Part shown: piece by piece, positions 1-11,573 of the stretch | How the letters are laid out: each line of letters opens with the position of its first letter | How positions within the stretch are numbered: position 1 is the first letter of the stretch | Made by a program: the position numbers and the translations under genes | Source: a virus | Taxonomy: Duplodnaviria > Heunggongvirae > Uroviricota > Caudoviricetes | Length of the DNA stretch: 11,573 bases | Direction: 5' to 3' (one strand) | Virus record (IMG/VR): IMGVR_UViG_2703718806_000003 | Notes under the pieces: generated by a model | Seen by the model: the letters and a program-made list of their open reading frames with translations, nothing else | Database searches by the model: none | What the model was told of the DNA's origin: nothing

Positions 1-479
1 GCAGTACCGCGAAACAACCCAAGCCAGTAAGTGGGGAAATAACACTGGCAGCCACTGAAAGATGAACCTCCAGCCTTATGGCAAAAAAGATTCTTTGTGG
101 TGGCGGACTGATGGAAAGACATCGGTTATTGCAGAGGCCATTCAATGAGTGGTCTCGACAATGGCTTATACCCTACACGGGATAACTTAATTGATATCCT
201 TTTTAACGGATAAAGGCATTTCAGCCTGACATAGCCATGCGCCGTATCGTCGCCGTATTCCTGCATTAACAGAGACCGCAGCCCGACAGGGAGACTCCTC
301 TGCGAGAGTGTGCGGGGATAATCAAAAACGATACACACCGGGGTTTACCGCGTTAACGGAGCGCGGCGTTGTCCCCTCATGGTCGCTGGTCCGGTGCGAT
401 GGTGGAAGAAACTGGATTTTGTTGCAACTGATAACCATTATCATTTTACGGGTCCTTTCCGGCGATCCGGGCCGTTACG

Positions 480-491
480 GGGCGGCGACCT
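480..491 (+). other. cosN: cosN cohesive-end site; the 12-nt lambda cohesive end GGGCGGCGACCT
   Basis: Exact 12-mer GGGCGGCGACCT read at 480-491. Flanks (gccgttacg before; cgcgcgttttcactatttatgaaaatttt after) closely resemble the lambda left end as I recall it. It lies about 170 bp upstream of the Nu1 start, as in lambda. Confidence 0.85.
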
Positions 492-650
492 CGCGCGTTT
501 TCACTATTTATGAAAATTTTTCGGGAAAAAGCAGATCCGTTCTTCTTCTTTTTAACTGATTGATTATCAATAGAATATTAAAAATATAAAAGGATCTGAC
601 AAAGGCTGTTTTTGTTCGAAAACGCCATTTTCAGATCCTTTCTGGTTCCC
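492..650 (+). promoter_or_regulatory. cosB: cosB-like terminase small-subunit binding region: R3-like element (cagatccgttcttc, ~531-545), AT-rich putative IHF bend site (~546-588), R2-like inverted element (aaaggatctga, 589-599), R1-like element (tcagatcctttctgg, 631-645)
   Basis: Seen in sequence: 589-599 (aaaggatctga) is the exact reverse complement of 631-641 (tcagatccttt), and a related direct copy cagatcc-g-ttcttc sits at 532-545. The intervening stretch is strongly AT-rich. The arrangement of two direct elements, one inverted and an AT-rich spacer mirrors lambda cosB R3-I1-R2-R1. Assignment of individual elements is inferred. Confidence 0.55.
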
Positions 651-660
651 GGGGGAGTGT

Positions 661-1209
661 ATGAACGTCAATAAGAAAAAACTGGCCGATATTTTTGGCG
701 TTGATGTCAGGACCATCACCGCCTGGCAGAGTCAGGGGTTACCACTAGTTTCTGGTGGAGGGAAAGGGACTGAATCAGTTTTTGATACAACTGCTGCCAT
801 TCAGTGGTATGCGCAGAGGGAAGCTGATATTGAAAACGAAAAACTCCGTAAAGAGATCGAGGATTTGAGGGCTGCCAGCGAATCAGACCTTCAGCCCGGC
901 ACCATTGATTACGAACGTTACCGACTGACGAAGGCACAGGCCGATGCACAGGAGCTGAAAAATGCTCGTGAGGAAGGCCTTGTCCTCGAGACGGAGTTAT
1001 TTACCTACATCTTTCAGCGAGTGGCACAGAATATATCAGGGATCCTTGTCCGTGTTCCTCAGACACTGCAGCGTAAATACCCTGATATATCACCCGTACA
1101 TCTTGATGCTGTGAAAACTGAAATCGCGAAAGCATCCGATGTGGCTTCTGAAGCCGGTGAGAATGTGCGCAGGTGGATTGATGATTTCAGACGAACTGAG
1201 GGCGGCTAA
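661..1209 (+). CDS. Nu1: Terminase small subunit (lambda gpNu1 homologue), 182 aa
   Basis: Translation [29 protein letters not shown]...GGGKG...[47 protein letters not shown] matches recalled lambda Nu1 (MEVNKKQLADIFGAS...) over most of its length. Length is about the same as lambda Nu1 (~181 aa). A GGGGGAG ribosome-binding site sits 7 nt upstream of the ATG at 661. The gene lies immediately downstream of cos. Confidence 0.95.
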
Positions 1210-3109
1210 TTCTGCAGGAGCGATAGCAACCGGCCTCCTTGCGCTAAAAATTCCTGTCCCTCTGACGACAGTTCAGTGGGCAGATCGACATTATTACCTT
1301 CCGAAAGAGTCATCTTACACCCCGGGGCGGTGGGAAACACTGCCGTTTCAGGTTGCCATCATGAACAGCATGGGGAATGACCGGATCCGCACTGTTAATC
1401 TGATTAAATCTGCCCGTGTTGGTTATACAAAGATGTTGCTGGGAGTGGAGGCTTATTTTATTGAGCATAAATCACGCAACAGCCTTCTTTTCCAGCCCAC
1501 GGATTCTGCTGCTGAAGATTTTATGAAATCTCATGTGGAACCCACGATCAGGGATGTGCCGGTTTTACTCGATCTTGCACCGTGGTTTGGGCGTAAACAT
1601 CGTGATAATACCCTCACGCTGAAACGTTTTTCATCGGGCGTGGGCTTCTGGTGCCTGGGCGGGGCTGCCGCTAAAAACTACCGTGAAAAATCCGTGGACG
1701 TGGTCTGCTATGACGAACTTTCCTCGTTCGAACCGGATGTCGAAAAAGAGGGTTCGCCAACCCTGCTTGGGGATAAACGTATTGAGGGCTCTGTATGGCC
1801 CAAATCCATTCGCGGCTCGACGCCTAAAATCAAAGGCACCTGCCAGATCGAAAAAGCGGCCAACGAGTCGGCGCATTTCATGCGTTTTTATGTGCCCTGC
1901 CCACACTGTGGGGAGGAGCAGTATCTGAAATTTGGCGATGAATCCACGCCTTTTGGCCTTAAATGGGAGAAGGACAGCCCCGAAAGCGTTTTCTACCTCT
2001 GTGAACATCATGGCTGCGTGATCCATCAGTCTGAGCTTGACCAGAGCAACGGGCGGTGGATCTGTGAAAACACGGGGATGTGGACCCGTGACGGTCTGAC
2101 GTTTTTCAGCGCCGCGGATAATGAAATTCCGCCGCCGCGCTCCATCACGTTCCATATCTGGACGGCGTACAGTCCGTTCACCACCTGGGTACAGATAGTC
2201 TATGACTGGCTGGATGCACTGAAAGATCCCAACGGCCTGAAAACCTTTGTGAACACCACGCTGGGCGAGACCTGGGAAGAGGCCGTGGGCGAAAAACTCG
2301 ATCACCAGGTACTGATGGATAAGGTCGTGCATTACACGGCGGCGGTGCCAGCCCGGGTGGTTTATCTGACGGCGGGCATTGACTCGCAGCGAAACCGTTT
2401 TGAGATGTATGTCTGGGGATGGGCACCGGGAGAGGAAGCTTTTCTGGTGGATAAAATCATCATTATGGGCCGTCCCGATGAGGAAGAGACGCTGTTACGT
2501 GTGGATGCGGCGATCAACAAAAAATACTGCCATGCAGACGGAACCGAAATGACCATTTCCCGTGTCTGCTGGGACACCGGGGGGATCGATGGTGAAATTG
2601 TCTATCAGAGGTCAAAAAAACACGGTGTTTTCCGGGTGCTGCCGGTAAAAGGCGCATCTGTCTATGGCAAGCCGGTGATCACCATGCCGAAAACCCGCAA
2701 TCAGCGGGGCGTGTATCTGTGTGAAGTGGGGACGGACACCGCAAAAGAAATTCTCTATGCCCGTATGAAAGCCGATCCCACGCCTGCGGATGAAGCCACG
2801 TCGTATGCCATCCGTTTTCCTGATGATCCGGAGATTTTTTCGCAGACAGAGGCGCAGCAACTGGTCGCGGAAGAGCTTGTGGAGAAGTGGGAAAAAGGAA
2901 AGATGCGTCTGCTGTGGGATAACAAAAAGCGGCGTAACGAAGCGCTGGACTGCCTGGTGTATGCCTATGCGGCATTACGTGTGTCCGTGCAACGCTGGCA
3001 GCTTGATCTGGCTGTACTGGCAAAATCCCGGGAAGAAGAGACGACCCGGCCAACCCTGAAAGAACTGGCAGCGAAGCTGTCCGGAGGAGTGAATGGTTAC
3101 AGTCGCTGA
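1181..3109 (+). CDS. A: Terminase large subunit (lambda gpA homologue), ~642 aa from ATG 1181
   Basis: The ORF translation contains [79 protein letters not shown] and [23 protein letters not shown], all close to recalled lambda gpA. The ORF track starts at 1139, but ATG 1181 gives a length matching lambda gpA (~641 aa) and a 29-nt overlap with the Nu1 stop like lambda. The start is uncertain between 1139, 1163 and 1181. Confidence 0.93.
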
Positions 3110-3299
3110 ACTACAGGCGCTGCGTCAGGCGCGCCTTGATTTATTAACCGGTAAACGGGTGGTGTCTGTCCAGAAAGATGGTCGCAGAATTGAATATACG
3201 GCGGCTTCTCTGGATGAGCTTAACCGGGCGATCAATGATGCGGAGTCGGTACTGGGGACAACCCGACGTCGCCGTCGTCCGCTGGGAGTGAGGTTATGA
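3093..3299 (+). CDS. W: Head-tail joining / head completion protein (lambda gpW homologue), 68 aa
   Basis: Translation ...LTGKRVVSVQKDGRRIEYTAASLDEL... matches lambda gpW ([24 protein letters not shown]), which is also 68 aa. GGAGG at 3083-3087 sits 5 nt upstream of the ATG. The start overlaps the A stop. Confidence 0.93.
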   Translation: MVTVAELQALRQARLDLLTGKRVVSVQKDGRRIEYTAASLDELNRAINDAESVLGTTRRRRRPLGVRL

Positions 3300-4888
3300 A
3301 ACGAACGCCTGTCCTGATTGATGTGAACGGCGTTCCGCTTCGTGAGAGTCTCAGCTACAACGGGGGCGGCGCAGGATTTGGCGGGCAAATGGCGGAGTGG
3401 TTGCCACCGGCGCAGAGTGCCGATGCAGCCCTGCTGCCTGCGTTGCGTCTGGGGAATGCCCGGGCAGATGATCTGGTGCGCAATAACGGGATAGCGGCTA
3501 ATGCGGTGGCCCTGCATAAGGATCATATTGTCGGGCATATGTTTCTGATCAGCTACCGTCCGAACTGGCGCTGGCTGGGGATGCGGGAGACTGCGGCAAA
3601 AAGTTTTGTCGATGAGGTGGAGGCGGCCTGGTCGGAATACGCCGAAGGGATGTTTGGCGAGATCGACGTGGAAGGGAAACGCACGTTTACGGAATTTATC
3701 CGTGAAGGTGTGGGCGTTCATGCGTTTAACGGCGAAATCTTTGTGCAGCCGGTCTGGGATACGGAGAGCACGCAACTGTTTCGTACGCGTTTTAAAGCCG
3801 TGAGTCCGAAACGGGTGGACACGCCAGGACACGGTATGGGGAACCGTTTTCTGCGGGCCGGTGTGGAGGTCGATCGATATGGTCGTGCCGTTGCGTACCA
3901 TATCTGTGAGGATGATTTTCCGTTCTCTGGGAGTGGACGATGGGAACGGATCCCGCGTGAACTTCCCACCGGGCGTCCGGCCATGCTGCATATTTTCGAG
4001 CCGGTGGAGGACGGGCAGACCCGTGGGGCCAATCAGTTTTACAGCGTCATGGAACGGCTGAAGATGCTCGATTCCCTGCAGGCAACACAGCTTCAGTCGG
4101 CCATAGTGAAGGCGATGTATGCAGCGACGATTGAAAGTGACCTTGATACCGAAAAGGCCTTTGAATATATCGCCGGTGCGCCGCAGGGGCAGAAGGATAA
4201 TCCGCTTATTAATATTCTGGATAAGTTCTCCACCTGGTATGACACGAATAGCGTGACGCTGGGCGGTGTTAAAATTCCGCACCTTTTCCCCGGTGATGAT
4301 CTGAAACTTCAGACCGCGCAGGATTCAGACAATGGATTTTCGGCGCTTGAACAGGCGCTGCTGCGGTATATCGCCGCCGGTCTTGGCGTTTCCTACGAAC
4401 AGTTGTCTCGTGATTACTCGAAGGTCAGTTATTCAAGTGCCCGCGCATCCGCCAATGAGTCGTGGCGCTATTTTATGGGGCGGCGAAAATTTATTGCGTC
4501 CCGGCTGGCCACGCAGATGTTTTCCTGCTGGCTGGAAGAGGCACTTCTTCGGGGGATTATTCGTCCGCCACGGGCACGTTTTGATTTTTATCAGGCGCGA
4601 TCAGCCTGGTCACGGGCTGAGTGGATTGGAGCCGGAAGAATGGCCATTGACGGGCTCAAGGAGGTTCAGGAATCAGTGATGCGCATTGAGGCCGGACTGA
4701 GCACGTATGAGAAAGAGCTGGCGCTGATGGGCGAGGATTATCAGGACATTTTCCGCCAGCAGGTCAGGGAATCTGCAGAGCGGGAAAAAGCCGGACTCTC
4801 ACGTCCGGTGTGGATAGCGCAGGCGTATCAGCAGCAGATAGCGGAGAGTCGCAGGCCGGAAGAGGAGACAACACCACGTGAGACGTAA
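3296..4888 (+). CDS. B: Portal protein (lambda gpB homologue), 530 aa
   Basis: Position and size match lambda gpB (~533 aa). An ATGA start/stop overlap with W indicates translational coupling. The N-terminus MKRTPVLIDVNG... and the long uninterrupted ORF with enteric codon usage are consistent. Homology is judged by recall of the lambda B family and gene order. Confidence 0.93.
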   Translation: MKRTPVLIDVNGVPLRESLSYNGGGAGFGGQMAEWLPPAQSADAALLPALRLGNARADDLVRNNGIAANAVALHKDHIVGHMFLISYRPNWRWLGMRETAAKSFVDEVEAAWSEYAEGMFGEIDVEGKRTFTEFIREGVGVHAFNGEIFVQPVWDTESTQLFRTRFKAVSPKRVDTPGHGMGNRFLRAGVEVDRYGRAVAYHICEDDFPFSGSGRWERIPRELPTGRPAMLHIFEPVEDGQTRGANQFYSVMERLKMLDSLQATQLQSAIVKAMYAATIESDLDTEKAFEYIAGAPQGQKDNPLINILDKFSTWYDTNSVTLGGVKIPHLFPGDDLKLQTAQDSDNGFSALEQALLRYIAAGLGVSYEQLSRDYSKVSYSSARASANESWRYFMGRRKFIASRLATQMFSCWLEEALLRGIIRPPRARFDFYQARSAWSRAEWIGAGRMAIDGLKEVQESVMRIEAGLSTYEKELALMGEDYQDIFRQQVRESAEREKAGLSRPVWIAQAYQQQIAESRRPEEETTPRET

Positions 4889-6383
4889 TCTTTCACACAT
4901 TATTGCCGCAGCATTCAATGAACCGCTGCTTCTGGAGCCCGCCTATGCGCGGGTTTTCTTTTGCGCGCTCGGGCGCGAGATGGGGGCAGCAAGTCTTTCG
5001 GTACCACAACAGCAGGTACAGCTTGATGCTCCCGGAATGCTGGCTGAAACGGACGAGTACATGGCCGGAGGTAAACGACCGGCCCGTGTTTACCGGGTGG
5101 TGAACGGTATTGCTGTACTGCCGGTGACCGGCACGCTGGTGCACCGGCTGGGCGGTATGCGGCCATTTTCCGGAATGACAGGCTATGACGGCATTGTCGC
5201 CTGTCTTCAGCAGGCAATGGCAGATAGCCAGGTGCGGGGCGTACTGCTGGACATTGACAGTCCTGGCGGGCAGGCCGCCGGCGCGTTTGACTGCGCTGAC
5301 ATGATTTACCGCCTCCGTCAGCAGAAGCCGGTCTGGGCACTGTGCAATGACACGGCCTGTTCTGCAGCCATGCTGCTGGCGTCGGCCTGCTCCCGACGGC
5401 TGGTTACCCAGACATCCCGTATCGGCTCCATTGGCGTGATGATGAGCCATGTCAGCTATGCCGGTCATCTGGCGCAGGCCGGGGTGGATATCACGCTGAT
5501 TTATGCCGGGGCGCACAAGGTGGATGGCAATCAGTTTGAAGCCTTACCGGCAGAGGTGCGTCAGGACATGCAGCAGCGGGTTGATGCGGCGCACCGGATG
5601 TTTGCCGAAAAAGTGGCGATGTATACGGGGCTGTCTGTGGAAGCTGTCACGGGGACAGAGGCTGCCGTTTTTGAAGGTCAGTCCGCTATTAAGGCCGGAC
5701 TGGCGGATGAATTAATCAATGCGTCGGATGCCATCAGCGTGATGGCTGCGGCGCTGAACACTCATGATACAGGAGGCACTATGCCGCAATTAACTGCAAC
5801 GGAAGCTGCCGCGCAGGAGAACCAGCGAGTGATGGGGATCCTGACGTGTCAGGAAGCGAAAGGACGTGAACAGCTTGCCACGATGCTGGCAGGACAACAG
5901 GGCATGAGCATTGAACAGGCCCGGGCGATTCTGGCCGCGGCGGCACCACAGCAGCCGGTGGCATCCGCGCAGAGTGAAGCCGATCGCATTATGGCGTGTG
6001 AAGAAGCGAAAGGTCGTGAACAACTGGCGGCAACGCTGGCGGCGATGCCGGAGATGACGGTGGAAAAAGCCCGCCCGATCCTCGCTGCCTCACCGCAGGC
6101 GAATGCCGGGCCCTCACTTCGTGATCAGATCATGGCCCTGGATGAGGCAAAAGGGGCAGAAGCGCAGGCTGAAAAACTGGCGGCCTGCCCGGGAATGACC
6201 GTGGAGAACGCCCGGGCTGTGCTGGCTGCGGGATCAGGTAAGGCCGAACCGGTCTCTGCATCCACAACCGCCTTGTTTGAACATTTCATGGCGAACCATT
6301 CACCGGCAGCGGTACAGGGTGGCGTGTCACAGACGTCAGCAGACGGTGATGCGGACGTGAAAATGCTCATGGCCATGCCATGA
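4878..6383 (+). CDS. C: Head maturation protease / scaffold (lambda gpC homologue, S49 ClpP-like peptidase family), 501 aa, GTG start
   Basis: N-terminus ...AFNEPLLLEPAYARVFFCAL... is nearly identical to recalled lambda gpC (MAFNEPLMLEPAYARVFFCAL). Also matching are GIAVLPVTGTLV, MTGYDGI, GVLLDIDSPGG..AGAFDCADMI, KPVWAL.ND...SAA.LLASA.SRRLVTQT.R.GSIGVMM and LIYAGAHKVDGN. No in-frame ATG is available upstream of the conserved region; GTG 4878 is preceded by GAGGAG at 4862-4867. It is about 60 aa longer than lambda gpC (~439 aa) because of C-terminal repeats. Confidence 0.9.
   Translation: MRRNLSHIIAAAFNEPLLLEPAYARVFFCALGREMGAASLSVPQQQVQLDAPGMLAETDEYMAGGKRPARVYRVVNGIAVLPVTGTLVHRLGGMRPFSGMTGYDGIVACLQQAMADSQVRGVLLDIDSPGGQAAGAFDCADMIYRLRQQKPVWALCNDTACSAAMLLASACSRRLVTQTSRIGSIGVMMSHVSYAGHLAQAGVDITLIYAGAHKVDGNQFEALPAEVRQDMQQRVDAAHRMFAEKVAMYTGLSVEAVTGTEAAVFEGQSAIKAGLADELINASDAISVMAAALNTHDTGGTMPQLTATEAAAQENQRVMGILTCQEAKGREQLATMLAGQQGMSIEQARAILAAAAPQQPVASAQSEADRIMACEEAKGREQLAATLAAMPEMTVEKARPILAASPQANAGPSLRDQIMALDEAKGAEAQAEKLAACPGMTVENARAVLAAGSGKAEPVSASTTALFEHFMANHSPAAVQGGVSQTSADGDADVKMLMAMP
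5781..6383 (+). CDS. Nu3: Putative nested in-frame scaffolding protein (lambda gpNu3 analogue) translated from an internal start of C, ~200 aa
   Basis: A perfect AGGAGG at 5771-5776 sits 4 nt upstream of in-frame ATG 5781 inside C. In lambda, Nu3 is expressed from an internal in-frame start in the 3' part of C. The downstream sequence is Ala/Glu/Gln-rich and repetitive, typical of a scaffold. The internal start is inferred, not demonstrated. Confidence 0.55.
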   Translation: MPQLTATEAAAQENQRVMGILTCQEAKGREQLATMLAGQQGMSIEQARAILAAAAPQQPVASAQSEADRIMACEEAKGREQLAATLAAMPEMTVEKARPILAASPQANAGPSLRDQIMALDEAKGAEAQAEKLAACPGMTVENARAVLAAGSGKAEPVSASTTALFEHFMANHSPAAVQGGVSQTSADGDADVKMLMAMP

Positions 6384-6418
6384 AGTCAGTGCTGACATCA
6401 ATATGAGGTTTTTACAAA

Positions 6419-6766
6419 ATGGTGACGAAAACCATCACTGAACAGCGTGCGGAAGTACGTATTTTTGCCGGTAATGATCCGGCTCACACTGCCACAGGCA
6501 GCAGCGGGATTTCTTCTGCAACACCGGCTCTGACGCCCCTGATGCTGGATGAAGCCAGCGGGAAACTGGTGGTCTGGGACGGACAGAAAGCCGGTAGTGC
6601 GGTTGGCATACTGGTACTGCCGCTTGAAGGCACAGAGACGGTGCTGACCTATTACAAGTCGGGGACCTTTGCGACGGAGGCAATCCACTGGCCTGAAAGT
6701 GTGGATGAACACAAAAAGGCAAACGCCTTTGCTGGCAGTGCCCTGAGTCACGCGGCTCTGCCGTAA
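6419..6766 (+). CDS. D: Head decoration protein (lambda gpD homologue), 115 aa
   Basis: Translation contains DPAHTAT, TPLMLD, KLVVWDG, AVGIL, YYKSGTF, WPE and AFAGSA in the same order as lambda gpD (~110 aa). It lies between C and E as in lambda. Confidence 0.93.
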   Translation: MVTKTITEQRAEVRIFAGNDPAHTATGSSGISSATPALTPLMLDEASGKLVVWDGQKAGSAVGILVLPLEGTETVLTYYKSGTFATEAIHWPESVDEHKKANAFAGSALSHAALP

Positions 6767-6823
6767 CACGTTATCAGGCCACTACGTTGGCCTGACTGAT
6801 TTCTTAATGAAAGGAACTGATTT

Positions 6824-7852
6824 ATGGGATTGTTTACGACCCGCCAGTTGCTCGGTTATACCGAACAAAAAGTGAAATTTCGTGCGCTGTTTCTGGAACT
6901 GTTTTTCCGCCGTACGGTGAATTTCCACACTGAAGAGGTGATGCTGGACAAAATTACCGGAAAAACGCCTGTGGCGGCCTATGTCTCCCCGGTCGTTGAA
7001 GGAAAAGTGTTGCGTCATCGTGGTGGTGAAACCCGTGTGTTACGTCCGGGCTATGTCAAGCCGAAACACGAATTTAATTACCAGCAGGCGGTTGAGCGCC
7101 TTCCTGGTGAAGATCCGACTCAACTGAACGATCAGACTTACCGCCGTCTGCGTATCATTACCGATAACCTCAAACAGGAAGAGCACGCGATTGTCCAGGT
7201 GGAAGAAATGCAGGCAGTAAATGCTGTGTTGTATGGCAAATACACCATGGAAGGAGACCAGTTCGAGAAAATTGAGGTCGATTTTGGCAGGTCGACGAAG
7301 AATAACATCACTCAGGGTAGTGGTAAGGAGTGGTCAAAACAGGATCGTGACACGTTCGATCCTACACATGATATTGATCTCTACTGCGACCAGGCCAGCG
7401 GTCTTGTGAATATTGCCATTATGGACGGTATCGTCTGGCGTCTGCTGAATGGCTTTAAGCTGTTCCGTGAAAAACTGGATACCCGTCGCGGCTCAAATTC
7501 ACAACTCGAAACGGCAGTGAAAGACCTGGGGGCGGTGGTGTCCTTCAAAGGGTATTACGGCGATCTGGCCATTGTGGTGGCGAAAACGTCTTATGTGGCA
7601 GAGGACGGTACCGAAAAACGTTATCTGCCGGAGGGCTCGCTGGTTCTGGGGAATACGGCAGCAGATGGCATTCGTTGTTACGGTGCCATTCAGGATGCGC
7701 AGGCGTTGTCCGAAGGTGTGGTGGCCTCTTCCCGTTATCCGAAACACTGGCAGACCGTGGGCGATCCGGCCCGTGAATTCACCATGACGCAGTCCGCGCC
7801 GCTGATGGTGTTGCCGGACCCGGATGAGTTTGTGGTGGTACAGGTGAAATAA
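6824..7852 (+). CDS. E: Major capsid protein (lambda gpE homologue), 342 aa
   Basis: Translation contains YVSPVVEG, PGYVKPKHE, RRLRII, AIVQVEEMQAVNAVLYGKYTMEGD, LDTRRGSNSQLETAVKDLG, GDLAIVV and GDPAREFTMTQSAPLMVLPDPDEFVVVQ, closely matching recalled lambda gpE (~341 aa). An AAAGGA ribosome-binding site lies upstream of ATG 6824. Confidence 0.95.
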   Translation: MGLFTTRQLLGYTEQKVKFRALFLELFFRRTVNFHTEEVMLDKITGKTPVAAYVSPVVEGKVLRHRGGETRVLRPGYVKPKHEFNYQQAVERLPGEDPTQLNDQTYRRLRIITDNLKQEEHAIVQVEEMQAVNAVLYGKYTMEGDQFEKIEVDFGRSTKNNITQGSGKEWSKQDRDTFDPTHDIDLYCDQASGLVNIAIMDGIVWRLLNGFKLFREKLDTRRGSNSQLETAVKDLGAVVSFKGYYGDLAIVVAKTSYVAEDGTEKRYLPEGSLVLGNTAADGIRCYGAIQDAQALSEGVVASSRYPKHWQTVGDPAREFTMTQSAPLMVLPDPDEFVVVQVK

Positions 7853-7861
7853 TCCGTGAGA

Positions 7862-7889
7862 GGGGGCGAAATGCCCCCGTGTCTTTTTT
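7862..7889 (+). terminator. Rho-independent terminator-like hairpin downstream of E: stem GGGGGC (7862-7867), loop GAAAT, stem GCCCCC (7873-7878), then T-tract at 7884-7889
   Basis: Read directly: agggggcGAAATgcccccgtgtcttttttc, starting 10 nt after the E stop codon. A perfect 6-bp G/C stem followed by a run of six T is the canonical intrinsic terminator architecture. Function is inferred. Confidence 0.5.
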
Positions 7890-7903
7890 CACTGGGGGCT
7901 GAT

Positions 7904-8278
7904 ATGGCAACGAAAGAGCAAAATCTGAAACGGCTTGATGAACTGGCCCTGATTCTGGGGCGTGAGCCGGATATTTCCGGGAGTGCCGCAGAGATAGCGC
8001 AGCGGGTGGCAGAATGGGAAGAGGAAATGCAGTCATCCGGCGATGATGTACAGGTTATGAATATGGATATCCGGGAGCGGGAAACCGCGGCTCATGATGT
8101 TCGTGGGGAAACATCCGGCGCGTTAACGCGCATCAGAGTTCTGACCTGCCTCCATCTCTGTGGCGTTGATGGTGAAACGGGGGAATCCGTTGAGCTTGCG
8201 GATGTTGGTCGGGTGATTCTGATTATGTCCTCAGATGCAAAAACACACGTTGATGGTGGAATGGCTGTTTATGCGTGA
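7904..8278 (+). CDS. FI: DNA-packaging accessory / head assembly protein (lambda gpFI homologue), ~124 aa from ATG 7904
   Basis: Position between E and FII, size near lambda gpFI (~132 aa), and an acidic N-terminal half (EWEEEMQSSGDD) are consistent. GGGGG lies about 8 nt upstream of ATG 7904. Sequence similarity to lambda FI is weak by eye, so the call rests mostly on synteny and size. The ORF-track start GTG 7856 would lie inside the terminator hairpin and is not preferred. Confidence 0.75.
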   Translation: MATKEQNLKRLDELALILGREPDISGSAAEIAQRVAEWEEEMQSSGDDVQVMNMDIRERETAAHDVRGETSGALTRIRVLTCLHLCGVDGETGESVELADVGRVILIMSSDAKTHVDGGMAVYA

Positions 8279-8624
8279 TTTTCAGAATGCCTTTGATGCC
8301 GCCCTTGCGGGGGTGGACAGCACGATTGTTGAAGTGATGGGGCTCTGTGCGCAGTTCACCTCGGGGGCACAGTGTGGCAGCGAAGTTCAGGGGGTTTTTG
8401 ACGATCCTGAGTCGCTGGGTTTTGCCGGTAGCGGGGTCCGTATTGAAGGAAGCAGCCCGTCATTATTTGTGCGGACGGATACGGTATGTTTCGTGCGGCG
8501 TGGTGACACGCTGACCATTAATGGTGAGACATTCTGGGTGGATCGTGTTTCTCCGGATGACGGGGGCAGTTGTTATCTCTGGCTGAACCGTGGGCAACCA
8601 CCCGCAGTTAACCGGCGACGATAA
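8271..8624 (+). CDS. FII: Head-tail connector / tail attachment protein (lambda gpFII homologue), 117 aa from ATG 8271
   Basis: Translation from MRDFQNAFDAALAG... contains GVFDDPES, GVRIEGSSPSLFVRTD, RRGDTLTI, FWVDRVSPDDGGSC.LWL.RG.PPAVNRRR, nearly identical to recalled lambda gpFII. The length of 117 aa equals lambda gpFII. The start overlaps the FI stop. The ORF-track start at 8235 would add 12 residues absent from lambda. Confidence 0.9.
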   Translation: MRDFQNAFDAALAGVDSTIVEVMGLCAQFTSGAQCGSEVQGVFDDPESLGFAGSGVRIEGSSPSLFVRTDTVCFVRRGDTLTINGETFWVDRVSPDDGGSCYLWLNRGQPPAVNRRR

Positions 8625-8638
8625 ACGCAGGGTGAATT

Positions 8639-9214
8639 ATGGCGATAAAAGGGCTTGATCAGGCGATTGACAATCTGAGCCGGGTTCGTAAAAACGCCAT
8701 TCCGGCGGCTTCTGCAATGACCATTAACCGCGTGGCCACAACGGCGATTAATCAGTCTTCGTCACAGGTTGCCCGGGAAACCAGGGTGAGACGGAAACTG
8801 GTTAAGGAACGGTCCAGACTGAAACGGGCCACGGTCAGAAATCCGAATGCCAGAATTATCGTTAACCGCGGTGATCTCCCTGTTATTAAGCTGGGGATCA
8901 GAATGCTGGGGCGTCGTCCGGACAGCATACTCAAAGCCGGTCAGCATCGTTATCAGCGGGCATTTATCCAGCGATTAAATAATGGGCGCTGGCATGTTAT
9001 GCAACGTCTTCCCCAGGCCAGATATGAGGAGGGCAATGATGACAAGGGCAGGAAAAAGCGTAATCGCCTTCCCATTCAGGTGGTGAAAATCCCGATGGCG
9101 GCCCCACTGAAACAGGCGTTTGATGAAAACGTTGACCGTATCCGTCGTGAACGCCTGCCCAAAGAACTGGCATATGCGCTGAAACAACAACTGAGGATTG
9201 CGATAAAACGATGA
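8639..9214 (+). CDS. Z: Tail completion protein (lambda gpZ homologue), 191 aa
   Basis: Translation MAIKGLDQAIDNLSRV...INRVA..AI.QS.SQVARET.VRRKLVKER.RLKRATV.NP.ARI.VNRGDLPVIKLG...NGRWHVMQR...VVKIPMA.PL..AF..N..RIRRERLPKEL.YAL..QLR..IKR is nearly collinear with lambda gpZ (~192 aa). Confidence 0.94.
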   Translation: MAIKGLDQAIDNLSRVRKNAIPAASAMTINRVATTAINQSSSQVARETRVRRKLVKERSRLKRATVRNPNARIIVNRGDLPVIKLGIRMLGRRPDSILKAGQHRYQRAFIQRLNNGRWHVMQRLPQARYEEGNDDKGRKKRNRLPIQVVKIPMAAPLKQAFDENVDRIRRERLPKELAYALKQQLRIAIKR

Positions 9215-9606
9215 AACATACTGATATTCGTGCCGCCGTGCTGGATGCACTCGAGCAGCATGAACACGGGGCGACGCTGTTTGATGGTCGCCCCGTTGTT
9301 TTTGACGAAGAGGATTTTCCCGCGATCGCGGTTTATCTGACGGATGCAGAGTATACCGGTGAAGAGCTGGATGCAGATACCTGGCGGGCCACACTGCATA
9401 TTGAGGTGTTTTTACCGGCACAGGTACCGGATTCAGAGCTTGATCTGTGGATGGAAAGCCGGATTTACCCGGCGATAACTGCGATCCCGGCACTGGCAGG
9501 CCTGATTACCACAATGGTTACGCAGGGCTATGAGTATCGTCGTGATGACGATATGGCGTTATGGAGTTCTGCGGATCTGACTTATTCCATTACATACGAG
9601 ATGTGA
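9211..9606 (+). CDS. U: Tail tube terminator protein (lambda gpU homologue), 131 aa
   Basis: Translation [75 protein letters not shown]...[31 protein letters not shown] matches lambda gpU (131 aa). An ATGA overlap couples it to the Z stop. Confidence 0.95.
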
Positions 9607-9613
9607 GGACGAT

Positions 9614-10363
9614 ATGGCAACACCAAATCCCCTTGAGCCGGTGAAAGGTTCCGGCACCACGCTATGGGTGTACACCGGCACTGGTGATGCTTATGCAAAC
9701 CCGTTGTCAGACGATGACTGGCAGCGACTGGCGAAGGTGAAGGATCTGACCCCCGGCGAGATGACGGCGGAATCCTACGATGATAACTATCTGGATGATG
9801 AGGATGCTGACTGGGTATCCACCGGGCAGGGGCAGAAATCTGCCGGTGACACCAGTTTTACGCTGGCCTGGAAGCCGGGTGAGAAAGGGCAGCGCGATTT
9901 GATTGCCTGGTTTGACAGCAGTGAGACCCGGGCCTACAAAATTCGCTTCCCGAACGGTACGGTGGATGTGTTCCGTGGCTGGGTGAGCGCCATTGGTAAA
10001 GCGGTGACCGCCAAAGAGGTGATCACCCGTACGGTAAAAATCACCAATATCGGTCGTCCGTCGCTGGCGGAAGATCAGGGGGACATCACACCGGTCACCG
10101 GTATTACCGTGACGCCACCAACGGGCAATGTGGCAAAAGGTCAGAATATCACCCTGACCGTGGCTGTTCAGCCGGAAGGGGCGACGGATAAAACCTTCCG
10201 TGCCACGTCGGCGAATCAGAATTTTGCGACAATTACCGTGAAAGGGAACACGATCACCGTGAAAGGTGTTGCGGCAGGTAAAGCGCAGATCCCTGTGGTT
10301 ACCGGTAATGGTGAGTTTGCGGCAGTGGCGGAGATCACCGTCACGGATGGTGCAGCGGGTTAA
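9614..10363 (+). CDS. V: Major tail tube protein (lambda gpV homologue) with C-terminal Ig-like (Big_2-type) domain, 249 aa
   Basis: Position after U and size near lambda gpV (~246 aa). The C-terminal third ([33 protein letters not shown]...[35 protein letters not shown]) has the beta-rich alternating pattern of the bacterial Ig-like domain found at the gpV C-terminus. A GAGGA ribosome-binding site precedes ATG 9614. Confidence 0.94.
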
Positions 10364-10382
10364 GCTGAGGGAGTGATAAAGC

Positions 10383-10814
10383 ATGTTTCTGAAAACAGAA
10401 CAATTTGAATATAACGGTGTGTCTGTCACGCTTTCTGAGCTGTCTGCGCTGCAGCGTATTGAGCATCTTGCCCTCCTGAAACGGCGGGCAGAAGAGGCTG
10501 AAGCCAGCGGTAACCTGCAGGTGAGCGTGGAGGACCTTGTCAGAACCGGGGCGTTTCTGGTGGCGATGTCCCTGTGGCATAACCATCCACAGAAAACGGC
10601 GTCACCGTCAATGAATGAGGCCGTGATGAAGATAGAGCAGGAAGTGCTCACCACCTGGCCTGCCGATGCCATTGCCCGGGCGGAAGACGTTGTGTTGTGC
10701 CTGTCCGGGATGATCGAAGCTGTTCGTCCGGATACTGATATCACCGAAGTGGCGAAAAATAACGCGCTGACTGATGATGATTTTTCTGCGGGAAAGTCTT
10801 CGACGGCGAGCTGA
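10383..10814 (+). CDS. G: Tail assembly chaperone (lambda gpG homologue), 143 aa
   Basis: Translation MFLKTEQFEYNGVSVTLSELSALQRIEHLALLKRRAE...RTGAFLVAMSLWHNHPQKT..PSMNEAV..IEQEVLTTWP is nearly identical to recalled lambda gpG (MFLKTESFEHNGVTVTLSELSALQRIEHLALMKRQAE...). Confidence 0.95.
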   Translation: MFLKTEQFEYNGVSVTLSELSALQRIEHLALLKRRAEEAEASGNLQVSVEDLVRTGAFLVAMSLWHNHPQKTASPSMNEAVMKIEQEVLTTWPADAIARAEDVVLCLSGMIEAVRPDTDITEVAKNNALTDDDFSAGKSSTAS

Positions 10815-11254
10815 ACTTTGCCCTCAGACTGGCGCGTGAGATGGGGAGACCCGACTGGCGCGCCATGCTTGCCGGGATGACATCCACCGAATATGCCGAC
10901 TGGCGACGTTTTTACCGCACGCATTATTTTCACGATACCCAGCTGGATATGCATTTTTCCGGGCTGACGTACGCCGTACTCAGCCTGTTTTTTTGCGATC
11001 CGGATATGCATCCCTCGGATTTCAGTCTGCTTGTCCCCCGGCGTGAGGAAGCGCAGACGGAGAGGCCGGATGAGGAAGACATGCTGATGCAGAAAGCGGC
11101 AGGACTTGCCGGAGGCGTCCGGTTCGGTGGGGAGGGAGGGGGCGATATTTCACCTTCTGCGGATGTGGTGGATGTCAGCGAGGATGATGTTGCATTAATG
11201 ATGGCTTCAGCGGGGATTTCCGGAGGTGTGAGATATGTCCCAGCCGGTTGGTGA
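10383..11254 (+). CDS. T: Tail assembly chaperone G-T fusion produced by -1 frameshift at 10790-10796; the T-frame portion ends at 11254
   Basis: The -1 frame downstream of the slippery site reads VFDGELNFALRLAREMGRPDWRAMLAGMTSTEYADW.RFY.THYFHD..LDMHFSGLTY.VLSLFF.DPDMHP.DFSLL...QKAAGLAGGVRFG, matching the T portion of recalled lambda gpGT. The T frame has no plausible independent start with a ribosome-binding site. Coordinates span both frames; the feature is not a single continuous reading frame. Confidence 0.85.
10790..10796 (+). promoter_or_regulatory. Programmed -1 ribosomal frameshift slippery heptamer G_GGA_AAG at the 3' end of G
   Basis: Read directly: gcGGGAAAGtc, with GGA and AAG in the G zero frame (10791 and 10794 are codon first positions). 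This is the same heptamer used for lambda G-T frameshifting. The -1 frame continues open from here into the T ORF. Confidence 0.85.
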
Positions 11255-11573
11255 TCTTGTTATTGACCTGAGTCTGGATGCGGTCCGTTTCGATGAGCAG
11301 ATGACCCGCGTAAGGCGTCATTTTTCAGGACTGGAGACTGACGCCAGAAAAACCGCCACTGCTGTTGAGCAGGGGCTGAGCCGCCAGGCGCTGGCTGCAC
11401 AAAAAGCCGGGATGTCCGTCGGGCAGTATAAAGCCGCCATGCGTATGCTACCCATGCAGTTCACCGACGTGGCCACGCAGCTTGCCGGTGGTCAGAATCC
11501 CTGGCTCATCCTGCTGCAACAGGGCGGTCAGGTGAAGGACTCATTCGGCGGGATGATCCCCATGTTCCGGGGG
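11235..11573 (+). CDS. H: Tail tape measure protein (lambda gpH homologue), 5' partial; continues beyond window end
   Basis: Translation from ATG 11235 is MSQPVGDLVIDLSLDAVRFDEQMTRVRRHFSG...QALAAQKAGMSVGQYKAAMRMLPMQFTDVATQLAGGQNPWLILLQQGGQVKDSFGGMIPMFRG, nearly identical to the recalled lambda gpH N-terminus. GGAGG at 11223-11227 sits 7 nt upstream. There is no stop before the window edge. Confidence 0.93.
   Translation, partial: MSQPVGDLVIDLSLDAVRFDEQMTRVRRHFSGLETDARKTATAVEQGLSRQALAAQKAGMSVGQYKAAMRMLPMQFTDVATQLAGGQNPWLILLQQGGQVKDSFGGMIPMFRG

What the first reader, a model, noticed from the sequence alone, without database searches (positions are those of the whole stretch)
492..660. cosB repeat elements differ from lambda while cosN is identical
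cosN (GGGCGGCGACCT) and its immediate flanks look essentially lambda-like. The downstream binding elements, however, are built on a different core (CAGATCC / GGATCTG; direct copies near 532 and 632, inverted copy at 589-599) than the lambda R sites as I recall them (core around CGTTTCC). This suggests a terminase with lambda-type nicking chemistry but a different DNA-recognition specificity in the small subunit.
Basis: partly seen in the sequence, partly recalled or inferred. Interest (0 to 1): 0.4.

Follow-up and report, generated by a model that had tools for sequence, protein, structure and literature searches.

The report
Gifsy-1-type terminase binding sites (cosB)
The three CAGATCC repeats beside a lambda-identical cohesive-end site are real: they are the small-terminase docking sites of a recognition class already seen in Salmonella phage Gifsy-1, here carried by a phage-21-like E. 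coli prophage, which makes this a tidy but largely ordinary example of modular phage packaging signals.

Summary
CAGATCC occurs at 532-538 (+), 592-598 (-) and 632-638 (+). These are the positions and orientations of lambda and phage 21 R3, R2 and R1. A perfect IHF consensus (553-565) lies between R3 and R2, and cosQ and cosN are lambda-identical.

The adjacent small terminase (TerS, 661-1209) has recognition helix RTITAWQSQ, against RTIQNWQEQ in lambda and RTIERWQSQ in phage 21. It therefore differs at residues 20, 21 and 24, and residues 20 and 24 are known to set lambda/21 specificity. In R3, critical bp 56 is A, against T in lambda and G in 21.

In 116 related loci the helix class and R core class co-vary without exception. 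A DNA-first scan gave the same result. The R cores are 89-100% conserved while the spacers are 49-60% conserved.

This class is not new. Gifsy-1 has the same cores and helix, its tripartite cosB is mentioned in the literature, and its TerS DNA-binding domain is in the PDB (7LXS). The window is a phage-21-like head region carrying this cosB plus DNA-binding-domain cassette.

In passing, I found PICI-type satellites that carry a second, TerS-less cos of this same class.

The parts
450..456 (+). cosQ (GGGTCCT), the packaging-termination element, inside the R4-like block 449-460
   Evidence: It has the same 7-mer at the same offset (bp -30 to -24) as lambda 48473-48479. The block is 85% conserved among 8 lineages. 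It does not change with R class, which makes it an internal control. The equivalent interval is annotated R4 in phage 21 M81255.
480..491 (+). cosN 12-nt cohesive-end sequence GGGCGGCGACCT (nicking region 475-496)
   Evidence: It is identical to lambda and phage 21. There is one flank difference at bp 17.
497..528 (+). I2, the AT-rich spacer between cosN and cosB (bp 18-49)
   Evidence: It aligns without gaps to lambda, 21 and Gifsy-1 and is 75% conserved within the class. I2 is defined in PMC4856287.
529..544 (+). R3, the critical TerS binding site (core CAGATCC 532-538, which is bp 53-59)
   Evidence: It occupies bp 50-65, the interval annotated R3 in phage 21. The core is 100% conserved and the 3' half 94% conserved across 8 lineages.
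553..565 (+). I1, an IHF site (TAACTGATTGATT) that matches YAANNNNTTGATW perfectly
   Evidence: It is the only match in the window. It falls inside bp 72-86, the interval annotated I1 in phage 21.
586..601 (-). R2, an inverted TerS binding site (core CAGATCC on the minus strand, 592-598)
   Evidence: It occupies bp 107-122, the annotated R2 interval of phage 21. It is 92% conserved in the class and is the most variable of the three.
629..644 (+). R1, a direct TerS binding site (core CAGATCC 632-638)
   Evidence: It occupies bp 150-165, the annotated R1 interval of phage 21. The core is 89% conserved, with [CGA]AGATCC variants.
661..1209 (+). TerS gene (182 aa, Nu1 family). The winged-helix DNA-binding domain is residues 1-55 (661-825).
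   Evidence: Pfam Phage_Nu1 E=1.6e-86. PDB matches are 7LXS (Gifsy-1 DBD, 46/55 identical), 7LWR (21), and 7LW0 and 1J9I (lambda).
709..735 (+). Codons 17-25, the recognition helix RTITAWQSQ
   Evidence: See the alignment. The corresponding helix is RTIQNWQEQ in lambda, RTIERWQSQ in 21 and RTVTAWQSQ in Gifsy-1.
1181..3109 (+). TerL (gpA / gp2 family), the nicking and packaging ATPase that TerS positions on cosN
   Evidence: Pfam GpA_ATPase plus GpA_nuclease. The start is placed by analogy with phage 21 gene 2, which has a 29-nt overlap with gene 1.

Best explanation
Positions 450-660 are a complete lambda-type cos site of the complex (tripartite) kind. The order is cosQ, cosN, I2, R3, I1 (IHF), R2 (inverted), R1, followed directly by the TerS gene. 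The three CAGATCC elements are the R sequences. They are docked by the winged helix-turn-helix domain of the TerS encoded immediately downstream. IHF bends the DNA at I1 so that a TerS dimer can bridge R3 and R2. This anchors TerL about 47 bp away on cosN, where it makes the staggered nicks that give lambda-identical 12-nt cohesive ends. The R core (CAGATCC) and the TerS recognition helix (T20, A21, S24) belong to the class typified by Salmonella phage Gifsy-1. This class differs from both the lambda class (CGTTTCC with Q20/N21/E24) and the phage 21 class (CATGTCGG with E20/R21/S24). It therefore most likely confers a separate packaging-initiation specificity. cosN, cosQ, the TerS C-terminal region and TerL are of the 21/lambda type. 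cosB plus the first ~55 TerS codons behave as one exchangeable recognition cassette. The anatomy, register, homology, covariation and conservation are shown here. Actual TerS binding and the degree of functional isolation from lambda and 21 are inferred.
For: (1) Three copies sit in the R3/R2/R1 positions and orientations, at P about 3e-6. (2) The alignment to lambda, 21 and Gifsy-1 from the cohesive end is gap-free. The cores lie at bp 53-59, 113-119 and 153-159, against 53, 114 and 154 in lambda, and fall inside the R3, I1, R2 and R1 features annotated in M81255. (3) There is a perfect IHF consensus at the I1 position. (4) TerS is a Nu1-family protein with a wHTH domain 84% identical to the solved Gifsy-1 domain 7LXS. 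Wing residue Lys35 is conserved. (5) The helix differs from lambda and 21 at residues 20, 21 and 24. R3 differs at bp 54-56, including bp 56. Residues 20 and 24 and bp 56 and 59 are the published specificity contacts (PMC4669245, PMC9026076). (6) Among 116 loci the counts are 28 lambda-type, 49 21-type, 36 CAGATCC-type, 2 CACTTCC-type and 1 N15-type, with no mixed pairing. In the DNA-first scan, all 52 loci with an intact co-oriented TerS had a T/S20-class helix. (7) Footprint: the R cores are 89-100% conserved against 49-60% for the spacers across 8 lineages that include Salmonella and Providencia. (8) Modularity: the same cosB/helix class is found with at least 8 different cosN sequences. 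The window's TerS is closest to Gifsy-1 in residues 1-55 (46/55, against 40/55 for 21) but closest to 21 afterwards (76/85 and 33/42). (9) Satellites carry this cosB as a second cos beside a cos of another class, which only makes sense if the classes are not interchangeable.
Against: No binding or packaging data exist for this class in anything I could find. cosB and the TerS 5' end are less than 200 bp apart, so covariation is partly explained by linkage alone. The published two-contact scheme does not predict this class. Residue 24 is Ser in both 21 and this class although bp 56 differs, and bp 59 is C in both lambda and this class although residue 20 differs. The identical helix RTITTWQSQ occurs with CAGATCC in L151 and L200 but with CACTTCC in Serratia L048, so the helix alone does not fix the core. 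N15 terminase packages lambda DNA at about 50% efficiency despite much greater divergence (PMC4669245). Because the 3' half of the R element is shared with lambda, partial cross-recognition is plausible.
Confidence: 0.72

Rival explanations
1. The sites are R sequences, but the sequence difference is functionally shallow. On this view the TerS cross-recognises lambda-type and/or 21-type cosB, or is recognised by their TerS proteins. That would make this a drifted variant rather than a separate packaging specificity.
For: The 3' half of each R element, CC(G/T)TTCT, and bp 58-59 are identical to lambda. N15-specific terminase packages lambda DNA at about half efficiency (PMC4669245). Lambda and 21 wings can be exchanged without effect (PMC9026076). 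The helix-to-core mapping is not one-to-one.
Against: bp 56 is a third state (A, against T in lambda and G in 21). A single change there contributes to the more than 1000-fold discrimination between lambda and 21. There was no mixed helix/core pairing in 116 + 52 loci despite frequent recombination on both sides of the cassette. Satellites keep a CAGATCC cos alongside a 21-type or N15-type cos.
Confidence: 0.2
2. The change of core adds a regulatory layer. Each R core contains a Dam site (GATC at bp 55-58 of R3), so TerS binding and cos cleavage would depend on the adenine-methylation state. This would be analogous to the Dam-regulated pac site of phage P1 (the P1 comparison is from my own knowledge).
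For: GATC is present in all three R cores of the window. It is kept in 27/27 R3, 27/27 R1 and 24/27 R2 across the class. It covers bp 56 and 58, both genetically critical in lambda. Lambda and 21 R cores contain no GATC.
Against: GATC conservation cannot be separated from conservation of the core itself. R2 lacks GATC in 3 of the 27 distinct sequences (GGAACTG in L085, GGAAGTG in Providencia L130 and L131) without loss of the architecture. No literature support was found.
Confidence: 0.1
3. The repeats are not terminase sites. They would instead be chance repeats or signals for something else, such as a late-operon promoter or terminator, or a host regulator.
For: The R2/R1 pair forms a 23-nt imperfect inverted repeat that could in principle fold or bind a dimeric regulator.
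Against: Chance is excluded. Promoter-like and terminator-like hits in 1-1300 do not exceed the shuffled expectation, and none is on the + strand. The position, orientation and spacing reproduce the annotated R sites of phage 21. The repeats travel with cosN even in satellites that lack the downstream genes.
Confidence: 0.03

Closest known systems
Salmonella phage Gifsy-1 cos and TerS (NC_010392; TerS DNA-binding domain PDB 7LXS)
   Same: It has the same R cores: R3 CCAGATCCGTTCTTCTT, R2 AAAGGATCTG and R1 GCAGATCCTTTCC. The spacing is the same (bp 53, 114 and 154). The recognition helix is RTVTAWQSQ against RTITAWQSQ in the window, and the DNA-binding domain is 46/55 identical.
   Different: Gifsy-1 cosN is GGGCGGCAGCGT, which differs at bp 8, 9 and 11. 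The spacers are only about 50-60% identical. The TerS C-terminal region differs (12/24 aligned). The rest of the window is phage-21-like, not Gifsy-1-like.
Phage 21 cosB / gp1 (M81255, OL657228)
   Same: cosN and cosQ are identical and the R3-I1-R2-R1 layout is the same. TerS is 82% identical overall and 89% identical in residues 56-140. The head and tail region is 89.7% identical in DNA over 764-11573.
   Different: The 21 R core is C(G/A)TGTCGG and the helix is RTIERWQSQ. DNA identity falls to 40-62% across the cosB core (540-660) and 55-70% across the first TerS codons (660-780), against about 80% on either side.
Phage lambda cosB / gpNu1 (J02459; PDB 1J9I, 7LW0)
   Same: The cohesive end is identical and the architecture and register are the same. 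The 3' half of each R element and the R3 3' flank (GTTCTTCTTC) are shared.
   Different: The lambda core is CGTTTCC and the helix is RTIQNWQEQ. TerS is only 52% identical.
Phage N15 simple cosB (AF064539)
   Same: It is a lambda-like cos with a documented third packaging specificity. The proposal that R3-R1 unequal crossover creates a simple cosB is mirrored by locus L074 of the window's class.
   Different: N15 has a single R3 (GAGGTTGTTGTT), no I1, R2 or R1, and an unrelated helix (AFDKWGV).
E. coli PICI EcCICFT073 dual cos sites and Rpp (PMC6092414, PMC6739421)
   Same: Satellites related to it (L167, L210) carry a TerS-less cos with the window's CAGATCC cosB. It sits where EcCICFT073 has cos2, and the 60-bp flank is identical.
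   Different: Those are satellite elements. The window is a full phage head and tail region with its own cognate TerS and TerL.

Membership tests
Lambda-like complex (tripartite) cos site | 12-nt 5' cohesive-end sequence with strong identity to lambda cosN | tested here: met
   GGGCGGCGACCT at 480-491 is identical to lambda and 21.
Lambda-like complex (tripartite) cos site | Conserved 7-bp cosQ upstream of cosN | tested here: met
   GGGTCCT at 450-456 (bp -30 to -24) has the same offset as in lambda.
Lambda-like complex (tripartite) cos site | Three R sequences, with R2 inverted relative to R3 and R1 | tested here: met
   Copies at 532 (+), 592 (-) and 632 (+), inside the intervals annotated R3, R2 and R1 in M81255.
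Lambda-like complex (tripartite) cos site | Fixed distance from cosN to R3 (R3 at about bp 50-65) | tested here: met
   The core lies at bp 53-59 with no indel relative to lambda, 21 or Gifsy-1.
Lambda-like complex (tripartite) cos site | IHF site (I1) between R3 and R2 | tested here: met
   TAACTGATTGATT at 553-565 is a perfect YAANNNNTTGATW match and the only one in the window. This is a consensus match only; binding was not tested.
Lambda-like complex (tripartite) cos site | Nu1-family TerS with an N-terminal winged HTH encoded directly downstream, followed by gpA-family TerL | tested here: met
   Pfam Phage_Nu1, GpA_ATPase and GpA_nuclease. PDB 1J9I, 7LW0, 7LWR and 7LXS.
Lambda-like complex (tripartite) cos site | TerS binds the R sequences and TerL nicks cosN | not testable with these tools
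   This needs EMSA or footprinting and cos-cleavage assays.
Lambda packaging specificity | R core CGTTTCC (T at bp 56) with helix RTIQNWQ(E/D)Q | tested here: not met
   The window has CAGATCC (A at bp 56) and RTITAWQSQ.
Phage 21 packaging specificity | R core C(A/G)TGTCGG (G at bp 56, G/A at bp 59) with helix RTI(E/D)RWQ(S/T)Q | tested here: not met
   Both the core and helix residues 20-21 differ, although residues 56-182 of TerS are 21-like.
Gifsy-1-type cosB / TerS recognition class | Three (C/G/A)AGATCC cores in the R3, R2 and R1 positions | tested here: met
Gifsy-1-type cosB / TerS recognition class | TerS helix RT(I/V)T(A/G/S/T)WQSQ and a DNA-binding domain close to 7LXS | tested here: met
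   RTITAWQSQ, and 46/55 identical to the Gifsy-1 domain.
Gifsy-1-type cosB / TerS recognition class | Gifsy-1 cohesive end (GGGCGGCAGCGT) | tested here: not met
   The window has the lambda/21 cohesive end. The survey shows that cosN type assorts independently of the cosB class, so I do not treat this feature as defining.
Gifsy-1-type cosB / TerS recognition class | Functional isolation from lambda, 21 and N15 terminases | not testable with these tools
   No published test was found. PMC4669245 lists only the lambda, 21 and N15 specificities as documented.

The most novel reading that the evidence does not exclude
The Gifsy-1-type cassette (CAGATCC R sites plus the T20/A21/S24 TerS domain) is a fourth, functionally isolated packaging specificity among lambda-like phages. 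It moves as a unit between phages with different cosN and different TerL. PICI-type satellites copy it, without its TerS, as their second cos, so that helper phages of this class can package them directly. [quoted passage not shown] A further possibility is that the GATC inside every R core makes recognition sensitive to Dam methylation.
Probability: 0.3. Interest if true: 0.6.

Novelty: new member of a known kind. Interest (0 to 1): 0.3.

Why it matters
Packaging specificity decides which DNA a phage, and any satellite that parasitises it, can move between cells. Only three lambda-like specificities (lambda, 21 and N15) are documented experimentally. The class seen here matters for three reasons.

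- It is common in E. coli: at least 228 of 5,426 complete genomes carry a near-full-length (at least 80% coverage) match to this cosB/TerS segment.
- It occurs across Salmonella, Escherichia and Providencia.
- It appears to be borrowed by PICI satellites.

If it is functionally distinct, it gives a natural third data point for the TerS helix/R-site recognition code. bp 56 would then be known in all of T, G and A. It would also help predict helper-satellite compatibility and cos-mediated transfer of virulence cargo. As a sequence feature it is nevertheless a known kind of element, with a known close relative in Gifsy-1.

Tried and rejected
- **Promoter and terminator scan of 1-1300:** nothing above the shuffled expectation and nothing on the + strand.
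- **Tandem repeats in the window:** none found.
- **Megablast and blastn of the cosB/DBD segment against 50,697 phage records:** only Gifsy-1 and the partial SerU-LTIIb record carry it. No isolated E. coli phage with this class was found there.
- **Literature:** Sippy et al. 2015 (PMC5006951), the key genetics paper, is not held. No paper was found for PDB 7LXS, 7LWR or 7LW0. There were no hits linking Dam methylation to lambdoid cos recognition.
- **HE-PICI integration into late genes** (PMC10111431) was considered as an explanation for the TerS-plus-inverted-cos loci and rejected. That paper describes no such arrangement, and EcCICFT073 itself shows the convergent dual-cos layout.
- **A simple helix-only recognition code** was considered and rejected, because RTITTWQSQ pairs with two different cores.
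- **Genome-level co-occurrence of satellite cos class with prophage TerS class** could not be computed. The E. coli genome search lists at most 60 records and cannot be restricted to one genome.
- **Structure prediction** was not run. A solved structure of an 84%-identical domain exists, and the tools cannot model protein-DNA complexes.

Full report
**1. The observation**

The heptamer CAGATCC occurs at 532-538 (+), 592-598 (-) and 632-638 (+). The whole window holds 7 copies against 1.67 expected, and no shuffle out of 200 reached 7. From that background rate, three copies within 180 bp have a Poisson probability of about 3e-6.

The repeat finder extends the two direct copies to 17 nt (532-548 and 632-648). 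It pairs the inverted and the second direct copy as a 23-nt inverted repeat.

GGGCGGCGACCT at 480-491 is identical to the lambda cohesive end, and the 22-bp nicking region differs from lambda at one base.

**2. Anatomy**

[quoted passage not shown] The cores lie at bp 53-59, 113-119 and 153-159, against 53, 114 and 154 in lambda-type loci.

The phage 21 record M81255 annotates these features:

| Feature | Position (bp from cohesive end) |
|---|---|
| R4 | -31 to -20 |
| I2 | 30-44 |
| R3 | 50-65 |
| I1 | 72-86 |
| R2 | 107-122 |
| R1 | 150-165 |

The three CAGATCC cores fall inside the R3, R2 and R1 intervals. The only match in the window to the IHF consensus YAANNNNTTGATW (553-565, perfect) falls inside the I1 interval. 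cosQ (GGGTCCT, 450-456) sits at the same offset as in lambda.

Only the 5' half of the R element differs from lambda (bp 54-56, GTT to AGA). The 3' half, CC(G/T)TTCT, is shared with lambda.

**3. The protein**

The ORF at 661-1209 is a Nu1-family small terminase, followed by a gpA-family large terminase, gpW, portal, S49 protease/scaffold, decoration and major capsid genes.

Its recognition helix (residues 17-25) compares as follows:

| Phage | Helix |
|---|---|
| Window | RTITAWQSQ |
| Lambda | RTIQNWQEQ |
| Phage 21 | RTIERWQSQ |
| Gifsy-1 | RTVTAWQSQ |

The literature places residues 20 and 24 next to R3 bp 59 and 56. It names bp 56, 58 and 59 as the functionally important base pairs (PMC4669245, PMC9026076). 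At bp 56 the window has A, lambda has T and 21 has G. At bp 59 the window has C, lambda has C and 21 has G.

The PDB holds the DNA-binding domains of lambda (1J9I, 7LW0), 21 (7LWR) and Gifsy-1 (7LXS). The window's domain is 46/55 identical to 7LXS.

**4. Relatives**

Gifsy-1 has the same three cores in the same places. I surveyed 116 loci from one-genome-per-species bacterial contigs and from IMG/VR. Helix class and R3 core class pair as follows, with no mixed pairing:

| Helix (residues 20-24) | R3 core | Loci |
|---|---|---|
| QNWQ(E/D) | C(G/A/T)TTTCC | 28 |
| (E/D)RWQ(S/T) | C(G/A)TGTC(G/A) | 49 |
| T(A/G/S)WQS, or STWQN | (C/A)AGATCC | 36 |
| TTWQ(S/A) | CACTTCC | 2 |
| N15 helix | N15 core | 1 |

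A scan that started from the DNA (CAGATCCGTTCTTCTT in IMG/VR) returned 80 loci. Their breakdown is below:

- 52 have an intact co-oriented TerS, and all 52 have a T/S20-class helix.
- 9 are frameshifted, deleted or cut by a contig end.
- 8 are chance matches outside any cos.
- 11 are satellites (see section 8).

Across eight lineage representatives, mean pairwise identity is 100% for the R3 core, 94% for its 3' half, 92% for R2 and 89% for the R1 core. The spacers are 49-60% identical.

**5. Modularity**

The CAGATCC/T20 class is found with at least eight different cohesive-end sequences, and the 21 class with several.

The window's TerS is closest to Gifsy-1 in residues 1-55 (46/55, against 40/55 for 21). 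It is closest to 21 afterwards (76/85 and 33/42). DNA identity to 21 falls to 40-62% across the cosB core (540-660), and 55-70% across the first TerS codons (660-780), against about 80% on either side.

From position 764 to the end, the window is 89.7% identical to phage 21. The window is therefore a phage-21-like morphogenesis region carrying the Gifsy-1-type cosB plus DNA-binding-domain cassette.

At least 228 of 5,426 complete E. coli genomes hold a match covering at least 80% of the segment 440-1210; the listed best matches are 98-99% identical. Among 50,697 phage records, only Gifsy-1 and the partial SerU-LTIIb record carry the cassette.

**6. Mechanism**

The following is inferred from the lambda paradigm. 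IHF bends the DNA at I1. A TerS dimer docks on R3 and R2, and R1 adds cooperativity. The TerS C-terminus holds TerL at a fixed distance, so that its nuclease nicks cosN and gives the 12-nt ends. Packaging then proceeds rightwards, and cosQ serves termination.

The specificity step is the helix (and probably wing) contact with bp 54-59. That is where this class differs from lambda and 21.

**7. Caveats**

- No binding or packaging experiment for this class was found.
- Linkage alone would produce some covariation, because the sites and the helix codons are less than 200 bp apart.
- The two-contact scheme does not predict this class. Residue 24 is Ser here and in 21 although bp 56 differs. bp 59 is C here and in lambda although residue 20 differs.
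- The identical helix RTITTWQSQ is paired with CAGATCC in L151 and L200 but with CACTTCC in Serratia L048, whose wing is longer.
- N15 terminase packages lambda DNA at about half efficiency, so partial cross-recognition cannot be excluded.

**8. Satellites, noticed in passing**

Eleven loci from the DNA-first scan are integrase- and primase-bearing islands without TerL. They hold two complete cos sites in convergent orientation around a lone TerS gene.

One cos has 21-type or N15-type R sites that match the island's own TerS helix. The other has the CAGATCC cosB and no cognate TerS.

EcCICFT073 has the same layout: cos1, then rppA, then an inverted cos2. The 60-bp flank beside cos2 is identical to that of L167 and L210. 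Its cos2 carries CATGTCCGG-type repeats, close to the 21-type cosB of its native helper, prophage 4.

Dual cos sites in PICIs are published, and their purpose is posed as an open question (PMC6092414, PMC6739421). The pattern suggests that the second cos copies a helper's cosB class. This supports the view that the classes are not interchangeable, but only indirectly.

**9. What is already known, and verdict**

[quoted passage not shown] Sippy et al. 2016 align bp 1-70 of Gifsy-1 with lambda, 21 and N15. Feiss et al. 2015 list only lambda, 21 and N15 as documented specificities.

The finding is therefore real and correctly read, but it is a new member of a known kind. Interest is modest at 0.3. 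It would rise if the class is shown to be functionally isolated, used in trans by satellites, or sensitive to Dam methylation: every R core contains GATC, kept in 27/27 R3, 27/27 R1 and 24/27 R2.

Noticed in passing
L147, L157, L160, L161, L178, L179, L185 (21-type); L167, L188, L210, L220 (N15-type). Example L160: TerS 9820-10401 (+), CAGATCC cos at about 10430-10650 (-), second cos at about 9600-9800 (+): These are PICI-like satellites. They carry an integrase, a DUF927 or AAA_25 replication protein, SSB and ProQ, plus K88 fimbrial or pyocin-DNase cargo or capsid E/D homologues, and no TerL. Each has two complete cos sites in convergent orientation flanking a lone TerS gene. One cos matches the island's own TerS helix class. 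The other is a TerS-less cos with the window's CAGATCC cosB.
   Followed up: partly
L263 (E. coli CFT073 NC_004431 1385000-1434000): cos1 bp 1 at locus 2559 (+), rppA 2660-3094, cos2 bp 1 at locus 3309 (-); prophage 4 cos at 39745 and TerS at 39933-40481: EcCICFT073 has the same convergent dual-cos layout. Its cos2 carries CATGTCCGG-type repeats (21-like), while its native helper, prophage 4, has a phage-21-identical TerS helix and a 21-type cosB. The 60 bp to the left of cos2 are identical to the flank of the CAGATCC cos in L167 and L210. This suggests that the second cos of these PICIs mimics a helper's cosB class.
   Followed up: partly
L074 (IMGVR_UViG_2529293040_000025), cosN at 920, TerS start 82 bp after bp 1 instead of 182: This close relative of the window has an exact 100-bp deletion between the R3 and R1 cores. 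It leaves a single fused R site and no I1 or R2. It is a natural example of the R3/R1 unequal crossover that Feiss and colleagues proposed for the origin of the simple N15 cosB. Whether the prophage still packages is unknown.
   Followed up: no
L151, L200 versus L048 (Serratia proteamaculans) and L049 (Cedecea): The recognition helix RTITTWQSQ, identical in L151, L200 and L048 (L049 has RTITTWQAQ), is paired with CAGATCC R sites in L151 and L200 and with CACTTCC R sites in L048 and L049. The latter two have a longer wing (AGEGNGGKGGEN). The helix alone therefore does not determine the R core. CACTTCC looks like yet another recognition class.
   Followed up: partly
window 534-537, 593-596, 634-637 (and 464-467 upstream of cosN): Each of the three R cores contains a Dam methylation site (GATC). 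In R3 it covers bp 55-58, including the genetically critical bp 56 and 58. Lambda and 21 R cores have none.
   Followed up: partly
L085-L088, L126, L130, L131, L147, L157, L178, L185 and others: The cohesive-end sequence varies widely among loci with otherwise lambda-like cos architecture. Examples are GGTCTGGGGACG, GGACGGCAGACG, GGGTGGCAACCG, GGTACGGGTACG and GGTAGCCATACG. It assorts independently of the cosB/TerS class. [quoted passage not shown]
   Followed up: no
L166, L193, L194, L211 (Gifsy-1-type loci), TerS codons 5-8: The run of A at the start of the Gifsy-1-type TerS gene (AATAAAAAAAAACTGG) is one A shorter in four loci, which frameshifts TerS after residue 6. This is either sequencing error in a homopolymer or genuine inactivation.
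   Followed up: no
L172, L208: These window-type prophages have TerS fused, by a deletion after about codon 27, to the middle of TerL. They are defective relics that keep an intact cos.
   Followed up: no
PDB 7LXS, 7LWR, 7LW0: Solved structures of the TerS DNA-binding domains of Gifsy-1, phage 21 and lambda (8 chains each) are deposited together. No describing paper could be found in the searchable library. Someone has evidently been comparing exactly these three recognition classes.
   Followed up: partly

What the first reader, a model, noticed from the sequence alone, without database searches (positions are those of the whole stretch)
5826..6270. Three tandem ~47-53 aa repeats enlarge the C/Nu3 scaffold region
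The C-terminal part of C contains three successive imperfect copies of a motif: RVMGILTCQEAKGREQLATMLAGQQGMSIEQARAILAAAAPQ, then RIMACEEAKGREQLAATLAAMPEMTVEKARPILAASPQ, then QIMALDEAKGAEAQAEKLAACPGMTVENARAVLAAGSG. Copy spacing is 159 nt and then 141 nt, in frame. Lambda gpC/Nu3, as I recall it, carries a single copy (RIMGILNCEEAHGREEQARVLAETPGMTVKTARRILAAAP). This triplication accounts for C being about 60 aa longer than lambda C. Because the scaffold domain sets procapsid assembly, a change in copy number could alter scaffold stoichiometry or head-size control, or it may be a neutral replication-slippage expansion.
Basis: partly seen in the sequence, partly recalled or inferred. Interest (0 to 1): 0.55.

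Follow-up and report, generated by a model that had tools for sequence, protein, structure and literature searches.

The report
Phage 21-type triplicated scaffold module
The head protease/scaffold gene of this E. coli lambdoid prophage carries three diverged copies of a ~40-residue helical module that lambda has once, but this is the "Tri box" triplication already annotated in phage 21 and found in about a third of complete E. coli genomes, so it is real but ordinary.

Summary
The C-terminal (Nu3-equivalent) part of the C-like gene (4878-6383) has three tandem in-frame units (nt 5817-5951, 5976-6098, 6117-6239). Pairwise scores are 12-16 SD above composition-matched shuffles. Lambda C has exactly one unit.

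It is not new. The gene is 96% identical to phage 21 gene 5/6, and GenBank record M81255.1 already marks "Tri1/Tri/Tri3 box" repeat regions at exactly these positions. The same full-length allele is in 1,865 of 5,426 complete E. coli genomes, and Salmonella Gifsy-1 also has three units.

A single copy is the norm: 85 of 86 unit-bearing 50%-identity representatives chosen by protease domain alone have one unit.

The triplication is old and maintained by selection. Units share 59-68% nucleotide identity with near-saturated third positions, they group by position across E. coli and Salmonella, and dN/dS is well below 1. It is not a recent neutral slippage event. I found 2-unit deletion forms and a 4-unit allele.

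AlphaFold models each unit as three short helices joined by floppy linkers. The unit is the only conserved sequence element of Nu3-type scaffolds and stays with the scaffold when scaffold and protease are separate genes. Its binding partner is unproven. I found no evidence for altered head size.

The parts
4878..6383 (+). C-like gene (phage 21 gene 5 equivalent): prohead protease fused to scaffold, 501 aa, GTG start overlapping the end of the portal gene
   Evidence: ORF; translation; 96.2% nt identity to phage 21 gene 5; 21 of 501 aa differ; the exact protein is in NCBI as an E. coli S49 family peptidase
5313..5756 (+). Peptidase S49 catalytic domain (aa 146-293)
   Evidence: Pfam PF01343, E = 4.4e-36
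5771..5776 (+). AGGAGG ribosome-binding site for the nested scaffold gene
   Evidence: Read from the sequence; corresponds to the RBS annotated for phage 21 gene 6
5781..6383 (+). Nested in-frame scaffold gene (phage 21 gene 6, lambda Nu3 equivalent), 200 aa against 131 aa in lambda
   Evidence: The ATG at 5781 aligns with lambda C Met309; annotated as gene 6 / scaffolding protein in M81255.1 and OL657228.1
5817..5951 (+). Unit 1 (Tri1 box), which keeps the ancestral N-terminal 'ENxRVMGIL' form seen in lambda
   Evidence: HMM domain aa 314-358; Tri1 box maps to 5848-5951; 76-81% identical to unit 1 of other multi-unit relatives
5952..5975 (+). Linker 1 (QPVASAQS), low-confidence and probably flexible
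   Evidence: AlphaFold pLDDT below 50 at scaffold residues 57-63
5976..6098 (+). Unit 2 (Tri box)
   Evidence: HMM domain aa 367-407; Tri box maps to 5988-6098; closest to Salmonella P0028 unit 2, 72%
6099..6116 (+). Linker 2 (ANAGPS)
   Evidence: Lies between the HMM domains; mean pLDDT for the 10-residue block is 66
6117..6239 (+). Unit 3 (Tri3 box)
   Evidence: HMM domain aa 414-454; Tri3 box maps to 6129-6242; closest to Salmonella P0028 unit 3, 69%
6240..6380 (+). C-terminal tail. It begins with a partial unit-like helix (TALFEHFMANH, about nt 6258-6299) that corresponds to lambda's 'TALDRLMQGAP' and ends in an acidic stretch followed by a hydrophobic end
   Evidence: The 15-nt direct-repeat family has a third copy at 6278-6292; AlphaFold helix at scaffold residues 160-173; tails compared

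Best explanation
This is the phage 21-type allele of the lambda C/Nu3 head-assembly gene, sitting in an E. coli lambdoid prophage.

Shown here: the gene encodes an S49 prohead protease. Its C-terminal 200 residues are also expected to be made separately, from an internal in-frame start, as the scaffolding protein (phage 21 gp6, lambda Nu3). That shared region holds three diverged tandem copies ('Tri boxes') of the one sequence element conserved across Nu3-type scaffolds. The element is a ~40-residue module with the consensus I(M/L)xxxEAKGRExLAxxLAxxPGM(T/S)xExAxx(I/L)LAAxP and is predicted to form three short helices. The triplication is ancient, inherited vertically in a clade of E. coli and Salmonella prophages, and kept by purifying selection.

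Inferred: each unit is an independent interaction module on a flexible string. Through it the scaffold, and the protease that shares it, is recruited into the assembling shell of E-type capsid protein, by binding the capsid protein and/or by self-association. Three units would then make the phage 21 scaffold trivalent where lambda's is monovalent. After assembly the protease would destroy the scaffold. The head is expected to be built like lambda's, with no change in size class.
For: Identity: 96.2% nt identity to phage 21 gene 5/6 over all 1506 nt, with Tri1/Tri/Tri3 box features at the same positions and a gene 6 internal start with RBS. The gene order Nu1-A-W-B-C-D-E-FI-FII-Z-U is confirmed by Pfam. 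The repeat is real: z = 12-16 against shuffles, and PHROG 8399 hits three times. Lambda has one unit. One unit is the norm: of 150 representatives chosen by protease domain alone, 85 have one, 1 has three and 64 have none, and about 100 phage records match only one unit. The triplication is old and selected: 59-68% nt identity and 35-44% third-position identity between units; units group by position across E. coli and Salmonella; Gifsy-1 has three units; dN/dS is roughly 0.03-0.3 in units wherever there are enough substitutions; the full-length allele is in 1,865 of 5,426 E. coli genomes, and only 5 of 1,870 matching genomes lack a match covering at least 80% of the query. Module structure: AlphaFold gives three similar three-helix units at pLDDT about 76-82, linkers at low pLDDT (about 57-66, with a stretch below 50 in linker 1) and pTM 0.27. 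The unit belongs to the scaffold function: it is the only conserved element between disordered polar stretches in 9 distant phages, and in Sinorhizobium phi2LM21 it sits in a separate 184-aa ORF between the protease and the D/E genes. Lambda Nu3 is reported to interact with E, C and itself and to be needed for B incorporation (PMC3224144). Helix-turn-helix elements of the P22 and phi29 scaffolds bind the capsid protein N-arm (PMC11922011).
Against: The binding partner of the unit has never been mapped, and the GenBank note itself says 'function unknown; putative'. Lambda gpNu3 is described as intrinsically disordered in the title of Medina et al. 2011 (cited), so the predicted helices may form only on binding. 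The AlphaFold alignment had only 13 sequences. No solved or predicted structure gives a significant match. The unit co-occurs with lambda-proximal E-type capsid proteins (9 of 9 loci), but three unit-negative loci also have Pfam Phage_cap_E capsid proteins. The association may therefore reflect only shared descent. Rare 2-unit forms exist, and whether they are functional is unknown.
Confidence: 0.85

Rival explanations
1. The units act in something other than capsid-protein binding. They might be scaffold self-association or portal (gpB/gp4) recruitment modules, or repeated recognition or cleavage sites for the gpC-type protease, while the extreme C-terminal tail is the real capsid-binding element.
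For: Lambda Nu3 is reported to self-associate and to be required for portal incorporation (PMC3224144). The tail after the last unit also keeps a weakly conserved '(A/F)xx(L/A)M' motif and an acidic stretch in distant relatives. In many scaffolds the extreme C-terminus binds the capsid protein (general knowledge, not tested here).
Against: The unit is far better conserved than the tail across distant phages. No data map any of these activities to the unit.
Confidence: 0.25
2. The triplication changes head size or triangulation number, or scaffold stoichiometry.
For: Scaffolds can determine size in other systems (P4 Sid, SaPI CpmB; general knowledge). Some phages with the 3-unit allele have slightly larger genome records, up to 54.4 kb.
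Against: The capsid protein is 342 aa against 341 aa in lambda, 61% identical and in the same Pfam family, and the decoration-protein gene is present. Genome sizes of phages with three units (42.9-54.4 kb) and of lambda-like coliphages with one unit (about 42-51 kb) overlap, and phage 21 itself is 42.9 kb. The 4-unit allele is paired with a 342-aa capsid protein 82% identical to the window's. From memory, not checked here: the phage 21 Shp decoration protein can substitute on lambda heads, and lambda-21 hybrids are viable.
Confidence: 0.05
3. It is a recent, selectively neutral expansion by replication slippage or unequal crossing-over.
For: Tandem in-frame copies are the typical product of such events. 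Copy number does vary: there are 2-unit deletion forms with chimeric junctions and a 4-unit allele.
Against: Units are only 59-68% identical at the nucleotide level, with third positions near saturation, and TRF finds nothing. The three units are orthologous by position in Salmonella relatives. dN/dS is well below 1. The 3-unit length is nearly invariant across 1,865 E. coli genomes.
Confidence: 0.03
4. The similarity is a chance or low-complexity artefact of an alanine-rich region.
For: The region is rich in Ala, Glu and Gln.
Against: Composition-preserving shuffles never reach the observed scores (0 of 2000; z = 12-16). An external profile hits three times. The motif is conserved in phages of distant hosts.
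Confidence: 0.01

Closest known systems
Phage 21 gp5/gp6 (head protease / scaffold) with Tri1, Tri and Tri3 boxes, GenBank M81255.1 and OL657228.1
   Same: 96.2% nt identity over the whole gene. Same length (501 aa), same internal start and RBS, and the same three repeat boxes at the same positions. Same flanking portal, shp/D and major capsid genes.
   Different: 21 amino-acid substitutions, 11 of them in the scaffold part (positions above 300). The window is a prophage allele found in E. coli chromosomes and is not the laboratory phage.
Lambda gpC / gpNu3
   Same: Same family and architecture: an S49 protease with a nested in-frame scaffold sharing the C-terminus. About 60% identity in the protease domain. 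The internal Met aligns with lambda Met309, and unit 1 and the tail are homologous.
   Different: Lambda has one unit, a 36-aa longer polar leader and a 131-aa scaffold. Here there are three units, a 12-aa leader and a 200-aa scaffold.
Salmonella prophage Gifsy-1 STM2605 (lambda gpC homologue)
   Same: Three units in the same order, 498 aa, with a nested 'MPEL...' start region. Its own annotation cites phage 21 gp5/gp6.
   Different: The protease-coding part is about 73% identical in nucleotide sequence, and the scaffold part is too diverged for a megablast match. The tail differs.
Four-unit E. coli prophage allele (P0029 / locus L008)
   Same: Same gene family and gene context (D, a 342-aa E-type capsid protein, FI, FII). 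Unit 1 is 79% identical to the window's.
   Different: Four units with an exact 138-nt period, and units 2-4 are 81-92% identical to each other. Found in about 105 of 5,426 E. coli genomes, against 1,865 for the 3-unit allele.
P22 gp8 and phi29 gp7 scaffolding helix-turn-helix capsid-binding elements (analogy only)
   Same: Small helical hairpin-type elements on otherwise flexible scaffold proteins that contact the capsid protein N-arm (PMC11922011). The units here are predicted to be short helix-turn-helix-like modules.
   Different: No detectable sequence or fold match. Those scaffolds carry one such element and are not fused to a protease.

Membership tests
Lambda C/Nu3 - phage 21 gp5/gp6 protease-scaffold family | N-terminal S49 (SppA/ClpP-like) serine peptidase domain | tested here: met
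   Pfam PF01343 E = 4.4e-36, aa 146-293; PHROG 53 'head maturation protease' E = 7e-228
Lambda C/Nu3 - phage 21 gp5/gp6 protease-scaffold family | Nested in-frame internal start producing a scaffold that shares the C-terminus | tested here: inconclusive
   An ATG at 5781 preceded by AGGAGG aligns with lambda Met309 and with annotated phage 21 gene 6. The sequence features are met, but actual translation cannot be tested with these tools.
Lambda C/Nu3 - phage 21 gp5/gp6 protease-scaffold family | Position between a lambda-family portal gene and the D-type decoration and E-type major capsid genes | tested here: met
   Pfam: Phage_portal_2 (3296-4885), HDPD (6419-6763), Phage_cap_E (6824-7849)
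Lambda C/Nu3 - phage 21 gp5/gp6 protease-scaffold family | At least one conserved Nu3 core unit (I(M/L)..EAKGRE..A..LA..PGMT.E.A..ILAA.P) | tested here: met
   Three HMM domains of 76-83 bits; PHROG 8399 hits in three stretches
Phage 21 'Tri box' sub-type (three units) | Three tandem units at positions homologous to the Tri1, Tri and Tri3 boxes of M81255.1 | tested here: met
   The features map to window 5848-5951, 5988-6098 and 6129-6242 through a gap-free 1506-nt alignment
Phage 21 'Tri box' sub-type (three units) | Scaffolding activity and proteolytic removal during procapsid maturation | not testable with these tools
   Requires genetics or biochemistry. Inferred from lambda Nu3/C (PMC3224144).
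P22-type scaffold helix-turn-helix coat-binding domain | Structural similarity to the solved C-terminal helix-turn-helix domain, and binding to the capsid protein N-arm | tested here: not met
   No PDB sequence hit at E <= 1. Foldseek against the PDB gave one non-significant hit, to a designed repeat protein. Binding is not testable. This is only an analogy.

The most novel reading that the evidence does not exclude
The copy number of the Nu3 core module (1 in lambda and most relatives, 3 in the phage 21/Gifsy clade, 4 in a minor E. coli clade, with rare 2-unit deletion forms) could be an evolvable valency setting of the scaffold. Under this reading it is kept by selection because it tunes how many capsid subunits, or scaffold partners, one scaffold chain bridges, and it trades off against the long disordered leader that single-unit scaffolds carry. 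A systematic account of this variation does not seem to be in the accessible literature.
Probability: 0.25. Interest if true: 0.35.

Novelty: already known. Interest (0 to 1): 0.12.

Why it matters
It matters little as a discovery. The triplication has been annotated in the phage 21 head operon since the early 1990s, and the allele is one of the two common forms of this gene in E. coli prophages. This check adds some context:
- Single copy is the family norm.
- The triplication is ancient and under purifying selection.
- Natural 2- and 4-unit variants exist.
- The unit is the only conserved element of Nu3-type scaffolds, including cases where scaffold and protease are separate genes.

This makes the unit a sensible target for anyone mapping how lambda-type scaffolds engage the shell, and the natural 1/2/3/4-unit series is a ready-made valency experiment.

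Tried and rejected
- **DNA-level repeat detection.** TRF found no DNA-level repeat in the array, and the repeat finder gave only 13-17 nt seeds. The repeat is visible only at the protein level.
- **First homologue search.** Searching with the scaffold part returned mostly contig-end fragments, which were useful for spotting variants but not for an unbiased count. I replaced it with a protease-domain-only search of 50%-identity representatives.
- **Domain and structure libraries.** Pfam has no family for the unit. There is no PDB sequence homologue. Foldseek against the PDB and against BFVD gave nothing significant, only local matches to single units in other S49 prohead proteases.
- **Literature.** The original phage 21 head-gene paper (Smith and Feiss, Gene 1993, recalled from memory) and Medina et al. 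2011 on gpNu3 are not held. The phage 21 genome announcement does not discuss the scaffold. No cryo-EM description of Nu3 was found.
- **Test of capsid binding.** I asked whether the presence of the unit tracks the capsid protein family. Nine of 9 unit-positive loci have a lambda-proximal E-type capsid protein, but 3 of 4 unit-negative loci also have Pfam Phage_cap_E proteins. The association is confounded by shared descent, and I do not count it as support.
- **Not attempted.** I did not try a scaffold-capsid complex prediction, because the structure tool takes a single chain built from window sequences.
Full report
**What the window is.** The 11.6-kb window is the left arm of a lambdoid prophage. 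Pfam identifies, in order, Nu1, terminase A, W, a lambda-family portal (B), an S49 peptidase (C), a D-type decoration protein, an E-type major capsid protein, FI, FII, Z and U. The whole window matches E. coli chromosomes at 96-98% identity over 96-98% of its length. The exact 501-aa C-like protein is already in NCBI as 'S49 family peptidase [Escherichia coli]' on 39 contigs.

**Checking the observation.** The C-like ORF (4878-6383, GTG start) translates to 501 aa. Pairwise local alignment scores between the units (BLOSUM62) are 105, 83 and 102. Composition-preserving shuffles give 25 +/- 5, so z is 12-16 and none of 2000 shuffles reaches the observed value.

A profile built from the three units plus the lambda unit finds exactly three domains of 76-83 bits in the window protein and exactly one in lambda C. 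Independently, PHROG 8399, a 131-aa lambda-Nu3-type 'head scaffolding protein' profile, hits the window protein in three stretches.

At the DNA level the repeat is not detectable by Tandem Repeats Finder. Only short 13-17 nt seeds are found. One of these families has a third copy in the tail at 6278-6292, which suggests that the tail begins with a partial fourth unit.

**Comparison with lambda.** An alignment with lambda C (NC_001416) shows about 60% identity in the protease domain and alignment of the window's internal Met (nt 5781) with lambda Met309.

The 62-aa length difference is a net figure: +96 aa for units 2-3 and their linkers, +8 aa of tail, +1 aa, and -43 aa upstream of unit 1. Most of that deficit is a 36-aa polar leader that lambda Nu3 has and this protein lacks.

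**It is already known.** The gene is 96.2% identical over all 1506 nt to phage 21 gene 5, with 21 of 501 residues different. The 1990s GenBank record of the phage 21 head operon (M81255.1) annotates three repeat_region features inside gene 6, the Nu3 equivalent.

The record also annotates the internal RBS and the start of gene 6, corresponding to AGGAGG at 5771-5776 and ATG at 5781 here. The modern phage 21 genome (OL657228.1) calls the two products 'capsid protease/scaffolding protein' and 'scaffolding protein'. I could not retrieve the original paper, which I recall as Smith and Feiss, Gene 1993.

**How common each copy number is.** To avoid bias from the repeats, I searched 1.84 billion 50%-identity representatives with the protease domain only (aa 1-300) and counted units in the best 150 hits. 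Eighty-five have one unit, one (P0094, 63% identical in the protease) has three, and 64 have none. About half of the 64 are truncated or lack a C-terminal extension, and the rest carry a different extension.

In the phage collection, 20 records carry the full three-unit region. About 100 others match a single unit, including lambda, 434, N15, phi80, HK225, and Xylella and Xanthomonas phages.

| Allele in 5,426 complete E. coli genomes | Genomes with a full-length match |
|---|---|
| Lambda-type, 1 unit | 3,201 |
| Phage 21-type, 3 units | 1,865 |
| 4 units (upper bound; 20 records match at only 80-90% identity) | about 105 |

Salmonella Gifsy-1 also has three units. So one copy is the family norm, and the triplicated form is a common, clade-specific allele.

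**Age and selection.** The unit cores share 59-68% nucleotide identity, and third-codon-position identity is only 35-44%. Units group by position and not by genome. Window unit 1 is 76-81% identical to unit 1 of E. coli, Salmonella and other multi-unit proteins. Unit 2 is closest to unit 2 of Salmonella P0028 (72%), and unit 3 to its unit 3 (69%). Unit 1 retains the ancestral 'ENxRVMGIL' N-terminal form seen in single-copy proteins.

Between E. coli alleles, dN/dS in the units is roughly 0.03-0.3 wherever there are enough substitutions to estimate it, similar to the protease domain. A recent neutral slippage event is therefore excluded.

Copy number does still change. P0022 has two units with a chimeric unit 1/2 junction (EQAR|PILAAS). 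P0018 and P0013 have lost unit 2. P0092 has a larger deletion. The 4-unit allele has an exact 138-nt period, and its units 2-4 are 81-92% identical in protein and 76-79% identical in DNA. It lies in an intact-looking head operon.

**Structure.** AlphaFold on the 200-aa scaffold part, with a 13-sequence alignment, gives three similar modules of three short helices each, at pLDDT about 76-82. The linkers are low-confidence (block means about 57-66, with residues 57-63 below 50). One more helix begins the tail (residues 160-173). pTM is 0.27, so there is no fixed arrangement between units.

No PDB sequence homologue exists. Foldseek finds nothing significant in the PDB. In BFVD it finds only local 51-59-column matches to single units in other S49 prohead proteases.

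One caveat applies. Lambda gpNu3 is described experimentally as intrinsically disordered (Medina et al. 2011, cited), so the helices may form only on binding.

**What the unit does.** Across nine distant phages (hosts Aeromonas, Vibrio, Xylella, Pseudomonas, Salmonella phage Chi, Rhodobacter, Rhizobium and Sinorhizobium), the region after the protease consists of a variable polar or acidic stretch, one well-conserved unit, and a loosely conserved tail. In Sinorhizobium phi2LM21 the protease has no extension, and the unit lies in a separate 184-aa ORF between the protease and the D/E genes. The unit therefore belongs to the scaffold function and not to the protease.

Burkholderia phi644-2 has an HK97-family capsid protein, a family in which the scaffold is part of the capsid protein itself (as in HK97; PMC10275583). 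Its protease has no extension at all.

All nine unit-positive loci have a capsid protein that phmmer detects from the window's E-type protein. However, three of the four unit-negative loci also have Pfam Phage_cap_E proteins. The co-occurrence can be explained by shared descent, and I do not count it as evidence of direct binding.

Published interaction data for lambda list Nu3-E, Nu3-Nu3 and Nu3-C contacts and a need for Nu3 in portal incorporation, without mapping them to regions (PMC3224144). In P22 and phi29 a helix-turn-helix element of the scaffold binds the capsid protein N-arm (PMC11922011).

My best inference is that each unit is an interaction module on a flexible string, so the phage 21-type scaffold, and the protease that shares it, is trivalent where lambda's is monovalent. 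The partner could be the capsid protein, the scaffold itself or the portal, and this is not established.

**Head size.** Nothing supports a change. The capsid protein is 342 aa against 341 aa in lambda and 61% identical to it. The 4-unit allele pairs with a 342-aa capsid protein 82% identical to the window's. Genome sizes of phages carrying three units (42.9-54.4 kb) overlap those of lambda-like coliphages carrying one unit (about 42-51 kb).

**Verdict.** The feature is a long-annotated property of the phage 21 head module and is very common in E. coli prophages. Novelty: already known. Interest: low.

Noticed in passing
window 10790-10796 (with ORFs 10383-10814 and 10841-11254): A GGGAAAG slippery heptamer lies just before the stop of the G-like ORF and is followed by a T-like ORF. 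This is the canonical lambda G/GT -1 frameshift arrangement for the tail assembly chaperones. Two matches in the window is no more than chance gives, so the position is what makes it meaningful.
   Followed up: partly
window about 6100-6240 (linker 2 / unit 3), compared with loci L004 and L007: There is a mosaic recombination breakpoint inside the repeat array. The E. coli 05-3629 allele (L004) has a single nonsynonymous difference from the window in the 300 protease-domain codons, few differences in unit 1 and moderate divergence in unit 2. Its unit 3 then shows dS of about 0.96 and dN of 0.14. Phage PhiR5_1 (L007) shows the same jump.
   Followed up: partly
locus L008 1-1043 (protein P0029): A four-unit allele of the same gene, with an exact 138-nt period and units 2-4 that are 81-92% identical to each other. 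It lies in an intact-looking head operon and is present in about 105 of 5,426 complete E. coli genomes.
   Followed up: yes
proteins P0022, P0018, P0013, P0092: Rare natural deletion forms. P0022 has two units with a chimeric unit 1/2 junction (EQAR|PILAAS), as expected from unequal recombination between units. P0018 and P0013 lack unit 2. P0092 is deleted from the end of the protease to the middle of unit 2. Whether any of them is functional is unknown.
   Followed up: partly
locus L014 4431-4985 (Sinorhizobium phage phi2LM21 p34): The conserved scaffold unit lies in a separate 184-aa 'hypothetical protein' ORF between a short (302-aa) protease and the D/E genes. This looks like an unfused, unannotated Nu3-type scaffold gene. 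Pfam finds nothing in it.
   Followed up: partly
locus L003 2633-3238 (lambda nu3 as annotated in NC_001416): The RefSeq lambda record annotates nu3 as 201 aa (5132-5737). The phage 21 gene 6 start and the window's internal ATG instead align with lambda C Met309, which gives a 131-aa product.
   Followed up: partly
window 6278-6292: This is the third copy of a 15-nt direct-repeat family (the others are at 5981 and 6122, the starts of units 2 and 3). It falls in the tail (FEHFMA), so the tail appears to begin with a partial fourth unit, and lambda's tail does the same (DRLMQ). This would fit duplication by unequal crossing-over within the first helix.
   Followed up: partly
window 4878-4888: The C-like gene starts at a GTG that overlaps the last 11 nt of the portal gene (3296-4888), as in phage 21. 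This suggests translational coupling.
   Followed up: no
phage 21 record OL657228.1, positions 5314-5327 and 5548-5561 (inside gene 5/6, minus strand): The record marks two 'CII binding site' features inside the scaffold coding region, based purely on the pattern TTGYNNNNNNTTGY. I did not check whether they are conserved in the window or mean anything.
   Followed up: no

What the first reader, a model, noticed from the sequence alone, without database searches (positions are those of the whole stretch)
5771..5783. Strong internal Shine-Dalgarno and in-frame ATG inside C mark a nested scaffold gene
A perfect AGGAGG (5771-5776) lies 4 nt upstream of in-frame ATG 5781, about 300 codons into C. 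This is the arrangement expected for a Nu3-type scaffold expressed as an N-terminally truncated in-frame product of the protease gene. The predicted product (~200 aa) would be larger than lambda Nu3 because of the repeats. The 4-nt spacing is slightly short, so the site is plausible but not certain.
Basis: partly seen in the sequence, partly recalled or inferred. Interest (0 to 1): 0.4.

Follow-up and report, generated by a model that had tools for sequence, protein, structure and literature searches.

The report
Known nested scaffold gene start in phage protease gene
The ribosome-binding site and in-frame ATG inside the head-protease gene are real and strongly conserved, and they start the nested scaffolding-protein gene already annotated as gene 6 in phage 21, so the finding is correct but ordinary.

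Summary
AGGAGG lies at 5771-5776, followed by a 4-nt spacer and ATG 5781. The ATG is in frame as codon 302 of the 501-codon C-type gene (4878-6383).

The window is a phage-21-like lambdoid head operon, 96% identical to phage 21. Both phage 21 GenBank records already annotate this ATG and its ribosome-binding site as gene 6, a 200-aa scaffolding protein with three "Tri" repeats.

Within the window the motif is barely above chance; conservation is what makes it convincing. In 18 divergent lineages of C homologues the variable linker after the S49 protease domain always carries GGAG(G/T/A)-N4-ATG. The first glycine codon is always GGA, and the second codon can change amino acid while keeping its G. 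The site is the best in-frame internal start in 27 of 31 genes.

One twist concerns lambda. GenBank and RefSeq place nu3 at 5132 (201 aa), which aligns with a non-start GTT codon here and lies inside the protease fold. Lambda carries the same AGGAGG-N4-ATG at 5332-5344, which would give a 131-aa product. N15 and phi80 annotate the equivalent start.

Verdict: interpretation supported, already known, low interest.

The parts
4878..6383 (+). Outer gene (lambda C / phage 21 gene 5 type): S49 prohead protease fused to a C-terminal scaffold domain, 501 aa, GTG start overlapping the end of the portal gene
   Evidence: ORF list and translation. 96% DNA identity to phage 21 gene 5. 53% protein identity to lambda C. 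The exact protein is in public databases as E. coli 'S49 family peptidase'.
5109..5756 (+). S49 / SppA-like protease domain (C residues about 78-293)
   Evidence: Pfam PF01343 at residues 146-293, E=4e-36. TIGR00706 SppA_dom at residues 78-290. The solved SppA structure 3RST aligns to lambda C 81-298.
5757..5780 (+). Short variable linker between the protease domain and the scaffold part; it contains the SD
   Evidence: The amino-acid sequence here is highly variable among homologues except G-(G/V/E)-x-M.
5771..5776 (+). Shine-Dalgarno AGGAGG, written across codons acA GGA GGc (Thr-Gly-Gly of C)
   Evidence: Sequence. Predicted anti-SD duplex of -10.3 kcal/mol, the best of 42 in-frame internal start candidates. 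GGAG conserved in 17-18/18 lineages and the GGA codon in 17/17. Annotated as a ribosome-binding site in the phage 21 records.
5781..5783 (+). In-frame internal ATG (codon 302 of C), start of the nested gene
   Evidence: ATG present in 18/18 lineages. Equivalent to the annotated starts of phage 21 gene 6, N15 gene 6 and phi80 gp6.
5781..6383 (+). Nested gene (phage 21 gene 6 / Nu3 type): scaffolding protein, 200 aa, identical to the C-terminal 40% of C
   Evidence: 95.5% identical to phage 21 gp6. Hits PHROG 8399 'head scaffolding protein'. No Pfam or NCBIfam model and no solved structure.
5826..5954 (+). Tri repeat 1 of the scaffold (RVMGILTCQEAKGREQLATMLAGQQGMSIEQARAILAAAAPQQ)
   Evidence: Protein self-comparison. 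Overlaps the Tri1 box of M81255.1.
5976..6104 (+). Tri repeat 2
   Evidence: 49% identical to repeat 1 and 53% to the single lambda copy. Corresponds to the Tri box of M81255.1.
6117..6245 (+). Tri repeat 3
   Evidence: Corresponds to the Tri3 box of M81255.1.

Best explanation
The site is the translation start of a nested scaffolding-protein gene, the phage 21 gene 6 / lambda Nu3 analogue.

Shown:
- The window is a phage-21-type head operon.
- The outer gene encodes an S49 protease domain (residues about 78-293), then a short linker, then a scaffold part with three helical 'Tri' repeats.
- A strong SD (AGGAGG) followed by ATG sits in the linker.
- That SD-ATG is conserved at the nucleotide level across the whole family.

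Inferred:
- On the late polycistronic mRNA, ribosomes initiate independently at ATG 5781. This yields a 200-aa protein identical to the C-terminal 40% of the protease.
- That protein co-polymerises with the major capsid protein as the internal scaffold.
- The few full-length C molecules enter the procapsid through the same C-terminal domain and later digest the scaffold.
- The stronger internal start (ATG with AGGAGG, against GTG for C) would give the excess of scaffold over protease.
For: 1. Identity of the locus. The window is 96% identical to phage 21. M81255.1 and OL657228.1 annotate a ribosome-binding site and CDS 'gene 6 / scaffolding protein' at exactly the homologous ATG. Gene order is portal, C, D(shp), E.

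2. Domain logic. The protease domain ends at about residue 293 (Pfam; TIGR00706; SppA structure alignment). The start follows 9 residues later.

3. Nucleotide-level conservation in 18 lineages at 46-100% protein identity. Positions -9 to -6 are GGAG in 17-18/18, and the ATG is present in 18/18. Flanking positions carry about 0.1-0.9 bits. Codon -3 is GGA in 17/17, although GGA is only 14.2% of glycine codons in these genes. The binomial probability is 6e-14, or 3e-9 if only 10 lineages are treated as independent. Codon -2 can be Gly, Val (GTA/GTC) or Glu (GAA), so the G is kept while the amino acid is not.

4. Unbiased scan. The aligned site has the best (or tied-best) SD among all in-frame internal ATG/GTG/TTG codons in 27 of 31 genes. 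In the window it ranks 2nd of 42 for local mRNA accessibility.

5. Polymorphism among close relatives. The 13-mer is invariant in 62/62 distinct genes, next to polymorphic codons.

6. Independent annotation of the equivalent start. N15 gene 6 is a 137-aa 'head scaffolding protein' with an 'internal in-frame translational start'. phi80 gp6 is annotated the same way. PHROG 8399 'head scaffolding protein' has a 131-position profile that the lambda 131-aa product matches end to end.

7. Expression. No sigma-70-like promoter lies upstream on the + strand. The nested start (-10.3 kcal/mol, ATG) is stronger than C's own start (-9.1 kcal/mol, GTG).
Against: - No expression data were available here: no ribosome profiling and no N-terminal sequence for this element or for phage 21 gp6.
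- The within-window statistics are weak.
- The 4-nt spacing is at the short end of what works in E. coli (from memory of Chen et al. 1994).
- GenBank and RefSeq place lambda's nu3 at a different, non-equivalent codon. Another lambda-derived record uses a third position. So database annotation of the family is not unanimous.
- A structure prediction intended to confirm the domain boundary failed (mean pLDDT 34.7).
Confidence: 0.93

Rival explanations
1. The G-G-x-M motif is conserved for protein reasons, such as a flexible hinge or an autoproteolytic cleavage site between protease and scaffold domains. On this view the free scaffold arises by cleavage of full-length C, not by internal initiation.
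For: Gly-Gly is typical of linkers and the motif sits at a domain boundary. gpC-type proteases do process themselves and the scaffold (established knowledge of lambda; not tested here).
Against: Conservation is at the nucleotide level rather than the amino-acid level. GGA is used in 17/17 lineages against a 14% expectation. Gly is replaced by Val or Glu while GGAG is kept. A cleavage site would not require an ATG at a fixed 4-nt distance.
Confidence: 0.03
2. The nested product starts at another in-frame codon. The candidates are GTG 5829 or ATG 5832 (preceded by CAGGAG), an upstream ATG near 5568, or the codon equivalent to the GenBank lambda nu3 start.
For: GTG 5829 and ATG 5832 have a moderate SD (-7.4 kcal/mol). 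ATG 5568 (codon 231) has no SD in the window's top three. GenBank and RefSeq place lambda nu3 at C codon 239.
Against: The lambda-5132 equivalent is GTT here. It is Ile or Val in 19 of 25 distinct homologue contexts, and it lies inside the protease fold. The 5829/5832 SD is present only in the 21-like group. None of these sites rivals 5781 in SD strength or conservation.
Confidence: 0.03
3. The SD-like hexamer plus ATG is a chance occurrence with no function in this element.
For: AGGAGG frequency in the window is at chance (5 against 4.6). The 13-mer pattern appears in 10% of shuffles.
Against: The motif is conserved across 18 lineages and 62 close relatives. It is the top-ranked internal start in 27/31 genes.
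Confidence: 0.01

Closest known systems
Phage 21 genes 5 and 6 (GenBank M81255.1, head gene operon; OL657228.1, complete genome)
   Same: 96% DNA identity. The C gene has the same length (501 aa). The nested start is the same ATG with the same GGAGG-CACT-ATG, giving the same 200-aa product with three Tri boxes.
   Different: About 4.5% amino-acid differences in the nested product. The three codons just upstream of the SD's leading A differ (ACT CAT GAT against AGT AAT GTC); the codon carrying that A also differs (ACA against AGA) but keeps its final A. Other parts of the window, such as the Nu1 region, diverge more.
Lambda C / Nu3 (overlap described by Shaw & Murialdo 1980, listed as a reference in PMC8508860)
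   Same: Same operon position, the same S49 protease with a C-terminal scaffold, 53% identity, and the identical AGGAGG-N4-ATG in the post-protease linker at lambda 5332-5344.
   Different: Lambda has one repeat, not three. The product from the homologous start is 131 aa (13.4 kDa), against 200 aa here. GenBank and RefSeq annotate nu3 at 5132 (201 aa), a non-homologous position inside the protease domain.
N15 genes 5/6 and phi80 gp5/gp6
   Same: The nested scaffold is annotated at the equivalent GGAGG-N4-ATG. The N15 record states 'internal in-frame translational start within gene 5'.
   Different: The products are 137 aa with a single repeat and a long Ala/Thr/Gln-rich spacer. Identity in C is about 51%.
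Herpesvirus protease/scaffold nested genes (HSV UL26/UL26.5) and phage Mu I/Z (from memory, not tested)
   Same: The logic is the same. The scaffold is an in-frame C-terminal subset of the maturation protease, so the protease is carried into the procapsid by a scaffold domain.
   Different: Herpesvirus proteases (assemblin) have an unrelated fold, and UL26.5 has its own promoter and transcript. Here the protease is S49, no internal promoter-like site was seen, and expression is inferred to be by internal translation initiation.

Membership tests
Lambda-type nested protease/scaffold pair (lambda C/Nu3, phage 21 5/6, N15 5/6) | The outer gene encodes an N-terminal S49 (SppA-like) prohead protease | tested here: met
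   PF01343 E=4.4e-36 at residues 146-293. TIGR00706 at residues 78-290. 53% identity to lambda C.
Lambda-type nested protease/scaffold pair (lambda C/Nu3, phage 21 5/6, N15 5/6) | Position in the head operon between the portal gene and the decoration and major capsid genes | tested here: met
   The ORF order in the window matches the phage 21 map: portal 3296-4888, C 4878-6383, D/shp 6419-6766, E 6824-7852.
Lambda-type nested protease/scaffold pair (lambda C/Nu3, phage 21 5/6, N15 5/6) | An in-frame internal SD plus start codon just downstream of the protease domain | tested here: met
   AGGAGG-CACT-ATG at 5771-5783, codon 302. Conserved in 18 lineages.
Lambda-type nested protease/scaffold pair (lambda C/Nu3, phage 21 5/6, N15 5/6) | The nested product is homologous to annotated scaffolding proteins | tested here: met
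   95.5% identity to phage 21 gp6. The repeat is 47-53% identical to the lambda Nu3 repeat. PHROG 8399 'head scaffolding protein' E=1.5e-34.
Lambda-type nested protease/scaffold pair (lambda C/Nu3, phage 21 5/6, N15 5/6) | The nested product is actually translated, is present in proheads and is absent from mature heads | not testable with these tools
   No expression or proteomic data were accessible. Literature on the mapped Nu3 N-terminus is not held in the library.
Herpesvirus-type UL26/UL26.5 nested protease/scaffold | Assemblin (S21) protease fold and a separate promoter for the nested gene | tested here: not met
   The protease is S49, not S21. No promoter-like site lies upstream of 5781 on the + strand. 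This is a functional analogy only.

The most novel reading that the evidence does not exclude
The strictly fixed geometry may be more than a start signal. The features are GGA as the first glycine codon, a 4-nt spacer and a position 9 residues after the protease fold. This could be a tuned, deliberately sub-optimal initiation site that sets the scaffold:protease ratio. As an in-ORF SD it might also pause ribosomes translating full-length C just as the protease domain has emerged, which would aid its folding. Separately, the comparative data imply that the reference GenBank/RefSeq lambda nu3 CDS (5132..5737, 201 aa) is mis-assigned, and that the family-wide start corresponds to lambda 5342 (131 aa). 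Specialists probably already accept this.
Probability: 0.12. Interest if true: 0.3.

Novelty: already known. Interest (0 to 1): 0.1.

Why it matters
It matters little for discovery. The nested gene has been annotated in phage 21 since the M81255 record, and the C/Nu3 overlap is textbook lambda biology.

It has practical value for annotation:
- The segment occurs in 1870 of 5426 complete E. coli genomes. RefSeq labels it only 'S49 family peptidase', with no nested scaffold CDS.
- The reference lambda records place nu3 at a codon that is not conserved and that cuts the protease fold.
- The conserved GGAG-N5-ATG rule offers a simple, testable criterion for annotating scaffold genes in lambda-like prophages.

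Tried and rejected
1. Literature. I looked for the experimentally mapped Nu3 N-terminus: full-text searches and attempts to open Medina 2010/2011, Liu 2013 and Casjens & Hendrix 2015. None of these papers is held. The papers that could be read mention Nu3 only in general terms. My recollection is that purified gpNu3 is about 13.4 kDa (Ziegelhoffer et al. 1992, Catalano lab). This matches the 13,394 Da computed for the lambda 131-aa product, but it remains memory, not a tool result.

2. AlphaFold2 of full-length C, run with a shallow 15-sequence alignment, gave mean pLDDT 34.7. It is unusable and no fold search was done.

3. Tandem Repeats Finder did not detect the Tri repeats at the DNA level. 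They are visible only at the protein level.

4. The IMG/VR scan returned only relatives at 96% identity or more.

5. A perfect CII-box pattern (TTGC-N6-TTGC) lies on the minus strand at 5786-5799 and is annotated by pattern in the phage 21 record. It is at chance frequency (1 against 0.67 expected) and is not conserved outside the 21-like group. I rejected it as a feature.

6. An internal promoter as an alternative way to express the nested gene: no promoter-like site was found upstream.

7. The stand-alone proteins of about 110-200 aa in the representative search could be nested-ORF calls or genuinely separate scaffold genes. Their genomic context could not be retrieved with the permitted tools.

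Full report
**Observation.** The sequence at 5770-5783 is c-AGGAGG-CACT-ATG. AGGAGG occupies 5771-5776 and the ATG 5781-5783. The ATG is in frame with the ORF 4878..6383 (GTG start, 501 aa) as codon 302. The coordinates, the 4-nt spacing and 'about 300 codons into C' are all correct. The nested product is 200 aa, 20.5 kDa, pI 4.8. Within the window the motif is hardly remarkable. AGGAGG occurs 5 times against 4.6 expected. AGGAGGNNNNATG occurs once against 0.10 expected, and 10% of shuffles contain one. Its significance has to come from comparison.

**What the locus is.** The region 4800-6500 is 96% identical to phage 21 and to many E. coli lambdoid phages. Gene order in the window follows the phage 21 map: terminase small and large subunits, W, portal, C, D/shp, E, FI, FII, Z, U, V, G/GT, H. 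Both phage 21 records already annotate the feature. These are M81255.1 ('Bacteriophage 21 head gene operon') and OL657228.1 (complete genome). Each has a ribosome-binding site and a CDS for gene 6 ('head-tail preconnector gp6' / 'scaffolding protein'). That CDS starts at locus position 1282, which maps to window 5781. The older record also annotates three 'Tri' repeat boxes. The nested product is 95.5% identical to phage 21 gp6. The finding is therefore a rediscovery of an annotated gene.

**Domain logic.**
- Pfam places the S49 peptidase domain at residues 146-293.
- TIGR00706 (SppA domain) covers residues 78-290.
- The crystallised B. subtilis SppA domain (3RST) aligns with lambda C residues 81-298.
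- The nested start at residue 302 is thus 9 residues beyond the end of the protease fold, in a short and highly variable linker.
- The remainder has no Pfam or NCBIfam model and no solved relative.
- It hits PHROG 8399 'head scaffolding protein'.
- It contains three 43-residue repeats, 42-53% identical to each other and 47-53% identical to the single copy in lambda.

**Comparison with lambda: the twist.** GenBank J02459 and RefSeq NC_001416 annotate nu3 at 5132..5737 (201 aa). In the alignment that start (C Met239) falls opposite Val235 of the window, encoded by GTT, which is not a start codon. Across homologues this column is Ile or Val (ATT, ATC, ATA, GTT) in 19 of 25 distinct contexts. It lies inside the protease fold. 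The window's ATG 5781 aligns instead with lambda C Met309 (lambda 5342), which is preceded by tcAGGAGGgcgaATG, the same hexamer with the same 4-nt spacer. The product from that start is 131 aa and 13,394 Da.

Other annotation agrees with this site:
- N15 gene 6 (137 aa, 'internal in-frame translational start within gene 5, assigned by similarity with lambda') uses the equivalent site.
- phi80 gp6 does the same.
- PHROG 8399 has a 131-position profile that the lambda 131-aa product matches end to end.
- The phage 434 record keeps 5131 but carries a note beginning 'real Nu3 start ...', truncated in the output.
- A lambda imm21 record uses yet another codon.

From memory, purified gpNu3 was reported as about 13.4 kDa. 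I could not verify this in the paper library. It is right against the homologous start (131 aa, one repeat against three).

**Conservation test.** A scan of one genome per species returned 60 loci. After removing duplicates and lambda contaminants, 31 C genes were aligned. Grouping by local context gave 18 lineages, at 46-100% protein identity to the window's C. They come from Escherichia, Salmonella Gifsy-1, Trabulsiella, Providencia, Enterobacter, Kluyvera, Dryocola, Pluralibacter, Klebsiella, Phytobacter, Erwinia, Serratia, Pseudocitrobacter, Cedecea and an Aeromonadaceae MAG.

- Relative to the A of the ATG, positions -9 to -6 read GGAG in 17-18 of 18 lineages and the ATG is present in 18 of 18. 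Neighbouring positions carry only about 0.1-0.9 bits.
- Codon -3 is GGA in 17 of 17 lineages, with 16 different flanking-codon combinations. GGA is only 14.2% of glycine codons in these genes. The binomial probability is 6e-14, or 3e-9 if only ten lineages are independent.
- Codon -2 can be Gly, Val (GTA, GTC) or Glu (GAA). The nucleotide G is preserved while the amino acid is not.
- Providencia has GAGG-N5-ATG two codons upstream.
- In a scan of all in-frame internal ATG/GTG/TTG codons, the aligned site has the best (or tied-best) anti-SD duplex energy in 27 of 31 genes.
- Among 62 distinct close-relative genes from IMG/VR, the 13-mer is invariant although the three codons just upstream are polymorphic.
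- In the window the site ranks 2nd of 42 for local mRNA accessibility.

This is selection on an RNA signal, not on a peptide motif.

**Mechanism.**
- Shown: a strong, conserved SD-ATG at the protease/scaffold boundary, and homology of the downstream part to annotated scaffolds.
- Inferred: independent initiation at 5781 on the late polycistronic mRNA. No sigma-70-like promoter lies upstream.
- Inferred: this gives a free scaffold identical to the C-terminal 40% of the protease.
- Inferred: the nested start (ATG, -10.3 kcal/mol) is stronger than C's own start (GTG, -9.1 kcal/mol). This fits the need for many scaffold copies per few protease copies.
- Inferred: the shared C-terminal domain would carry the protease into the procapsid, as in the analogous herpesvirus UL26/UL26.5 arrangement (from memory).

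**Rivals.**
- A protein-level hinge or cleavage motif is contradicted by the codon-level pattern.
- The alternative starts are not conserved: 5829/5832 with CAGGAG, 5568, and the GTT opposite lambda 5132.
- Chance is excluded by conservation.

**What did not work.**
- AlphaFold2 with a shallow alignment failed (pLDDT 34.7).
- TRF missed the diverged repeats.
- The key primary papers are not in the library.
- The context of the stand-alone 110-200-aa relatives could not be fetched.

**Verdict.** The feature is already known as phage 21 gene 6. The comparative result strengthens the assignment. It also shows that the reference lambda nu3 coordinates are not the family-wide start. RefSeq annotation of the segment in 1870 of 5426 complete E. 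coli genomes lacks the nested CDS altogether. Interest is low.

Noticed in passing
L003 (lambda NC_001416) 833 against 1033-1045, i.e. lambda 5132 against 5332-5344: GenBank and RefSeq annotate lambda nu3 at 5132 (201 aa). That codon lies inside the S49 protease fold and is Ile or Val in most homologues. The family-wide conserved AGGAGG-N4-ATG is at lambda 5332-5344 and would give a 131-aa, 13.4-kDa product. Other records disagree: N15 and phi80 use the conserved site, phage 434 carries a 'real Nu3 start ...' note, and lambda imm21 uses a third codon.
   Followed up: yes
window 5826-6245; proteins P0002, P0016, P0093, P0094, P0116 (alignment A2): The number of 'Tri' scaffold repeats varies among otherwise near-identical E. 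coli prophage C genes. There are about 2 copies in the 451-452-aa variants, 3 in the 501-aa form and 4 in the 551-aa form, with junctions in register. This suggests unequal recombination between repeats. Lambda, N15 and phi80 have one copy.
   Followed up: partly
proteins P0001 (657 aa) and P0088 (721 aa): Two odd C variants were seen. One has an internal duplication that repeats the end of the protease domain and a second GGTM start. The other is fused at its C-terminus to unrelated, tail-fibre-like sequence. They may be recombinants or assembly artefacts.
   Followed up: no
window 5786-5799, minus strand: A perfect CII-box pattern, TTGCAGTTAATTGC, lies immediately after the nested ATG and is annotated by pattern in the phage 21 record OL657228.1. 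It is at chance frequency (1 against 0.67 expected) and is not conserved in Gifsy-1 or lambda.
   Followed up: partly
window 5500-6383: This segment is present at 80% identity or more in 1870 of 5426 complete E. coli genomes, with up to 5 places per genome. RefSeq annotates it only as 'S49 family peptidase', with no nested scaffold CDS.
   Followed up: partly
window about 1-660 and 661-1209: By offset to phage 21 (+472), the cos site should lie near window 473, so the window runs across cos as in a prophage or a circular assembly. The Nu1/terminase-small start region is much more diverged from phage 21 (22 of 50 mismatches) than the head genes (0-5 of 50), which indicates mosaicism.
   Followed up: no
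proteins P0196-P0293: Distant relatives of the scaffold repeat occur as proteins of about 119-141 aa. They begin MS.../MT..., continue with a low-complexity spacer and contain one repeat, like the lambda 131-aa product. It is unknown whether they are separate genes or gene-caller calls of nested ORFs. One distant fusion (P0210) shows GGVFM, i.e. Gly-Gly with a spacer one codon longer.
   Followed up: no

What the first reader, a model, noticed from the sequence alone, without database searches (positions are those of the whole stretch)
7862..7889. Intrinsic-terminator-like hairpin immediately after the major capsid gene
Ten nucleotides past the E stop codon the sequence reads GGGGGC-GAAAT-GCCCCC followed by gtgtcTTTTTTc: a perfect 6-bp G/C stem, 5-nt loop and a six-T run. 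It sits between E and FI, upstream of the FI ribosome-binding site. In a Q-antiterminated late operon such a structure would be read through by modified polymerase, but it could act as a 3' stabiliser of processed E mRNA or as a partial terminator, raising capsid protein expression relative to downstream genes. I do not recall a comparable annotated terminator at this position in lambda.
Basis: partly seen in the sequence, partly recalled or inferred. Interest (0 to 1): 0.45.

Follow-up and report, generated by a model that had tools for sequence, protein, structure and literature searches.

The report
Terminator-like hairpin after capsid gene
A small, conserved RNA stem-loop with a run of U's sits right after the major capsid gene of a phage-21-like E. 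coli prophage. It is a real feature, but an ordinary one: the same kind of hairpin follows this capsid gene in lambda, N15 and many other phages, and its exact job is still untested.

Summary
GGGGGC-GAAAT-GCCCCC (7862-7878) starts 10 nt after the capsid stop codon. Weak extra pairs extend the stem to 7858-7883, and T6 (7884-7889) follows directly (-15.0 kcal/mol). The window is not lambda. It is a phage-21-type lambdoid prophage late operon, 96% identical to phage 21, with Pfam matches to D-like, E-like and FI-like proteins.

The hairpin and T-tract are nearly invariant in about 200 relatives, while nearby synonymous sites and the FI ribosome-binding site vary. Stem changes are mostly C>U (G·U-preserving) substitutions and one-base changes in the G or C runs. 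Lambda, N15, phi80, an Aeromonas phage, a Chi-like phage and dozens of prophages carry unrelated hairpins at the same spot, many with U-rich tails. The N15 GenBank record already annotates its copy as a putative rho-independent terminator.

This is therefore a new member of a known kind. My best reading has three parts:
- It terminates unmodified RNA polymerase.
- Q-modified polymerase reads through it.
- It then folds in the late transcript as a 3' protective structure that favours capsid mRNA.

None of these functions can be tested with these tools. In this window the hairpin is nearly balanced against an alternative fold that masks the FI ribosome-binding site. Relatives do not show this, so it is probably incidental. 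Interest is low.

The parts
6419..6766 (+). Head decoration gene (shp / lambda D-like)
   Evidence: Pfam PF02924 HDPD, E 1.3e-24. Annotated as shp in phage 21.
6774..6795 (+). Sister hairpin in the 57-nt spacer between the decoration gene and the capsid gene: UCAGGCCA-CUACGU-UGGCCUGA, then CUGAUUUCUU
   Evidence: Second hit of the terminator scan. The 57-nt spacer folds at -15.9 kcal/mol, z = -3.1. Lambda, N15 and phi80 have a canonical terminator at the same D-E position, and N15 annotates it.
6824..7852 (+). Major capsid protein gene (phage 21 gene 7, lambda E family), stop codon TAA at 7850-7852
   Evidence: Pfam PF03864 Phage_cap_E, E 9e-65. 97% identical in protein to the capsid gene of phage-21-type phages and 61% to lambda E.
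7858..7883 (+). Extended terminator-type stem-loop (GAGAGGGGGC-GAAAU-GCCCCCGUGUC). The lower stem has one mismatch and one bulge.
   Evidence: RNAfold gives -15.0 kcal/mol, z = -2.9. The phage 21 consensus, with C at 7861, gives -17.7.
7862..7878 (+). Core hairpin: perfect 6-bp G/C stem GGGGGC/GCCCCC with loop GAAAU
   Evidence: Sequence read and top hit of the scan. Nearly invariant in about 200 relatives (pi 0.015); the substitutions within the stem are C>U (G·U-preserving), alongside one-base changes in the G or C runs.
7884..7889 (+). U-tract (T6) directly after the extended stem
   Evidence: Sequence read. Conserved, pi 0.0175; relatives have T6 or T7, with one exception (TTTATT).
7894..7899 (+). 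Shine-Dalgarno of the FI-like gene (GGGGGC). It repeats the 5' arm exactly, so it can pair with the 3' arm GCCCCC in an alternative fold.
   Evidence: A ribosome-binding site is annotated at this position in phage 21. The alternative hairpin is -16.8 kcal/mol. The site varies among relatives: GGAGGC, GGGGGA, GGGAGC.
7904..8278 (+). FI-like DNA-packaging gene (phage 21 ORF1)
   Evidence: Pfam PF14000 Packaging_FI, E 1.8e-16. Phage 21 annotation.

Best explanation
This is a rho-independent-terminator-type RNA stem-loop, kept by selection in the 51-nt spacer after the major capsid gene of a phage-21-like lambdoid prophage late operon.

**Shown here:** the structure, its position, its conservation, and the recurrence of unrelated hairpins at the same place across the E-family capsid genes.

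**Inferred mechanism:**
- Unmodified E. coli RNA polymerase would terminate at about 7890-7892. The element would thereby silence unscheduled transcription that enters or arises in the head genes.
- During lytic growth the Q-loaded polymerase prevents hairpin formation at its RNA exit and reads through.
- The hairpin then folds behind the polymerase. In the full transcript the whole spacer 7853-7896 folds at about -20 kcal/mol.
- After endonucleolytic cuts downstream, this fold would act as a 3' barrier against exonucleases. That would lengthen the life of the decoration-plus-capsid mRNA segment relative to the FI/FII/tail segment.
- Any residual termination would work in the same direction. 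The sister hairpin after the decoration gene would do the same for that gene.
- The expected effect is a modest dosage trim on top of translational control, not the main determinant of capsid abundance.
For: **Structure and position.**. The strict motif is rare in shuffles (0.051 per window). The two largest spacers of the gene chain flank the capsid gene, and each holds a hairpin.

**Constraint within the clade.**
- The hairpin and T-tract have pi 0.015-0.024. Synonymous sites have 0.07-0.13 locally and 0.17 over 300 nt. The adjacent Shine-Dalgarno region has 0.12.
- Stem substitutions are C>U in the 3' arm, which keep G·U pairs in the + strand RNA. No G>A change is seen in the 5' arm.

**Recurrence across the family.**
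- 32 of 40 lineages with an E-family capsid gene have a hairpin of -10 kcal/mol or stronger, a median of 3.5 nt after the stop. The hairpin sequences are unrelated.
- The 50 nt after the capsid gene fold better than those after other genes of the same loci: median -17.5 against -10.8, p = 9e-10. The capsid site ranks first or second in 21 of 35 loci.
- U-rich tails occur in 18 of 32 hairpins, against 8.4% in the background.
- The lambda-type hairpin shows compensatory changes at 3 of 7 pairs, and 0 of 500 shuffles reach the observed covariation score.

**Prior annotation and literature.**
- N15 annotates both sites as putative terminators.
- Q proteins block formation of the terminator hairpin at the RNA exit channel (bioRxiv 10.1101/651190 and PMC9388147).
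- T7 has its single terminator immediately after its capsid gene, with transcript abundance dropping beyond it (PMC6938266).
- Phage L (P22-like) has a terminator at the end of its procapsid module, inside the late operon (PMC8022706).
Against: - There is no transcript 3'-end, half-life or termination data for this element or for lambda's equivalent. None was found in the searchable literature.
- The title of Sampson et al. 1988 (PNAS 85:5439; reference seen, paper not readable) states that translation initiation controls the relative expression of lambda late genes. Any mRNA-level effect is therefore probably small.
- The perfect stem is 5 nt from the T-run, and the lower stem is weak in this window (A at 7861), so termination efficiency may be low.
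- Folding energy is not exceptional for this G+C-rich DNA.
- The major tail gene V, also abundant, has no such hairpin: the 50 nt after it fold at -5.7.
- The lineages in the survey are not phylogenetically independent, so the p-values are optimistic.
Confidence: 0.5

Rival explanations
1. It is a safeguard terminator only. Its selected function is to stop RNA polymerase that has not been modified by Q, such as read-in or spurious initiation in the prophage or early in infection. Late structural genes would then be expressed only from the antiterminated pR' transcript. During lytic growth it would be transcribed through and do nothing.
For: - The T-tract is as conserved as the stem, as expected if termination itself is selected.
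- U-rich tails are enriched across the family.
- This is one of the two hypotheses offered for intra-operon terminators in PMC8022706.
- The element lies in a prophage that is common in E. coli: 1549 of 5426 genomes.
Against: - It does not explain why the hairpins sit specifically after the two most abundant head proteins and recur there across unrelated lineages.
- 14 of 32 family hairpins have 3 or fewer U's in the next 8 nt, including the Chi-like and alphaproteobacterial cases. There the hairpin, not termination, is what is kept.
Confidence: 0.27
2. It is a translational control element. The spacer RNA would switch between the terminator hairpin (arm 1 with arm 2) and an alternative hairpin (arm 2 GCCCCCGUG with CAC-GGGGGC) that buries the FI Shine-Dalgarno. 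A ribosome terminating at the capsid UAA covers arm 1 and would favour the alternative. Heavy capsid translation would then hold FI translation down.
For: - GGGGGC occurs twice, as arm 1 and as the FI Shine-Dalgarno, and both copies are complementary to GCCCCC.
- The alternative hairpin is -16.8 kcal/mol.
- Constrained ensembles give -22.4 against -21.9 kcal/mol, with P = 0.72 against 0.28. The alternative becomes the minimum-energy fold once 7850 to about 7863 is occluded.
- Family hairpins lie a median of 3.5 nt from the stop, within a terminating ribosome's footprint.
- In all variants an outer helix partly pairs the Shine-Dalgarno, with unpaired probability 0.25-0.47.
Against: - The near-bistability is peculiar to this window's variant. 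In all other variants P(terminator hairpin) is at least 0.96.
- The Shine-Dalgarno varies among relatives (GGAGGC in 34 of 120, GGGAGC in 8, AGAGGCC in 4) in ways that break the alternative pairing, with no compensating change in arm 2.
- Lambda-type hairpins have a G-rich 3' arm that cannot pair with a purine-rich Shine-Dalgarno.
- C-rich arms and G-rich Shine-Dalgarno sequences are complementary by composition alone.
Confidence: 0.1
3. The RNA has no function. The inverted repeat would be a chance or DNA-level feature, such as a conserved linker that promotes recombination between head-gene modules at a mosaic boundary.
For: - FI is far more diverse than the capsid gene among relatives: third-position pi is 0.39 against 0.17. 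A module junction therefore lies nearby.
- The 61-nt context is not exceptional in energy.
Against: - The jump in diversity is at about 8030, inside FI, not at the hairpin.
- Unrelated hairpin sequences occupy the same position in many lineages, so structure is retained rather than sequence.
- Stem changes are strand-specific and G·U-preserving.
- The lambda-type hairpin shows compensatory changes.
- The strict motif is rare in shuffles.
Confidence: 0.05

Closest known systems
Putative rho-independent terminators annotated after gene 7 (D-like) and gene 8 (major capsid) of phage N15 (NC_001901), and the unannotated equivalents in lambda and phi80
   Same: The position is the same: a few nt after the stop of an E-family capsid gene and before the FI gene. 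Each is a G+C-rich stem of 6-7 bp with a short loop and a pyrimidine- or U-rich tail. Each is paired with a second hairpin after the decoration gene. All lie in a Q-antiterminated late operon.
   Different: The sequence is not homologous: GGGGGC-GAAAU-GCCCCC here, against GUGGCCC-AUUC-GGGCCAC in N15 and AUGGCCC-UUCG-GGGCCAU in lambda. The 21-type has a cleaner U6 run, but it is set 5 nt from the perfect stem. The sister hairpin after the decoration gene is a weaker terminator here than in lambda or N15.
T7 terminator Tphi, immediately after major capsid gene 10
   Same: It is a terminator-type hairpin directly after the most abundantly expressed capsid gene, inside a long co-directional gene array. 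Transcript abundance drops beyond it while downstream genes are still expressed (PMC6938266).
   Different: Tphi acts on T7 RNA polymerase, and read-through comes from incomplete efficiency rather than from a processive antiterminator. Its function is shown experimentally; none is shown for the element here.
Intra-operon terminator at the end of the procapsid module of P22-like phage L
   Same: It is a predicted intrinsic terminator inside a single-promoter, antiterminated late operon, after the capsid-assembly genes. [quoted passage not shown] They propose partial termination or blocking of spurious transcription (PMC8022706).
   Different: The capsid gene family is different (P22 coat protein, not lambda E family) and the sequence is unrelated.
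Intercistronic 3' stabiliser hairpins in bacterial polycistronic mRNAs, such as the REP elements in malE-malF (own knowledge, not tested here)
   Same: It is a stable stem-loop at the 3' end of the cistron whose product is needed in excess over the downstream cistrons.
   Different: No resemblance to REP was noted by eye (not tested). This element has a U-tract. Differential decay has not been shown for it.

Membership tests
Rho-independent (intrinsic) transcription terminator | G+C-rich RNA stem-loop on the transcribed strand | tested here: met
   Perfect 6-bp G/C stem with a 5-nt loop. The extended stem folds at -15.0 kcal/mol, z = -2.9. This is within the range of lambda tR' (-26.4), lambda D-E (-12.2) and the N15 annotated sites (-13.5, -14.3).
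Rho-independent (intrinsic) transcription terminator | U-tract immediately 3' of the stem | tested here: inconclusive
   U6 is present, but it starts 5 nt after the perfect stem. It abuts the stem only if the weak lower pairs form (A-U, A-U, G-C, with one bulge and one mismatch). The lower stem is stronger in the phage 21 consensus, which folds at -17.7. The pattern scan accepts the site.
Rho-independent (intrinsic) transcription terminator | Non-coding location downstream of a gene, in the direction of transcription | tested here: met
   It lies in the 51-nt spacer between the capsid stop (7852) and the FI start (7904), on the + strand. No terminator-like site is found on the - strand here.
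Rho-independent (intrinsic) transcription terminator | RNA polymerase actually releases the transcript there (3' ends at about 7890), and the release is sensitive to Q | not testable with these tools
   This needs in vitro transcription with and without Q, or Term-seq. No such data were found in the library.
Hairpin after E-family (PF03864) capsid genes in lambdoid late operons, as annotated in N15 | Located a few nt after the stop of a PF03864 capsid gene and before the FI-like gene | tested here: met
   Pfam assignments. The same arrangement is seen in N15, lambda, phi80 and 32 of 40 surveyed lineages.
Hairpin after E-family (PF03864) capsid genes in lambdoid late operons, as annotated in N15 | Sequence homology to the lambda/N15 hairpin | tested here: not met
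   The alignment shows an unrelated stem and loop sequence. The element is a positional and functional analogue, not a homologue.
Curated RNA families (Rfam 15) | Match to any covariance model | tested here: not met
   No match at E up to 1 anywhere in the window.
mRNA 3' stabiliser or segmental-decay element | The upstream mRNA segment outlives the downstream segment, and this depends on the hairpin | not testable with these tools
   Only the structure and its position after the two most abundant head proteins are shown. Half-life measurements are needed.

The most novel reading that the evidence does not exclude
The hairpin after E-family capsid genes would be an old post-transcriptional device that does not depend on termination and is gated by the ribosome finishing the capsid gene. 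Two observations fit this. The hairpin persists in lineages that lack a U-tract. It almost always lies within the footprint of a terminating ribosome, a median of 3.5 nt from the stop. In this window's variant the spacer is nearly balanced (0.72 against 0.28) between the terminator fold and a fold that buries the FI ribosome-binding site. Capsid translation could then directly set FI translation or the protection of the 3' end.
Probability: 0.12. Interest if true: 0.5.

Novelty: new member of a known kind. Interest (0 to 1): 0.2.

Why it matters
Intra-operon terminators in antiterminated phage late operons are widely seen, but their roles are stated to be unknown (PMC8022706). This work adds a comparative point. 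A hairpin directly after the E-family capsid gene, and usually another after the decoration gene, is retained across very distant phages while its sequence turns over. Within the phage-21 clade it is more conserved than synonymous sites. That makes it a clean and cheap target for a mutational test of whether such hairpins tune capsid dosage, insulate prophage late genes, or both. For annotation, the element is missing from the phage 21 records inspected and from the region of the lambda RefSeq record inspected. The capsid-FI junction that carries it has close matches in about 29% of complete E. coli genomes. A specialist would not find it surprising.

Tried and rejected
- **Rfam scan of the whole window:** nothing at E up to 1.
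- **Energy-only scanning with 34-nt windows on both strands:** not discriminating. Many coding hairpins are stronger.
- **The simple terminator scan:** it misses lambda's documented tR' and lambda's D-E terminator. Its silences are therefore not evidence of absence.
- **Conserved two-state switch (terminator fold against Shine-Dalgarno-masking fold):** rejected as a conserved feature. The Shine-Dalgarno varies without compensation, and relatives fold at least 96% into the terminator hairpin.
- **Recombination linker or mosaic boundary:** the boundary is at about 8030, inside FI, not at the hairpin.
- **Covariation within the 21-type hairpin itself:** not obtainable. The clade is too uniform, and the next relatives (Providencia, Trabulsiella, Serratia, Buttiauxella; 66-80% capsid identity) already carry different hairpins.
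- **Literature:** ten searches found no 3'-end mapping or half-life data for the lambda or phage 21 capsid-FI junction. Four papers could not be read: Liu et al. 2013 (tried by DOI and PMC id), Casjens & Hendrix 2015 and Sampson et al. 1988.
- **Fraction of the 2293 E. coli places that carry the hairpin:** not counted. The E. coli search was by similarity over a 181-nt query, not by the hairpin itself.
- **Published terminator scores (d'Aubenton-Carafa, TransTermHP, ARNold):** not available here, and not computed from memory.

Full report
**1. What is in the sequence**

The capsid gene ends with TAA at 7850-7852. Nine bases later come GGGGGC (7862-7867), the loop GAAAT, and GCCCCC (7873-7878). 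GTGTC, TTTTTT (7884-7889) and C follow. The next gene starts at ATG 7904, preceded by GGGGGC (7894-7899).

RNAfold extends the stem outwards to 7858-7883 through G-C, A-U and A-U pairs, with one mismatch and one bulged G. The U-tract then directly abuts the stem. This 33-nt element folds at -15.0 kcal/mol (z = -2.9; 0 of 200 shuffles fold as well). It is the best hit of the terminator pattern scan.

I defined a strict version of the motif: a perfect stem of at least 6 bp with at least 5 G/C pairs, a 3-8 nt loop, and T5 or more within 6 nt. It occurs once on the + strand. The expectation is 0.051 per dinucleotide-shuffled window on both strands.

Energy alone is not remarkable. The 61-nt context has z = -1.26, and a sliding 34-nt scan finds many stronger hairpins inside coding regions. 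What is unusual is the combination of a G/C stem, a T-run and the location. The site lies in one of only two spacers longer than 50 nt in a gene chain that otherwise overlaps or abuts.

**2. What the window is**

The window is not lambda. It is 96% identical to phage 21 (M81255, OL657228) across the capsid-FI junction. The three genes around the element match three Pfam families:
- 6419-6766: head decoration protein D
- 6824-7852: major capsid protein E
- 7904-8278: packaging protein FI

The capsid protein is 97% identical to that of phage-21-type phages and 61% identical to lambda E. The exact variant of the junction occurs in a lambdoid prophage of E. coli UC4224. There the lysis genes lie upstream and the tail genes downstream, all in the same orientation. 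Close matches to the junction are found in 1549 of 5426 complete E. coli genomes. Neither phage 21 record annotates a terminator at this site.

**3. Conservation in close relatives**

I examined 84 loci found through the capsid protein and 120 found through an anchor upstream of the hairpin.
- The hairpin and T-tract are nearly invariant.
- The stem variants seen are C>U in the 3' arm (GCCTCC, GCTCCC) and one-base length changes in the G or C runs. The C>U changes keep a G·U pair in the + strand RNA.
- No G>A change occurs in the 5' arm.
- The base just 5' of the core stem is C in nearly all relatives, where it pairs with G7879 and gives -17.7 kcal/mol. It is T in one relative. It is A only in this window's variant.

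Diversity per site, measured across 75 haplotypes:

| Region | pi |
|---|---|
| Stem-loop | 0.015 |
| T-tract | 0.0175 |
| Capsid third-codon positions, locally | 0.07-0.13 |
| Capsid third-codon positions, over 300 nt | 0.17 |
| FI Shine-Dalgarno region | 0.12 |
| FI third-codon positions | 0.39 |

Positions 7841-7860 were fixed by the anchor used to collect sequences and are not informative. The hairpin and T-tract were not part of the anchor. The element is therefore under purifying selection, and the pattern of allowed changes points to the sense-strand RNA.

**4. The same place in other phages**

Lambda has AUGGCCC-UUCG-GGGCCAU followed by UGUUUCUCU, starting 2 nt after the E stop. The same scan flags it as terminator-like. 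Other lineages carry their own hairpins:
- N15: GUGGCCC-AUUC-GGGCCAC
- phi80: GUGGCCC-UGUC-GGGCCAC
- Aeromonas phage PhAER-5: a 14-bp hairpin with a U-rich tail
- Chi-like phage KFS-SE1: an 11-bp hairpin without a U-tract

The N15 record annotates a "putative rho-indep. transcription terminator" after both gene 7 (D-like) and gene 8 (capsid).

A scan of one genome per species gave about 35 further non-redundant prophages. Results over the 40 lineages in total:
- 32 have a single hairpin of -10 kcal/mol or stronger, a median of 3.5 nt after the stop.
- 18 of those 32 have at least 4 U's in the next 8 nt, against 8.4% of background 8-mers.
- The 50 nt after the capsid gene fold better than the 50 nt after the other genes of the same loci. 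The medians are -17.5 and -10.8 kcal/mol (Mann-Whitney p = 9e-10). The capsid site ranks first or second in 21 of 35 loci.
- The nearest capsid relatives outside the 21 clade (Providencia 80%, Trabulsiella 79%, Serratia 68%, Buttiauxella 66%) each carry a different hairpin. Sequence turns over while structure stays.
- In the lambda-type hairpin, 3 of 7 pairs show changes on both sides, 95% of cells are paired, and 0 of 500 shuffles reach the observed covariation score.

The lineages are not independent, so the p-values are optimistic. The pattern is nonetheless clear.

A sister hairpin lies between the decoration and capsid genes here (6774-6795; the spacer folds at -15.9). At the same place lambda, N15 and phi80 have a textbook terminator, AAAGCCGC-CUGY-GCGGCUUUUUUU.

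**5. How it most likely works**

*Shown:* the element is a selected, terminator-shaped RNA hairpin placed directly after the gene for the most abundant virion protein.

*Inferred:*
- With ordinary RNA polymerase it should terminate near 7890-7892, provided the weak lower stem forms.
- Late genes are transcribed by Q-loaded polymerase (PMC10695390). Q forms a nozzle on the RNA exit channel that precludes terminator hairpin formation (bioRxiv 10.1101/651190; PMC9388147). The site is therefore read through.
- In the read-through transcript the whole spacer folds into a long interrupted hairpin, 7853-7896, of about -20 to -25 kcal/mol in all variants.
- I consider a 3' exonuclease barrier the most likely lytic-phase role. 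It would prolong the decoration-plus-capsid mRNA segment, and any residual termination would add to the effect.

This matches the hypotheses stated for such intra-operon terminators, whose roles are said to be unknown (PMC8022706). It also parallels T7, where Tphi sits right after capsid gene 10 (PMC6938266).

Three points count against a large effect:
- The title of Sampson et al. 1988 attributes differences in lambda late-gene expression to translation initiation (reference seen; paper not readable).
- The major tail gene has no such hairpin.
- No 3'-end or half-life data were found.

**6. Rivals**

*Safeguard terminator only.* This fits the conserved T-tract. It does not explain the specific placement after the capsid and decoration genes, or the family members without U-tracts.

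*Translational switch.* GGGGGC occurs twice, as arm 1 and as the FI Shine-Dalgarno. The 3' arm GCCCCCGUG can pair with CAC-GGGGGC at -16.8 kcal/mol, which buries the Shine-Dalgarno. In this window the two folds are nearly iso-energetic, with P = 0.72 against 0.28. Occluding arm 1, as a terminating ribosome would, makes the alternative the minimum-energy fold. However, all other variants fold at least 96% into the terminator hairpin. The Shine-Dalgarno also varies (GGAGGC, GGGAGC, GGGGGA, AGAGGCC) without compensation. The near-balance is therefore probably a side effect of this variant's A at 7861 and of a G-rich Shine-Dalgarno.

*Neutral or DNA-level linker at a mosaic boundary.* The jump in diversity is at about 8030, inside FI, not at the hairpin. 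Unrelated hairpins recur at the same place in other lineages.

**7. Comparison with what is known, and verdict**

The element works like an intrinsic terminator and meets the structural criteria for one. One geometric point is inconclusive: the U-tract is 5 nt from the perfect stem. It is a positional analogue of the hairpins after the capsid genes of lambda, N15 and phi80, not a sequence homologue. It matches no Rfam family.

It is a new, unannotated member of a known kind, common in E. coli prophages, with function still untested. Interest is low. The comparative survey shows that this hairpin position is a conserved and tractable test case for the open question of what intra-operon terminators do in antiterminated phage operons.

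Noticed in passing
window 6774-6795 (spacer 6767-6823): A second hairpin (UCAGGCCA-CUACGU-UGGCCUGA, then CUGAUUUCUU; the spacer folds at -15.9 kcal/mol) lies between the decoration gene and the capsid gene, so the capsid gene is bracketed by hairpins. Lambda, N15 and phi80 have a canonical terminator (AAAGCCGC-CUGY-GCGGCUUUUUUU) at the same place, and N15 annotates it.
   Followed up: partly
window 10831-10864: This is the strongest 34-nt hairpin on the + strand (GGCGCGUGAGAUGGGGAGACCCGACUGGCGCGCC, -23.2 kcal/mol). It lies 17 nt after the G stop codon and about 35 nt after the G-T frameshift site GGGAAAG (10790-10796), inside the T reading frame. The 50 nt after the G stop fold about as strongly in lambda (-22.4) and in an Enterobacter prophage (-26.2). 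It seems too far from the slippery site to be a classical frameshift stimulator, and its role is unclear.
   Followed up: partly
window 4808-4791 (minus strand): A terminator-like site lies on the antisense strand inside the portal gene: CCGGAC-GTGAGA-GTCCGG followed by CTTTTT. Apart from the finding itself, it is the only site that passes the strict motif, which is expected 0.05 times per shuffled window.
   Followed up: no
window 7861 and 7893: This window has A at 7861, where about 200 relatives have C and one has T. It has T at 7893, where they have A. The A weakens the lower stem (-15.0 against -17.7 kcal/mol) and makes the spacer nearly bistable (P = 0.72 against at least 0.96 in relatives). 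The exact variant is found in three E. coli genomes (UC4224, UC4315, UC4316).
   Followed up: yes
loci L098-L113, L132, L136, L138, L141-L156 and others (genome-contig hits): Many low-coverage contigs from unrelated taxa carry what appears to be lambda's own capsid region: Kitasatospora, Neobacillus, Leeuwenhoekiella, an Akkermansia MAG, Corynebacterium and Prevotella, among others. All match the window's capsid at the same 61% as lambda E, and L098 has lambda's hairpin sequence. These look like lambda DNA contamination of the assemblies, not prophages.
   Followed up: no
window about 8030 onward (inside the FI-like gene): Diversity among relatives jumps from about 0.1-0.2 to about 0.43 per site at about 8030. 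This marks a mosaic recombination boundary in the middle of the FI-like gene rather than at a gene border.
   Followed up: partly
L087 (phi80, NC_021190) 2536-2988: The annotated start of the phi80 FI gene (locus position 2536) lies just upstream of the hairpin that follows the capsid gene, so the annotated ORF runs through the hairpin. An ATG at about 2573, preceded by GGAG and matching the N15 start, is a more likely start codon.
   Followed up: no
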